Positions 1 through 64,000 of a stretch of DNA of 64,000 bases are shown here, piece after piece (within the stretch, counting starts at the first letter, position 1; each line of letters opens with the position of its first letter). Source of the stretch: an uncultured Pelagibacteraceae bacterium (GTDB lineage: Bacteria > Pseudomonadota > Alphaproteobacteria > Pelagibacterales > Pelagibacteraceae); the NCBI GenBank assembly GCA_902550285.1, contig CACCYQ010000002.1:8030-72029 (forward strand). The letters run 5' to 3'. The notes beneath the pieces were generated by a model. The model had not been told where the DNA came from, made no database searches, and saw nothing but the letters and a program-made list of their open reading frames with translations. The translations under genes were made by a program, and so were the position numbers.

Positions 1-2
1 AC

Positions 3-125
3 GAACTGTTATTTAAACTTTATGTTCAAACAAATAGAGTTGATCTAGCAAAAGAAAGATTAAAAGCACTAGAAAATTGTAATTGTAGCCAATATCAATT
101 ATTAAAAAAAATTATAGTTCAATAA
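3..125 (+). CDS. 3' end of a gene cut by the window edge, probably a small TPR-like protein
   Basis: Frame 3 reads ELLFKLYVQTNRVDLAKERLKALENCNCSQYQLLKKIIVQ* (TAA 123-125) and is followed directly by a terminator hairpin. Confidence 0.6.
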   Translation, partial: ELLFKLYVQTNRVDLAKERLKALENCNCSQYQLLKKIIVQ

Positions 126-127
126 AT

Positions 128-159
128 ATACTCACCGCACTAAAAAGTGCGGTGAGTAT
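128..159. terminator. Intrinsic terminator hairpin between convergent genes, probably bidirectional
   Basis: Perfect 14-bp stem ATACTCACCGCACT / AAAA / AGTGCGGTGAGTAT. Confidence 0.85.
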
Positions 160-178
160 TATCAATTAAAAACGATAT

Positions 179-1582
179 TTATTTACCTGAAGATAGGTTA
201 TGAATTATAGCGCCTAAAGCAGCACCAATAATCCACGCGTATCCACCTAGACTTGATAAAGATGGATGCCAAACAGTTGCAACTGAAAAAACACCTGCAA
301 TTATCCATGCCACAAATGCTTTTGTATTCCAACCGTCATTGTAGTAATAAGCTCCTCTTGGTGAAGATGAGAATAGATCACTTTCTTTAATCTTTTGTTT
401 CTTGATTATGTAATAATCTACAATCATAATTCCATACACAGGTGCTAGAATTGCTCCTAGTGTATTTACAAATGGAAACATTCCAACTTGGCTTATGAAA
501 GAAACCCATAAAGCACCAATTATAAAACCAACTATTGCAGTAATTAAACCACCTGTTCTGAAGTTAATTTTATCAGGCATTAAGTTTGATAAATCGTAGG
601 CTGGTGGAACAAAGTTTGCTACTAAGTTTATACCAATTGTTGCTGCAAAAAATGCAAATGCTGCAATAACAGTTAAACCTAAATGTCCAACTCTTTCAAC
701 AATATCCGTTGGGTTAGTTAATGTTTCACCAAATACTGCTACGGTACCCGCAGTTACCATTAAAGCAATAAATGAAAATAAAACTATATTTCCTGGAAGA
801 CCCCAAAGATTTCCTTTTCTCATTTCTGCTTCATTTTTAACGAAACGTGAGAAATCTCCAAAGTTAATTACTACAGCAGCAAAATATGCAACCATAGTTC
901 CAAATATAGCTAGGAATGCTCCAAAAGAACTGCCTTCATAGCTTCCTGTTCCTGCAAAAATGTTTCCTACCTCAGAAAGTAAACCTCCGCCTGCTTTTGA
1001 CCAAATCATAATCATTAATATTATCATGATTGCATAAACCGCAGGTCCAGCAAAGTTTAAGAACTTTCTAATTAATTCAATACCATTCCAAAATAACCAA
1101 ACTTGGAAACCAGCAACAATAATGAATGATATCCACATGGTGCCATCCATACCAAGGAATTGACTTCCTCCGCCTTCGGCTCCTAATGCTCTAAATAACA
1201 ATGCAACAGCAGTAGCTGCAAAATATGTTTGTGCTCCATACCAAAACATTGCAACAATACCTCTGGTCATTGCAGGAAAGTTTGCTCCTGTTATTCCCAT
1301 ACTTACTCTTGCAAATACTGGATATGGTATTCCATGTTTAACACTCGGCTTACCTGAAAGGTTAACCAGCCACATAATAAAAAAACCAGCTAAAATTATT
1401 GCTAGAAATACAGCCCATCCATTAAGGCCATACGTTAAGAACAAAGATGCTGCCAAAGTATATCCAAATAAACTTTGTACATCATTTGCCCATACATTAA
1501 AGATTTCAAACCATCCCCAATTTTTATCTTTTTTGGGTGTTGGTGCTAAATCTTTATTATATAATTTTGAAGATCTTGCCAT
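179..1582 (-). CDS. NCS1 family nucleobase:cation symporter (uracil/allantoin/cytosine permease type)
   Basis: 467 aa with about 12 TM segments; motifs HGIPYPVFARVSMG, WYGAQT, NFGDFSRF, INLVAN; SD GGAGGG upstream. Confidence 0.9.
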   Translation of the reverse strand: MARSSKLYNKDLAPTPKKDKNWGWFEIFNVWANDVQSLFGYTLAASLFLTYGLNGWAVFLAIILAGFFIMWLVNLSGKPSVKHGIPYPVFARVSMGITGANFPAMTRGIVAMFWYGAQTYFAATAVALLFRALGAEGGGSQFLGMDGTMWISFIIVAGFQVWLFWNGIELIRKFLNFAGPAVYAIMIILMIMIWSKAGGGLLSEVGNIFAGTGSYEGSSFGAFLAIFGTMVAYFAAVVINFGDFSRFVKNEAEMRKGNLWGLPGNIVLFSFIALMVTAGTVAVFGETLTNPTDIVERVGHLGLTVIAAFAFFAATIGINLVANFVPPAYDLSNLMPDKINFRTGGLITAIVGFIIGALWVSFISQVGMFPFVNTLGAILAPVYGIMIVDYYIIKKQKIKESDLFSSSPRGAYYYNDGWNTKAFVAWIIAGVFSVATVWHPSLSSLGGYAWIIGAALGAIIHNLSSGK

Positions 1583-1712
1583 CTTCCCTCCTTGTTGTTG
1601 TTAACGCTAAACAATTTGATGAGTAATGTAAATAATTAATTACCATGTGTAAATTAGCTTTAGTTTGCAACAATAAAATACTCAAAATGGTTTATTATTT
1701 TTTCTATTTTCT

Positions 1713-3023
1713 CTAATTGATATTTTGGACCATTTTTTGTGGAAGCCACAAAGCAATCTCAGGAAAAATTATTATCACAAAAACAGCTACTATCATTAAT
1801 AGGAATAATGGAAATGCGCTTCTTGCAATATAACCCATATCTTTATTTGCCATTCCTTGTAATACAAATAAATTAAATCCAACTGGAGGTGTAATCTGTG
1901 CCATTTCTACTACAACTACCAAAAAAATACCGAACCAAATCATATCAAATCCCGCCTGTCTAATCATAGGTTCAATTATTGCCATTGTAAGAACAACTGC
2001 TGATATGCCGTCAAGAAACATTCCAAGTATTATATAAAAAACCATTAAAACTATAATTAAAATATAAGGTGAAAGCTCCATACCCTCTATCCAAATTGCT
2101 AAATTTCTAGGAAGTCCAGTAAAGCCCATGGCAAGAGAAAGAAAACTAGAACCTGCTAGAATAAATGCAATCATACATGATGTTTTTGTTGCACCTAATA
2201 AAGATTCTTTGAATGTTTGTATTGTTAAACTTTTTTGTAAGTATGATAACAATAGTGCACCCACAACTCCAAGAGATGCTGCTTCTGTCGCCGTTGCAAT
2301 TCCAGTATATATAGATCCTATTACTGCCAATATTAATATTATAACAGGTAAAAGTTTTTTTGAACGACGAATTTTTTCAAAAAGAGAAAAATTTTCAAAA
2401 GATTTAGGCATTAATTTTTTATTAATTAAAGACCAAACAATTACATAAAACATAAATAATATAGCGATCATTATTCCAGGTAGAATTCCAGCAATAAATA
2501 ATTTTGCTATAGATTCTTGAACTGTGACGCCATAAATAATTAAGATTATAGATGGTGGTATTAACAAGCCTAAAGTCCCAGAACCCGCAAGGCTTCCTAG
2601 TAATATTTTTTCTGGATAATTTCGTTTTCTTAGTTCGGGAATTGACATTTTACCAACAGTTGCAACGGTAGCAGCAGAAGATCCAGATATTGCTGCAAAT
2701 AAAGCACATCCAACCACATTTACATGAATTAATCCTCCTGGAAGTTTTTGCATCCATGGAGATAAACCTTCAAATAAATTTTCAGATAATTTTGTCCTAA
2801 ACAATATTTCACCCATCCAAACAAACAATGGCAATGCAGTAAGTGTCCAAGAAGAAGTAGTTCCCCATATTGTAGTAGCCATAGCATCTCCTACTGGTCT
2901 TGATGTAAATAGCATCATACCAAAAGCAGATACTCCAATCATACTAATGGCTACCCAAATACCAGTGCCTAGAAAAAACAACAAAATGCTAATAAAAAAT
3001 ATTGTTAAAAATATTTCAGTCAT
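1713..3023 (-). CDS. dctM: TRAP transporter large permease
   Basis: Motifs ALPLFVWMGE, FAAISGSSAAT, GTLGLLIPPS, ATATEAA, ITPPVGFNLFV. Confidence 0.93.
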   Translation of the reverse strand: MTEIFLTIFFISILLFFLGTGIWVAISMIGVSAFGMMLFTSRPVGDAMATTIWGTTSSWTLTALPLFVWMGEILFRTKLSENLFEGLSPWMQKLPGGLIHVNVVGCALFAAISGSSAATVATVGKMSIPELRKRNYPEKILLGSLAGSGTLGLLIPPSIILIIYGVTVQESIAKLFIAGILPGIMIAILFMFYVIVWSLINKKLMPKSFENFSLFEKIRRSKKLLPVIILILAVIGSIYTGIATATEAASLGVVGALLLSYLQKSLTIQTFKESLLGATKTSCMIAFILAGSSFLSLAMGFTGLPRNLAIWIEGMELSPYILIIVLMVFYIILGMFLDGISAVVLTMAIIEPMIRQAGFDMIWFGIFLVVVVEMAQITPPVGFNLFVLQGMANKDMGYIARSAFPLFLLMIVAVFVIIIFPEIALWLPQKMVQNIN

Positions 3024-3504
3024 TTTTTTTAAAAATTTTTAAAATTAGTTGATGAGATATACATATAAAAAAAATTGTAGAACCTAGGGCGACACTAGTT
3101 TGAGGAATCCAAATTAAAATTTCATCTGCACCCTCACTTCTTTCCTGAAACTTATATGAAATTATAAGCATTTTAATAAAATAGTAGGCTAAGTAACCTG
3201 AAAAATATGTAGCAATGATTAGACACCACATTTCTAAAAAAATTTTTTTTGTTTTAGAAACTTTTTCTAAAAATAAAGTTATTCTTATGTGTCCACCTTC
3301 AACAAAAGTATAAGCTAAAGCAAAAAAAGATGCTGCTGCCATACAATATCCTGAATACTCTGCCAATCCTCTAATATAAAAACCAAATATTCTTGAAGAT
3401 ATTCCAATTAAAATAAATACAGCTACAAAAATTAAAAAAACTGAAGCAATAAATCCAGAAAAATTGTATAATTTTCTTAAGTTCTTATCTATTGATTTAA
3501 GCAT
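3016..3504 (-). CDS. dctQ: TRAP transporter small permease
   Basis: Four TM segments with a GGHIRIT motif, located between dctP and dctM. Start moved to ATG 3504 because the upstream ATGs lie inside a hairpin. Confidence 0.88.
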   Translation of the reverse strand: MLKSIDKNLRKLYNFSGFIASVFLIFVAVFILIGISSRIFGFYIRGLAEYSGYCMAAASFFALAYTFVEGGHIRITLFLEKVSKTKKIFLEMWCLIIATYFSGYLAYYFIKMLIISYKFQERSEGADEILIWIPQTSVALGSTIFFICISHQLILKIFKKND

Positions 3505-3511
3505 TATTTTG

Positions 3512-3542
3512 ATTAAGGCCATCATAAATAGATGGCCTTAAT
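3512..3542 (-). terminator. Hairpin between dctP and dctQ (partial terminator or mRNA stabiliser)
   Basis: 12-bp stem ATTAAGGCCATC / ATAAATA / GATGGCCTTAAT. Confidence 0.7.
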
Positions 3543-3553
3543 AAATTAGATAA

Positions 3554-4525
3554 TTAATTATAAGATGCTAAAACCGCTGCACCTCTAGAACCAGCCTTAT
3601 CAGACCATTCTTGTGACATTTTTGCTCCAACTTCTTCAAAATGCGCTTTTAATTGTGCATTTACTTTTCCAACTGCCATGCCTGCATCTGCTAAAGCTTT
3701 TTTGTCTGCAACATTGCCTTTTTTAGATAAATTCCAGCCTTTTCTTTCTGCTAAAGCTGCTTGTTGCATAACTAGATCTTGCGTAGCACTATCAAGTTTA
3801 TTCCATGCATCTTTGTTTACTATCACCATATTTTTTGGAAACCATGCTGCAATATCGTAAAAATATTTTACACCATTTTCCCATATTTTTTTGTTTTTGC
3901 CTGTTGTTGGTGAAGTAATCATACTTTCAACTGCGCCTGTTGAAAATGCTTGACTGATTTCAGCAGCTTCAATTTTGGTAGGTGCCATTCCTGTAAGTTC
4001 AGCAATTCTTATTGTTGCAGAATTATATGCTCGAAATTTTAAACCTTTTAGATCGTCTACACTATTAATTGCCTTTTTACTGTACAATCCTTGAGCAGGC
4101 CACGGCACTGCATACAAAAATACAAGTCCCTTAGAGTCCAAACTTTTAACAATTTCATCTTTCGATGCTTTATAAAGTTTCATTGCATCCGAATAAGAAG
4201 TTGCTAAAAAAGGTTGAGAGTCTATTTCTAACAAAGGATCTTCTTTACCCAATGCTGACATAAACCTTTCACCTATTTGTGCTTGTCCAGTTCTAACGGC
4301 TCTGAAAATTTCTCCACCCTTAAATAGTGATCCACCAGGGTGAGTCACAATTGTTAACTTTCCACCACTTTTCTCAGTAACATTTTTAGCAAACTCTGTT
4401 GCATTTGCAGAATGAAAATTTCCCGCTCCATATGCAAGTGCCATATCCCATTTTTCAGCTAGAGATACGCTTGAAAAAATTACTAGAGAAGCAATAGTAG
4501 ATAAAAAATATTTAAATAACTTCAT
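3554..4525 (-). CDS. dctP: TRAP transporter substrate-binding protein
   Basis: Signal peptide; HPGGSL, DLKGLKFRAY; SD GGAGG upstream. Confidence 0.92.
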   Translation of the reverse strand: MKLFKYFLSTIASLVIFSSVSLAEKWDMALAYGAGNFHSANATEFAKNVTEKSGGKLTIVTHPGGSLFKGGEIFRAVRTGQAQIGERFMSALGKEDPLLEIDSQPFLATSYSDAMKLYKASKDEIVKSLDSKGLVFLYAVPWPAQGLYSKKAINSVDDLKGLKFRAYNSATIRIAELTGMAPTKIEAAEISQAFSTGAVESMITSPTTGKNKKIWENGVKYFYDIAAWFPKNMVIVNKDAWNKLDSATQDLVMQQAALAERKGWNLSKKGNVADKKALADAGMAVGKVNAQLKAHFEEVGAKMSQEWSDKAGSRGAAVLASYN

Positions 4526-4638
4526 TTATCCTCCATTTATAATTTCTCTATTTGATTATGTTAAAAAAATTAAATCAATAAGAAATTTCTACTACTTTTG
4601 ATTGAATACAAAAAAAAATACTATATTATAGAATTATC

Positions 4639-5250
4639 TTGTTAGAAGAATCTATAGTTTTAGTTCAGATAATTTTTATTGATGTAATAATGGCTGCTGA
4701 TAATGCCATTATAATTGGAATGATTGCTGCAAGCTTTGCTCCAAAACATAGAAATCAAATTATACTGTGGGGAGTTATAGGTGCTTTAATTTTTAGAATC
4801 ATATTTGCTTTCTTTGCTTCTTATTTATTTGGATTTCCATATATAAAAATTATTGGTGGTCTTTTATTAATTTGGATAGTAAATGATTTGAGAAGAGATT
4901 TATTCAATTTCAAAAAGATAAAATCACCGACTAAAGTATCTAAAGAACCATCTTATATTCAGAGTGTTTATAAAGTTTTGTTTGCAGACATCACTTTAAG
5001 TTTTGATAACGTAATTGGAGTAGTCGGTGCAGCTAAGAATAATTATAATTTAATGATATTTGGATTATTTTTGTCAGTTGTTTTAGTTGTTACTCTTGCA
5101 AGATATTTTGCAGAACAGATTAAAAATCATCAATGGTTTGGTTACTTGGGATTATTTATAATTTTAATTGTTGCTTTACAATTAATAATTGGTGGCTTAG
5201 TAGATTTAAATATTTTACAAATAAATGAAGGTTTTAAAAAATTCTTTTAA
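4639..5250 (+). CDS. TerC/YjbE family integral membrane protein
   Basis: Motifs DNAIIIG and ADITLSFDNVIGV; TTG start. Confidence 0.85.
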   Translation: MLEESIVLVQIIFIDVIMAADNAIIIGMIAASFAPKHRNQIILWGVIGALIFRIIFAFFASYLFGFPYIKIIGGLLLIWIVNDLRRDLFNFKKIKSPTKVSKEPSYIQSVYKVLFADITLSFDNVIGVVGAAKNNYNLMIFGLFLSVVLVVTLARYFAEQIKNHQWFGYLGLFIILIVALQLIIGGLVDLNILQINEGFKKFF

Positions 5251-5253
5251 CAA

Positions 5254-5685
5254 TTAAGACTCATTATTTGTGTCAAAGTTTTTTAATCTTTTTTCTATCG
5301 AATCTTTTTTTTCACAAAGACTATTACATGCAATCTCAAATCTTTTTTGAAGCTCTTTTGCTTCAGTGAAATTGGACCTTTCTAGCTTTATATCAATTAA
5401 CATGTAAAGTGCTTCTTCATTTTTTGGATCTAATAACAATGTTGTATTTACATTTTTTAATTCTTCATTTTCATTTTCTTCAATTTCAAAAATTTTTGCA
5501 AGATATAAATATGATTCTGCATGTTTTGGATTAAAAACAATATTTCTTTGAAACAAAAATTTTGATTTTTCATATTTTTTTTTGTTGAACAAATTCTTTG
5601 CTTCTGCAAAAAAACTTTCTTTAGATGAAGCATTATTGAAATTCAAAAAGAATAAAAATATAGTAAATGCAAAGAGAGTTTTCAT
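5254..5685 (-). CDS. Secreted tetratricopeptide-repeat protein
   Basis: Signal peptide; TPR-like segments NPKHAESYLYLAKIF and DPKNEEALY. Confidence 0.75.
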   Translation of the reverse strand: MKTLFAFTIFLFFLNFNNASSKESFFAEAKNLFNKKKYEKSKFLFQRNIVFNPKHAESYLYLAKIFEIEENENEELKNVNTTLLLDPKNEEALYMLIDIKLERSNFTEAKELQKRFEIACNSLCEKKDSIEKRLKNFDTNNES

Positions 5686-5725
5686 AAATTTATCAACATT
5701 ATCTATATCTAATTATTAAAAAATT

Positions 5726-6337
5726 CTAAAGTATATTTTTGCATATAATAAAGCTTTCTTTAGATTCTTTTCGGCTTGCTTGAGGCTTATATATTCTAAT
5801 TTCTTTAAAAGTACTTTTGGCCTCCTTAACAATATCATTAAATGCAGCCCCCATGAAAATTTTAGAAACAAATATACCTTTTGAATTTAATATTTCTCTA
5901 GAAAATTCAATTGCAGATATACAAAGCTCTCCGGTTGAAATTGAGTCTACATATTTATTTCCTGTAGTATTGGCTGCCATATCTGAGAGGATAACATCTA
6001 CTTTATTTTTAAAATAATTTTTTATTTTATTTTGATAGCTGGTGTCCGTAAAATCTCCTACAATTTGAAATGTATTTTCTATTTGCTCTATATGTTGAGT
6101 ATCTATAGATAAAATTTTACCATTTTTAATTTTTTTTGCAGCGTATTGTGACCAACTTCCTGGGGCTGCGCCTAAATCTATTAATGAAATTCCATTTTTA
6201 AAAATTTTGTACTTTTCATCTATTTCTTTTAATTTAAAAACTGCCCTGGATCTATAGCCTTCTTTTTTTGACATTCTAACATATAAATCTCTTCTTTGTT
6301 TATTGATCCAGTTTTTTGATATTTTGTTTTTTGGCAA
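5726..6337 (-). CDS. rlmE: 23S rRNA Um2552 2'-O-methyltransferase RlmE/FtsJ
   Basis: GYRSRAVFKL, DLGAAPGSWSQ, ILSDMA, KPQASRKESKE. Confidence 0.95.
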   Translation of the reverse strand: MPKNKISKNWINKQRRDLYVRMSKKEGYRSRAVFKLKEIDEKYKIFKNGISLIDLGAAPGSWSQYAAKKIKNGKILSIDTQHIEQIENTFQIVGDFTDTSYQNKIKNYFKNKVDVILSDMAANTTGNKYVDSISTGELCISAIEFSREILNSKGIFVSKIFMGAAFNDIVKEAKSTFKEIRIYKPQASRKESKESFIICKNIL

Positions 6338-7237
6338 TTACTTATTAAATCTTAATTTTTTTTTTATATTTTTTCCATCAAGAGTTTCGATTTCGCTTAA
6401 ATATTCTTTGTTATATCTTATGTGATCATTATTCTTTCCAGCTAAGTGTATTATTCCTATTTTGTGATGTGGCAAGTAATACTCCACAAGAGTATTTTGA
6501 ATTTGATCATATTTTAATTTATTTATTAAAGTCCAATTACAGTAAGCAGGTAGTATTTCCACTGGAAGCTCATCAACATAAATAGTTATATTCATAGCAA
6601 TTTGTTCTGATCCCCAAATTTTTCCCTTGCTTAAAGCTTGTTTTAAATTTTTTTGCCATACTTGCCAATGAGGAGCATTTTTTTCTAATGAAAATACCCC
6701 TATATTTAAATGAGGCATTAATGCAACTTTTCTTGCTATTTTTTCTGAAAAACCCGATGATTTGGCATGTTTGTAGTTTTGTGATTTTATTGTTGCGAGA
6801 CTTTTTAAAAACCACTCTGCACGTAACACTCTACCGTACGATCGATCTGCAGAAGTTGATATTGCCAATTTATTATTATTGCATCCCTTAAAATAAAGTT
6901 CTATTGCTTCCCAGGAATTTACCCACGCATCTGCATCTATCCATAAATATTTCTCATATCCAGGGAAATAGTTTGGAATAAAAGCTCTTGATACCTGACT
7001 TTTTAGCCATTCTTTTTGACCAATTTTGTGTTTTGGCACTTCAATATCCCAATTTGCATCTTTAATTTCGTCTACTTTTTTTGAAAGGGATTCAACTTCA
7101 TTATTTTTAAGTCCTGCATTTAAAATACATATTGCAATGTTTTTACTTTCTTCAAATCTTTTTATTGAATCAATCAGCTCATTTAATAATTCAAAATAAT
7201 TAGAATCTGCAAGAGAAATAATTACATTTTTTTTCAT
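6338..7237 (-). CDS. Glycosyltransferase, GT8-like (GT-A fold)
   Basis: DxD in WIDADAW; NIGVF, EQIAMN and IIHLAG follow the GT8 motif order. Confidence 0.7.
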   Translation of the reverse strand: MKKNVIISLADSNYFELLNELIDSIKRFEESKNIAICILNAGLKNNEVESLSKKVDEIKDANWDIEVPKHKIGQKEWLKSQVSRAFIPNYFPGYEKYLWIDADAWVNSWEAIELYFKGCNNNKLAISTSADRSYGRVLRAEWFLKSLATIKSQNYKHAKSSGFSEKIARKVALMPHLNIGVFSLEKNAPHWQVWQKNLKQALSKGKIWGSEQIAMNITIYVDELPVEILPAYCNWTLINKLKYDQIQNTLVEYYLPHHKIGIIHLAGKNNDHIRYNKEYLSEIETLDGKNIKKKLRFNK

Positions 7238-8031
7238 TATAAAATATCTTCATGTTCATTATTTTCATCTTGAAAATTATATTTTTTTCTTATTTTAAGA
7301 TAATGAATTGTACTTATTGGTATTATTAAAAAGTAGACTAATGCTGATAAAACTATAGCATTAAAAGTATAGATCAAAATTAAACCAAAATAAAAAACTA
7401 TTCCCAACAATAGAAAAATTGTAAAATTTCTTTGTACTTTAATTTTTTTAAATGAATAAGTAGGTATTTTGCTAATTAAAAGTATAGAAACTACAATAAA
7501 AAGAATTGGTACAAAAAAATCGTAATTTAATTTTATTATTTGAAACTCACTAAAACTATAAACTAATGGCATAAGAACAAGCACTCCTCCAGCCGGAGAT
7601 GGTATTCCTTCAAAAAAATTATCTCTCCAGGATGGGTCTGCTTCTGAACTTACATTAAATCTTGCTAGTCTCAGCGCTACACACATAACATATATCAGAC
7701 AAATCAACCAACCTATTCTCCCTATTTGATTTAAAGACCAAAAATACATTATAAATGCCGGAGCAACACCAAAACTAATTACATCTGTTAAAGAATCTAA
7801 TTCTTTACCAACTCTAGATGTTCCTTTTATGAGTCTTGCAATACGACCATCAAGACCATCTATAATGGCTGCAACAATTATAGCTATTATTGAAAATTGA
7901 AAATTTCCATCGAATGCAAATTTTATAGAACTTAAACCAATGCAAACACCTACTAAAGTAAACATATTCGGCAATATAACTCTTGTTTTTTTATCAGAAA
8001 CTAGTTTAATTTTATTTTTTGGTTGTTCCAT
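7237..8031 (-). CDS. pssA: CDP-diacylglycerol--serine O-phosphatidyltransferase
   Basis: CDP-alcohol phosphotransferase motif DGLDGRIAR...GKELDSLTDVISFGVAP; LRLARFN; adjacent to psd. Confidence 0.93.
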   Translation of the reverse strand: MEQPKNKIKLVSDKKTRVILPNMFTLVGVCIGLSSIKFAFDGNFQFSIIAIIVAAIIDGLDGRIARLIKGTSRVGKELDSLTDVISFGVAPAFIMYFWSLNQIGRIGWLICLIYVMCVALRLARFNVSSEADPSWRDNFFEGIPSPAGGVLVLMPLVYSFSEFQIIKLNYDFFVPILFIVVSILLISKIPTYSFKKIKVQRNFTIFLLLGIVFYFGLILIYTFNAIVLSALVYFLIIPISTIHYLKIRKKYNFQDENNEHEDIL

Positions 8032-8034
8032 TTA

Positions 8035-8682
8035 TTATTTTTTTGCAATCAATGTTTCTCCTGCAATTGTTTTTTGGTTAATTTTAACTAGTGGTTTATA
8101 ATTTTCGTAAAATATATCAACTCTACTACCAAATCTGATCATACCTATACGTTCTCCTTGTTTAAGTTCTTGATCTTTTGAAACTTCAGTAACTATTCTT
8201 CTTGCAATCAATCCTGCTATTTGCACAACAATTATTTCTTCTCCTAAATTGTTTTTAATTTTATAGTAATTTCTTTCATTGTCCTCACTAGCTTTATCTA
8301 GCGATGCATTTATAAATTTTCCCGGTTTATAAAAAATTTCAGAAACAGTTCCTGAACATGGTGTACGATTAACATGGCAGTCAAATACATTCATGAAAAT
8401 ACTAATTTTATTGTACTTTTTGTTTTCAAGTCCAAGCTCTTTTGGTCCATTTGTTTCTAATATTTGTAATATTTCTCCATCTGCAGGACTTATTAAATAG
8501 TTTTCATCTTCTATAGAAACTCTATCTGGATCTCTAAAGAAATAATAACACCAAATTGTTAGAACTAAGCCTATGAAACCTAAAAAGCCATTAATTAAAT
8601 ATAGAACAATTGTTAATACTACAAATATTACTATAAATCTGTATCCCTCGTTATGCAGTTTTGGAAATATTTTATCTATCAT
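8035..8682 (-). CDS. psd: Phosphatidylserine decarboxylase proenzyme
   Basis: FFRDP, SPADG, HVNRTP, IRFGSRVD cleavage motif; likely start MIDKIF at 8682. Confidence 0.93.
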   Translation of the reverse strand: MIDKIFPKLHNEGYRFIVIFVVLTIVLYLINGFLGFIGLVLTIWCYYFFRDPDRVSIEDENYLISPADGEILQILETNGPKELGLENKKYNKISIFMNVFDCHVNRTPCSGTVSEIFYKPGKFINASLDKASEDNERNYYKIKNNLGEEIIVVQIAGLIARRIVTEVSKDQELKQGERIGMIRFGSRVDIFYENYKPLVKINQKTIAGETLIAKK

Positions 8683-8757
8683 GATCGTATATTTGGCAAT
8701 TTTAGAGTAATATGTATATAAGATGGTGAAATTCAACTATTAAGATACATCTAAATT

Positions 8758-9972
8758 ATGAGCAAAATTAAGGTAAAAAATCCAATTGTAGAGCTAGATG
8801 GTGACGAAATGACCAGAATAATTTGGAAATTTATAAAAGATAAATTAATTTTTCCTTATTTGGATCTAAAAATTGAATATTACGACTTAGGCATGAAGAG
8901 TCGTGATGAAACTGGAGATCAAATAACTATCGATTGTGCTAATGCAATTAAAAAAAATGGTGTTGGAATTAAGTGTGCAACAATAACTCCTGATGAAGGA
9001 AGAGTAAAAGAATTTAATTTAAAAAAAATGTGGAGATCTCCAAATGGGACAATAAGAAATATATTGGGTGGAACAGTTTTTAGAGAACCTATAATGTGTA
9101 AAAATATTCCAAAATTAGTTCCTAGCTGGACTAATCCAATTTGTATAGGCAGGCATGCTTTTGGCGATCAATATAGAGCAACAGATTTTAAAGTTCCAGG
9201 AAAAGGAAAATTAGAAATGAAATGGACATCGGAAGATGGAAAAGAAAAAAAAGAATTTGAAGTTTTTAACTTCCCTGGACCAGGAGTTGCTTTATCAATG
9301 TATAACTTGGATCAATCCATAAAAGATTTTGCCAGGGCGTGTATGAACTATGGTCTGAATAGAAAATGGCCTGTTTATCTATCTACAAAAAATACAATTT
9401 TAAAAAAATACGATGGCAGATTTAAAGATTTATTCCAAGAAGTTTATGAGAAGGAATTTAAGCAAAAATTTGAAGAAAGAAAAATAACTTATGAACATAG
9501 ATTAATTGATGACATGGTTGCATGTGCAATGAAATGGAATGGAAACTATATTTGGGCATGTAAAAACTATGATGGTGATGTTCAATCCGATACAGTTGCT
9601 CAAGGATTCGGATCATTAGGTCTAATGTCAAGTGTATTAATGACCCCAGATGGTAAAACTTTAGAAGCTGAAGCTGCACATGGCACAGTAACCAGACATT
9701 ATAGATTACACCAACAAGGTAAAGAAACCTCAACCAACCCAGTAGCTTCGATATTTGCCTGGGCAAGAGGACTTTATCATAGAGGTAAATTAGATGGAAA
9801 TGACGAATTAAAAAAATTTGTAAAAAATTTAGAAAAAGTTTGTATAGAAACAGTCGAAAGTGGATCTATGACAAAAGACTTGGCCATTTTGATTGGTCCA
9901 TCTACAAAATACCTAACTACTAATCAGTTCTTAGATAAAATAGAAAACAATTTAAAGAAAAAACTAAATTAA
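8758..9972 (+). CDS. icd: NADP-dependent isocitrate dehydrogenase
   Basis: [45 protein letters not shown]. Confidence 0.97.
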
Positions 9973-12630
9973 GGATTTTATCTTAGCAAAAGCTTCTTCA
10001 ATTTTAGAAATATCTGTACCTCCGGCTTGAGCAAAATCAGGTCTGCCGCCGCCTCCCTTACCTCCTATTAATTCCGAACCTATTTTTACAAATTTTACAG
10101 CATCATATTTATTTGTAAATTTATTTGTAACACCAACTGCTAATCCAATTTTTCCATCTTTAGATGCAAATATAATAACAATACCTTCACCTATTTCTTT
10201 TTTTCCGCTGTCTACTAGTTTTCTTAAATCTTTTGGTGGAAGATCTATTATTTTTTGAAATCTGACTTTAACGCTATTTATTGTTTCATCTTTAATAATA
10301 TTTTTTGATTTATCACTTAAAACATTTTTAACAGAAAGTTGATCATGCTGTTTATTTAAATTTTTAATTAGGTCATTTTGGTTCTTATTATCTAAATTTG
10401 GATTTCCACCAAGTTTAACTATTTGTTCTGAAAGATTTTTTATAATTTCTTCATTTTTTTGCATTGATAAATCAGATAATTTTTCTTTTTTTGTTAAAAA
10501 TTCCTCTAGTTGTTTATCTCTAAGTGCTTCTACTCTTCTAATTCCAGCAGCAATTGAGGACTGACTAACAATCTTAAATTTGCCAATATCTCCAGTATTT
10601 CTAACATGCGTTCCACCACAAAGCTCAGTTGAAAAATATCTTTCCTTTTCATTCCCCATTGAAAGAACTCTGACTTCATCGCCATATTTTTCTCCAAATA
10701 AAGCTAAAGCACCATTATCTACTGCCTCTTTTGGTGTCATTAATCTTGTTTTTACTTCTGATTTTGTTTCAACCATTTCATTTACAAATGTTTCAATTTT
10801 AACTATCTCGTCATTTGAGATAGGTTTCATATGGCTAAAATCAAATCTTAGTCTATCTGGCGCAACCAAAGATCCTTTTTGAATAACATGTTTTCCCAAA
10901 ACTCTTCTTAAAGATTCATGAAGTAGATGAGTTGCGGAATGATAAGCTCTTATATTATCTCTTCTCTCAACATCTATTTTCATTTCTACATTATCGTTGA
11001 GTTTAATTGATCCATTTTGAACTTTTCCATAGTGAACAAAAAGATCCCCAAGTTTTTTTTGAACATCTTCAACTTTAAATTTAAAATCACCAGAAATGAT
11101 TAATCCAGTATCACCTATTTGACCGCCAGATTCTCCATAAAAAGGTGTTTGATTTAAAACCATCATAGCTTCATCACCTTTATTTAAACTTTTTACTTCT
11201 TTACTATCTTTAATTAAAGAAACTACTATTCCCTCAGCTTGATTTGTTTCATATCCCAAAAATTCAGTTGGTTCTAACTTGTCTTTAATTTCAAACCAGA
11301 TTTCATCAACTGAACTATCTCCTGAACCTTTCCAATTTTTTTTTGCAAGCTCTCTACTTTGCTGCATTAATGATTTAAATTTAGTATGATCAACTGTTAG
11401 TGATTTGCTTTTTAAAATATCTTCAGTTAGATCTAAAGGAAAACCATATGTATCATAGAGTTTAAAAGCTATTTCACCTGGTAGAACTTTATCTACTTTG
11501 CTAACTTCTTCACTTAAAATTTTCATACCTCTTTCAAGAAGAACTAAAAATTTTTCTTCTTCTGCTCTTAACGTTTCTTTTATTAAAGACTCTGCTCTTT
11601 TGAGCTCAGGATAATTTCCTGACATTTCATTCATTAATGTTTTAAATATATTAAAAAATATTGGCTCTTTAGCACCTAAAAAATGAGAATGTCTCATTCC
11701 TCTTCTCATTATTCTTCTAAGAACATATCCTCGCCCTTCATTAGATGGAAGAACACCCTCTGCTATCAAGAAAGAGCTTGCCCTTAAATGATCAGCTATA
11801 ACTCTAAAGCTTGATATATTTTTGTCATTAGGTTTTGTTTTTATAGCATCGGCAGTTGAGTTAATTAACTTAATAAAATGATCTGTTTTATAGTTGTCAT
11901 GCGTGCCTTGTAACAATGCAGTTATTCTTTCTAAGCCCATACCAGTATCAACCGAAGGTTTTGGCAGATTTATTCTTTTATCTTTTGAAACCTGTTCAAA
12001 TTGCATAAAAACTAAATTCCAAATTTCTATGTATCTATCTCCATCTTGATCTTTTGTGCCTGGCAGCCCTCCTTTTAAATGATCTCCATGATCATAAAAT
12101 ATTTCAGAACATGGTCCGCATGGCCCAGTTTCACCCATAGACCAAAAATTATCTGATGTAGAAATTTTAATTATTCTGTCTTCACCAAATCCAGTAATTT
12201 TTTTCCAAAGATTTAAAGCCTGCTCATCCTCATTAAAAACAGTAAAATAAAGCTTATTTTTATCTAATCCAAAATCTTTTGTTATTAAATTCCATGCTAA
12301 CTCAATTCCTCTATCCTTAAAGTAATCTCCAAAAGAGAAATTGCCTAACATTTCAAAAAAAGTGTGGTGTCTTGGTGTGTATCCAACATTTTCCAAATCA
12401 TTATGTTTTCCACCCGCTCTTACACATTTTTGCGAAGTAGTAGCTCTTTTGTAATCTCTTTTTTCTAAACCTGTAAATACGTTTTTAAATTGTACCATTC
12501 CAGAGTTAGCAAACATTAATGTTGGATCATTATTTGGTACTAAATTACTTGACTCAACTACCTCATGATCATTTTTCTCAAAATATTTAAGAAAAGCGCT
12601 TCTTATTTCATTTAGTGATTTGTCAGCCAT
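9964..12630 (-). CDS. alaS: Alanine--tRNA ligase
   Basis: [65 protein letters not shown]; likely start MADKS at 12630. Confidence 0.97.
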
Positions 12631-12677
12631 ACTTTCAAAATACAGCTTTTTTTTTTGATGTCTAGACACTATAGGGA

Positions 12678-12705
12678 AAAAAGGCGCTTAAATAAGCGCC
12701 TTTTT
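12678..12705 (-). terminator. Intrinsic terminator downstream of recA
   Basis: AAAAAGGCGCTTA..TAAGCGCCTTTTT inverted repeat with A/T tails on both sides. Confidence 0.85.
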
Positions 12706-12725
12706 AGATAACTAAAAGTTAAATA

Positions 12726-13847
12726 CTAATTTTTTTTAGATGGTATTTCGTCTTTTTCTTCTGCTTTCACTTTTTCTTGATCGATAGGGTTTCCTTCAAT
12801 CTTTTTTGAAATAAGACCAGCTTTTTCTCTTATGGTCATTTCTATTTCAGCAGCAGCTTTTGGATTTTGTTCAAGATAAAGTTTTGCATTTTCTTTTCCT
12901 TGTCCAATTTTTTCACCTTTGTAGGCATACCAAGCCCCAGCTTTTTCTACAATCTCAGCTTTTGCCCCAAGGTCTATTAACTCACCAGTTTTACTAATTC
13001 CTTTTCCATACATTAGATCGAATTCAACAACTTTAAATGGTGGGGCAACTTTGTTTTTAACTACTTTTACTCTAGTAGAATTTCCAATAATTTGCTCTTT
13101 ATCTTTGATGGCGCCTATTCTTCTAATATCCATTCTAACTGATGAATAGAATTTTAGTGAATTACCACCTGATGTTGTTTCTGGGCTTCCAAACATTACA
13201 CCAATTTTCATTCTAATTTGGTTAATAAAAATAACCATTGTGTTCGTTCTAGAAATTGAACCAGTTAATTTTCTTAACGCTTGAGACATTAATCTTGCTT
13301 GAAGACCAACATGGTGATCTCCCATATCACCTTCTATTTCAGCTCTTGGAGTTAATGCTGCAACAGAGTCCACCACAAGAACCGACATTGAGCCAGATTT
13401 AATTAATGTGTCAGTAATTTCTAAAGCTTGTTCGCCAGTATCTGGTTGGGAAATTAGTAATTCTTCAGTATTTACGCCTAATTTCTTGGCATAAACTGGA
13501 TCTAATGCATGTTCTGCATCAACAAATCCGCAAATACCGCCAGCTTTTTGTGCTTCAGCAACAACTTGAAGCGCAAGTGTTGTTTTTCCAGAAGACTCTG
13601 GACCATAAATTTCAACAATTCTTCCTTTTGGAAGTCCGCCAATTCCTAGAGCAAGGTCTAAACTTAGAGATCCTGTTGAAATTGACTCAATGTCCATTGC
13701 TTTTTGCTGTCCTAGCTTCATTACAGAACCTTTTCCAAAATTATCTGTAATTTGGCTGATTGCAGCTTCTAAAGCTTTATTCTTTTCTTTGTTTTCTGAA
13801 TCTTTCTCTTTAGTAGATTTAACTACCTTTAAATTATTCTTTATCAT
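12726..13847 (-). CDS. recA: Recombinase RecA
   Basis: [37 protein letters not shown]. Confidence 0.99.
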
Positions 13848-13897
13848 TTATTGCCTCTTTTTTTTCATTTTTTAACATTCGAATCATACATTTAAAT

Positions 13898-13912
13898 GTA
13901 CACATTTTGTTC
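13898..13912 (-). promoter_or_regulatory. Alphaproteobacterial LexA (SOS) box upstream of recA
   Basis: Minus strand reads GAAC-AAAATGT-GTAC, i.e. GAAC-N7-GTAC, about 50 nt before the recA start. Confidence 0.85.
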
Positions 13913-13956
13913 TCATTAGCAATATATTTTTAAAAATTAGCAAAAAAAGCCTCTAT

Positions 13957-15255
13957 TTATCTAAGTTTTAGATAGTCGCTATGAAGCAAACCAATAGATT
14001 TTAAAAGATTGTACTGAGATAAGAGATAATTTCTCTCTGAGTTTGCCAAAGAAATCTGAGCATTAAGTAATAAAGAATTTGATTGAATAACATCTAAAGT
14101 AGACCTTTTGCCAAGTCCTCTTTCATATTCACCCGTAATACCTTCGTTAGCAATTTCAGCTGCTTCAACTTGAGATCTAACAGATTCTAAAAGGCTTTTC
14201 GATGACTGTAGGTTTGACCATGCGCTCGCAACATTGGTTTCGTTATTTTTAATTGCATAATCATATAATAATCTTTTTCTAGTTTTTAGGTTTTTATTTT
14301 TATTAAGTGTGGCTATATTTTTTCCTCCTGAATAAAATGGCCAAGAAACAGTTGCTTTTAAAACATCTTTTTCTTTCTCATCATATGTTGAGCTTAAATC
14401 TTCAGAATGAGTTCTTTCAAAACTCAAACTTGCGGTAGGCGTTAAATCAGATCTAGCAATTTGGACGTCTTGTTCTGATTGTTCAAATTCTATTTTAGCA
14501 ATAATTACATCAGGATTATTTATTTTTGATAAATCAACTGATGAATTTAAAGTTTCTGGAATTTTAATAAATACATTTGAGTTTTTTTTTAAATTATTTA
14601 TGTCTTGCAAAGGACCAATAACATTTTCATAATTTAGCTTATTAGTTATTACTTCATTTTGTGATTGAATTAAATTTGCCTTTGCTCCTGCAAGTGAGGA
14701 TTCGGATTGTGCTAAATCAGCAAGAGAAATTTCTCCTTTATCTAGCCTTATACTATCAGTTTCAACCTGTCTTTCTAATAAGTTTACATTTCTTTCGTTT
14801 ATTATTTTTTTTTTATTAGCCAATATTAGTCCTGTAAAAACTTCTATAGCTTTGTATAAAATATCTTGTTCTTTTTTTAATAATTTTGCTTCTGCTAAAA
14901 TTATTCCAGACTTATTTTTTTTATAATCAGCGCCTCTTCCAAAGTCTATTAATGTCTGATCAATTTTAATTGATTTACTTAATGGATTTACATCATTAAT
15001 TGAGGCATTTGATCCATCTTGATTTGTAAGTTTATTGGTTTCTTCATTGCTCTTCGTTCCACTTATAGTAAAAGTTGGCAAATAATTACTTCTTGATATT
15101 TTTAAATCTTCTTTAGATACATTAATATTTTCTCTTTCAGCATTTAATTCTTTATTGTTTTTGTAGGCTAGTGATAAAGCTTCATTTAATGAAGTAGAAA
15201 AAGCATGTTGTGAATTTAAAATTATTAAACAAAATATAAATAATATTTTTTTCAT
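13957..15255 (-). CDS. TolC family outer-membrane channel
   Basis: Signal peptide; two OEP repeats (SLNEALSLAYKNNKEL, ARSDLTP, RSTLDVI). Confidence 0.88.
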   Translation of the reverse strand: MKKILFIFCLIILNSQHAFSTSLNEALSLAYKNNKELNAERENINVSKEDLKISRSNYLPTFTISGTKSNEETNKLTNQDGSNASINDVNPLSKSIKIDQTLIDFGRGADYKKNKSGIILAEAKLLKKEQDILYKAIEVFTGLILANKKKIINERNVNLLERQVETDSIRLDKGEISLADLAQSESSLAGAKANLIQSQNEVITNKLNYENVIGPLQDINNLKKNSNVFIKIPETLNSSVDLSKINNPDVIIAKIEFEQSEQDVQIARSDLTPTASLSFERTHSEDLSSTYDEKEKDVLKATVSWPFYSGGKNIATLNKNKNLKTRKRLLYDYAIKNNETNVASAWSNLQSSKSLLESVRSQVEAAEIANEGITGEYERGLGKRSTLDVIQSNSLLLNAQISLANSERNYLLSQYNLLKSIGLLHSDYLKLR

Positions 15256-15264
15256 TTTTTGGTA

Positions 15265-15633
15265 TTATTTTTTTTGATCTAAAGGATGGTTTTCTCCATC
15301 ATTTACAGGTACATTTGATATCTCAAATGGTTTAATGCCCTCAACACAAGCAATATTTATACCATAGATTTTTGGATTACTTCTTGGTCTGTTGTGAGTA
15401 TGAATACCGCAATTTAAGCAAAAGTAATGTTTGGCGGTGTTTGTATAAAACTGATAAAGTTTCAAATTATTTTCTCCTTTAACAAGTTTAAAATCTTCAG
15501 GGCCAATAACTCCAATGATATATCCTTTTCTTTTACACATAGAACAATTGCAACGAAGAATTTTTTCAAATCCCTTTTCAGGAACGTTAATTTCTGCTTC
15601 AACACTTCCACAATGACATGTTAATTTTTTCAT
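15265..15633 (-). CDS. GFA / CENP-V family zinc protein
   Basis: CHCG...CNCSMC...HYFCLNCGIH. Confidence 0.9.
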   Translation of the reverse strand: MKKLTCHCGSVEAEINVPEKGFEKILRCNCSMCKRKGYIIGVIGPEDFKLVKGENNLKLYQFYTNTAKHYFCLNCGIHTHNRPRSNPKIYGINIACVEGIKPFEISNVPVNDGENHPLDQKK

Positions 15634-15702
15634 TTTGAACCTCTCATTAACTATATTTTTGCATTCGTTGGTATATATTTATTATAAACTACAATTGGTA
15701 AA

Positions 15703-15808
15703 AGTTATCCACAATAGCGCAAAATGTGGTTTAGATGTTCACCTTTTGATTCACTTTCGATTCACTTTCAGACTCAAAATACAACCTATTTGACACTAGT
15801 GGATAACT
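15703..15808. promoter_or_regulatory. Cluster of DnaA boxes and GANTC sites
   Basis: Perfect TTATCCACA at 15705-15713; inverted one-mismatch box at 15798-15806; GANTC at 15748, 15759 and 15771. Confidence 0.6.
15748..15769 (+). repeat. 11-bp tandem repeat GATTCACTTTC x2, with degenerate flanking copies
   Basis: Read directly: gattcactttc gattcactttc agactc. Confidence 0.85.
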
Positions 15809-15816
15809 CATATAAT
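15790..15816 (+). promoter_or_regulatory. Sigma70-type promoter of umuDC
   Basis: TTGACA (15790-15795) and TATAAT (15811-15816); the 15-nt spacer is short. Confidence 0.55.
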
Positions 15817-15821
15817 AATTA

Positions 15822-15836
15822 GAACAAAATAAGAAC
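15822..15836 (+). promoter_or_regulatory. Alphaproteobacterial LexA (SOS) box upstream of umuD
   Basis: GAAC-AAAATAA-GAAC, a perfect GAAC-N7-GAAC, 4 nt before the ATG. Confidence 0.9.
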
Positions 15837-15840
15837 ATTT

Positions 15841-16236
15841 ATGAGACTTACTATTCCTTATTATCTACATAAAGCCGGCGCAGGTTTTCCATCCCCGGCA
15901 ACAGATTATATAGAGGAAGATATTGATCTTAATGTTCATTTAATCAAAAATGTCCCAGCAACTTTTATTATAAGGGCTCAAGGCAAATCAATGACTGATA
16001 TTGGAATTAATGATGGTGATTTATTAGTAGTTGATAAAAGCTTAAATCCTAAGAATTTTTCAACAGTAATTGCAAACGTTCATGATGAATTGGTTGTTAA
16101 AAGTTTTGTAAAACATGAGGGTAAAAAATTTTTAACATCTGGATCTAAAGAATTTGAAGATAGAATTTTAATTAATGAAGAAGAAGATGTTTTTATTTGG
16201 GGGGTTGTAACTTATGTCATCCATTCAACATACTAA
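15841..16236 (+). CDS. umuD: DNA polymerase V accessory subunit UmuD (S24 autoprotease)
   Basis: AGFPSPA cleavage motif; GKSM serine and LVVK lysine. Confidence 0.93.
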
Positions 16237-17494
16237 AAAAATAGCTTTGATAGATTGTAATTCTTTTTATGTATCTTGCGAAAGATTATTTAATCCTAAA
16301 ATAAGAAAAAAACCCGTTGTCGTATTATCTAATAATGATGGTTGTATCATTTCAAGGTCTAATGAGGCAAAAGCTTTGGGCATTAAAATGGGAGAGCCTT
16401 ATTTTAAAGAAAAAGAAATTATCGTTAAAAATGATGTTCAGGTTTTTTCATCAAACTATTCCTTATACGGTGATATATCAAGAAGAGTAATGAGAACTCT
16501 TAAACGTTTCAATTCCGATATAGAAATTTACTCAATTGATGAAGCTTTTTTAGATTTATCAAATTTTCCTGATAACGAAATTGAAGATGTGGGGCGTGAG
16601 ATAAGAAGCATAGTTTTAAAATGGACAGGTATACCAACAAGCATTGGTATCGCAAAAACTAAAACTTTGAGTAAAGTTGCAAATCATATTGCTAAAAAAA
16701 AACAATCTGGTGTTGTTAGCTTAATAGGAATTGAAAACATTGATCCAATATTAGAAAAAGTAGAAATTAATGATGTATGGGGAGTTGGTAAACAACTAAC
16801 AAAATTTTATCACCAAAATGGAATTTATAATGCTAAACAATTAAAAAATAAATCTAATACATGGATCAAAAAAAGCTCTAATGTTTTAAGTTCAAGAACT
16901 GCAATGGAGCTTAGAGGTATTCCTTGTATTGATCTTGAGACAACAACATCAAAAAGAAAAAGTTGTGTTGTATCACGATCTTTTGGACAAAGAATAGAAA
17001 AATATCAGGAGTTGAAAGAAGCAATTGCTGGTTATTCTTTAAATGCTTCAGAAAAAATTAGATCAGAGTCTTTGGTTACAAAATCAATAACTGTTTTTGT
17101 TAGAACAAGTCCTTTTCAAAATAGATATGGATTTTATTCAAACTCAAAAACCATCGATTTGCCAATCTCTACTAACAATAGCATTGAAATAGTAAAAACA
17201 GCTCTTCATGCATTAGCGTCAATTTTTAAAAATGGCTATCGTTATCAAAAAGCAGGAATTATGCTATCTCATTTATCAGAATCTACTAACAATAAAAATT
17301 TATTTTCTACTGAAAAAGATGAAAAAATAAATAGTTTAATGAAATCTATTGATAATACAAATTATAGATATGGAAGATCAACTTTAAGCCTTGCAAGTGC
17401 CGGGGTTCACAAAAAATGGAATTCAAAAAAAGAATATTGTTCTAGAATTGATACAGCTGATTTTTATTCTTTGCCAACAATAAAAACCCATTAA
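16214..17494 (+). CDS. umuC: Y-family DNA polymerase V subunit UmuC
   Basis: [39 protein letters not shown]. Confidence 0.95.
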
Positions 17495-17505
17495 ATCTCT
17501 ACTCT

Positions 17506-18375
17506 TTACTTTATAATATCTATATTTAAAATATTTGATAATGAATTATTTAAAGCATTTAAGTTTTCTCTTTTGGATATAATAAATACTAAAATTAATA
17601 GTGCCAAAACTAATACTATTGGAATTAGCATAATAATTGAGAGTTTTTGATGAATCAAAAATACATAAACTAATTGAAACAATATAGATCTAACCAGGAC
17701 TTTTTTTTTAAAAACACTAATAATAGCAAGAGAATGTATAATTAAGTTTTTAAAACTCATTTTTGAAGGTCCAAAATATCTGGTTCCTCTTTCTGATGGT
17801 ACTGCTGTTCTATCTTTTGCAACTTTAGCAAGTGAACCTGAAAAACTGCTCCAAGTGGCTTTTTCGTTAATCATTTTTTCAATAATTGATTTAGGCAAAC
17901 AGCTATAATTTCCATATTTGATAGTTTCTCCAGTAAAGGTAAGAGTGATTAATTTATGAATTGAATAACAAAATTTAAATATTAAACCTTCTGATCTTTT
18001 TATTCTTTCTCCTACAATCGACTTGTCAGGACTATAATTTAAATTATCAACAAATTGTTTAATTTCTTCAGGTCTATCCTCTCCATCCCCATCCATTGGG
18101 ATAACATAATCAAATTCTTCTTTTTCAAAAATATGTTTTAAGCCTGTGGCAATACATCTTGTGTGTCCTTGATTGTTTTTCATATTAATAATTTTTATGG
18201 AATTTAACTTATCTAAGTTTATTGATATTTCTGGTTTGTTTTCTGTAGAGGCATCATTAATAATAATTACAGAGAATTCATGAGACAAACCTGAAACTTC
18301 TGAATTTATAATTTCCAAAAGTTTAATGACTGATTGCCAATCATTATAAACTGGTATCAATAATTTAATTTTCAT
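17506..18375 (-). CDS. GT2 family glycosyltransferase (polyprenol-phosphate sugar synthase-like)
   Basis: LLIPVYND, INDAS, NQGH, MDGDGEDRPE, RYFGPSKMS; C-terminal TM helices. Confidence 0.88.
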   Translation of the reverse strand: MKIKLLIPVYNDWQSVIKLLEIINSEVSGLSHEFSVIIINDASTENKPEISINLDKLNSIKIINMKNNQGHTRCIATGLKHIFEKEEFDYVIPMDGDGEDRPEEIKQFVDNLNYSPDKSIVGERIKRSEGLIFKFCYSIHKLITLTFTGETIKYGNYSCLPKSIIEKMINEKATWSSFSGSLAKVAKDRTAVPSERGTRYFGPSKMSFKNLIIHSLAIISVFKKKVLVRSILFQLVYVFLIHQKLSIIMLIPIVLVLALLILVFIISKRENLNALNNSLSNILNIDIIK

Positions 18376-18500
18376 TAATTTAATGAACTTAAAAATCTAA
18401 ATAAAGATGCAAATATTCCATGTCCTGAAAGTTCAATGGCTCCAACTATTACAACAAAGAATATAATTTTTTTTGTTTTGGTATTAAGAAATTTATCCAT
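18375..18500 (-). CDS. Small 41-aa putative membrane protein, not in the ORF track
   Basis: MDKFLNTKTKKIIFFVVIVGAIELSGHGIFASLFRFLSSLN*; its stop overlaps the GT2 start (TAATG) and it starts 14 nt after the upstream gene's stop. Confidence 0.65.
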   Translation of the reverse strand: MDKFLNTKTKKIIFFVVIVGAIELSGHGIFASLFRFLSSLN

Positions 18501-18514
18501 TTGTGCACTATATA

Positions 18515-19864
18515 TTACTTTAAAATCTTCTCTATCAATTTATAATCATTTAAATATAAACAACTTAAACCTTTTTTTTCACCACATAACCAGATGCCTT
18601 CTGGAAATTTATCTCTAGAATGCCATTCGGGTATCCACTTTGGTCTATTTTTTAAATGATAAGATAAATTGCCTGCTGTCCATTCATTTCCACCGGTAAC
18701 CGATAAAATTTTTTCATTTCTATTCTTGTCCCACAACTCTTGGGCTTGCTCAGCAATTTTTTTTCCTGGATAGTCAGTTCTCTTATCTGTTTCAATAATT
18801 GAAATATAAGCATATACAAAAGGAGAAAATAAAAATAAAATTACAAAAACTGTAGCAAAATTTTTTATTTTATTAAGATTAATTTTTGAATGAAAAATAT
18901 ATACTAATAAGACTCCAAAAAATAAATAAAAAGGGGTCATCCACATTGTTCTAATTTTAACTCCCATAATCATTGAAGTTAAAAAAACCAAAGCTACGGG
19001 AACAATATTTATTATTAATAAAAATAATAATTTTTCATCATTAATTTTAAATTTAGTTTTTAATTTTGTAACTAAAAATAGAAGCATTAAAAAGAAAGGA
19101 ATTAATATTCCAATTTGCTTTCCTAAAAATATTAAAGGGTGTTTGATATGATTTATAATACTTAGATCACCCGATCCTGTTCTATGAAGTCCATAGGTAA
19201 CTGTTATGTAATCATTTTCAGTTAGCCAAATTAAATGAGGCCATAGTACTATCAAAAAAGGAATAAAGGATACCAGGCATTTAAAATCAATTTTCTTTTT
19301 ATAAATCATATAAATTAAAAAAATATCCATCGCTAATCCTAAATAGATAAACAAATATTTTGATAAAAAACCAAATCCTGCAAATAAGCCAACAAGTAGC
19401 CAGTCGGTAATTTTATTATTTTTAAATCCTTTCCATAAAAATAAGACTGTAAGTGACCAGAAAGGGATCAAGCAAACATTCACATTAAATTCAGGAGTTG
19501 TAAAATTATAAAAGTAAATTCCTTCTAGCAATAAAACTGATAACAAGCAGTAAGCTTTATTTTTAAAAAAATCCTCTGACAGTTTAAAAACAACAAAAAA
19601 AGAAATTATTATGCAAATTTGACTTAACAAATAATAAGCCCAATCATTGGAACCAAAAATCTGATAAAAAAATTCAACTAAAAATGCACTCATTGGAGGA
19701 TGCTTGTTAAAACCCCAGTCTAAATTACTCCCCCAAGCTAAAGCTTCTATGGTATCTAATGGCAAATTATTATTTGTAAAAGCTGGGACTAGTGTCCAGA
19801 TAATTAAATGGGATGTAAGAAAAATGTAAAAAAAATTTCTTAAATTATTTTTGTTTAAAGCCAT
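18515..19864 (-). CDS. GT-C membrane glycosyltransferase (ArnT/PMT_2/RgtA-D-like)
   Basis: DTIEALAWG..WGFNKHPP, GFLSKY, PHLIWL; many TM segments; likely start MALNK at 19864. Confidence 0.82.
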   Translation of the reverse strand: MALNKNNLRNFFYIFLTSHLIIWTLVPAFTNNNLPLDTIEALAWGSNLDWGFNKHPPMSAFLVEFFYQIFGSNDWAYYLLSQICIIISFFVVFKLSEDFFKNKAYCLLSVLLLEGIYFYNFTTPEFNVNVCLIPFWSLTVLFLWKGFKNNKITDWLLVGLFAGFGFLSKYLFIYLGLAMDIFLIYMIYKKKIDFKCLVSFIPFLIVLWPHLIWLTENDYITVTYGLHRTGSGDLSIINHIKHPLIFLGKQIGILIPFFLMLLFLVTKLKTKFKINDEKLLFLLIINIVPVALVFLTSMIMGVKIRTMWMTPFYLFFGVLLVYIFHSKINLNKIKNFATVFVILFLFSPFVYAYISIIETDKRTDYPGKKIAEQAQELWDKNRNEKILSVTGGNEWTAGNLSYHLKNRPKWIPEWHSRDKFPEGIWLCGEKKGLSCLYLNDYKLIEKILK

Positions 19865-19893
19865 TTTTAGCAGTTTATACAAATAATGCTTTC

Positions 19894-19921
19894 TTGACAC
19901 TCATTATTTCATGACTATATT
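19894..19921 (+). promoter_or_regulatory. Candidate sigma70 promoter of dksA
   Basis: TTGACA-16 nt-TATATT, 22 nt before the ATG. Confidence 0.45.
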
Positions 19922-19943
19922 CACCCACGTTTAAAATTAGTGT

Positions 19944-20360
19944 ATGGTTAAAATCTCTAAAACTTACATTCCAAAAGATTCAGAAAAATACATGTGCGCA
20001 AAACATCTGGCATATTTTAAAAAAAAATTATTAGATTGGAAAAATGATCTAAAGAAATCAAGTAATGAAGCTCTTTATAATAGCTCAATGAATGATAATA
20101 GCACATCTGCTGATATAGTAGATCAAGCTAGTTCATATACAGAAAAAAATGTGGAAATGAGAGCTATAAATAGACAAATAAAATTAATTTCAAAAATAGA
20201 CTCGGCGCTTACTAGAATTCAAAATGGAACTTATGGTTTTTGTGAAGATAGCGGAGAACCTATCGGTCTAAAAAGATTGATGGCAAGACCGGTTGCAACA
20301 CTTTCTATTGCAGCTCAGGAAAAACATGAAAAAGAAGAAAAAGTTTTTGCTGACGATTAG
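19944..20360 (+). CDS. dksA: RNA polymerase-binding transcription factor DksA (single-Cys, zinc-free type)
   Basis: DIVDQA coiled-coil tip; GTYGFCEDSGEPIGLKRLMARP. Confidence 0.95.
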   Translation: MVKISKTYIPKDSEKYMCAKHLAYFKKKLLDWKNDLKKSSNEALYNSSMNDNSTSADIVDQASSYTEKNVEMRAINRQIKLISKIDSALTRIQNGTYGFCEDSGEPIGLKRLMARPVATLSIAAQEKHEKEEKVFADD

Positions 20361-20986
20361 GGACTAGGAATTATTTCGCCTCGTTTCATAAAGTCAAAAC
20401 CTTTAATTACAGCTTTTCTTTCTGAAATTTCTAAATACCATTTTGTTAAATTTTTATAATTTTTAAGACCAACGTCATGCCATTCATGCCTAGCTATCCA
20501 AGGCCATGTTGCTATATCAGCAATTGAGTAATTTTTTCCAGCCAAAAATTTTGATTCTCCAAGTCTTTCATCCAAATCTTTGTATATTGTTTGTGTAATT
20601 TTAAAATATCTTTCTTCCCCAAATTGACTTTTTCCAGGATTATAATGATGAAATTGATGATGTTGACCAATAAATGGTCCAACAATTGCCATTTGAATCA
20701 TCAGCCATTGATTAATTTTAAGTCTATTATCTTCTTCGTAAAACTTTTTACTTTTTTCACCTAAGTACATTAGGATCGCGCCAGATTCAAAAATTGTCTC
20801 CTTATTATTTTTGTGATCTATAATTACTGGAATTTTGCTAAATGGACTTAATTTTCTAAATTCTGGTTTAAATTGCTCATCTTTGAAAATATTTACTTTT
20901 GTAACTTTATAGTCCCAGCCAATTTCTTCCAACATTATTCCAATTTTTTTTCCATTTGGAGTATCTGCAGTAAAAAGTTCAATCAC
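20357..20986 (-). CDS. Glutathione S-transferase, YfcG/YghU-like
   Basis: TPNG, KIPVI, FESGAIL, YSIADIA. Confidence 0.92.
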   Translation of the reverse strand: MIELFTADTPNGKKIGIMLEEIGWDYKVTKVNIFKDEQFKPEFRKLSPFSKIPVIIDHKNNKETIFESGAILMYLGEKSKKFYEEDNRLKINQWLMIQMAIVGPFIGQHHQFHHYNPGKSQFGEERYFKITQTIYKDLDERLGESKFLAGKNYSIADIATWPWIARHEWHDVGLKNYKNLTKWYLEISERKAVIKGFDFMKRGEIIPSP

Positions 20987-21998
20987 CTTTTACACCTAAT
21001 CTACTTTTAATAGTTTTGGATGATGTAGTGAATTCAAATCTATATTTTTCGTTTGGTCTAGCTAGTGTAAAGCAAGCTCTGGCAGCTAATGCGCCTTCAT
21101 GAAATCCTGATAAAATTAATTTTAATTTTCCAGGGTAGCTGCAAATATCTCCTACTGCGTATATGCCTTTATGGTTAGTTTCAAATTTTTCTGTGTCAAC
21201 ATTTATTGTTTTATTATCCAAATTGAGTCCCCACTTGGCTATTGGTCCAAGTTGCATTATCAAGCCAAAAAAACCTAAAACAAAATCAGTTTTAAGATTC
21301 TTCACTTCCTTATTTTCGTGCTCTATATCAATGCTTTCAAGATTGATTGAGCCTTTCGCATCTTTTAATTGATATTTGGTAAATAGGTTTATTTTTCCTT
21401 CTTTTGACAACTTGTACATATTATCTACTGTTGATTGCGCACTTCTAAACTCATCTCTTCTATGAATTAAATTTACTTTAGAATTTCTTGATAATTCAAT
21501 TGCCCAGTCTAGGGCGCTATCTCCACCTCCAAAAATTGAAACAGTTTTATTTTTAAAAATTGTTTTATCTTTTATTGAATAATAAATTGATTTGTTTTCA
21601 AATTTTTCGCAATTTTTTGCAGGAAATTTTCTTGGTTCAAATGAGCCGACGCCTCCTGCTATAATTATATTTGGAGTATTGAATGATGTTCCTTTATTTG
21701 TTTTAACTTCCCATTTGCCATTATTATTTTTTACCTCATCTACTCTCTCATTTAAGTGAAATTTAATATTAAAAGGTTTTAACTGATTAATTAAATTATT
21801 TGTAAGCTCCTCACCAGTACACTCTGGTATCGCAGGAATATCATAAATTGGTTTATCGGGATAAAGTTCAATACATTGTCCACCAATTTTGTCGAGGTTA
21901 TCAACTATTTCACAATCTAAGCCAATTAATTTTAATTGATGAGCTGTAAATAATCCGGTTGGACCTGCTCCAATTATTAGTGCATCAGTTTTTATCAT
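20979..21998 (-). CDS. Thioredoxin-reductase-like ferredoxin--NADP(+) reductase
   Basis: GAGPTG, GGQCIELYPDKPIYD, GGGDSALDW, YPGKLKLI; no CXXC; coupled to a ferredoxin gene. Confidence 0.88.
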   Translation of the reverse strand: MIKTDALIIGAGPTGLFTAHQLKLIGLDCEIVDNLDKIGGQCIELYPDKPIYDIPAIPECTGEELTNNLINQLKPFNIKFHLNERVDEVKNNNGKWEVKTNKGTSFNTPNIIIAGGVGSFEPRKFPAKNCEKFENKSIYYSIKDKTIFKNKTVSIFGGGDSALDWAIELSRNSKVNLIHRRDEFRSAQSTVDNMYKLSKEGKINLFTKYQLKDAKGSINLESIDIEHENKEVKNLKTDFVLGFFGLIMQLGPIAKWGLNLDNKTINVDTEKFETNHKGIYAVGDICSYPGKLKLILSGFHEGALAARACFTLARPNEKYRFEFTTSSKTIKSRLGVKGD

Positions 21999-22318
21999 TA
22001 TGCTTGTTTTTTTGGAAGTTGAACAACTAATCCATCTATCTCATCTGAAACAGTAAGTTGACAGCTTAGTCTACTAAATTTATTTGGCTCAAAAGCCATA
22101 TCAATCATATCTTCTTCACCATTTTCTTTTATTGGTAGCTTATTAAACCAATCTTCTTTGACATAAACATGGCAAGTTGCGCACGCCATACTACCTCCAC
22201 AATCAGCATCAATTCCTGGAATATTGTTTTGCACTGCCCCTTCCATAACTGTTAATCCATTAGCCACATCAATTTGATGAGATTTTCCGTTATACTCTAT
22301 GTAAGTAATTTTTGGCAT
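21998..22318 (-). CDS. [2Fe-2S] ferredoxin (adrenodoxin/putidaredoxin type)
   Basis: [14 protein letters not shown]...SRLSCQ. Confidence 0.95.
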
Positions 22319-22345
22319 CTTTTATAATATATAGGTACAAAAAAA

Positions 22346-22377
22346 AATAGGGCAAGTAACTTAATACTTGCCCTATT
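22346..22377 (-). terminator. Intrinsic terminator downstream of proteorhodopsin
   Basis: 13-bp stem AATAGGGCAAGTA / TACTTGCCCTATT followed by a U tract on the minus strand. Confidence 0.88.
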
Positions 22378-22405
22378 ATTAATTGTTTTTAACTCTGAAA
22401 AAGTA

Positions 22406-23170
22406 TTATCTTCCTCTAGAGTTGGCAACAGCGCAAGACCAGATAATAACACCAAATGCGATCTTATTAACAAAGTCTGCTAAGTTATAAATCACGTTAA
22501 GCGAGTTAGCATCAATTCCACCTGTTAAGTAACCAAATACATAACCTAGTGGGTATATAGCCCAACCAACTGTAACGATCATTCTTAAAGCACCAAAGGC
22601 TGTAACTAAAGATTTATTTCCAGATCTAGCTACTGTTTTACCAGCTTCACCTGAAAAGATTTCATATAAAATGTAAATCCATCCAGCCATACCTATAATA
22701 AATCCAAGCATAGGAGCAATAAAACCTGCTTCTCCCATGTATCCACCTACTAGCATTACTATCGAACCGATTAAGATTCTCCAGAAAATTCCAGTTGGTA
22801 CTTTTTTAACTGCTGCAAGAATTAAATAAAATTCTACCAGCTGTAATGGTACAGTAATTAACCAGTCAATATATCTGTAAACAGTTGGAGTATCACCTGT
22901 TTCAACCCATACTGCTCTCATGTACATATAGTGAATGAATGCTATACCAGTTACTAATCCAGCTACGTTAACCGATTTTCTCCATTGAACGCCAACATTG
23001 GCTTGTTCCATAAAGAAAAAAGCAGTAGCTGCTAACATACCCATTGATATTAACCAAAATGAAATTCCAACAAAATCATCTGTGGCTAAAAAGGTAGTTG
23101 CCGCATTAGCTGCTGTAGTTGCTCCAATTAGAGCAAATAAAGCTATCGCTAAGGTTTTTACTTTTGTCAT
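22406..23170 (-). CDS. Proteorhodopsin, blue-tuned proton pump
   Basis: RYIDWLITVPLQLVEF (D97/T101/Q105/E108 in standard numbering), H75 in FIHY, LADFVNK with the retinal Lys; start MTKVK at 23170 preceded by SD GAGGGAG. Confidence 0.97.
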   Translation of the reverse strand: MTKVKTLAIALFALIGATTAANAATTFLATDDFVGISFWLISMGMLAATAFFFMEQANVGVQWRKSVNVAGLVTGIAFIHYMYMRAVWVETGDTPTVYRYIDWLITVPLQLVEFYLILAAVKKVPTGIFWRILIGSIVMLVGGYMGEAGFIAPMLGFIIGMAGWIYILYEIFSGEAGKTVARSGNKSLVTAFGALRMIVTVGWAIYPLGYVFGYLTGGIDANSLNVIYNLADFVNKIAFGVIIWSCAVANSRGR

Positions 23171-23386
23171 AAAAAACTCCCTCATTAGTTAGTTTTTTTA
23201 GTTTAAATTTAAACTAGGGCACTATTCCGCAATAGCACCTCAGCTATGGGCTAAATATCAAATTAAGTAAGTTAATTGAAGACTTTTTTACCTTTAAAAA
23301 GTATTGATTTTACTAGCTTTTTAAAATTAAATGCAACCAAGTTTATAAAATCATGACAATTATGACACTTAAAAACAAATCACTAT

Positions 23387-25285
23387 ATGAATTTAAAATT
23401 TAAAGAAATTTACGATAATTCAATTAAAAATCCTAATAAATTTTGGGAAGATGTCTCTAAAGATATTTTTTGGTATAAAAAACCATCAAAAATACTAAAT
23501 CAATCCAATCCTCCTTTTTATAAATGGTTTGAAGATGGTACTACAAATACCTGTTATAATGCTTTAGATATTCATATTCAAAATGGCTTGGGAGATAAAA
23601 CAGCTCTAATTTACGATAGCCCAATTACTGGAAAAAAATCAAAATTTACTTTTTCAAATTTAAAAGAAAAAGTAGCAAAATTTGCATGGGCACTTCAAAA
23701 TCAAGGAGTGGGGAAAGGAGATCGTGTTATAATTTATATGCCAATGATACCAGAAGCAGTAATGGCTATGTTGGCATGTGGAAGAATAGGAGCAATTCAT
23801 TCGGTAGTATTTGGAGGGTTTGCGGCTAATGAGCTAGCAAGTAGGATTGATGACTCTAAAGCAAAAATATTAGTAACTGCTTCTTGTGGATTTGAGCCAG
23901 GAAGAACTGTTGAATATAAACCACTTGTGGATAAGGCTTTAGAGATCGCAAAACATAAACCTGAAAAATTAATTCTTTATCAAAGAGAAGGTCACGAAGT
24001 TGATCTAAATAATAAAAATGAAATAAGTTGGAATGATGCAATTAAAAGTGCTCAAGAAGTAGATTGTGTTGAAATGAATGCAAATGATTTTGCATATATA
24101 CTTTATACATCAGGAACAACAGGTATTCCTAAAGGAATTGTAAGAGATATAGGTGGTCATATAGTTGCACTTAAATGGACAATGAAAAATATTTATAATA
24201 TTAATCAAGATGATGTTTGGTGGTCTGCAAGTGATATAGGTTGGATTGTAGGTCACTCTTATATTGTTTACGCTCCATTATTCAAAGGATGTACGACTGT
24301 ACTATTTGAAGGCAAACCAGTTGGAACACCTGATGCAGGTGTTTTTTGGAGGGTAATATCTGAATATAAAATTAAATCTTTGTTCACAGCACCTACTGCT
24401 TTTAGAGCAATTAAAAAAGAAGATCCAGAAGGAAAATTTTTTTCAAAATATGATTTAAGTTGTTTTGAATCATTATTTTTAGCAGGAGAAAGAGCTGATC
24501 CCGATACTCTTAAATGGGCTGAATCATTATTAAAAGTTCCTGTTATAGATCATTGGTGGCAAACTGAAACTAGTTGGGCAATTAGTTCTAATTGCACAGG
24601 TATTGAGATGCAAAAAACTAAATATGGATCTGCATGTATGCCTGTTCCGGGATACGATGTTAAAGTTTTAAAATCCGATAAGTCTGAAGCGAAAGCAAAT
24701 GAAATGGGAGATATTGTAGTTAAACTTCCTCTTCCTCCTGGAACTTTTCCAACTTTATGGAATGCAGATGAAAGATATAAAAAAACTTATATGTCAAATT
24801 ATGAAGGTTATTATCAAACTTACGATGCTGGTCACATTGATGAAGATGGATATGTTTGGATAATGTCCAGAACTGATGACATAATTAATGTTGCAGGTCA
24901 TAGATTATCAACAGGCGCAATCGAAGAAGTGTTGTCTGAACATAAATCAGTGGCAGAGTGTGCAGTTTTAGGAATAGCAGACAAATTAAAAGGACAATTA
25001 CCTATAGGTCTGTTAGCTTTAAAATCTGGAGTAAAACAAACAAATGAAGAAATTATTAAAGAATGCATTCAAATGGTTAGAAATAAAGTTGGACCAGTTG
25101 CTGCATTTAAAATAGCTATTATTGTAAAAAGATTACCTAAAACAAGATCTGGAAAGATATTAAGAGGTACTATAAGAAAGATTGCTGATAAAGAAGTATA
25201 CAAAATGCCTGCAACAATTGATGATCCCGCGATCTTAGATGAAATAAGACAAGATCTAATAAATAATAAAATTTTAAAAAGATGA
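23387..25285 (+). CDS. prpE: Propionyl-CoA synthetase (acyl-CoA ligase)
   Basis: YTSGTTGIPKG, SDIGWIVGHSYIVY, DHWWQTE, INVAGHRLS, LPKTRSGK. Confidence 0.88.
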   Translation: MNLKFKEIYDNSIKNPNKFWEDVSKDIFWYKKPSKILNQSNPPFYKWFEDGTTNTCYNALDIHIQNGLGDKTALIYDSPITGKKSKFTFSNLKEKVAKFAWALQNQGVGKGDRVIIYMPMIPEAVMAMLACGRIGAIHSVVFGGFAANELASRIDDSKAKILVTASCGFEPGRTVEYKPLVDKALEIAKHKPEKLILYQREGHEVDLNNKNEISWNDAIKSAQEVDCVEMNANDFAYILYTSGTTGIPKGIVRDIGGHIVALKWTMKNIYNINQDDVWWSASDIGWIVGHSYIVYAPLFKGCTTVLFEGKPVGTPDAGVFWRVISEYKIKSLFTAPTAFRAIKKEDPEGKFFSKYDLSCFESLFLAGERADPDTLKWAESLLKVPVIDHWWQTETSWAISSNCTGIEMQKTKYGSACMPVPGYDVKVLKSDKSEAKANEMGDIVVKLPLPPGTFPTLWNADERYKKTYMSNYEGYYQTYDAGHIDEDGYVWIMSRTDDIINVAGHRLSTGAIEEVLSEHKSVAECAVLGIADKLKGQLPIGLLALKSGVKQTNEEIIKECIQMVRNKVGPVAAFKIAIIVKRLPKTRSGKILRGTIRKIADKEVYKMPATIDDPAILDEIRQDLINNKILKR

Positions 25286-25614
25286 CAAAAGCTTATATTT
25301 TTATGTTCGTTGCAATTTTTTGTGAAGTAGCAGGCACATTGCTTCTTCCTTCTACTCAAAATTTTACAAAAATAATTCCAACGGCTATAGCTGCCACTTG
25401 CTATTTGACAGCATTATATTGTCTTACTCATGTATTGCACAAAATTCCCATTGCTATTGTTTATGCAACTTGGAGTGGATTGGGAATATTTACAATTGCA
25501 TTATTTGGATACTTCTTTTTTAAACAAAGTCTTAGTTGGCAAGCAGTTATTGGATTATTTTTTATAGTCTGTGGCGTAGTTTTGGTTAATAGCTTTTCTT
25601 CAAGAGTTATTTAA
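25282..25614 (+). CDS. Small multidrug resistance (SMR/DMT) transporter
   Basis: Four TM segments; conserved Glu in AIFCEVAGT; IPIAIVYATWSGLG. Confidence 0.9.
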   Translation: MTKAYIFMFVAIFCEVAGTLLLPSTQNFTKIIPTAIAATCYLTALYCLTHVLHKIPIAIVYATWSGLGIFTIALFGYFFFKQSLSWQAVIGLFFIVCGVVLVNSFSSRVI

Positions 25615-26914
25615 ATTGCATTGGTGTTCCATCTGGTTCCCCAATTATTTTTCCATCTTTCATTTTAATTTTACCATTAATTATTGTTGCAATAGGAGTT
25701 CCTTTAAATTTGTATCCATCGAATGGAGACCACCCACATTTACTCTCAATATTTGCATTTCTAATTTGAATTGTTTTATTCATATCAACAATTGTAAAGT
25801 CGGCATCATATCCTTCTTTTATAAATCCTTTATTTTTAATTCCAAAAATTTTAACAGGATTTTCACAAACAAGATTAATTAATTGATTAAGTGATAATTT
25901 TCCATCATTTACATGGTTTAACATTACTGGAATTAAAGTTTGTACCCCGGGCATTCCTGAAGGTGAATTTGGATATTTTTTTTCTTTATTTACTTTTAAA
26001 TGTGGAGCGTGATCCGATCCAATAGTGTCATTAAAATTATTTTTTACAGCATACCATAATCTATCATAATGGGATTTATCTCTTAAAGGAGGATTCATCT
26101 GGGCGTAAGTTCCAAGTTTGTCATAACAATCAGGAGCATATAAAGTTAAATGCTGTGGAGTAATTTCAAATGTAATATTTCCTTTATGTTGAGATAAAAA
26201 ATCAACTTCATCTTTTGTTGTAACATGAAGAATGTGTGCTTTTTTCTTATATTTCTCAGCAATTCTTACAATCCTTCTTGTAGATGACATTGCACATTCT
26301 ACACTTCTCCAAACTGGATGGGTATGAACATCACCTTCTTTAATTAATTTTTTATTTAAGTTTAAAATTGCTTCATCTTCTGAATGAACAGCTACAACTT
26401 TTGAACTACTTTGAAATACCTTCTCAATATCCTCTTCATCTGCAACCAATAAATTACCGGTTGAAGAACCTGCAAAAAGTTTAATTCCAGAACAACCTTC
26501 TAAATCTTTTAAATCTGATAACTCATTTGCGTTATCAGCTGTTGCGCCAAAATAAAATGCATAATTGCAGTACATTCTATTCTTTGCGAGATCTAATTTT
26601 TTTTGAAATTCTACCTTATTAGATGTTGGTGGATTGGTGTTTGGCATCTCAAAAACACTGGTAATTCCTCCAGCAATTGCTGCCTTACTTCCTGAATTAA
26701 GATCTTCTGTATCGGTTGATCCGGGTTCTCTAAAATGGGTTTGAGTATCTATACAACCCGGTAAAACGATTTTTTTTTCAGCATTTACTATTTCTTTTGT
26801 TTCTTCTGTAATTTGACCTATCTGCTGAATTTTTCCATTTTTAATAGCAACATCAACATTTTTCAGTTCACCATTAATATAACATTGTCCATTTTTTATT
26901 ATTAGATCTAACAT
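25607..26914 (-). CDS. pyrC: Dihydroorotase
   Basis: PGCIDTQTHFREPG, EMPNT, MNPPLR, GSDHAPH, SKCGWSPFDG. Confidence 0.88.
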   Translation of the reverse strand: MLDLIIKNGQCYINGELKNVDVAIKNGKIQQIGQITEETKEIVNAEKKIVLPGCIDTQTHFREPGSTDTEDLNSGSKAAIAGGITSVFEMPNTNPPTSNKVEFQKKLDLAKNRMYCNYAFYFGATADNANELSDLKDLEGCSGIKLFAGSSTGNLLVADEEDIEKVFQSSSKVVAVHSEDEAILNLNKKLIKEGDVHTHPVWRSVECAMSSTRRIVRIAEKYKKKAHILHVTTKDEVDFLSQHKGNITFEITPQHLTLYAPDCYDKLGTYAQMNPPLRDKSHYDRLWYAVKNNFNDTIGSDHAPHLKVNKEKKYPNSPSGMPGVQTLIPVMLNHVNDGKLSLNQLINLVCENPVKIFGIKNKGFIKEGYDADFTIVDMNKTIQIRNANIESKCGWSPFDGYKFKGTPIATIINGKIKMKDGKIIGEPDGTPMQFK

Positions 26915-26957
26915 TTTTTAGAAAAGTAACTATATTATAAATAGCTTACTTTCAATT

Positions 26958-27845
26958 ATGAATAAAAAAAAAGTTTATATATTAGAAGATCGTGGAATAT
27001 TATTTGTACAGGGCAAGGATGCTAAGGAATTTTTACAAAATTTAATAACAAACGATATTGAAAAAGTAAATGAAACTAATAGTTGCTTTGCATCCCTTTT
27101 AACCCCCCAGGGAAAGTATCTTTTTGATTTTTTAATTGTTAAACATAAAGATGGATATTTTCTAGATTGTGAAAAACTACAAATTGAAAATCTTTATAAT
27201 CAATTAGATCTTTATAAACTTAGATCTAAAATCGAAATATTAAATTTAAGTAATGAATTTGTAGTAGCTGTATTAAGTGATAAAAAATTTTTAGAATTTG
27301 ATGGTGCTAAAAATCTACCTGGTTTTACAATCAAATACATAGAAGATCCTATATTTTTAGATCCAAGAAAAAAAGAATTGGGCGCAAGAATTATCGTTAA
27401 TTTAGAAAAACTATATTTATCTTTAAAAAAATTAGATTTGAAAGCTTCAGATATTGATGAATATTATAAATTCAGCCATGAAATTGGAATTGTACAAAAA
27501 AGCACTGATCAACTTAAAAATAAAATATTTGGTATAGAATGTAATTTTGAAGAATTAAATGGATTAGATTTTAAAAAAGGTTGTTATGTTGGGCAAGAAA
27601 ATACAGCAAGAATTAAATTAAAGGATAAACTTTCAAAAAAATTGCTTCCTATAGAAGTAGTAAAAGGTTCAATAAAAGTTGATGATGAAGTATCATTTAA
27701 CGAAATTAAATTAGGTAAGATTTTAATTAGTGATAAATACCCTTTTGGGTTAATTAAGTTTAAAGACGAAAGCTTTGATTTTAATAAAACATTAAATTGT
27801 GGATCTGCTTCAATTAAGATTTTAAGACCACGGTGGTTAAAATAA
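26958..27845 (+). CDS. ygfZ: Folate-binding Fe-S repair protein YgfZ
   Basis: LTPQGK and KGCYVGQE signature. Confidence 0.92.
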   Translation: MNKKKVYILEDRGILFVQGKDAKEFLQNLITNDIEKVNETNSCFASLLTPQGKYLFDFLIVKHKDGYFLDCEKLQIENLYNQLDLYKLRSKIEILNLSNEFVVAVLSDKKFLEFDGAKNLPGFTIKYIEDPIFLDPRKKELGARIIVNLEKLYLSLKKLDLKASDIDEYYKFSHEIGIVQKSTDQLKNKIFGIECNFEELNGLDFKKGCYVGQENTARIKLKDKLSKKLLPIEVVKGSIKVDDEVSFNEIKLGKILISDKYPFGLIKFKDESFDFNKTLNCGSASIKILRPRWLK

Positions 27846-27857
27846 ATATTAATTTTG

Positions 27858-27943
27858 TGGTGCGGCCAGAGAGACTCGAACTCTCATGGGCGAGGCCCAC
27901 ACGGCCCTCAACCGTGCCTGTCTACCAGTTTCAGCATGACCGC
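27858..27943 (-). tRNA. tRNA-Leu(GAG)
   Basis: GCGGTCA...anticodon arm CACGG-TTGAGGG-CCGTG, long variable arm, GTTCGAGTC, encoded CCA; 86 nt. Confidence 0.95.
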
Positions 27944-27998
27944 ATATGCGTCAGAATAATTGAATGACATTCACGTTTCAAGTTGATAGATTTGTATT

Positions 27999-28988
27999 AT
28001 GGAATTTACTGCTGAGATAAAAAAAGCAACAGATCCAATTTATCAAAAGATTTCAAAAGCTATTCCAGAAATTGAGTGGCCAAGCCATGCTCCTTATATT
28101 TATGAAATAAATAAATTAAAAAAAGAAAAAAATGCTGTCATACTTGCACATAACTACCAGACTCCAGAAATTTATCATGGTATATCTGATTTCTCTGCTG
28201 ACTCACTGGCATTAGCAGTTGAAGCGGCAAAAACAAAAGCAGACATTATCGTTATGTGTGGTGTACATTTCATGGCTGAAACTGCAAAATTAATGAGCCC
28301 CAAAAAAAAAGTGTTGCTTCCTGACTTAAGCGCGGGTTGTTCACTATCTTCATCTATAACTGGGGAAGATGTAAGAAATTTAAAAAAAAAATATCCAGGT
28401 GTTCCGGTCGTGTCTTATGTAAACACTTCTGCTGATGTAAAATCTGAAACTGATATATGTTGCACATCTGCCAACGCAGTTAAAATAGTAAACTCACTTG
28501 GTGCTAAAAAAGTAATTTTTTTACCTGATGACTATTTAGCAAAATATGTAGCATCTCAAACGAATGTTGAAATTGTATCTTGGAAAGGAACATGCGAAGT
28601 GCATGAGCAGTTTAATGATGAAGAAATAAATGAAATTAGAAAAAATAATCCTGGAATAAAAATAATTGCTCACCCAGAATGCCCACCGGATGTTATAAAA
28701 GCAAGTGATTTTGCTGGATCTACCAGTGGAATGATTAAATATGTAAAAGATAATCAGCCAGAAAAAGTTATGATGGTAACAGAGTGCTCTATGAGTGATA
28801 ATGTTCAAGTAGATAATCCAAATGTAAAATTTATAAGACCATGCAATTTATGCCCTCATATGAAAAAAATTACTCTTCCAAAAATTTTAGATTGTTTGCA
28901 AAACGAAACGAACGAAATTTTAATGGATGATGATACAATTAAGAAAGCTAAAAAATCAGTAGAAAGAATGACTGAAATAGGCAGATAA
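27999..28988 (+). CDS. nadA: Quinolinate synthase A
   Basis: LAHNYQ, CGVHFMAE, AGCSLS, AHPEC, CPHMK. Confidence 0.96.
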   Translation: MEFTAEIKKATDPIYQKISKAIPEIEWPSHAPYIYEINKLKKEKNAVILAHNYQTPEIYHGISDFSADSLALAVEAAKTKADIIVMCGVHFMAETAKLMSPKKKVLLPDLSAGCSLSSSITGEDVRNLKKKYPGVPVVSYVNTSADVKSETDICCTSANAVKIVNSLGAKKVIFLPDDYLAKYVASQTNVEIVSWKGTCEVHEQFNDEEINEIRKNNPGIKIIAHPECPPDVIKASDFAGSTSGMIKYVKDNQPEKVMMVTECSMSDNVQVDNPNVKFIRPCNLCPHMKKITLPKILDCLQNETNEILMDDDTIKKAKKSVERMTEIGR

Positions 28989-28992
28989 ATTT

Positions 28993-29826
28993 GTGTCAAA
29001 AAAAATATTTGGAAAAAATTTTATAAGAGATGCTTGTAAAGCTGCATTAAATGAGGACCTTTATCCTTCTGGAGACATTTCTTCAAAACTTTTAAAAAAT
29101 AATATAAAAAAAAAAGCAAAACTAATTTCTAATCAAGCAGGAATAATTGGTGGATTAGAATTTGCAAAACAAACATTTAAATTATTAGACAAAAAAATTA
29201 AAATCAATTTTAAGAAAAAAGAAGGTTCTAAAATAAAAAAAGGCGATTTAATTGCTGTAATTGAGGGTAATATAAAACATATATTATCTGGAGAAAGAGT
29301 TGCATTAAATTTCTTATCTCATATATCGGGAATAGCTACTACAACAAATAAGTTTGTAAAAAAAGTAAAAAAAAAAAGTAAGATTTGTTGTACAAGAAAA
29401 ACAATACCGAATCTTAGATTGATCCAAAAATATGCTGTAAAATTAGGAGGTGGAACTAATCACAGATTTAATTTAAGTGATGAATTTTTAATAAAAGATA
29501 ATCATATTGCAAGTATGAATATTATGAAATTAGTTCAATTAGCAATTAGAAAAAAAAAGAATAAAAAAATAACAGTAGAAGTAGATAATCTTAATCAATT
29601 AAAAAAAATAATTGGTTTAAAATTTGACAGAATTCTTTTTGACAATATGAGCCCTAAAATTTTAAGCAAGGGTGTAAAACTATCAAAAAAACTTTACGAA
29701 ACGGAAGCATCGGGAGGTATAACATTAAAAAATGTAAAAATAATTGCTAATACTGGTGTTGAGAGAATTTCTATAGGATTACTTACCCGCTCTATAAATT
29801 CTTTAGATTTAAAGTTAGAAATTTAA
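28993..29826 (+). CDS. nadC: Nicotinate-nucleotide pyrophosphorylase (carboxylating)
   Basis: ERVALNFL, TRKT, NHRFNLSD..LIKDNH, VEVD, EASGG. Confidence 0.94.
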   Translation: MSKKIFGKNFIRDACKAALNEDLYPSGDISSKLLKNNIKKKAKLISNQAGIIGGLEFAKQTFKLLDKKIKINFKKKEGSKIKKGDLIAVIEGNIKHILSGERVALNFLSHISGIATTTNKFVKKVKKKSKICCTRKTIPNLRLIQKYAVKLGGGTNHRFNLSDEFLIKDNHIASMNIMKLVQLAIRKKKNKKITVEVDNLNQLKKIIGLKFDRILFDNMSPKILSKGVKLSKKLYETEASGGITLKNVKIIANTGVERISIGLLTRSINSLDLKLEI

Positions 29827-32477
29827 TCTTTTTTTAATTCTGCTTGTGCAGCAGCTAATCTTGCTATTGGCACTCTATAGGGAGAACATGAAACATAATT
29901 TAATCCAGTTTTAGAACAAAAATCTATACTCTTTGGGTCGCCCCCATGTTCCCCACATATACCCAATTTAATTTTTTTGTTTTGTTTTTTTCCTTTAGAT
30001 ACGGCAATCTCAATTAAGTCTCCTACTCCATCATCTATTGATACAAAGGGGTCTATATCAAATATTTTATTTTCTATATAATCATTTAAAAATTTTCCAC
30101 TGTCGTCTCTACTGATTCCAAATGTAGTTTGAGTTAAATCATTAGTGCCAAAACTAAAAAATTCAGCATGCTTTGCAATATCTTTTGCTTTAATTGCAGC
30201 CCTTGGAAGCTCTATCATTGTGCCAACTAAAAACTCAATTTTAATTTTATTCTCTTTCTGAACTTCTTTTGCAACTCTTATTACTAGCTCTTTCATAATT
30301 TTTATTTCTGCTTCAGTAGAAACTAATGGTATCATTATTTCTGGTATAATAGATTTGTATTTCTTTTTTTTACACTCAATCAGAGCTTCAAATATAGCTC
30401 TACATTGCATTTCATAAATTTCTGGAAAAGAAATACCTAATCTGCAACCTCTGTGGCCTAGCATAGGATTGTGCTCATGTAGCTCATTTATTCTTGATTC
30501 TAATTCGTTCACTGGCAAACTTAAAGATTTTGATACATCTTCTATTTCTTTTTTATTTTTTGGAAGAAATTCATGAAGAGGCGGATCTAATAATCGCACA
30601 GTTACTGGAAGACCGTTCATTATTTTAAATATTTCTATGAAATCATTTTTTTGATGAGGCAAAAGTTTAGATAAAGCCATATATCTATCGTTTTTAGATT
30701 TCGATAATATCATCTGTCTTACATAAAGAATTCTTTCTTCGTCAAAAAACATATGCTCTGTTCTGCATAAACCTATTCCTTCTGCCCCAAATTCTCTTGC
30801 CGTCTTAGAATCTAAAGGAGTTTCGGCATTAGTTCTAATTTTTAATTTTTTAAATCCATCAGACCATTTCATTATTTTTGAAAAATCTCCTGATATTTCT
30901 GGTTTTACTGTTTTAACTTCACCGAGAATTACTCTTCCTGTAGAACCATCAATTGTAATTATATCTCCTTCTTTAATTTCAAAATCTTTTGATTTAAAAA
31001 TTTTATTTTTATAATCAATTTTTATTTCGCTAGAACCAGAAACACATGGTCTACCCATGCCTCTAGCTACTACTGCAGCATGACTTGTCATTCCTCCCCT
31101 TGCTGTTAAAATTCCTTTTGCAGAATGCATGCCGTGAATATCTTCTGGTGAAGTTTCAATTCTAACTAATATACAATTCTGCATCATATCATTTAATCTT
31201 ATTGCTTCCTCAGAGGTAAATACTACTTTTCCACTTGCAGCTCCCGGAGAAGCTGGAAGACCTGAGGCTATAACTTTAAATTTTGTATGTTCATCCAATG
31301 TTGGGTGCAAAAGTGTATCGAGAGAACTTGGATCTACTCTCAAAACTGCCTCTTTTTTTGAAATAAGTTTTTCTTTATACATATCAACGGCAATTTTTAC
31401 AGCAGATTTTGCTGTTCTTTTTCCTGATCTTGTTTGAAGCATCCATAATTTTTTATTCTCAATAGTAAATTCAACATCTTGCATATCTTTGTAATATTTT
31501 TCTAAAGTTTTTAAATTCTTTTTAAGTTCATTAAAAACTTTAGGAAATAATTCTTCCATTGATTTTTCATTTGAATTTTTACTAGCTTTTTTTGTAATGT
31601 GCTGAGGAGTTCTTGTACCAGCCACCACATCCTCACCTTGTGCATTAATTAAATATTCTCCATAAATTTCATTTATTCCATTTGAAGGATTTCTAGTAAA
31701 AACTACTCCAGTTGCAGAATCATTTCCCATGTTTCCAAAAACCATTGACTGAATATTTACTGCAGTGCCCCAATTTGAAGGTATTTGATTTATTTTCCTG
31801 TAAATTTTAGCTCTATGGCTATCCCATGAAATAAATACAGCGCTAATTGCTCCTATCAATTGTTCAATAACATTTTGTGGAAATTCTTTTTTAGTTTTAT
31901 TTTTTACTAATTCTTTAAAATCATTAATTAAACCATCCCAATCATTTTCATCTAAATCTGTATCTAATAAAACTCCTTTGGTTAATTTATAATTTTCAAT
32001 TAAATCTTCAAAATTATAAGCTTCTACACCAAGAACTACATTTGAATACATTTGAATAAATCTTCTATAACTATCTTTGGCAAACCTTGTATTCTTTGTT
32101 TTATTTGCTAATGCAATTACAGTTTGATCATTTAAACCAAGATTTAAAATAGTATCCATCATTCCTGGCATTGAAACTCGTGCTCCCGATCTAACCGAAA
32201 CTAATAAAGGATTTTTTACATCACCGAATTTTTTTCCTGTATCTTTTTCTATGATTTTTAATTCTGCTTTTATTTGATTTGTTAATGTTGAATTAAGTTT
32301 TTTTTTATTTTTATAAAATAATTCGCAAGCTACTGTAGAAATAGTAAAACCTGGAGGAACTGAAAAACCTAGTTTTCCCATTTCAGCAAGATTAGCGCCT
32401 TTTCCGCCTAAGATATATTTTGGTTTAACAAATTTCTTTGTAGCTTTAGATTTAAAATTAAATACAATTTTTTTCAC
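29823..32477 (-). CDS. ppdK: Pyruvate, phosphate dikinase
   Basis: LGGKGANL, SMPGMMDT, GGMTSHAAVVARG, GLCRTEHMF, SFGTNDLTQ. Confidence 0.97.
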   Translation of the reverse strand: MKKIVFNFKSKATKKFVKPKYILGGKGANLAEMGKLGFSVPPGFTISTVACELFYKNKKKLNSTLTNQIKAELKIIEKDTGKKFGDVKNPLLVSVRSGARVSMPGMMDTILNLGLNDQTVIALANKTKNTRFAKDSYRRFIQMYSNVVLGVEAYNFEDLIENYKLTKGVLLDTDLDENDWDGLINDFKELVKNKTKKEFPQNVIEQLIGAISAVFISWDSHRAKIYRKINQIPSNWGTAVNIQSMVFGNMGNDSATGVVFTRNPSNGINEIYGEYLINAQGEDVVAGTRTPQHITKKASKNSNEKSMEELFPKVFNELKKNLKTLEKYYKDMQDVEFTIENKKLWMLQTRSGKRTAKSAVKIAVDMYKEKLISKKEAVLRVDPSSLDTLLHPTLDEHTKFKVIASGLPASPGAASGKVVFTSEEAIRLNDMMQNCILVRIETSPEDIHGMHSAKGILTARGGMTSHAAVVARGMGRPCVSGSSEIKIDYKNKIFKSKDFEIKEGDIITIDGSTGRVILGEVKTVKPEISGDFSKIMKWSDGFKKLKIRTNAETPLDSKTAREFGAEGIGLCRTEHMFFDEERILYVRQMILSKSKNDRYMALSKLLPHQKNDFIEIFKIMNGLPVTVRLLDPPLHEFLPKNKKEIEDVSKSLSLPVNELESRINELHEHNPMLGHRGCRLGISFPEIYEMQCRAIFEALIECKKKKYKSIIPEIMIPLVSTEAEIKIMKELVIRVAKEVQKENKIKIEFLVGTMIELPRAAIKAKDIAKHAEFFSFGTNDLTQTTFGISRDDSGKFLNDYIENKIFDIDPFVSIDDGVGDLIEIAVSKGKKQNKKIKLGICGEHGGDPKSIDFCSKTGLNYVSCSPYRVPIARLAAAQAELKKD

Positions 32478-34546
32478 TAGATACTTTCAATTTTAGAAAA
32501 ATTTAAATAATTATCAAAAGTTTTACATAACATTTGTAAAAGCTCCAAGCGATTTTTTTTAATTGAAACATCCTTATCATTAACTATAACATTGTCAAAA
32601 AAATCAGAAACCTCCTTCTTTGATGAAGCTAAATTATTTAAAGTTTTTTCGTAGCTTTCTTCTTTATCTATATTAGAAAAATATTTTCTTAAATTTTGTA
32701 TTTTTTGATATAGATAATTCTCATAATCAGTTTTGAATAGAACTGGATCAGGAGAACTAGAAAGTTCAATTTTTTTGTCTTTAAGTTCATCATTTAGAAT
32801 ATTAGAAGCTCTCTTATAGCTAAACAAAAGATCATCAACAACATTTTTACTTATTAATTTATTGAGTATATTTGATTTTTTATAAATTTTTAAAATATTG
32901 TCTATGCCATAAGAAGATATAGCTGACTCAATTATATCTGATCTGATATTTTTTTCTTTCATATAATTTTTTACTCTATCAACAAAAAAAATGCTTAATT
33001 CTTTATTAACTTCTTTTGAGTTGAATTTCATTCCTTGTTGATCATATAAGGTACACGAGTAGTTAATTAACTCTTTAAGATTAAAATTTTTGTTATTTTC
33101 TATAATTAATCTCATTAGACCTAAAGCTGATCTTCTTAATGCATAAGGGTCTCTTGAGCTAGTTGGCTTTAATCCAATTCCAAAAAAACCAACTAATGTA
33201 TCCAACTTGTCACTAAAAGATAATGCTAGGCTGTATGATTTTTTTGGTATTTTACTTTCTGGCCCCAGCGGTAAATAATGTTCGCGTACTGCTAAACAAA
33301 CGTCTTTTTCAAAACCTTGTTGTTCAGCAAAATATCCACCCATTATTCCTTGCAACTCTGGAAACTCAGCAACTAAATCTGATAATAAATCTACTTTACA
33401 AATTGAAGATGCAATTTCTATTTTTTCTTTACTTATTAATAGTTCATCAGAAATTAATCCACTAAGCTTTCTAATTCTATGCACTTTATCCAAGTAGGTG
33501 CCTAAACCTTTAAAAAAATTAACATTATTAAGCTTAGATACCTGTTTGACTAAGCTTTGTGATTTATTTTTTTCCCAAAAAAATTGTGCATCATTTAATC
33601 TTGCTTCAACAACTCTTTGGTTACCATTTTTAATCAGACCTTTAATGTCCTTGATATTTGCAACAACTAAAAAATTATTTGTTAAATTATTTTTATTGTC
33701 AAAGGTAGGAAAATATTTTTGATGATGTTTCATAGTAGTAATTAATATTTCATTGGGAATTGATAAAAATGTTGTATTAAACTGGCATAATATTATGTTT
33801 GGAGATTCAACTAAATTAGTAACCTCGTTTAATAACTTTTCGTCTGTTTCAATTGTTAGTCCTTTTTTTTTTGAAATCTTATTTAATTGATTTTCAATAG
33901 ATTTTTTTCTTAAATTGTGATTAAGAATTACTCCTGTTTTTTTAAAATAGGCATTGTATTCTTTAAAATTAGTAAATTTTTTAGTTTTATCCTCAAATTC
34001 TTTATCTAGATAAGTAAAATAAGAGCTTTCCAAATGGTGAAATTTAAATTTTATCAAAGAACCACCAAATACAGCCAATATAGACTTTAATGGTCTTCCC
34101 CAGTACAGTTCATTTTCACCCCATTTCATAGATTTTTTCCAAGATATTTTTTCTAAAATAGAAGCTAAGTTTTCTTGAAATAAATCAATAGTTTTAATTT
34201 TATTTGAGAAAGTTTTAAAAAAATAAAAAGTACCTTTTTCTGTTTCTTTTTTATATATATTTTTTTGATTTATTTCATTTGACTTTACAAATCCATCCAA
34301 AGCTTCTTTGGGAGCATTTATATTTGGGCCTCTGATTTCCTTGGACTCTTTAACTACATTAGGTTCAATATTTTTAAAATAAATTACAAGTCTATTAGGA
34401 GTGGAATAGCTTTCAGATTCTCCTTTATAAGAAATATTTTCTTTATCCAAAAATTTTTTTATATTTAATATTAAATTTTCTCTAGCGTTAACTTGTAAAT
34501 TTGTAGGAATTTCTTCAGTAAACAGTTCTAAAAACAATTCTGACAT
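32477..34546 (-). CDS. glyS: Glycine--tRNA ligase beta subunit
   Basis: LELFTEEIP, TPNRL, EFPELQG, SRDPYALRR. Confidence 0.95.
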   Translation of the reverse strand: MSELFLELFTEEIPTNLQVNARENLILNIKKFLDKENISYKGESESYSTPNRLVIYFKNIEPNVVKESKEIRGPNINAPKEALDGFVKSNEINQKNIYKKETEKGTFYFFKTFSNKIKTIDLFQENLASILEKISWKKSMKWGENELYWGRPLKSILAVFGGSLIKFKFHHLESSYFTYLDKEFEDKTKKFTNFKEYNAYFKKTGVILNHNLRKKSIENQLNKISKKKGLTIETDEKLLNEVTNLVESPNIILCQFNTTFLSIPNEILITTMKHHQKYFPTFDNKNNLTNNFLVVANIKDIKGLIKNGNQRVVEARLNDAQFFWEKNKSQSLVKQVSKLNNVNFFKGLGTYLDKVHRIRKLSGLISDELLISKEKIEIASSICKVDLLSDLVAEFPELQGIMGGYFAEQQGFEKDVCLAVREHYLPLGPESKIPKKSYSLALSFSDKLDTLVGFFGIGLKPTSSRDPYALRRSALGLMRLIIENNKNFNLKELINYSCTLYDQQGMKFNSKEVNKELSIFFVDRVKNYMKEKNIRSDIIESAISSYGIDNILKIYKKSNILNKLISKNVVDDLLFSYKRASNILNDELKDKKIELSSSPDPVLFKTDYENYLYQKIQNLRKYFSNIDKEESYEKTLNNLASSKKEVSDFFDNVIVNDKDVSIKKNRLELLQMLCKTFDNYLNFSKIESI

Positions 34547-34548
34547 TT

Positions 34549-35427
34549 TTAATTTTGACTATTTACCCAAATTTGACCAATTGATTTTGTTAGTTCCCTT
34601 ATTTTTGAAATATATTCTGCCCTTTGTGCAACACTTATTGCTCCTCTAGCATCTAATAAATTAAATACGTGACTAGCTTTTAAACATTGATCATACGCAG
34701 GTAAAGAAAGATTTTTTTCAACTAATAATTTTGCTTCTTTTTCTACAATTTCAAAGACTTTAAAAAGATTTTCTATATTTGCATATTCGAAATTATAAGC
34801 TGAGAATTCTTTTTCTGCTTGATGGAATACTTCTTTATATAAAACTCCTTCATTATTCCAAACTAAATCAAATACATTTTTCTTTTCTTGAGTAAACATA
34901 CATATTCTTTCAAGTCCATAAGTTAGTTCAACAGATATTGGTTTACACTCTATACCAGCCATCTGTTGAAAATATGTAAATTGAGTAATTTCCATACCGT
35001 CACACCACACTTCCCAGCCCAAACCTGCTGCACCTAATGTGGGACTTTCCCAGTCATCCTCTACAAATCTAATATCATGTTCTTGATGTTTTATTCCAAT
35101 AACGCTCAAGCTATTTAAATACAATTTTTTAATATTTTTAGGAGAAGGTTTAATTAAGACTTGAAATTGATAATAGTGCTGAAGTCTGTTTGGATTATCT
35201 CCGTATCTTCCATCCGTAGGTCTTCTTGATGGCTGGACATATGCTGTTTTCCATGGCTTGGATCCTAAAGATCTTAATGTAGTAGCAGGATGAAAAGTTC
35301 CAGCCCCAACTTCCATATCGTAAGGTTGTAAAATTATACAGCCATTTTTACTCCAGTATCTTTGAAGATTTAATATAGTGTCTTGAAAAGTTTGAATTTT
35401 TTTTTTTGTTTTTTTTTTAGAGGCCAT
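34549..35427 (-). CDS. glyQ: Glycine--tRNA ligase alpha subunit
   Basis: [34 protein letters not shown]. Confidence 0.97.
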
Positions 35428-36226
35428 ATCTTTGCCAAATAGATCTTTCTTCTAAAATACTAATCAATTGATCTGCATTATTTTCTGATGATGATAATCT
35501 TTTAGCTAGCCAACCTTTTGATTTTTCAAATTTTTTAATAACAACATTTTCTCCAAATTTTTCTTTTAGTATTTGATCTGCATTGCCAATTCCATCTACT
35601 AGACCTAGTTCTTTTGATTTTTTTCCCGACCAAAATTCTCCAGAAAATAATTCAATTCCTGAATCTTTTTTTAATTTAGTTGATCTACTTTTTTCAACAA
35701 CTTCTATAAAATCTTTGTGTAAATCTAACTGTATATTTTTTAACCTTTCTATATCTTCTTGCTTCTCTTCCATAAACGGGTCTAATGTACTTTTGTTTTT
35801 TCCAGCTGTATAAACTCTCCTTTGAACTCCGATTTTTTTTATCAATTCTTTAAAACCAAAAGAAGAATAAATAACCCCTATAGAACCAACTATTGAGCTT
35901 TGATTTGCATAAATTTCATCTCCCGCACAAGCAATTAAATATCCACCAGATGCAGCAACATCCTCGGCAAAAACTATAACTTTTTTCTTATTCTTTTTAG
36001 CTTGCTGTCTTATTAAATCGTGTATTAAATGAGATTGAACAGGTGACCCGCCAGGGGAATTTATTGATATAGCTATTGCAGAAGCTTTTTTAATTGAAAA
36101 AGCTTTTTTTATTATTTCTTCTTGTCCTGCAAAATCTATTCCCTGTTTAAACTTTCCAACATTCCCTATAACTCCATTTAGCTTTATATGGGGAATAATT
36201 TTTTTTTTTTTGAAAAATGAAATCAT
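35417..36226 (-). CDS. S49 family peptidase (SppA/SohB-like)
   Basis: [24 protein letters not shown]. Confidence 0.92.
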
Positions 36227-36335
36227 ACTAATGGTTATAAAATTTTTGGTTTAATATAAAGTCTCTTTATAGTTGTAGTTTTGGGTGCGTCAATTGATAA
36301 GTATAATATTGTGTCAATTGTACTAACTTATTTAT

Positions 36336-37349
36336 ATGGGAACAGTTGTTCAGTTAAAAAATCGAATAAATAATTCATATCTGGAGCTCAAAAATTCTGT
36401 AGATGAAAAGCTGATTTTAGTTGAAGAAAAAATCAAAACAAAATTATTAAGCAAAGTAGAGTTGGTAGATGAAATGACAAAATATCATCTTAGAACAGGA
36501 GGTAAAAGATTAAGAGCATTACTTACTCTTCTTTCGGCAAAAATTTGTGGATACACAAAAGGATCAAGAGATATTAACCTGGCAGCTTGTGTTGAATTAA
36601 TACATGCCGCGACTTTGATGCATGATGATGTTATTGATAAAGGAGAAACTAGAAGAGGAAAAAAAACTTTAAATCATATTTGGGGAAACAAATCATCAAT
36701 TTTAGTTGGAGATTATTTGTTAAGCAGATGTTTTGAAATGATGGTTGAAGATGGAAACAATGAAGTTTTAAAACTTCTTTCATCTACCTCCGCTGAAATC
36801 TCCCAAGGAGAAGTGTTGCAACTACAATATGAGAGTGAAATTGATATGCTGGAAGAAACATATTTAAAAATTATTTCAGCTAAAACTGCTTCTTTGTTTG
36901 CTGCTGCAACTAAAGTTGGATCAATAATAGCAAATAAAGAAAATAAAATTAAAGATGCTTTAGAGTTTTATGGAAAAAATTTAGGTTTAACATTTCAAAT
37001 AGCCGATGATACCTTGGATTATAACTCCGAATTAAAATTATTTGGCAAAGATATTGGAAAAGATTTTTATGAAGGAAAAATAACGCTACCTGTAATACTT
37101 CTATATCAAAAATCAAAAATTGATGAAAAAAAAAAATTAAAAGAAATATTTAAAAAAAAAGAAAGATCAGAAGAAGAATTTGAAATTGTTTTATCAATGA
37201 TTAAAAAATATAATATAGTTTTTGAATGCCATAGAAAAGCTGAACATTTTATAAATCTTGCTTCAAACTCATTAAGTGTGTTCGATCTAACAAAAGAAAA
37301 AGAGATACTTCAAAATTTAACATCTTTTAGTTTAGAAAGAAATTTTTAA
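36336..37349 (+). CDS. ispB: Long-chain polyprenyl diphosphate synthase
   Basis: GGKRLR, IHAATLMHDDVID..RRG, FQIADD, EGKITLP. Confidence 0.88.
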   Translation: MGTVVQLKNRINNSYLELKNSVDEKLILVEEKIKTKLLSKVELVDEMTKYHLRTGGKRLRALLTLLSAKICGYTKGSRDINLAACVELIHAATLMHDDVIDKGETRRGKKTLNHIWGNKSSILVGDYLLSRCFEMMVEDGNNEVLKLLSSTSAEISQGEVLQLQYESEIDMLEETYLKIISAKTASLFAAATKVGSIIANKENKIKDALEFYGKNLGLTFQIADDTLDYNSELKLFGKDIGKDFYEGKITLPVILLYQKSKIDEKKKLKEIFKKKERSEEEFEIVLSMIKKYNIVFECHRKAEHFINLASNSLSVFDLTKEKEILQNLTSFSLERNF

Positions 37350-37972
37350 GGGTTTAGTAAAAATTTTTCCCAATTTCCATTATCTTTTTTAATATATTTT
37401 AATCTTTGATGAATTCTATCTTCACCATCAAGCCAAAACTCTATACTGCCAGGATTTAAGTTCCATCCTGACCAGTAATCTGGTCTTGGAACATTATTTT
37501 CATCCTGGTATTTTTTTTTATAATCTTCAATTGATTTATATAACTCATCTCTATTTTTCAAAATTGAACTTTGATTAGAAGCCCATGCACCAATCCTACT
37601 ACCATAAGATCTTGTTGCATAATATTCGTCAGCTTCTTTATCTGGAACTTTTAAAATTTTCCCTGAAATTCTAATTTGTCTTAAAAGACTCTTCCAATGA
37701 AAGCATAAGGCTGCATTTGGATTATTTTTTAGGTCATTACTTTTTTTACTATTAAAATTTGTGTAAAAAACAAAACCTCTGTTGCTAAAGTTTTTTAATA
37801 AAACCATTCTTACATCTGGGAAACCTTTTTTATCTGCCGTAGCTAAAGCTATTGCGTTCGGATCATTAATCTCTGTTTTTTTGGCTTCAATAAACCACTC
37901 TTTAAAAAGAATTATTGGATCAGCAAGATCCTTAAAGCATTTATCTAGTCCAAGTGAGTTTTTTTGATTCAT
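37346..37972 (-). CDS. pdxH: Pyridoxine/pyridoxamine 5'-phosphate oxidase
   Basis: [27 protein letters not shown]...RIH. Confidence 0.94.
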
Positions 37973-38005
37973 AATTTCAACAAAATAACTTATATAATAT
38001 ATTTA

Positions 38006-39091
38006 ATGTCATTTAATACTTTTGGAAAGTTATTTCGATTCACAACTTGGGGGGAATCTCATGGGCCCGCCATAGGATGTGTAGTTGATGGTTGCCCTCC
38101 TAATATAAAGATTAAGGAAAATGACATCCAGATTGAGCTTAACAAAAGAAAACCAGGACAATCAAAATTTACAACTCAAAGAAAAGAGGATGATAAAGTA
38201 AATATCTTATCTGGAATTTTTGAAGGTAAAACTACGGGTACGCCAATATCAATGGTTATTTATAATAAAGACATGAGATCTAGAGATTATGAAACTATAA
38301 AAAATAAATTTAGACCAGGTCATGCTGATTACACATATTTTAAAAAATATGGAATCAGAGATTATAAAGGTGGTGGAAGACAATCAGCTAGAGAAACTGC
38401 TGCAAGAGTAGCTGCTGGCGCTATAGCGAAGAAAGTTTTGGAAAATAAAATAGGAAAAAAATATAAAGTAAAGGGAGCAGTAACTCAACTCGGAATACTT
38501 GGTTGTGATCCTAAAAAATGGAACGACAAATTTATTGACAAAAATCCTTTCTTTTGTCCAGATAAATCTATAATAAAATTGTGGGAAAAATATTTACTAG
38601 CAATTAGAAAAGCTGGTTCTTCATGTGGTGCAGTGATTGAGGTTAGAGCCAGAGGAATACCAGTGGGCTTAGGAGCGCCAATTTATTCTAAATTGGACAT
38701 GGATTTAGCATCTGCAATGATGAGTATTAATGCTGTTAAAGGAGTAAATGTCGGTTCAGGAATGAATTCCGCTCAGCTAACTGGAGAACAAAACTCTGAT
38801 GAAATTATTAAAAAAGGTAAAAAAATAAAATTTATATCAAATAACGCAGGTGGAATACTTGGTGGTATTTCTAGTGGACAAGAAGTTATAATATCTTTCG
38901 CAGTAAAACCCACTTCTTCAATCTTAAATTCAAGAAAAACAATAGACAAGTATGGAAAAAATACAAATATATCAGTAAAAGGAAGACACGACCCATGTGT
39001 AGGTATTAGAGCAGTGCCAATAGGTGAAGCAATGATGCACTGTGTTATTTTGGATCATTACTTAATGAACAAAGCTCAATGCCAAAACTAA
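38006..39091 (+). CDS. aroC: Chorismate synthase
   Basis: [27 protein letters not shown]; start MSFNTFG at 38006. Confidence 0.96.
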
Positions 39092-41001
39092 TTTTTTTTT
39101 TGCAAAATAATATTTGAATTTAATAAATCAATTACCTTTAATTCTATTCCCTTTGAGTCTAAGCCTGCATGTTTATACATTAAGTCTGGTTTATCTTGAT
39201 CTATAAATTTATCTGGTAAGATCATTGATCTAAACTTTAAACTTCCATTTAGTAGATTGTTTTCTGAGAGGTAATGACTTACATGAGATCCAAATCCCCC
39301 AATGGATCCCTCTTCAATTGTAATTATTGACTCGTGATTTGTGGCTGCTTGCCATATAAGATTTTCATCTAATGGTTTAACAAATCTAGCGTCAATAATG
39401 GTTGGATATATTCCTTTTTTACTTAAACTTTCTTCAGCAATTAAACATTCTTGTAATCTTGCACCAAAATTAATAATTGCAATGTTTTTTCCTTCTTTAA
39501 TCACTCTACCTTTTCCAATTTGAATTTTTTCATTTATATTTGGTAATTCAATCCCGACTCCATTTCCTCTTGGATATCTAAATGCAGATGGTCTATCGTT
39601 AATATATACCGAAGTATTTATCATTCTTACTAATTCTGCTTCATCACTTGCTGCCATCACAACAAAATTTGGAAGAGTAGATAAGTAAGTAATATCAAAA
39701 GAACCTGCGTGAGTTGGGCCATCAGCTCCAACTAGGCCTGCTCTATCTATTGCAAATCTCACTGGTAAACTTTGAATAGCTATATCATGAACTACTTGGT
39801 CGTAAGCTCTTTGTAAAAATGTTGAATAAATAGCAGCATATGGTTTATATCCTTCAGTTGCCAAACCTCCGGCAAAAGTAACAGCGTGTTGTTCAGCAAT
39901 TCCCACATCATACATTCTATTAGGAAATTTTTTTCCGAATAAATCCATGCCTGTTCCTGACGGCATTGCTGCCGTTATACCTATAATTTTACTATCGTTT
40001 TCCGCATGTTTAATAAGAGTATTCGCAAAAACTTTTGTATAAGAAGGTGTGTTTGATTTTGATTTTTCTTGTTCTCCTGTTTGCACATTAAATTTAGAGA
40101 CTCCATGAAACTTGTCTTCAGATTTTTCTGCAAATTTATACCCTTTTCCCTTCTTGGTTTTTATGTGAATCATTATTGGTCCATTATAATTTGACTCTTT
40201 GGCATTTCCCAATACTGACATCAATGTATCTAGATCATGCCCATCAATTGGGCCAATGTAATAAAAACCTAGAGAATTAAATAATGTACCACCAGTAACA
40301 GCAGATCTTAAAAAATCTTCTGCTTTAGCTGCTTTGCTGCTAAATCTTTTTGAAAAAGCTGAAGTAATTAATTTGATTGTTTCCCTTAAACTAAAATAAA
40401 TTTTTCCTGATAACATTTTTGCCAAATAAGTTCTCATTGCACCAACTGGTTTTGCTATTGACATGTCATTATCGTTTAAAACCACAATTAATTTTGTTTT
40501 GTTGTATCCAGCATTGTTCATTGCTTCATAAGCCATGCCTGCGCTTATTGCCCCATCTCCTATTACAGCAACTACATTATTAGAATTTTTTGAAAGTTTA
40601 TTTGCAACTGCAATTCCAAGTGCAGAAGATATAGAAGTAGAACTATGGGCGGCACCAAAAGGATCATATTCACTTTCAGATCTTTTTGTAAAGCCTGAAA
40701 GACCTTCGCCTTTTCTTAAAGTTCTAATTTTATCTTTTCTGCCAGTTAAAATTTTGTGTGGATAAGTTTGATGCCCTACATCCCAAACAATTTTATCGTT
40801 TGGGGCATCAAAAATATAATGAAGTGCAACAGTTAATTCAACGACACCTAGGCCTGCTCCAAGATGTCCTCCTGTTTCTGAAACAGCATCTATCATCTCT
40901 GTTCTAACTTCCTCAGCTAAAATTTTTAATTCTGTATTAGAGAAATTTTTTATATCAGATGGAAAATTTACTTTATCTAAATAAATATATTTTTTTTTCA
41001 T
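39088..41001 (-). CDS. dxs: 1-deoxy-D-xylulose-5-phosphate synthase
   Basis: GGHLG, WDVGHQ, IGDGA...[22 protein letters not shown]. Confidence 0.97.
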
Positions 41002-41867
41002 TTTTCTCTATTAGTTATAAAATTTATTGTTTCTTTTAAACTCTCAGCTTTTTTTCCAAATTTATTTAATTTATTAAATATTTTATTTTTTAAATCGTTA
41101 ACATATACAAGGGTGTCGTTATAACCAAGAAAATTAATAAGTGTTGCTTTACCTTTTTTTAAATCTTTTTTTGTTTTTTTTCCTGCTATTTTTGAACTAC
41201 CTCTATAATCAATTAAATCATCAACAATTTGAAAAAGTAAACCTATATCACTTCCTAATTTTTTGAAGGTATTTATTTGTTTATACTTTTTAGAAATTAA
41301 TACTGGAGCAACACAACAAAAAATAAACAGTTTGGCTGTTTTTTTTATTTGCATTCTAATGATATTATTCAGAGGTATTTTTTTTTTTTCAAAATTTAAA
41401 TCTAAATATTGCCCCCCTGCAATTCCAGAATGGCCTGAAAATTCAGAAATAATATTAATAAGTTTTACTTTAATATCATTTTTTAATTTTAGTTTTTTAT
41501 CACTTAAAATTTCAAATGCTAAAGTAAGTAAAGAATTTCCAGCAAGCACTGCTGTTGCTTCTCCAAATTTTTTATGGGTAGATAATTTTCCTCTTCTTAA
41601 ATCATCATCATCCATACACGGCAAATCATCGTGTATTAAAGAATATGCATGTATACATTCAACTGCAGCACCAATTTGAATAAGGCTTTTATCCTTTATC
41701 CTAAATATTTTTCCTACATCTATTAATATTTTAGACCTAACTTTTTTTCCACCTGGTAACAAACCATATTTCATTGGCTTCATAAGCTCAGTATTTTTTT
41801 GATTTTTTAAATAATTAGTTAAATAAATATTTGTTTGTTTTGCAATTTTATTTAATTTTTTTAACAT
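40998..41867 (-). CDS. ispA: Farnesyl diphosphate synthase (geranyltranstransferase)
   Basis: [33 protein letters not shown]; directly upstream of dxs. Confidence 0.93.
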
Positions 41868-42099
41868 TTTTATTGACTATTTTTTTTATCTTTTCTTTTG
41901 CTTCATTTGAAATTTGTCTAGAGGTAATTTGAAATTTTTTTTCAATTATATTATTTAATTTTATCAATCTTTTATAATCCTCAGTTAATTCTTCCAAGTT
42001 TTTTTCACTTTCAAGTTTTTCAATTATTTTATTTGCTTGATATTTAAGCTCATCCAATGTCTTAAAATTAATATCATCTGGCAAAATTTTATCTTTCAT
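41848..42099 (-). CDS. xseB: Probable divergent exodeoxyribonuclease VII small subunit
   Basis: 83-aa helical protein (IIEKLES..LEE) in the conserved xseB-ispA-dxs order; start MKDKIL at 42099. Confidence 0.6.
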   Translation of the reverse strand: MKDKILPDDINFKTLDELKYQANKIIEKLESEKNLEELTEDYKRLIKLNNIIEKKFQITSRQISNEAKEKIKKIVNKNVKKIK

Positions 42100-42119
42100 A
42101 TAATAGTTGCTATTATTAC

Positions 42120-43052
42120 ATGAATAAAGATCTTTCAAATATTAAAAAATCCAGACATCTGCTGGATAAAGGAGAGTGTATAGCTATTCCTACAGAAACT
42201 GTATATGGTTTGGCTGCTAACGCTTATTCTGATAAAGCTACATCTAAAATATTTAAACTTAAAAAAAGACTAAAAAAAAATCCATTAATAGTTCATTATG
42301 TTAGCCTTAAAATGCTAAAAAATGATTGCAAATTAAATGAAAATTTTTTTTATCTTTTTAAAAAATTCAGCCCAGGCCCAATTACATTTATTCTAAAGTT
42401 AAAAAAAAATAGCAAGATTTCTAAAAATGTAACAAATAATAAAAAAACTTTAGCTGTAAGATTTCCAAAACATATATTGACTAAAAAACTTTTACAAAAA
42501 TTGAATTACCCCATAGCTGCCCCAAGTGCAAATATTTCCACTAGGATTAGTCCTGTGACTAAGGAAGACGTTATTGAAGAATTTGGAAAAAAAATTAAAT
42601 TTGTTCTTGATGGCGGAAGTTCAAAAATTGGTTTAGAGTCGACTATTATAAGTTTAGTTAATAAACCACAAATACTAAGGCTGGGTGGACTAGAGGTAAG
42701 TAAAATTAATAAAGCTCTTAAAACTAAACTTAAATTTAATAGAAAAAATAAAAAAATTACTGTACCTGGTCAAGGAAAAGTTCATTATTCGCCTGGAATT
42801 CCAATTAGACTTAACATAAAAAAACCAAAAATAAATGAGGCGTTTATGCTAATTAAAAAAAGGAAATTATCTGATAAAAATTATTATTATTTAAGTAAAA
42901 GAAAAAATCTGAAAGAGGCAGCAAAAAAATTATATAAAACACTTAGAATGATAAAAAAAAAGAAATTTAAAAGTATTGCAGTAGAAAAAATTCCTAGTGT
43001 GGGATTTGGTGAAGTAATAAATGATAGACTAATTAGAGCGTCAAAATTTTAA
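42120..43052 (+). CDS. tsaC: L-threonylcarbamoyladenylate synthase (Sua5/TsaC with SUA5 domain)
   Basis: PTETVYGL, NPLIVH, AAPSAN, GLESTII, PG...HYSP, INDRL. Confidence 0.92.
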   Translation: MNKDLSNIKKSRHLLDKGECIAIPTETVYGLAANAYSDKATSKIFKLKKRLKKNPLIVHYVSLKMLKNDCKLNENFFYLFKKFSPGPITFILKLKKNSKISKNVTNNKKTLAVRFPKHILTKKLLQKLNYPIAAPSANISTRISPVTKEDVIEEFGKKIKFVLDGGSSKIGLESTIISLVNKPQILRLGGLEVSKINKALKTKLKFNRKNKKITVPGQGKVHYSPGIPIRLNIKKPKINEAFMLIKKRKLSDKNYYYLSKRKNLKEAAKKLYKTLRMIKKKKFKSIAVEKIPSVGFGEVINDRLIRASKF

Positions 43053-43789
43053 TGGAAAACTTAGTAGAAGTAAAAAATTTAGAAAAAAAATATGGCTCCA
43101 AAGAAGCTGTAAAAGGTATTTCATTTAACATCCAAAAAAATGAAATCTTGGGACTTTTAGGACCAAATGGATCAGGAAAAACAACAACAATAGGAATGAT
43201 GCTTGGCTTGTTAAAACCTACTAATGGAGAAATTTTAATAGATGGAAAAAAAATTGAAGAAAACAGGATAGAAACTTTGAAAAAAATAAATTTTATTTCA
43301 CCCTACATTGAATTACCAAAAAAACTTACAGTAAAGCAAAACTTAATTGTTTACTGCAAATTATATAACGTCTCAAATATAAAAAATAGAATTGAGTATC
43401 TTGTTGGAAAATTAAGACTAGAAGATTTGTTAAACAGAATAACAGGGGAGCTTTCCTCTGGACAAAAAAATAGAGTTAGTTTGGCAAAAGCTTTGATTAA
43501 TAATCCTACTGTATTATTTTTAGATGAACCTACGGCTTCTCTTGATCCTGAAATTGGTGACTTTGTTAGAAGTTTTTTAGAAAATTACAAAAAGGATAAA
43601 AAAATATCTATTTTATTAGCTTCACATAATATGAGTGAAGTAACTAGATTATGTAAAACAGTACTAATGATGAAAGATGGTATTATTATAGATAAGGGAT
43701 GTCCAAATGAACTTATACAAAAACATGGTAGAGATAACCTGGAAGAAGTTTTTTTAAAACTTTCAAGGAGCAAATATGAACTTAGTTAG
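43052..43789 (+). CDS. ABC transporter ATP-binding protein
   Basis: GPNGSGKT, LSSGQ, LFLDEPT. Confidence 0.93.
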   Translation: MENLVEVKNLEKKYGSKEAVKGISFNIQKNEILGLLGPNGSGKTTTIGMMLGLLKPTNGEILIDGKKIEENRIETLKKINFISPYIELPKKLTVKQNLIVYCKLYNVSNIKNRIEYLVGKLRLEDLLNRITGELSSGQKNRVSLAKALINNPTVLFLDEPTASLDPEIGDFVRSFLENYKKDKKISILLASHNMSEVTRLCKTVLMMKDGIIIDKGCPNELIQKHGRDNLEEVFLKLSRSKYELS

Positions 43790-44567
43790 AATTTATGGGC
43801 TTTTTTTAAGACACTTCTATTTAATTACAAGATCATTTCCTAGGATTTTAGATTTAATTTATTGGCCGTCAATTCAAATAACTTTATGGGGATTCATCTC
43901 AAACTTTTTTTCAGATCATAGCACATATTACAATAATGCAGTTGGTGTAATTTTAACTTGCGCAATTCTTTACGATTTTCTTTTTAGAACAAGTATTGGT
44001 TTTAATATGTTATTTTTAGAAGAAATTTGGAGTAGAAACTTTACAAATTTATTCATAGCACCAATTAAAATTGGTGAAATAATTACTTCCCTTATTATTA
44101 CAGCTTTAATTAGAGCGTTGATTGGACTTGTGCCCGCAATATTACTGACTTCACCTCTTTTTGGAATATCTTTATTAGATCTTGGTTTGCATTTGTTTTT
44201 TCTTTTTCTAAGTCTATACATATTTGGAATTACTCTTGGAATATTAGTTTCAGCAGGATTATTAAGATTTGGTCCTTCTTTTGAAAATATTGCATGGTCC
44301 ACTATGTTCTTGTTAGCTCCTTTTGGTTGTATTTATTATCCAGTAGAAATTTTACCTGAGTTTTTTCAAAAAATAGCCTACTCTCTTCCACTTGTTTATA
44401 TCTTTGAAGAAGCCAGAAGCATTTTAATCGATCAAACAGTAAATTATAAAAATATAATTTATGCATTTTATTTAAATGGAATTTATTTAATATTAGCAAT
44501 AACACTGTTTTACTATTCTTTTGGTCAGGCTCGTAAAAGAGGAACCTTAATAAATATAGGTGAATAG
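43776..44567 (+). CDS. ABC-2 type permease
   Basis: Six TM segments; EEIWSRNF, YYPVEILP; overlaps the ATPase gene. Confidence 0.88.
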   Translation: MNLVRIYGLFLRHFYLITRSFPRILDLIYWPSIQITLWGFISNFFSDHSTYYNNAVGVILTCAILYDFLFRTSIGFNMLFLEEIWSRNFTNLFIAPIKIGEIITSLIITALIRALIGLVPAILLTSPLFGISLLDLGLHLFFLFLSLYIFGITLGILVSAGLLRFGPSFENIAWSTMFLLAPFGCIYYPVEILPEFFQKIAYSLPLVYIFEEARSILIDQTVNYKNIIYAFYLNGIYLILAITLFYYSFGQARKRGTLINIGE

Positions 44568-44568
44568 T

Positions 44569-44645
44569 TGGTGCGCCCGCAAGGAGTCGAACCCTGAACC
44601 TCCAGAGCCGAAATCTGGCGCTCTATCCAGTTGAGCTACGAGCGC
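44569..44645 (-). tRNA. tRNA-Arg(TCG)
   Basis: GCGCTCGTAGCTCAACTGGATAGAGC, anticodon arm CCAGA-TTTCGGC-TCTGG, GGTTCGACTCC, CCA end; 77 nt. Confidence 0.93.
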
Positions 44646-44668
44646 ATATAGTATTATTATTATAATTT

Positions 44669-45649
44669 ATGAAAAATTTCATTAGTATAATTGTAGATAA
44701 AAATGATGAAAAATTAAGAGTAGACTCCTTTATCAGTAATAAAGAAAAGGAGCTTAGCAGAACTAGAATAAAAAATTTAATTCTTAATAATAAACTCAAA
44801 TTAAACAAAAAAATATTAACAGATCCTTCAAAGATTGTATCTTATGGGGATACTATTCTTTTAGAAATACCTAGTCCAAAAATTACTTCATTAAAACCTT
44901 ATAATTATAAATTAGATATTGTTCATGAGGATAATGATTTAATTGTAATAAACAAAAATGCAGGAATATCAATGCACCCTGGGCCTGGAAATTATGAAAA
45001 TACCATAGTTAATGCTTTGATGAATTATGGTGATGGAAAATTGTCAAATATTGGAGATGAACTAAGACCTGGAATAGTTCATAGGATTGATAAAGATACT
45101 TCTGGTTTAATTGTGGTTGCTAAAAATAACAAAACACATGAATATCTATCTATTCAGTTTAATAAGCATACGATAAACAGAGTTTATCAAGCACTTATTT
45201 GGGGCAAGTTAAGACCTCAAAGTGGAAAAATTGAAACATTAATAACAAGAAGTTCAAAAAATAGACAACTTATGGAAGTAGGATTAACAAAAGGAAAAAA
45301 GGCAGTAACAAATTATAAAACTATTGAAGTTTTTGAAAGTGATAAAATACCAACTTTTAGCCTAGTTGAATGTAGATTAAAAACTGGAAGAACTCATCAG
45401 ATAAGAGTGCATATGAAATATAAAGGAAATAATATTTTAGGAGATAAAAAATATAAAAAAAAATATAAAAAGTTTAAAAATATAGATCCAATTATAGAAA
45501 AAATTATTAAAAATTTAGATAGACAATTTTTACATGCAAAAAAATTAGGATTTATACACCCATCATCTGGAAAACAAATTGAATTTTCCTCAAATTTACC
45601 GAAAGAATTAGATTTAATTTTAAAAAAGTTAAGAAATACATGCAAATAA
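44669..45649 (+). CDS. rluD: RluA-family 23S rRNA pseudouridine synthase (RluD-like, with S4 domain)
   Basis: RPGIVHRIDKDTSG, TGRTHQIRVH, RQFLHA. Confidence 0.88.
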   Translation: MKNFISIIVDKNDEKLRVDSFISNKEKELSRTRIKNLILNNKLKLNKKILTDPSKIVSYGDTILLEIPSPKITSLKPYNYKLDIVHEDNDLIVINKNAGISMHPGPGNYENTIVNALMNYGDGKLSNIGDELRPGIVHRIDKDTSGLIVVAKNNKTHEYLSIQFNKHTINRVYQALIWGKLRPQSGKIETLITRSSKNRQLMEVGLTKGKKAVTNYKTIEVFESDKIPTFSLVECRLKTGRTHQIRVHMKYKGNNILGDKKYKKKYKKFKNIDPIIEKIIKNLDRQFLHAKKLGFIHPSSGKQIEFSSNLPKELDLILKKLRNTCK

Positions 45650-45692
45650 AACGATTGTAATATTAGAAAACTTTATTAAATAAATATCCACA

Positions 45693-46583
45693 ATGGCAGA
45701 TACAACTTACAATTTACCAGCTCTTTCGAATGAAGGAGGTCTTTCCGTATACCTTTCTCAAATAAAAAAATTTCCCATGTTGGATGCTGAGGAAGAATAT
45801 ATGCTAGCAAAAAACTGGAAATCTACAGGTAATGTTAAATCTGCTGAGAAACTAGTAACAAGTCATTTAAGATTAGTCGCAAAAATTGCAATGGGTTATA
45901 GAGGATATGGTCTTCCGCTAAACGAAATAATTTCAGAAGGTAATGTAGGATTGATGCAAGCTGTTAAAAAGTTTGAACCTGATAAAGGCTTTAGATTAGC
46001 TACTTACGCCATGTGGTGGATTAAAGCATCTATACAAGAGTATATATTAAGATCTTGGAGTCTAGTTAAAATGGGCACAACAACAGCGCAAAAAAAATTA
46101 TTTTTTAATCTCAAAAAAATAAAAAACCAGATTGCTCCTAAAACTGAAGGTGATTTAAAAGATGAACATGTAAAAAATATTGCAAATAGATTGGATGTTA
46201 GCGAAGATGAAGTAATATCTATGAACAGAAGACTTTTGGGTAAAGAACACTCTTTAAATACACCAATAAATGAGACTGGAGATCAATGGCAAGACTGGTT
46301 AGTTGATAAAGAAATGGATCAAGAGTTAAAATTTGCGCAAAAAGAAGAAATGGAAAAAAGGAAAGATCTTTTACAAAACTCAATAAAAATACTAAATAAA
46401 AGAGAAAAAGAAATATTGTTTGCAAGACGACTTACGGACGAACCTATCACACTAGAGGATTTAAGCAAAAAATTTAAAATTAGTAGAGAAAGAATTAGAC
46501 AAATAGAAAACAAATCTTTTGAAAAATTACAAAAGCACATGTTAAATGCTGCTAAATCAAAAAATTTATTACCTGTTAATTAG
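45693..46583 (+). CDS. rpoH: RNA polymerase sigma-32 factor
   Basis: [19 protein letters not shown], RpoH box [17 protein letters not shown]. Confidence 0.96.
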
Positions 46584-47871
46584 TAGCGAAAGGATCAATA
46601 ACTAATATTGTATCTTTTCTTTCTGGACTGGTTGAAATGCTAGATACTTTTGTTTCAACAAAATTTTCTAACTCTTTTATATATATTTTTGCATTTTCTG
46701 GAAGATTTTCAAATTTTGAAATTCCATTGGTAGAGGTTTTCCACCCTTTGAATGTTTTGTAAATTGGTTTAACCTTTTGTTGATCTTCAATATTTGCTGG
46801 TAAATAATCAATTTTTTTCCCATTAAGGTCATATGCAATACACATTTTTATTTCATCTAATTTATCTAAAACATCTAATTTAGTTAGTGCAATACCATCA
46901 ATTCCCGAAATTTTAATTGTTTGCCTTACTAGTACACCATCAAACCATCCGCATCTTCTTTTGCGACTGGTAACTGTTCCAAATTCATTTCCTCTATTGC
47001 CTAGTTCTTCTCCTACCTTGTCTTTTAATTCGGTTGGGAAAGGACCTTGTCCAACTCTAGTAGTATATGCTTTAGTAATACCTAGAACATAATTTATCAA
47101 GCCAGGACCACAGCCAGATCCAGTGGCAGCTGAGGATGCAACAGTATTAGAAGATGTAACAAACGGATATGTTCCGTGATCAACATCTAGCAGAATTCCT
47201 TGCGCTCCCTCAAATAATATTTTTTTTCCTTGGGATTTAAATTCATCTATTCTCTTCCAAACAGGCTGGGCATATTTTAAAATTTCAGGAGCTATTTTGA
47301 TTAAATCCTTTTTAATTTTTTCCTTATTATATGTTTCTTTTCCAAAACCTTTTCTTATCGCGTTATGATGATTTAAAGCTGTTTCTAATTTTTCATCCAA
47401 GTTTTTTTCGGAAGCTAAGTCAATTATTTTTATTGATCTTCTTCCTACTTTATCCTCATACGCTGGACCGATTCCTCTTTTGGTAGTTCCAATATTTTTT
47501 TTACCTGCTAAATCTTCTCTAATTTCGTCTAATTCTTTGTGAAATGGTAATATTAAACTTGCAGACTCAGATATGATCAAATTATTTTCTGTTATATCAA
47601 CCCCTTTTAATTTTATTTCATCTATTTCTTCAAGTAAGGCAAAAGGATCAACAACAACACCATTTCCAATGATTGATGTTTTATTTTTTCTTACTATTCC
47701 AGAAGGTAATAGTCTTAATTTATAAGTTACACCATCAATAACTAAAGTATGTCCAGCATTGTTACCACCTTGAAATCTTATAATTATATCGGCTTTATTG
47801 GATAACCAGTCTACAATTTTACCTTTTCCTTCGTCACCCCATTGTGATCCAACTACTACTACATTTTTCAT
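46576..47871 (-). CDS. purA: Adenylosuccinate synthetase
   Basis: [33 protein letters not shown]. Confidence 0.98.
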
Positions 47872-48680
47872 CTAAATTTTTTATCTATATTAATTGTATT
47901 TAAATGGTTAATTGGTCCATGACCCTTTCCGTATTTAGGCCCTGAAGCAATTGCATGGTTAACATACTTAATTGCCATCTCACAAGATTTCTTTAACGTT
48001 TTTCCACAAGAATAATAAGTAGCTATAGCGCTTGACAATGTACACCCTGTTCCATGTGTATTTTTCGTATTAATTTTTTTGTTTCTAAATATAGAAAGTT
48101 CATTTTTATTTAAAAAAATATCATAAATTATTTTTGAATTTAAGTGCCCTCCTTTTATTAAAACATTATTAATTCCTAAATTTAAAATTATATTTGCAGC
48201 ACCAATCATATCGCTTACATTTTTAATTTTTTTTCCAGTTAAAATTTCTGCTTCAGGAATATTTGGTGTAACAAGACTTACCTTTTTTATCAATTTTGAT
48301 TTTAGCAATTTTATTGTTTTTTTATCTGTTAATTTTGCACCGCCTTTTGCAACCATTACTGGATCTAAAATAATTTTACTTACTTTAATTTTATTAATTG
48401 ATTTTAAAACTGATTTAATTACTTGTACAGAGTGCAACATTCCAATTTTAATTGCGTCTGGTCTTATATCTTTTGAGGTAAATTCTATTTGTTTTGATAT
48501 TTCTTTTCCTGGTATCGTTGCTATTGAAATTACTCCTGTTGTGTTTTGTGATGTTACGGCAGTAATTGCTGTCATCGCATAGGATCCTAAAGAAGTAACA
48601 GTTTTTATATCTGCCTGTATTCCTGCTCCTCCAGAAGAATCTGAACCTGCAATAATTAATATTTTTGATTTTGGTTTCAA
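47868..48680 (-). CDS. thiD: Hydroxymethylpyrimidine/phosphomethylpyrimidine kinase
   Basis: [36 protein letters not shown]. Confidence 0.95.
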
Positions 48681-48681
48681 C

Positions 48682-50013
48682 TTATTTAATTGATCTTTTA
48701 ACTATATTTATACATTTTGCCAAAAGTTTGTTATCTTCTGACTCTCCCATAATTCTTATTTTGGGTTCGGTTCCAGATTTTCTTACCAACATTCTTCCTT
48801 TATTTTTAATTAATTTTGAAGCAACTCTTATTGCTTTTTTACATTTTGGTGAGTTAATAATTGATTTATCTTTAACATTAATGTTCTCCAAAATTTGAGG
48901 AGTAAATTTAAAAAGATTAAATAATTCGCTGGCTTTTTTTCCTTTTCTCATAGAAAACAAAACTTCTAAAGCAACCAATAAACCATCTCCTGTTGTAGCA
49001 AATTTACCTAATATAATATGCCCAGATTGTTCACCTCCTAAATTAAATTTATTTCTCTGCATTTTTTCTTTAACATATCTGTCTCCAACGTTTGCCCTAA
49101 TAAAATTAATTTTCTGTTTTTTTAAATATCTTTGAAGACCATAATTCGACATTAAAGTGCCAATTACACCACCTTTAAGTATTTTTTTTGTTTTCCATCT
49201 GTTTGCTAACATTGCAATAATTTGATCTCCATCAATTATGTTACCTTTTTCATCACATAAAATTACTCTGTCCGAATCTCCGTCAAGTGATATGCCTAGA
49301 TCAACTCTATTTCTTTTTACTAAATTTCTAATTTTAGTTGGAAAAGTAGACCCACATTTTTTATTTATATTTAAACCATTTGGAGATGTTCCTACAACAT
49401 AAACTTTAGCACCTAGAGATTTAAACAACTCAGGTCCAGATTTATACCCCGCACCATTAGCACAATCTATTGCGATTTTTATACCCTTTAAGCTAAATTT
49501 TTTAGGAAAATTACTTTTTAAAATATCAATATATTTATTGTTTGCATCTTCTAAACGTTTTACTCTTCCTAAAATTTTTGGTTGTGCAAGACTTATATTA
49601 ATTTTTTTATCTATTAATTTTTCAATTTTTTTTTCTATTCTATCAGAAAGTTTTAAACCGTCTGGACCAAATAATTTTAAACCATTGTCGTAATAAGGGT
49701 TATGAGAAGCTGTAATCATAATCCCCATGTTTGCTTTCATTTTTTTTGTTAACATTGCTAAACCATTGGTTGGTAATGGACCAAGAGTAAAAACATGCAT
49801 TCCTGCTGATGCCAAACCCGATACTAATGCAGGTTCAAGAGTATATCCGGACAATCTTGTGTCTTTAGCAATAATTGCTGTTTGTTTTATTTTTTTTAAA
49901 TTTTTAAAATAAGTTCCTGCTGCAAGTCCAAATTTAAAAAACATTTCTCCATTAATATTTCCCTTATTAACTGTTCCTCTAATTCCATCGGTTCCAAAAT
50001 ATTTCTTAGTCAT
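48682..50013 (-). CDS. glmM: Phosphoglucosamine mutase
   Basis: YFGTDGIRG, TASHNP, DGDSDR, GGEQSGH, SGTEP. Confidence 0.96.
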   Translation of the reverse strand: MTKKYFGTDGIRGTVNKGNINGEMFFKFGLAAGTYFKNLKKIKQTAIIAKDTRLSGYTLEPALVSGLASAGMHVFTLGPLPTNGLAMLTKKMKANMGIMITASHNPYYDNGLKLFGPDGLKLSDRIEKKIEKLIDKKINISLAQPKILGRVKRLEDANNKYIDILKSNFPKKFSLKGIKIAIDCANGAGYKSGPELFKSLGAKVYVVGTSPNGLNINKKCGSTFPTKIRNLVKRNRVDLGISLDGDSDRVILCDEKGNIIDGDQIIAMLANRWKTKKILKGGVIGTLMSNYGLQRYLKKQKINFIRANVGDRYVKEKMQRNKFNLGGEQSGHIILGKFATTGDGLLVALEVLFSMRKGKKASELFNLFKFTPQILENINVKDKSIINSPKCKKAIRVASKLIKNKGRMLVRKSGTEPKIRIMGESEDNKLLAKCINIVKRSIK

Positions 50014-51058
50014 TATTTATTGATTTAAATACTTTAATACTTTGTTTAATTTCGTTAACATCATGGACTCTTAGAATTTGTACTCCTTGGAGCATACAGA
50101 ATAATACTGTTGACACTGTTCCTCCTATTCTTTCCTTGCTATCATTTGTTCCTGATATATCTTTAATAAATTTTTTTCTAGATACTCCTATTAATATAGG
50201 AAATCCTAGACTATGAAAAATGGAAATCTTTGAGATAAGAGTAATATTATGTTTCAAGTTTTTACCAAATCCAATACCTGGATCGATCAATATATTGTTA
50301 TGCTTTATTCCTTTTTTTCTAATAGTAGATATTTTGTTTTCAAAGTAATCATAAACATCAAGTAAAACATTTTTGTATTTTGGATTTTTTTGCATATTTT
50401 TAGGAGAGCCTTGAATATGATTAATAACAAATGGGTGCTTGTGTTTTTTGATAAAGTTAATTGTACTTGCGTCATAATCTAAACCTGAAACATCATTTAT
50501 AAGATTAACTCCATATTTTAATCCTTTTTTCATAATTGCAGACTTTCTTGTATCTAGAGAAATAAATTTTTTTAGTTTATGTAATTTTGAAATTGTCTTA
50601 TATATTCTTTTCCACTCAATATTTTTATTGACTGATTTAGAATTAGGACGTGTAGACTCACCACCAATATCAATAATATCACACCCATCAGAAATCAATT
50701 TTTTTGCATGATTAATTCCCTCTTTTTTTTTATTATATTTTCCCCCATCTGAAAAACTGTCAGGAGTTAAATTTAATATTCCCATTATCAATGGTTTTTT
50801 TAAAAGATTTAATTTTTTGAATTTTTTTTTTTTTATAATTTGTTTAATATCTGAATAAACCTTTTTTCTTAAATTTTTATTTAATTTTTTTATATCTTTA
50901 AAATAAATTTTTTTAACAAATTTTCTTGATATCACTTCCAAATGATCAAAAGAAATACTTTTGTCTCCATGAAGAGCTAATGCTAGTTTATTTTTTACCT
51001 TTGATTTTGAGATTGGTCCATAATAGAAATTACACGCTCTTGTGTAATATTTTTCCAT
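50006..51058 (-). CDS. folP: Dihydropteroate synthase with N-terminal extension
   Basis: MGILNLTPDSFSDGG, GGESTRP, DPGIGFGK, SRK, RVHDV. Confidence 0.94.
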   Translation of the reverse strand: MEKYYTRACNFYYGPISKSKVKNKLALALHGDKSISFDHLEVISRKFVKKIYFKDIKKLNKNLRKKVYSDIKQIIKKKKFKKLNLLKKPLIMGILNLTPDSFSDGGKYNKKKEGINHAKKLISDGCDIIDIGGESTRPNSKSVNKNIEWKRIYKTISKLHKLKKFISLDTRKSAIMKKGLKYGVNLINDVSGLDYDASTINFIKKHKHPFVINHIQGSPKNMQKNPKYKNVLLDVYDYFENKISTIRKKGIKHNNILIDPGIGFGKNLKHNITLISKISIFHSLGFPILIGVSRKKFIKDISGTNDSKERIGGTVSTVLFCMLQGVQILRVHDVNEIKQSIKVFKSINND

Positions 51059-51064
51059 TATGAA

Positions 51065-52957
51065 TTAATGTACGATTTTTGGCTTTAGTCCAATTGATCC
51101 AAGAGCTGAGTCCTGATTATCATCTTCAACTTTTAAATCTTCCTTGCTGCTTGGATAAATATTTTTTTGAATTAAGTCTTTAATTTCATCTCCAGTGAGC
51201 GTTTCATAAGTCAAAAGCGCTTTAGCTAACTTGTGTAAATCATCAATTTTCTCATTTAAAACTTTTTTTGCTCTTTCATAACCTTCTTCTACAATCTTTT
51301 TTATTTCGGAGTCTACCTTTCTTGCGGTTTCCTCTGACATATTTTGCTGTCTTGCAACTGATCTACCTAAAAATACCTCTTCTTCATTTTCTCCATAAGC
51401 AATTGGACCAAGTTCTTTACTTAATCCAGCTCTCATAACCATTGCTCTTGCTCTTTTTGTGGCCTGCTCAATGTCGCTTGCTGCTCCTGTTGTAACTTTA
51501 TCCCATCCAAAAATAATTTCCTCAGCCACTCGTCCTCCCATTGCAATTGCCATTTGAGCATGCAATTGCTCTCTAGTTTGAGATAACTCATCTTTTTCAG
51601 GAAGTTGCATTACCATACCCAGCGCTCTACCTCTTGGAATAATTGTTGCTTTATGAATAGGATATGCTGCTTTTTCATTTATTGTTACAACCGCATGTCC
51701 GGCTTCATGATAAGCAGTTAGTTTCTTTTCTTCATCTGTCATTACCATTGATCTTCTTTCAGCTCCCATCATAACTTTATCTTTTGCTTCTTCAAATTCT
51801 TGGTATGTAACAATTCTTTTATTCTTTCTAGCAGCCAATAAAGCTGATTCATTTACTAAATTTGCTAGATCAGCTCCCGAAAAGCCCGGAGTTCCTCTCG
51901 CAATTGTTCTAAGGTTAACGTCTGGTGCCATTGAGATTTTTTTTGCATGAACTTTTAATATTTTTTCTCTACCTATAATATCTGGAAGTGAAACAACCAC
52001 TTGTCTATCAAATCTTCCTGGTCTTAACAATGCAGGATCCAATACATCGGGTCTGTTTGTTGCCGCAATTATAATTACTCCTTCATTTGTATCAAAACCA
52101 TCCATTTCAACTAGTAATTGGTTGAGTGTCTGTTCTCTTTCATCGTTTCCTCCGCCAAGTCCAGCTCCTCTACTTCTACCTACAGCATCGATTTCATCTA
52201 TAAATATAATACAAGGAGCATTCTTTTTACCTTGCTCGAACATATCTCTTACCCTTGATGCCCCAACTCCTACGAACATTTCTACAAAGTCAGAACCTGA
52301 AATTGTAAAAAAAGGTACACCTGCTTCTCCTGCAACAGCTCTAGCTAATAAAGTTTTTCCTGTACCTGGAGGACCAACTAATAAGGCACCTCTTGGTATC
52401 TTTCCACCAAGTCTACTAAATTTTTTTGGATCTTTTAAAAATTCTACTACTTCCTCAAGTTCTTCTTTTGCTTCGTCTACTCCTGCTACATCATTAAAAG
52501 TTACTTTACCTTTTAATTGATTCATCATTTTAGCTTTTGATCTACCAAAGCCCATTGCGCCACCCTTGCCACCTTGCATTTGTCTCATAAAGAAAATCCA
52601 AACTGCAATTAAAAGCAACATAGGAAACCATGATAGAAGAACTCCAAATAGAGATGGCATTTTTTCCTCTGTAGGAGAAGCAGAAATACTTACTCCTTTG
52701 GAAGATAATTTTTCTATTAAATTTGGATCATTTGGAGAGTATGTTGTAAATCTCTCGCCGTTAGACATAACTCCTTTAATATTGTTTCCTTGAATTTCAA
52801 CTTTAACAACTCTTCCATTGTCCACTTCAGACAAAAATTCTGAGAAAATAATTTTATTATTATTATTAATAGTTCTGTTAGAGTTGTTAAACATATTGTA
52901 CAGACCTACGGTCAGTACAACTATTATTGCCCACATTGCTAGATTTTTAAAATTCAT
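51065..52957 (-). CDS. ftsH: ATP-dependent zinc metalloprotease FtsH
   Basis: [39 protein letters not shown]; start MNFKNL at 52957. Confidence 0.98.
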
Positions 52958-53010
52958 AACCTTAAAGTAAGAATTATTACGAATTAAACAAGTGCCATTT
53001 TGTGGCAATT

Positions 53011-54069
53011 TTAAAGTTTTTCATTATTTTCCTTTGAAATTTTAATAGAATTACCCACTTTTTCAATAATACATCCTGATAATGTAGATTTAACAAAATT
53101 TTTTCCTCTAATTTTGTTTAATATTAAGCTAATGCTTTTGCCTCTGGCATTATAATATCTTTTTCCTATTTTATTTAAAATTATAGCAAATGACCTAAAT
53201 ATTACTTCATTGGCTTCATTAAAAAAACTTGGGTTTAATAAATAAAAAGAATTTTTTTTTAAAAAAGTTGAGTTTAATAAAATATTTCTTTTTACATAAA
53301 AATTAATAGATGCATTCGCCTCTTTCAGATTTTTTAAAGTTAATTTAAATTTATTTTCATCAAATCCTTCGTCTTTAATAGTATTGATTAATTTTCTAAA
53401 TCTAATTCTTTTAAATTTTTCATTACGATTTGAAGGATCATTAACATAGAAATTGAAAACTTTTTTTGCAGTATAAATTAAATCTTTTTTGTTATTATTT
53501 ATTAATGGTCTAAGTATTTTTATACTTTCGTTTGTATTTTTTTCTATTTCATAAAAAGATAACAAACCATTTAGTCCAGAACCACGAGATAATCTAATAA
53601 AAAAATTTTCATATAAATCTTCTAAATGATGACCCAGTAGGATAGTTTTTACATTATCTTTTTTACATTGTTTTTTTAACAAAAAATATCTATTTTTTCT
53701 TGCCACAGATTGTAAATTACTTTTTGGTTTTTTTCCTCTCCAAACTAAAATTTTGCATTTTGATTTAAATGGCCTCAGGATAGACTTTACTTTTAAAGCT
53801 TCATTTGTTGAATTTTTTCTTATTTTATGATCAACAATATAAAAATAAAGTTTGATATTATTTTTCAAAGCATAGCATTTTGCAAAATAACACAATGCTA
53901 AACTATCCGGTCCACCTGAAACACCAATTGCAATATTTTTATCATTTAAATGATTATCTAAAGTGCTCTCAAATTCCTTATATATATGTTTTATTTTTGA
54001 AAACTTTAAATTATCTAATATAAAATTATTATGATTTTTCTTTTTTACACTCAAACTTTTTTTCTTCAT
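53011..54069 (-). CDS. tilS: tRNA(Ile)-lysidine synthetase
   Basis: SGGPDS, VDH, AR..RY, GHHLED..E, RGSG, LRPL, DPSN. Confidence 0.93.
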
Positions 54070-55051
54070 ATTTTGCTTTTTGAAGAACTGATTGATCGGC
54101 TTTTGGATATTCCTTTTTAACGCCAGTAATCATCAAACATCCTTGATCTTTTTCTCCTATCTGCACCAATGATACTCCAAGTTTTAATAAATTTATAGGA
54201 CCCTTTTCGCTTTTTGGATACCTTTGATAACCCTCAAGATACGCAGAGGCTGCGTCCGTATAGAGTTGTCTTATTCTAAAAGTTTCTGCATACCAATATT
54301 GAGCATTTCCTGCCAGATTATGTTCTGAATTACTAATAACAAATTCCCTAAAAGCTCTTTCCGCAGTATTATAATCTCCAACTTTTAAAAAGCTTGTTGC
54401 AAACTCATATTGTTTTTCTGGTGTAACATTTGGGAGAATTTTTTCTTCTGACTCAAAAGTTTCTGTTAATACTGTTGTTGTTGAGTCAATTGATTGGGTC
54501 TGCTGAACTTTTAAATCTGTTTCACTATCTTTATAAGATATAGAACCTAAATCTTGAGGCTGAGAAGAGCCCGGTAAAATTTCTTCTTTGCTATCACTAG
54601 CATTTATAGAAGATATTTTTTGATCTTCTAAAGTATTATTATATGCAGTGTTATTTTCTAATTGCTGAAATCTTAATTGATTGTCAGCTTGTACTTTTGA
54701 TAATCTCGTAGATAATTTGTCTAGTTTAAAATTTATTTCCTCAAAATTGTTTGTTAATTCTTGAAACTGCTTTTCAATTTCAGAAAGTTTTAATAAATGT
54801 CTTGTCAGCACTTCTTCAGAATTTTGATCAAGTTTTTTATCCGCACTCGAAACATTGTTATCATTAGATACTGAGGTAGTATTAGAAAAAGAATCTGATG
54901 AATAAACGGCTTTTTCTAATGTACGCAAATCCTTTTGTATTAATTCTAAAACTTCATTAATCTCTTTATTTTCTGCTTTTAGTTCTGCTGATACAACTGT
55001 CGATAATATTAAAGTAACTAATAACAATAATTTTTTCTTCGAAAGAAACAT
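54029..55051 (-). CDS. cpoB: Tol-Pal periplasmic protein CpoB/YbgF
   Basis: Signal peptide, coiled coil, TPR LAGNAQYW...LLKLG; directly downstream of pal. Confidence 0.88.
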   Translation of the reverse strand: MFLSKKKLLLLVTLILSTVVSAELKAENKEINEVLELIQKDLRTLEKAVYSSDSFSNTTSVSNDNNVSSADKKLDQNSEEVLTRHLLKLSEIEKQFQELTNNFEEINFKLDKLSTRLSKVQADNQLRFQQLENNTAYNNTLEDQKISSINASDSKEEILPGSSQPQDLGSISYKDSETDLKVQQTQSIDSTTTVLTETFESEEKILPNVTPEKQYEFATSFLKVGDYNTAERAFREFVISNSEHNLAGNAQYWYAETFRIRQLYTDAASAYLEGYQRYPKSEKGPINLLKLGVSLVQIGEKDQGCLMITGVKKEYPKADQSVLQKAKYEEKKFECKKEKS

Positions 55052-55082
55052 TAATTGATTTGTAAGTAAAATGATGGCAAAA

Positions 55083-55120
55083 AAAAGACCCTGAAAATAT
55101 ATTATTTTTCAGGGTCTTTT
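55083..55120 (-). terminator. Intrinsic terminator downstream of pal
   Basis: 15-bp stem AAAAGACCCTGAAAA / TTTTCAGGGTCTTTT. Confidence 0.85.
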
Positions 55121-55136
55121 AAATTTATATTATTTT

Positions 55137-55619
55137 TTAATTAGCTTTTACTGTAACAGCTCTTCTGTTTTTTGACCAAGAAAGTGGGTTTGATCCTGAA
55201 TCCACTGGTCTTTCTTTTCCATAGCTAATTACAGAAATTCTGTCTGAAGAAACTCCGTAAGTCATCAAATAATCCTTGGCTGAATTTGCTCTTCTTTCGC
55301 CTAGTGCCAAGTTATATTCTCTTGTTCCTCTTTCGTCAGCATGACCTTCTAATACAACATTTATGCTTGGATTTTTTCTTAACCATGCAGCTTGTTTTCT
55401 TAAAGTGTCTCTTGAACGAGTTGTTAAAACCGATTCGTTTGTTGCAAAAAATACTCTGTCAGGAACTCCTTTTGCTAAATACTCTACTGTGTCTGTTCCT
55501 GTATATACATCGCCTTGAAGTTGCGATCCCATTTGCTTAGTTTTTGTTGCACATGCAGAAAGCACAAAACTAAACAGTACTACTAAAAAGGCATTTTTTA
55601 AAATTTTGATTAAATTCAT
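55137..55619 (-). CDS. pal: Peptidoglycan-associated lipoprotein
   Basis: Lipobox LSAC; EGHADERGTREYNLALGERRA; NRR. Confidence 0.97.
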   Translation of the reverse strand: MNLIKILKNAFLVVLFSFVLSACATKTKQMGSQLQGDVYTGTDTVEYLAKGVPDRVFFATNESVLTTRSRDTLRKQAAWLRKNPSINVVLEGHADERGTREYNLALGERRANSAKDYLMTYGVSSDRISVISYGKERPVDSGSNPLSWSKNRRAVTVKAN

Positions 55620-55718
55620 TATCGCTCCTTAAATCTTTTTATGGACTTTTTCACAACTAATTAGAACTTTCAAGCTTAAAAATCAACTTTTTATTAGTAT
55701 TTTTTTTCATTTTTAGTG

Positions 55719-57068
55719 CTAATTACTCAATAAAGATGACCAAGATGGGTCAGATGCATCTGTCTCAGTTTCAACCAATCTCTCGTTATAACCAGTCAAA
55801 TCAATAGACCACAATTTCGCTGAAAATCCTTTGCCTTCACTGTCTGATTTGGTTTCTCTATAAAAAATTAGAACTCTGCCATTTGGTGACCAAGAAGGTG
55901 CCTCTTGATAATAGTTTTCTGTAAGTAATCTCTCACCTGTTCCATCTGTTCTCATTACTCCAATGTAAAATTTTCCTTTATGCAGTTTAGTAAAAGCTAT
56001 CAAATCACCTCGTGGAGACCAAACAGGTGTACCATACAAACCTTTTCCAAAAGAAATTCTTTTTACAGATTTTCCATTACTTTTCATTGTATATATTTGC
56101 TGATATCCACTTCTATCAGAATTAAATGCAATATATTTGCCATTAGGTGAGAAAGATGGAGAGGTATCTATTGAAGGATGATTGGTGATCTTTTCAACAA
56201 TTCTATTTTCAAGATCCATTGTATAAATTTCAGAATTTCCATCTTTAGCAAAGCTCATTATAATTTTTTTTCCATCCGGTGAAAATCTAGGAGCAAATGT
56301 CATTCCTGGAAAATCTCCAACAACTTCTTGTAAACCTGTTTCAATATCTAAAAGGTATACTCTTGGTAAATTTTTAAAATATGACAAATAAGTTACCATC
56401 TGGTTTGTAGGATTAAATCTAGGTGTAAGTACTAATTCATTTCCTAATGTAAGATATTTATTATTAAAACCGTCTTGATCCATAATCGCAAGTCTTTTAA
56501 TTCTTCTAGTTTTCGGTCCTTTTTCAGATACGTATATAATTCTTGTATCAAAATAACCTTTCTCACCAGTTAGTCTTTCATAAACTTTATCAGTTATTAT
56601 ATGCCCAACTCTTCTCCAATTATTAGGAACTGTAGTAAAAGCTAAAGCAATCATTTCCCTTCCTGCAAGAACGTCCCAAAGTCTAAATTCTACTTTTAAT
56701 TTGTCATCTACTAATGAAACTTTTCCTGTAATTAATGCTTGTGCTTTTATCAATCCCCAATCTTCAAATCTTGGTTTAAAGTGAGCTATGTCAGGTTTTT
56801 GCAAAAAAGCTTTTTTATCTAAAGGGTTAAACAAGCCTGTTCTTTTTAAATTATTCTCTACAATTTTTGAAATTTCTGAACCAATATCGCTTATTTCTAG
56901 TTCTTTTTTTCCATTATTTATAGTTTTTTCATCAGAAAATAATGGAGATACTGCAATTGGAAGGGGATTTAAATTACCTCTTGTAATATCAACTTCGATT
57001 AAAGAGTAAACATTATTAGGTAAAAAAAATAATATTAATAATACGATTGTTTGTATTTTTCTAATCAT
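55719..57068 (-). CDS. tolB: Tol-Pal beta-propeller protein TolB
   Basis: GYFDTRI, MDQDG, repeated PxFSPDG/PxWSP motifs. Confidence 0.96.
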
Positions 57069-57874
57069 CCTTCTAACATCTCCCTTGCATCAAAATTAAG
57101 CTGTAAATCCTTCCACCTTTCATATCCAGTGCTTGGAACTCTCAAAGGTTGACATAATTGAATGGCTCTAAGTGCACTTTCGGCTAAAACTTTATAGAAA
57201 CCTTGTCCAGGCTTATTCATTCTAGCATGATCTAGTATTTCTGTTTTAGTCACTGTTCCATCTGGTTTCAACTTTAATTTAATTCTAACTAATAAGTTTT
57301 CATTATATGGTAAACCCAAAGGAATGCTCCAGCAACCAAATATTTGTGCTTTAAGAGCATCTTCCTCGGTTAGTGTTAATGCTTGAGAGTTCATAGTTGG
57401 ATCCTGAGATTGAGATACATCAGGTGATTTTTCATTTGTAACTGCCATTTCTTCTTTAGATTTATCAATTAAAGCAGCTATTTGATTTGGATCAAACATT
57501 TCATCTTTTTCAAACTCTGAAACTTGTTTAACTTTATTATCTTCTTTTTCTGGATTTTGTTTTTTTTCCTCTATTTTTTTTATTTTTTCAACTTTCTCTT
57601 CTGGTAAAGGGATTGAGTCTGGTTTTTCTTTCTTTATTTTTTTTGGTGGTGCCTGTTCCGATACAAGTTTTTCCTGTTCTTTTTTTACTTTTTCAATAAT
57701 TTTTTTAGCTTTTGGAGCATAAGGAATATTGGTTTCATCTGTAATCTGAATTAATTCAATTGAAACTATAGGAGGTATATCTAATGGTTTTTTTGCTACA
57801 AAAGGTAATGTTATCATTGCAAAAAAAATTATAAATAAATGAAATCCAGATGAGAGTATAAGGTTTTTATACAC
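57065..57874 (-). CDS. tolA: TolA-like cell envelope integrity protein
   Basis: N-terminal TM with SxxxH (SSGFH), K/E/P-rich linker, C-domain QIFGCW...AESALRAI; located between tolR and tolB. Confidence 0.82.
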
Positions 57875-57877
57875 AAT

Positions 57878-58294
57878 TTATCTCTCCTTATAAGGTTCAG
57901 AAATTAATGCTACTTTCGTAAAGCCAGATCCTGACAACATTCCCATAACTTCTAAAACTCTTCCATAATTTATTGTCTTGTCGCCTCTAACATAAATTCT
58001 TGTATCTGTTCTGTTTTTTGAGACAGCTAATATTTTTGCAATAACACTATCATATTCAACTTTTGCTTCTTGGACAAAAATTTCTCCTTTTGAATTAATA
58101 GTTAATGTAAGTGGTTCTTGTTCTTCGGGAAGAGAGTCAGCTGAACTTTCTGGTAGATCTACTTGCACCCCCACAGTCAACAAAGGTGCAGTAACCATAA
58201 ATATTATCAGCAAAACTAACATTACATCTACGAATGGCGTAACATTAATTTCACTCATCGGTTCTCTAAGTGAACTTTTTAATTTAAATGCCAT
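57878..58294 (-). CDS. tolR: TolR
   Basis: EINVTPFVDVMLVLLIIFMVTAP, VRGD. Confidence 0.95.
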   Translation of the reverse strand: MAFKLKSSLREPMSEINVTPFVDVMLVLLIIFMVTAPLLTVGVQVDLPESSADSLPEEQEPLTLTINSKGEIFVQEAKVEYDSVIAKILAVSKNRTDTRIYVRGDKTINYGRVLEVMGMLSGSGFTKVALISEPYKER

Positions 58295-58295
58295 T

Positions 58296-58970
58296 TTAAA
58301 TTATTGAGACAAATCTCTTTGAAAAATTTTCTAATTTTTGTAAATATTTTTTTGAATCACTATTAAATTTATTGTAAGCGACTACAGCAGGTATAGCTGC
58401 CAATAATCCTAGCGCGGTCGCAAAAAGAGCTTCTGCAATTCCTGGTGCCACAATTGCTAAACTAGTATTTCTTGATATTGCTATCGACTGAAAAGAATTC
58501 ATTATTCCCCAAACAGTTCCAAAAAGACCTATGAATGGAGCCGTAGATCCGACAGTTGCTAAAAAAGTATAATTTTTTTCTATCTTAATCATTTCTTTAT
58601 CAATATTTGTTTCCAGTATCACTGGAAGTTTGTCTGTTAAACTTGATCTTGATCTTGATTTTACAACTGTTTGCATACAACTTTTAAATATATTTGCCAT
58701 AGGGTCACTAACATTGGAGGGTAAATTATTATAAAAGGTTTCTGCTGATTTTGATTTCCAAAATTTTTCCTCGAACTCCTCTGAGCTTTTATTTATATTT
58801 TTAAACAATTTATATTTATCAAAAATTATAGCCCAAGAATAAATTGAACTGGCTATTAAAATTATTATAACCGATTTAACTATTACATCTGCTCTTATGA
58901 AAAGCTTTAAAATTGAAAAATCTGTGTTACTTGCAAGACCAACTGCCTGAGAGGTAATATCTGCTTCCAT
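58296..58970 (-). CDS. tolQ: TolQ
   Basis: APFIGLFGTVWGIM, VAPGIAEAL, AAIPAV. Confidence 0.95.
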   Translation of the reverse strand: MEADITSQAVGLASNTDFSILKLFIRADVIVKSVIIILIASSIYSWAIIFDKYKLFKNINKSSEEFEEKFWKSKSAETFYNNLPSNVSDPMANIFKSCMQTVVKSRSRSSLTDKLPVILETNIDKEMIKIEKNYTFLATVGSTAPFIGLFGTVWGIMNSFQSIAISRNTSLAIVAPGIAEALFATALGLLAAIPAVVAYNKFNSDSKKYLQKLENFSKRFVSII

Positions 58971-59023
58971 TTAAAAGCTTTCACACTAAAATGTGTCATC
59001 AATTTGTCTTTTTTAATATTACT

Positions 59024-59518
59024 TTAATCTTCGACACGATAAGTATTGTTAAAATAACTAGCAATTAGTATTGCGTCGGCTTTGTTTGAGTCTTTTTTTC
59101 TAGTTAATTTCGATGAAATAGAAGGAAAAATTTCAATTGCTTTAGATCTGCTTGCCTCTTTTTCTGTTTTTAATAAATTAAAGTATTTTTTCCATTTCGC
59201 TGGTCTTACAAAATAAATAGGTAATTGCATTGCTGAACAAATTCCTTTTATAACACCAAAAGATTGTCCAAAATTAAACATGCTTGTTACTCCTTGTCCT
59301 GGCATTGCAGAAACTTGCTCAACTACAACAAATATATCTTTTTTTGAAAAGTTTTTAATTCTTAAATAAATTTCATTATAAGTTTGAGAACCATTGATTT
59401 GTCTTTTATTTTTTTTTCCATCTGGCATAACTGGCATATCTATAATGTCCTTAACCTCGCCATCTTCAAAAAAACAAATGGCTCCAGAGATTCCTGGATC
59501 TATCCCTATTATTAACAT
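59024..59518 (-). CDS. RuvC-fold Holliday junction resolvase, atypical (phage/MOC1-like) type
   Basis: IGIDPG, VVEQV, SAMPGQGVTSMFNFG, VRPAKWKK, ADAILIA; occupies the ruvC position after yebC. Confidence 0.8.
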   Translation of the reverse strand: MLIIGIDPGISGAICFFEDGEVKDIIDMPVMPDGKKNKRQINGSQTYNEIYLRIKNFSKKDIFVVVEQVSAMPGQGVTSMFNFGQSFGVIKGICSAMQLPIYFVRPAKWKKYFNLLKTEKEASRSKAIEIFPSISSKLTRKKDSNKADAILIASYFNNTYRVED

Positions 59519-60244
59519 TTAACTCTCAATAAATTTAACATTTGTAAAAACATTTTGGACATCATCAATATCTTCTAAATTTTCTAAAAATTTTATAGCA
59601 CATTCTTTATCTTCTCCGTACAAATCCACACTATTTAATGGTATCCATTCTATTTCTGTTGATAGAAAATTAGTTATATTTTTTTCTAATTTTTTTTTTA
59701 CATTATATATATCTTCTTTTTTACATCTTATCTCATGAAAATCTGAGTTCAAAAAACATTCATCCGCTCCAGCTTCTAAAGCATATTCAAATATTTTCTC
59801 CTCTTTTACTTCATTTTTATTTATTTTAATTATACCGATTTGATTAAAATTGTGGGATGCAGATCCCTGTGTGCCAAGGTTACCGTTGTTCTTTTGAAAT
59901 ATAGATCTAATTTTTGAAGCAGTTCTATTTTTATTATCAGTTAAAGCTTCTACTATTACAGCTATTTTACAGGGACCAAATCCTTCATAACGCAAGTTTT
60001 CAAAATCTGAGTCTAAATTAATCTTTGATTTTTCTATGGCTCTTAAAATATTATCTTTGGGCATATTTGAAGATCTTGCAGATTGAATGGCTGATCTTAG
60101 TCTGGGATTCATTTCTGGGTTTTTGTCTCCGAGTTTTGCAGCGACTGTAATTTCTTTTGACAACTTCGCAAATATCCTTGACCTTTGTTTATCTGCTCTA
60201 TCTTTTTTATGTTTTATTCCTGCCCAGTGTGAGTGTCCTGCCAT
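59519..60244 (-). CDS. yebC: YebC/PmpR family protein
   Basis: MAGHSHW, NPRLR, YEGFGP, TDNKNRT, DDVQNV. Confidence 0.96.
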   Translation of the reverse strand: MAGHSHWAGIKHKKDRADKQRSRIFAKLSKEITVAAKLGDKNPEMNPRLRSAIQSARSSNMPKDNILRAIEKSKINLDSDFENLRYEGFGPCKIAVIVEALTDNKNRTASKIRSIFQKNNGNLGTQGSASHNFNQIGIIKINKNEVKEEKIFEYALEAGADECFLNSDFHEIRCKKEDIYNVKKKLEKNITNFLSTEIEWIPLNSVDLYGEDKECAIKFLENLEDIDDVQNVFTNVKFIES

Positions 60245-60246
60245 AA

Positions 60247-61044
60247 TTAAATTAAATCTCCTCCAAAAATAAAACTTTCGATTTTATCAGCTAAGCCAGT
60301 TTTTTTATTCGCATCAACAATTAGTCCACACAAACTTGCTTCACCTGTGGCCGGAAAATGTTTAACAGCATCTTTTTTTAAAAACTTGTTCAATGAGTTT
60401 TCTTTATTCATTCCAATAACAGAATTATAATCTCCACACATTCCAGCATCAGTTAAATATGCAGTACCGTTTTTTAATATCCTTGCATCGTTAGTAGGAA
60501 CGTGCGTGTGTGTACCAACAACTAATGTTGCTTTTCCATCAAAAAAATGACCGATGGCCATTTTTTCACTTGTTATTTCACCGTGGAAATCAACTACTAA
60601 AAAATCAAAATTTTTTTTTAATACATTGTTTTTTAAAAATAAAACTGAAGATTCAAAAACATTTTCACATTTTTTCATAAAAATATTTCCCATTAAATTT
60701 AAAACTCCTATTTTTAATCCATTTTTAACTTTATAAATTCCAAATCCTTCACCCGGTGTTGCTGCTGGCAAATTAAATGGTCTTAAAAGTTTATTTTCTC
60801 GAGTTATATATTGTGCTGTTTCTTTTAAATCCCATACATGGTTTCCGGTTGTAATAACATCCGCACCGTATGAAAAAAGTTCGTTTGAAATTTTTTCAGA
60901 AATTCCTACTCCTCCTTCGGCAGCATTCTCACCATTTACTATTACAAAATCTATATTTTTTTGGTTGATTATGTTTTTTAAATTTTTTTTTATTGATGTG
61001 CATCCTGATTTACCCACAACATCTCCCAAAAATAAAATTCTCAT
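60247..61044 (-). CDS. YmdB-like metallophosphoesterase
   Basis: GDVVG, NGEN, GNHVWD, DFHGEITSEK, GTHTHVPT, TDAGMCG. Confidence 0.93.
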   Translation of the reverse strand: MRILFLGDVVGKSGCTSIKKNLKNIINQKNIDFVIVNGENAAEGGVGISEKISNELFSYGADVITTGNHVWDLKETAQYITRENKLLRPFNLPAATPGEGFGIYKVKNGLKIGVLNLMGNIFMKKCENVFESSVLFLKNNVLKKNFDFLVVDFHGEITSEKMAIGHFFDGKATLVVGTHTHVPTNDARILKNGTAYLTDAGMCGDYNSVIGMNKENSLNKFLKKDAVKHFPATGEASLCGLIVDANKKTGLADKIESFIFGGDLI

Positions 61045-61586
61045 TTATAAGCCTTTTTGTTTGTTAAAATAATATTGAGTTTTTGATCAAACTCATCAAC
61101 TTTTAATTTTTTCACTTTTTGGAACTCAAAAGCTAAACCTATAGTTAGACATTTTTTTATTTTCTTAATTTTTTCAATATACCTATCGTAATATCCTCCT
61201 CCATATCCTAATCTAAATTTTCTAATATCAAAAGCAACTGTGGGAACCAATAAAACGTCTGGATAAACTAATCTCTTTTTTAAAGGCTCTAGAATCCCAT
61301 ATCTATTAATTTTCACAGGGAATTGAGGTTGCCAAATATAAAAATCTAACTGATTGTTTTTTTTAATTATAGGCATTGATATTTTGTAGTTTTTTGATCT
61401 AAGTTTTTCTAAAATTTTTAAATCGTCAATTTCATAATTTACAGGAAAGTATCCGCCTATAATGCCCTTATTTATTTTTTTCTTATTTAAAATACTCATT
61501 AAATTAGAAAAATTTATTTTATAATTATTTTTATATTTTTTTTTTCTTAAATTAAGAATTTTTTTTCTAGTTTTTGTTTTTGACAC
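61041..61586 (-). CDS. ygfA: 5-formyltetrahydrofolate cyclo-ligase
   Basis: YGILEP, LVPTVAFD...RLGYGGGYYDR. Confidence 0.93.
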   Translation of the reverse strand: MSKTKTRKKILNLRKKKYKNNYKINFSNLMSILNKKKINKGIIGGYFPVNYEIDDLKILEKLRSKNYKISMPIIKKNNQLDFYIWQPQFPVKINRYGILEPLKKRLVYPDVLLVPTVAFDIRKFRLGYGGGYYDRYIEKIKKIKKCLTIGLAFEFQKVKKLKVDEFDQKLNIILTNKKAYK

Positions 61587-61591
61587 AAATA

Positions 61592-62038
61592 TTATTGAAT
61601 ATTATTTTCGGAATCTGTTTTTTTGATAAAATTTTCGATTTGGTCTGTAGCTTTATCAATTATATTTTCATAATTATGATTATTTTTTTCAATTTCATCT
61701 TTTAAATTATTTAATTGATCGTTAAGACTCATTATTTCATTTTCTTTATTATCTTTGTAATCATAAATTAAAGATTTTAGTTCTTTAAATTTTTCAGTAA
61801 GTTTTAAAAGTTCATTTTTGTTTTTTTCTATTTTTTTTTTGGTTTCATAGTATTCATCCATAACTGTAATAGAAGTAATCAAAAGAAGCTTATTTTCACC
61901 TATGGTTCCTAAATTTAACTTTAAATTATTAAATTTTTCATTTAAATTGGCAGTCAATTCTTGAAGATGTTCTTCCTGTCCATCTTCACAGGATAAAAGA
62001 AATTCTTTACCATTAAATTTTACATTTACATTTGCCAT
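61592..62038 (-). CDS. zapA: Cell division protein ZapA with extended coiled coil
   Basis: VKFNGKEFLLSCEDGQEEHL; directly upstream of ygfA. Confidence 0.88.
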   Translation of the reverse strand: MANVNVKFNGKEFLLSCEDGQEEHLQELTANLNEKFNNLKLNLGTIGENKLLLITSITVMDEYYETKKKIEKNKNELLKLTEKFKELKSLIYDYKDNKENEIMSLNDQLNNLKDEIEKNNHNYENIIDKATDQIENFIKKTDSENNIQ

Positions 62039-62349
62039 TTATCTACTTCTTCTAATAAAATATCTGTTTCTTGATTTAATTCATCAATTTTTTCGGCAAA
62101 TTTTGACTCTTTTTTTTTTTCAAAAAGCTGTTTTTCTTTTAATTCTTCTAGTCTTGATTTAAGATTCTCATAATCTTCTTTTAATAATAAATATTTATTT
62201 TCTATTTCATTTTTTTCAATTTCTAATTGATTCTTATGATTGTTTAATTCTTCTATTGAAGATGTAATTTGTGGGTTCTCAAGACTTAAGTTGCTTAATT
62301 TGTTTAATACTTCGTTAAGTTTTTTTTCTTTTTCATTAAAGCTTTTCAT
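62026..62349 (-). CDS. Coiled-coil protein upstream of zapA (position of a ZapB-like partner)
   Basis: 107-aa heptad-rich E/K/L sequence overlapping the zapA start. Confidence 0.6.
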   Translation of the reverse strand: MKSFNEKEKKLNEVLNKLSNLSLENPQITSSIEELNNHKNQLEIEKNEIENKYLLLKEDYENLKSRLEELKEKQLFEKKKESKFAEKIDELNQETDILLEEVDKWQM

Positions 62350-62403
62350 ATATATAAAACTATAATATTAAATAGAGTCATCGAAGTCTACAAAGGATAA
62401 CAA

Positions 62404-63462
62404 TTGAACAAGCAAAATAGAGATTTATCAAATGCAATAAGGTTTTTAAGTATAGATGCTGTGGAAAAAGCTAATTCAGGGCACCCTGGTCTGCCAATGG
62501 GTATGGCAGATGTAGCCACAATATTATTTAAGTATTTTTTAAAATTTAATCCAAAACATCCTGATTGGATAAATAGAGATAGATTTATTTTATCTGCGGG
62601 CCATGGTTCGATGCTACTTTATTCTTTACTTTATCTTACAGGTTATAAAAGTGTGTCAATTGATAACATAAAAAATTTTAGACAATTAAATTCGATTTGT
62701 GCCGGTCATCCTGAGTATGAAAAAAATACTGGTATAGAAACTACTACAGGGCCACTAGGTCAAGGAATAGCAAATGCAGTTGGATTTGCATTAGCGGAAG
62801 AAATTTTAAAAGAAAAATTTGGAAAAAAAATTATAAACCATAAAACCTATGTTTTGGCTGGAGATGGCTGTTTAATGGAAGGAATAAGCCACGAAGCTTT
62901 AAGTTTAGCAGGACATTTAAAATTAAAAAATTTAATTTTATTATTTGATAATAACTCAATATCAATAGACGGACCTACAAACCTTGCTGTATCTGATGAT
63001 TTTAAAAAAAGATTTAATAGTTATGGATGGAATTATATTGAAATAGATGGACACAATGAAAAACAGATTTTTAATGCTTTAAAAAAATCTCAGAAATCCA
63101 AAGCTCCTTCAGTAATTTCATGCAAAACAATTATTGGTTATGGTTCTCCCAACAAATCTGGAACAGCATCTGTACATGGAAGCCCGCTAGGAAAAGATGA
63201 AGTAGCCCTGGCAAGAAAAAAACTAAAGTGGAACTGTAAACCTTTTATAATTCCAAAAAATATAATTAATGAATGGAGAAAGATCGGAGCAAAAGCATCT
63301 CAAAAATCGAAAAATAAAAAAATTAAACCTAAAAATATTTCTAAAATAGTTTCAAAAATAATTAAAAAAAGAAAAACAAAATTATATAAAGTCTATGGAA
63401 GCATCTGCAACAAGAAAATCTTCACAAAAAATAATAAATTCATTAACAAAAAAAATCCCTGA
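62404..63462 (+). CDS. tkt: Transketolase, N-terminal (TPP-binding) part; frame disrupted near 63364-63370
   Basis: [37 protein letters not shown]; transketolase similarity moves to the +1 frame after about codon 322. Confidence 0.9.
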
Positions 63463-64000
63463 ACTTATTGGAGGTTCTGCAGATCTTTCAGGATCAAACA
63501 ATACAAAGTCTGAAAATCATAAAATAATTAAACCTGGAAATTTCAAAGGAAATTATCTTCATTATGGTGTGAGAGAACATGCAATGTGTGGAATAATGAA
63601 TGGCCTTGCACTACATAGTAATTTAATTCCATATGGTGGTACTTTTCTTATTTTTAGTGATTATTGTAAACCTTCTATAAGATTGTCGGCTCTTATGAAA
63701 CAAAGAGTAATTTATGTTATGTCTCATGATTCTATTGGTTTAGGTGAAGATGGTCCAACTCATCAACCAGTTGAGCAACTTAGCAATTTAAGATCTATAC
63801 CAAACTTAAATGTGTATAGACCTGCTGACACTATAGAAACTTTTGAATGCTGGGAACTTGCTTTAAAAAATTATACTTCACCAAGTGTCATTGCCCTATC
63901 CAGACAAAAAATTAATCCAGTCAGAAAAAAATATGAGCCCAAAAATAAATGCGCTTCAGGAGCATATGAAATATTAAGAACTAATAAAAAAATAGAATTA
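63371..64000 (+). CDS. tkt: Transketolase, pyrimidine-binding part in the +1 frame, running off the window edge
   Basis: Manual translation: [19 protein letters not shown]...[11 protein letters not shown]...YGVREHAM...[10 protein letters not shown]...[15 protein letters not shown]. Confidence 0.9.

Follow-up and report, generated by a model that had tools for sequence, protein, structure and literature searches.

Few bacterial machines are as broadly conserved as RuvAB. In Escherichia coli ruv mutants, RuvABC can be substituted by the rus route, in which the prophage resolvase RusA acts together with RecG. Besides canonical RuvC (PF02075; E. coli 1hjr, Thermus thermophilus 4ld0), the resolvases of the RuvC fold include that of the lactococcal phage bIL67 (4ktw), the phage proteins of PHROG 1770, which sit amid phage genes, and chloroplast MOC1 (NtMOC1, 6kvn/6kvo/6lct; ZmMOC1, 6is8, 6jrf, 8kfr), which acts alone, without a RuvAB-type motor. 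In MOC1, a loop bearing an aromatic wedge and an aspartate that reads cytosine (Asp183) opens the junction, and the inactive crystal form of NtMOC1 carries the substitutions D116A/E175A/D253A/E258A (PMC7078210). The recombination of SAR11 bacteria is very high (PMC12374537); the main text of this paper (ISME J, 2025) has no mention of Ruv or resolvases, and our literature search found no paper on a loss of ruvABC in SAR11 or on a MOC1-type SAR11 resolvase.

The locus downstream of yebC

The window, that is, the whole stretch of 64,000 nucleotides analyzed here, comes from an uncultured Pelagibacteraceae bacterium whose genome assembly of 879 kb in 45 contigs is 67% complete; the relatives used for comparison were 1.0- to 1.5-Mb genomes of one family. 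The original prediction, made from the sequence of the window, held that a 164-residue ORF stands between yebC and tolQ, with spacers of 0 and 53 nucleotides leaving no room for ruvA, ruvB, or ybgC, and the coordinates confirm this (Table 1). Both flanking genes reach the NCBIfam equivalog cut-offs. The motifs quoted in the prediction, GIDPG, SAMPGQGVTSMFNFG, and VRPAKWKK, are all present in the translation given in the ORF listing. The TAA of yebC directly abuts the ATG of the resolvase gene, and the two are therefore probably cotranscribed.

Table 1. Features of the resolvase locus and its pathway context in the window
Feature	Position	Strand	Description
Resolvase ORF	59024..59518	minus	164 aa, ATG start; MOC1/phage-type RuvC-superfamily resolvase (predicted)
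yebC/pmpR-family gene	59519..60244	minus	Pfam and NCBIfam equivalog; marks the ancestral ruvC position
Resolvase/tolQ spacer	58971..59023	minus	53 nt, AT-rich; sole content where ruvA-ruvB-ybgC would be
tolQ	58296..58970	minus	NCBIfam TIGR02796, E 4.5e-77; Pfam MotA_ExbB
tolQ-tolR-tolA-tolB block	55719-58970		ORFs following the slot, tolQ being the first gene; tolA-like gene
ymdB-like metallophosphoesterase gene	60247..61044	minus	Pfam YmdB, E 3e-96; upstream of yebC
recA	12726..13847	minus	NCBIfam TIGR02012, E 5.8e-168; pathway context, outside the locus

We then compared this arrangement with that in other alphaproteobacteria. The canonical ruvC gene was directly preceded by yebC on the same strand in 26 of the 30 other families, often with ymdB before it, and the ORF following ruvC encoded RuvA in all six loci checked, which bears out the yebC-ruvC-ruvA part of the order that the prediction had taken as usual. 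The frame ymdB-yebC-[resolvase]-tolQ is conserved around the slot, ymdB standing before yebC also in several of the families with a canonical RuvC.

Within the Pelagibacteraceae, the resolvase gene was present in 58 of the 60 near-complete genomes (at least 90% complete; the tally, like that for RecG given below, includes the unpublished genome G033) and in all nine genera. In one of the two genomes lacking it assembled sequence is missing, and a related case is a run of N. The truncated copy in genome G004 was rejected as a deletion, being an assembly gap (run of N). The order ymdB-yebC-resolvase-tolQ-tolR-tolA was found in all 23 family loci inspected, representing all nine genera, and in the 12 loci with long flanks it extended to tolB downstream and to a gene for a putative 5-formyltetrahydrofolate cyclo-ligase-like protein upstream. 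In three genera a gene for a 137-residue YbgC-type thioesterase is retained between the resolvase gene and tolQ, from which we deduce that the ancestral order in the family was yebC-resolvase-ybgC-tolQ. Judged by these gene orders, it is the canonical order with ruvC-ruvA-ruvB swapped for a single gene, and in the genus of the window ybgC, too, is gone from the locus.

The GC content of the resolvase gene (29.5%) is that of the window (29.3%), which makes a recent insertion unlikely; together with the synteny across nine genera, this led us to reject it. Comparison of the window gene with a metagenomic orthologue of 88% identity gave a dN/dS of 0.08, the values for the same pair being 0.07 to 0.09 for yebC and 0.03 for both tolQ and tolR. 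The resolvase gene is under strong purifying selection and is a fixed housekeeping gene.

Family, fold, and phylogeny

The protein matched PHROG 1770, annotated as "Holliday junction resolvase" (E 2.4e-35, residues 1 to 159), but gave no match to Pfam RuvC (PF02075) even at E 0.1. Against the NCBIfam RuvC equivalog NF000711 it scored 15 bits (E 0.016) versus a cut-off of 163 bits, and its match to Pfam DUF3882 (PF07066) of lactococcal phages was weak and below the cut-off (E 1.3e-3). A family profile was made from an alignment (A2) of 82 members, comprising 12 SAR11 genera-level sequences and 70 representatives from a library of 1.8 billion proteins; the outgroups came from the search of 50% representatives, while the protein search of 90% clusters yielded SAR11 copies and no outgroups. 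Among solved structures, this profile found nine chloroplast MOC1 sequences with E values from 7e-34 to 4e-27, the best being NtMOC1 (E 7e-34, positions 3 to 155), whereas the match to canonical RuvC reached only E 1.6e-4 (Deinococcus, 7w8d).

The fold agreed with this assignment. The AlphaFold2 model of the resolvase (pLDDT 94.4, pTM 0.90) was compared with solved structures by Foldseek, and the top 11 matches listed were all MOC1 or MOC1-junction complexes, with TM scores of 0.77 to 0.87, an rmsd of about 2.0 Å for the best of them, and 23 to 30% identity. For the canonical RuvC proteins of E. coli, Thermus, Pseudomonas, and Deinococcus and for the lactococcal phage RuvC, the TM scores were 0.61 to 0.67. 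The protein is thus a member of the MOC1/phage branch of the RuvC (RNase H-like) superfamily and not a canonical RuvC, as the prediction had proposed from its motifs when it likened the protein to phage and MOC1-type resolvases more than to the E. coli type.

Weak matches to the query were also seen in ORFs of 764 to 771 residues in some genomes. Their most likely source is a YqgF-like domain in Tex; Tex also appeared among the structural matches, which fits this reading.

Relatives of the protein are widespread in phages. A tblastn search found homologues in 126 isolated phages, with 32 to 41% identity, the PHROG 1770 relatives in isolated phages showing 35 to 41% over 93 to 96% of the length; the carriers include Planktothrix phage PaV-LD, Salmonella phage epsilon15, Stenotrophomonas, Pseudomonas, and Microcystis phages, and Caulobacter phiCbK-like phages; many of these homologues carry a junction-resolvase annotation. 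Relatives of up to 46% identity were present on more than 560 IMG/VR contigs. Outside SAR11, the family profile detected copies in only 3 of about 298 alphaproteobacterial genomes (from a sample of 300), and one of the three, whose surroundings were inspected, lay in a prophage among repressor-type genes.

A maximum-likelihood tree was calculated for 118 sequences (LG+G4, quick search), its scope being SAR11, viral, and metagenomic members and alphaproteobacterial RuvC, without MOC1, poxvirus, or yeast Cce1/Ydc2 sequences. A branch roughly 4 changes per site in length, with 100% SH-aLRT support, separated the 30 alphaproteobacterial RuvC proteins from the SAR11 and viral sequences. The 12 SAR11 proteins formed one clade (99%) with viral and metagenomic sequences around it, which agrees with the xenologous displacement suggested in the original prediction, as SAR11 falls outside alphaproteobacterial RuvC and inside the viral radiation. 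Their nearest non-SAR11 neighbors (P0140, P0149, P0169, and P0182) joined them with a weak support of 83% and come from short phage-like contigs of 54 to 68% GC, in one case next to an HNH endonuclease gene; no donor was identified among the contexts of these nearest representatives.

The tree bears on another reading of the data, in which the protein is a vertically inherited SAR11 RuvC orthologue that rapid evolution and AT bias have blurred and that resembles phage proteins through convergence or long-branch attraction. Such an orthologue would account for the exact ruvC position of the ORF after yebC, for the faint match to the NCBIfam RuvC model, and for the label "RuvC" that some JGI records give to close homologues, and the SAR11 rows in the tree do have a deviant amino-acid composition. 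However, the long derived motifs AMPGQGV and KWKK are common to the SAR11 proteins and to phage proteins from the high-GC contigs, so AT bias is no explanation for them, and the neighboring genes in the same genomes are ordinary orthologues. Moreover, the family profile is some 30 orders of magnitude nearer to MOC1 than to RuvC, and both the difference in TM score and the fully supported split speak against orthology with alphaproteobacterial RuvC. We regard vertical inheritance as highly improbable. Acquisition of the gene from a phage long ago by the ancestor of the Pelagibacteraceae, as an ancient, family-wide event, forms part of the explanation that we prefer, and that explanation as a whole we consider well favored by the evidence.

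Active site, loss of RuvABC, and refilling of the slot

In the HMMER alignment, the four acidic residues of NtMOC1, D116, E175, D253, and E258, correspond to D7, E67, D143, and D148 of the SAR11 protein, which are invariant in the 12 SAR11 genera-level sequences. All 82 members of the family have D7 and E67 and either D or E at position 148, and 71 of them have D at position 143. The junction-core loop following the catalytic glutamate reads E67-QVSA-M72-P-G-Q75. The positions of the aromatic wedge and Asp183 of MOC1 are occupied here by Met72 and Gln75, so that the MOC1 base-recognition motif is not found in this protein. A methionine at position 72 occurs in 73 of the 82 phage and SAR11 members and a glutamine at position 75 in 77, and these residues, being typical of the phage/SAR11 subfamily, set it apart from plant MOC1 proper. 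With this replacement, the specificity and possibly the efficiency may differ from those of MOC1, and, going by the loop residues, the C-C cleavage rule of MOC1 is not expected to hold for the SAR11 enzyme.

A model of two copies of the protein scored 0.62, compared with 0.31 for the best control, a pass that may only reflect the dimers of MOC1 and RuvC already solved; of the proteins with solved structures, 20 of 30 one-chain pairs attained that mark, as did 1 of 23 single chains. The agreement of contacts between the dimer runs was at least 98% and the partner pLDDT at least 87, which the solved MOC1/RuvC dimers may likewise explain. The modeled interface comprises residues 70 to 98, the helix pairing seen in RuvC and MOC1, with the dimer helix predicted at 77 to 96. 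The protein may be a homodimer.

We next determined which other components of junction processing accompany the resolvase. The searches of the near-complete family genomes, in which the control genomes were detected in each case, found RuvA_N in none of 60, RuvB_C above the cut-off in none of 60, RuvB (TIGR00635) at E 1e-10 in none of 60, and RusA in none of 40. Pfam RuvC was found in 1 of 60 (G025). This canonical RuvC was rejected as genuine, its contig having 64% GC in a genome of about 30% GC, and is a contaminant. RadA/Sms (TIGR00416), searched for in the lineages of the SAR11 order, was not found above the cut-off in any of 21 genomes of the order, controls being detected; all that turned up were partial matches to ORFs of the Lon, RecA, and DnaB-like kinds. 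In the genome of the window, ruvA, ruvB, and PF02075 RuvC were likewise not found, and, this genome being 67% complete, the absence rests on the complete relatives. In contrast to these components, the RecG wedge domain was found in 58 of the 60 near-complete family genomes, and the genome of the window has a RecG of 684 residues on another contig (C4). The original prediction, which an intact canonical ruvABC elsewhere in the genome would have refuted, thus stood for both this genome and the 60 near-complete relatives, the contaminant aside. Its further proposal of a minimal, RuvAB-independent system held as to the independence from RuvAB, but "minimal" must be widened to include RecG: with RecG retained, the system is RuvAB-independent and not motor-free.

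The loss of RuvABC turned out not to be confined to this family. In a sample of 151 alphaproteobacterial genomes (150 family representatives, among them the unpublished G141, plus the genome of the window), canonical RuvC was present in 146. Of the five genomes lacking it, two belong to the family of the window, one of them being the window's own, and a third keeps RuvA at a contig edge. In the remaining two (G155 and G134), RuvA and RuvB were not found either; G155 has a 168-residue PDDEXK_15 protein encoded directly after yebC, and G134 has at this place a 122-residue protein of PHROG 2002, "Holliday junction resolvase," followed by tolQ. The sister family within the same order had the 164-residue resolvase in none of 20 genomes (a tally including the unpublished G107), and searches for RuvA, RuvB, and RuvC in three to five genomes each were negative; there, the yebC-X-tolQ position is occupied by a protein of 126 to 127 residues belonging to Pfam PDDEXK_15 and PHROG 244. 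None of our conclusions hinges solely on one of the unpublished genomes G033, G107, and G141. Three unrelated families of phage-type resolvases thus stand at the same position in four RuvABC-less lineages with small genomes. That unrelated resolvases refill one slot argues that the function selected there is junction resolution.

These lineages also bear on the course of the replacement. It may have been stepwise, the ancestor of the order having taken up a PD-(D/E)XK phage resolvase in place of ruvCAB and the ancestor of the Pelagibacteraceae having later swapped in the MOC1-type gene. Consistent with such a course, the sister family has the PDDEXK_15/PHROG 244 type between yebC and tolQ and is without RuvA, RuvB, and RuvC in the genomes tested, and a further family (that of G155) has the PDDEXK_15 type after yebC. 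However, gene order alone cannot order the events, and an independent direct replacement in each family fits equally well. We give the stepwise course a substantial chance, though somewhat short of an even one.

The same data can be set against the possibility that the protein is a domesticated phage nuclease with another main task, such as the processing of flaps, reversed forks, or other branched DNA or the defense against foreign DNA, the junctions being removed otherwise, for example by RecG-driven reversal together with a topoisomerase or by another nuclease. The roles of RuvC-fold nucleases are many, four-way junctions are only a predicted substrate in the present case, and the junction-opening residues M72 and Q75 are unlike those of MOC1. 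The recombination set of SAR11 is, moreover, a pared-down one, with RecBCD, RecF, and MutSL reported missing (PMC12374537) and RadA/Sms not found. Against another main task stand the facts that the close relatives with solved structures (MOC1) and the phage relatives with annotations are all junction resolvases, that the same slot is occupied by three unrelated phage resolvase families in other lineages lacking RuvABC, and that genome searches with Pfam RuvC and RusA revealed no further resolvase family; the predicted dimer, as far as the model can be relied on, would also use a helical interface of the RuvC/MOC1 type. We therefore hold a different main task to be improbable.

The preferred explanation is that the product of the gene belongs to the phage/MOC1 branch and acts as a stand-alone Holliday junction resolvase, and that the gene, acquired from a phage, replaced ruvC-ruvA-ruvB after yebC; we consider this explanation likely to be correct.

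Junction processing and comparison with known systems

Under the preferred explanation, a homodimer of the protein would bind four-way junctions made by RecA or RecG, the products of RecA strand exchange being the substrates that it would cut. The loop after the catalytic glutamate, with its Met72 and Gln75, would open the center of the junction, and the two-metal site formed by D7, E67, D143, and D148 would introduce paired symmetric nicks. As with MOC1, no RuvAB-like partner would be needed, and branch migration, where necessary, would fall to RecG or RecA. The resolvase probably does the junction cutting alone, RecG being the remaining junction motor, and it may be the sole resolvase of these bacteria. 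The assignment of cleavage and of a role in the cell to the SAR11 copies draws on homology, and both are to be taken as predicted. The enzyme family is a known one; what is new is its role at the level of the pathway.

A broader scheme can be sketched, in which SAR11 and at least three other families of streamlined marine alphaproteobacteria would have dropped RuvABC and would use RecG with a phage-derived resolvase, the slot having been refilled by the MOC1-type, PDDEXK_15, and PHROG 2002 proteins, and in which the preference of the Met/Gln loop would suit an AT-rich genome, alter the resolution of crossovers, and raise the recombination of SAR11. Taken jointly, these propositions are speculative, and we doubt that all of them will hold.

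If the preferred explanation is true, the most abundant free-living bacteria of the ocean do without RuvAB, using one phage-type enzyme of 164 residues, and a natural minimal junction pathway composed of RecA, RecG, and a stand-alone resolvase exists outside organelles and phages. The mode of junction cutting sets the crossover outcome, and the enzyme would thereby bear on recombination in SAR11 populations. The origin of plant MOC1 could then also be viewed in the context of a large family from bacteria and phages. A single slot refilled again and again by phage resolvases of unrelated families offers a clean case of nonorthologous gene displacement. A small enzyme that needs no partner may also interest those who use structure-selective nucleases as tools.

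Of the systems described, chloroplast MOC1 is the best match by both profile and structure. The SAR11 enzyme shares with it the length of the catalytic core and the four aligned acidic residues, and may share the dimer helix; unlike MOC1, it is bacterial and encoded on the chromosome of a genome of 29% GC, it has no transit peptide, and its loop carries Met72/Gln75 in place of the aromatic wedge and Asp183. The phage resolvases of PHROG 1770 are surrounded by phage genes, while the SAR11 copy is part of a conserved host operon and has a host-like GC content. The lactococcal phage bIL67 RuvC, although a phage resolvase of the RuvC fold, is no closer than canonical RuvC (TM 0.61) and belongs to a different subfamily. 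With canonical RuvC, the SAR11 enzyme has in common the fold of the superfamily, the kind of acidic site, and the position after yebC; it differs in belonging to a separate clade and in that neither partner, RuvA or RuvB, was found. In function, the rus route is the nearest analogue, as SAR11 likewise keeps RecG and a phage-derived stand-alone resolvase, although the fold of RusA is unrelated and RusA itself was not found in SAR11. By this analogy, what in E. coli is a laboratory suppressor would in SAR11 be the natural state.

The resolvase locus in the window and in other SAR11 genera

The TAA stop codon of yebC (window 59519-59521) directly abuts the ATG start codon of the resolvase gene (59516-59518), an adjacency suggesting that the two genes are co-transcribed and that their translation is possibly coupled. 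On the other side of the resolvase gene, the gap to tolQ amounts to approximately 500 nt in three other SAR11 genera, and its content, examined in one locus (L022), turned out to be a YbgC-type thioesterase gene. This gene is lost from the resolvase-tolQ locus in the window's genus. Elsewhere in the window, the transketolase gene lies in two overlapping frames (62404-63462 and 63395-64000, both on the plus strand), and the split falls in a stretch rich in A runs (63300-63450); the cause is a sequencing error in a homopolymer or else a genuine frameshift.

Features of the compared loci and genomes
Feature	Location	Strand	Match or context
YbgC-type thioesterase, 137 aa	L022:4574-4987	-	4HBT_2, E 2e-16
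Weak resolvase match in 764-771-aa ORF (example)	G043:C1:1305011-1305424		similar places in other genomes
PD-(D/E)XK protein, sister family	L035:1020-1400	-	PDDEXK_15, PHROG 244; yebC-X-tolQ
PD-(D/E)XK protein, sister family	L037:2317-2700	+	PDDEXK_15, PHROG 244; yebC-X-tolQ
PHROG 2002 protein, 122 aa, G134	L163:1137-1505	-	directly after yebC, then tolQ
PDDEXK_15 protein, 168 aa, G155	L160:1378-1884	-	directly after yebC, then tilS-like gene

Look-alike matches and branch-migration motors

A canonical RuvC on one locus (L020; G025:C12:116592-120035) was rejected as a contaminant, its contig having a GC content of 64% against approximately 30% for the SAR11 MAG into which it had been binned. 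Some genomes of the window's genus contain ORFs of 764 to 771 aa with a weak resemblance to the resolvase, at 33% identity across residues 10-147; the match probably stems from a YqgF-like domain in a protein of the Tex type.

A genome-wide search for RadA/Sms (TIGR00416) covered 21 genomes of the order (the window's own and 20 relatives); no match passed the cut-off, and the only ones seen were partial, to Lon, RecA, and DnaB-like ORFs. RecG may therefore be the sole dedicated branch-migration motor.

The same slot in other families lacking RuvABC

In the sister family, which belongs to the same order, the slot between yebC and tolQ holds no MOC1-type gene; it encodes a PD-(D/E)XK protein of 126 to 127 aa (E values of 4e-8 for Pfam PDDEXK_15 and 2e-20 for PHROG 244), and RuvA, RuvB, and RuvC were not found in the genomes tested. 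These three proteins are also missing from two more small-genome alphaproteobacterial families (those of G134 and G155), where in each case another phage-type resolvase gene immediately follows yebC.
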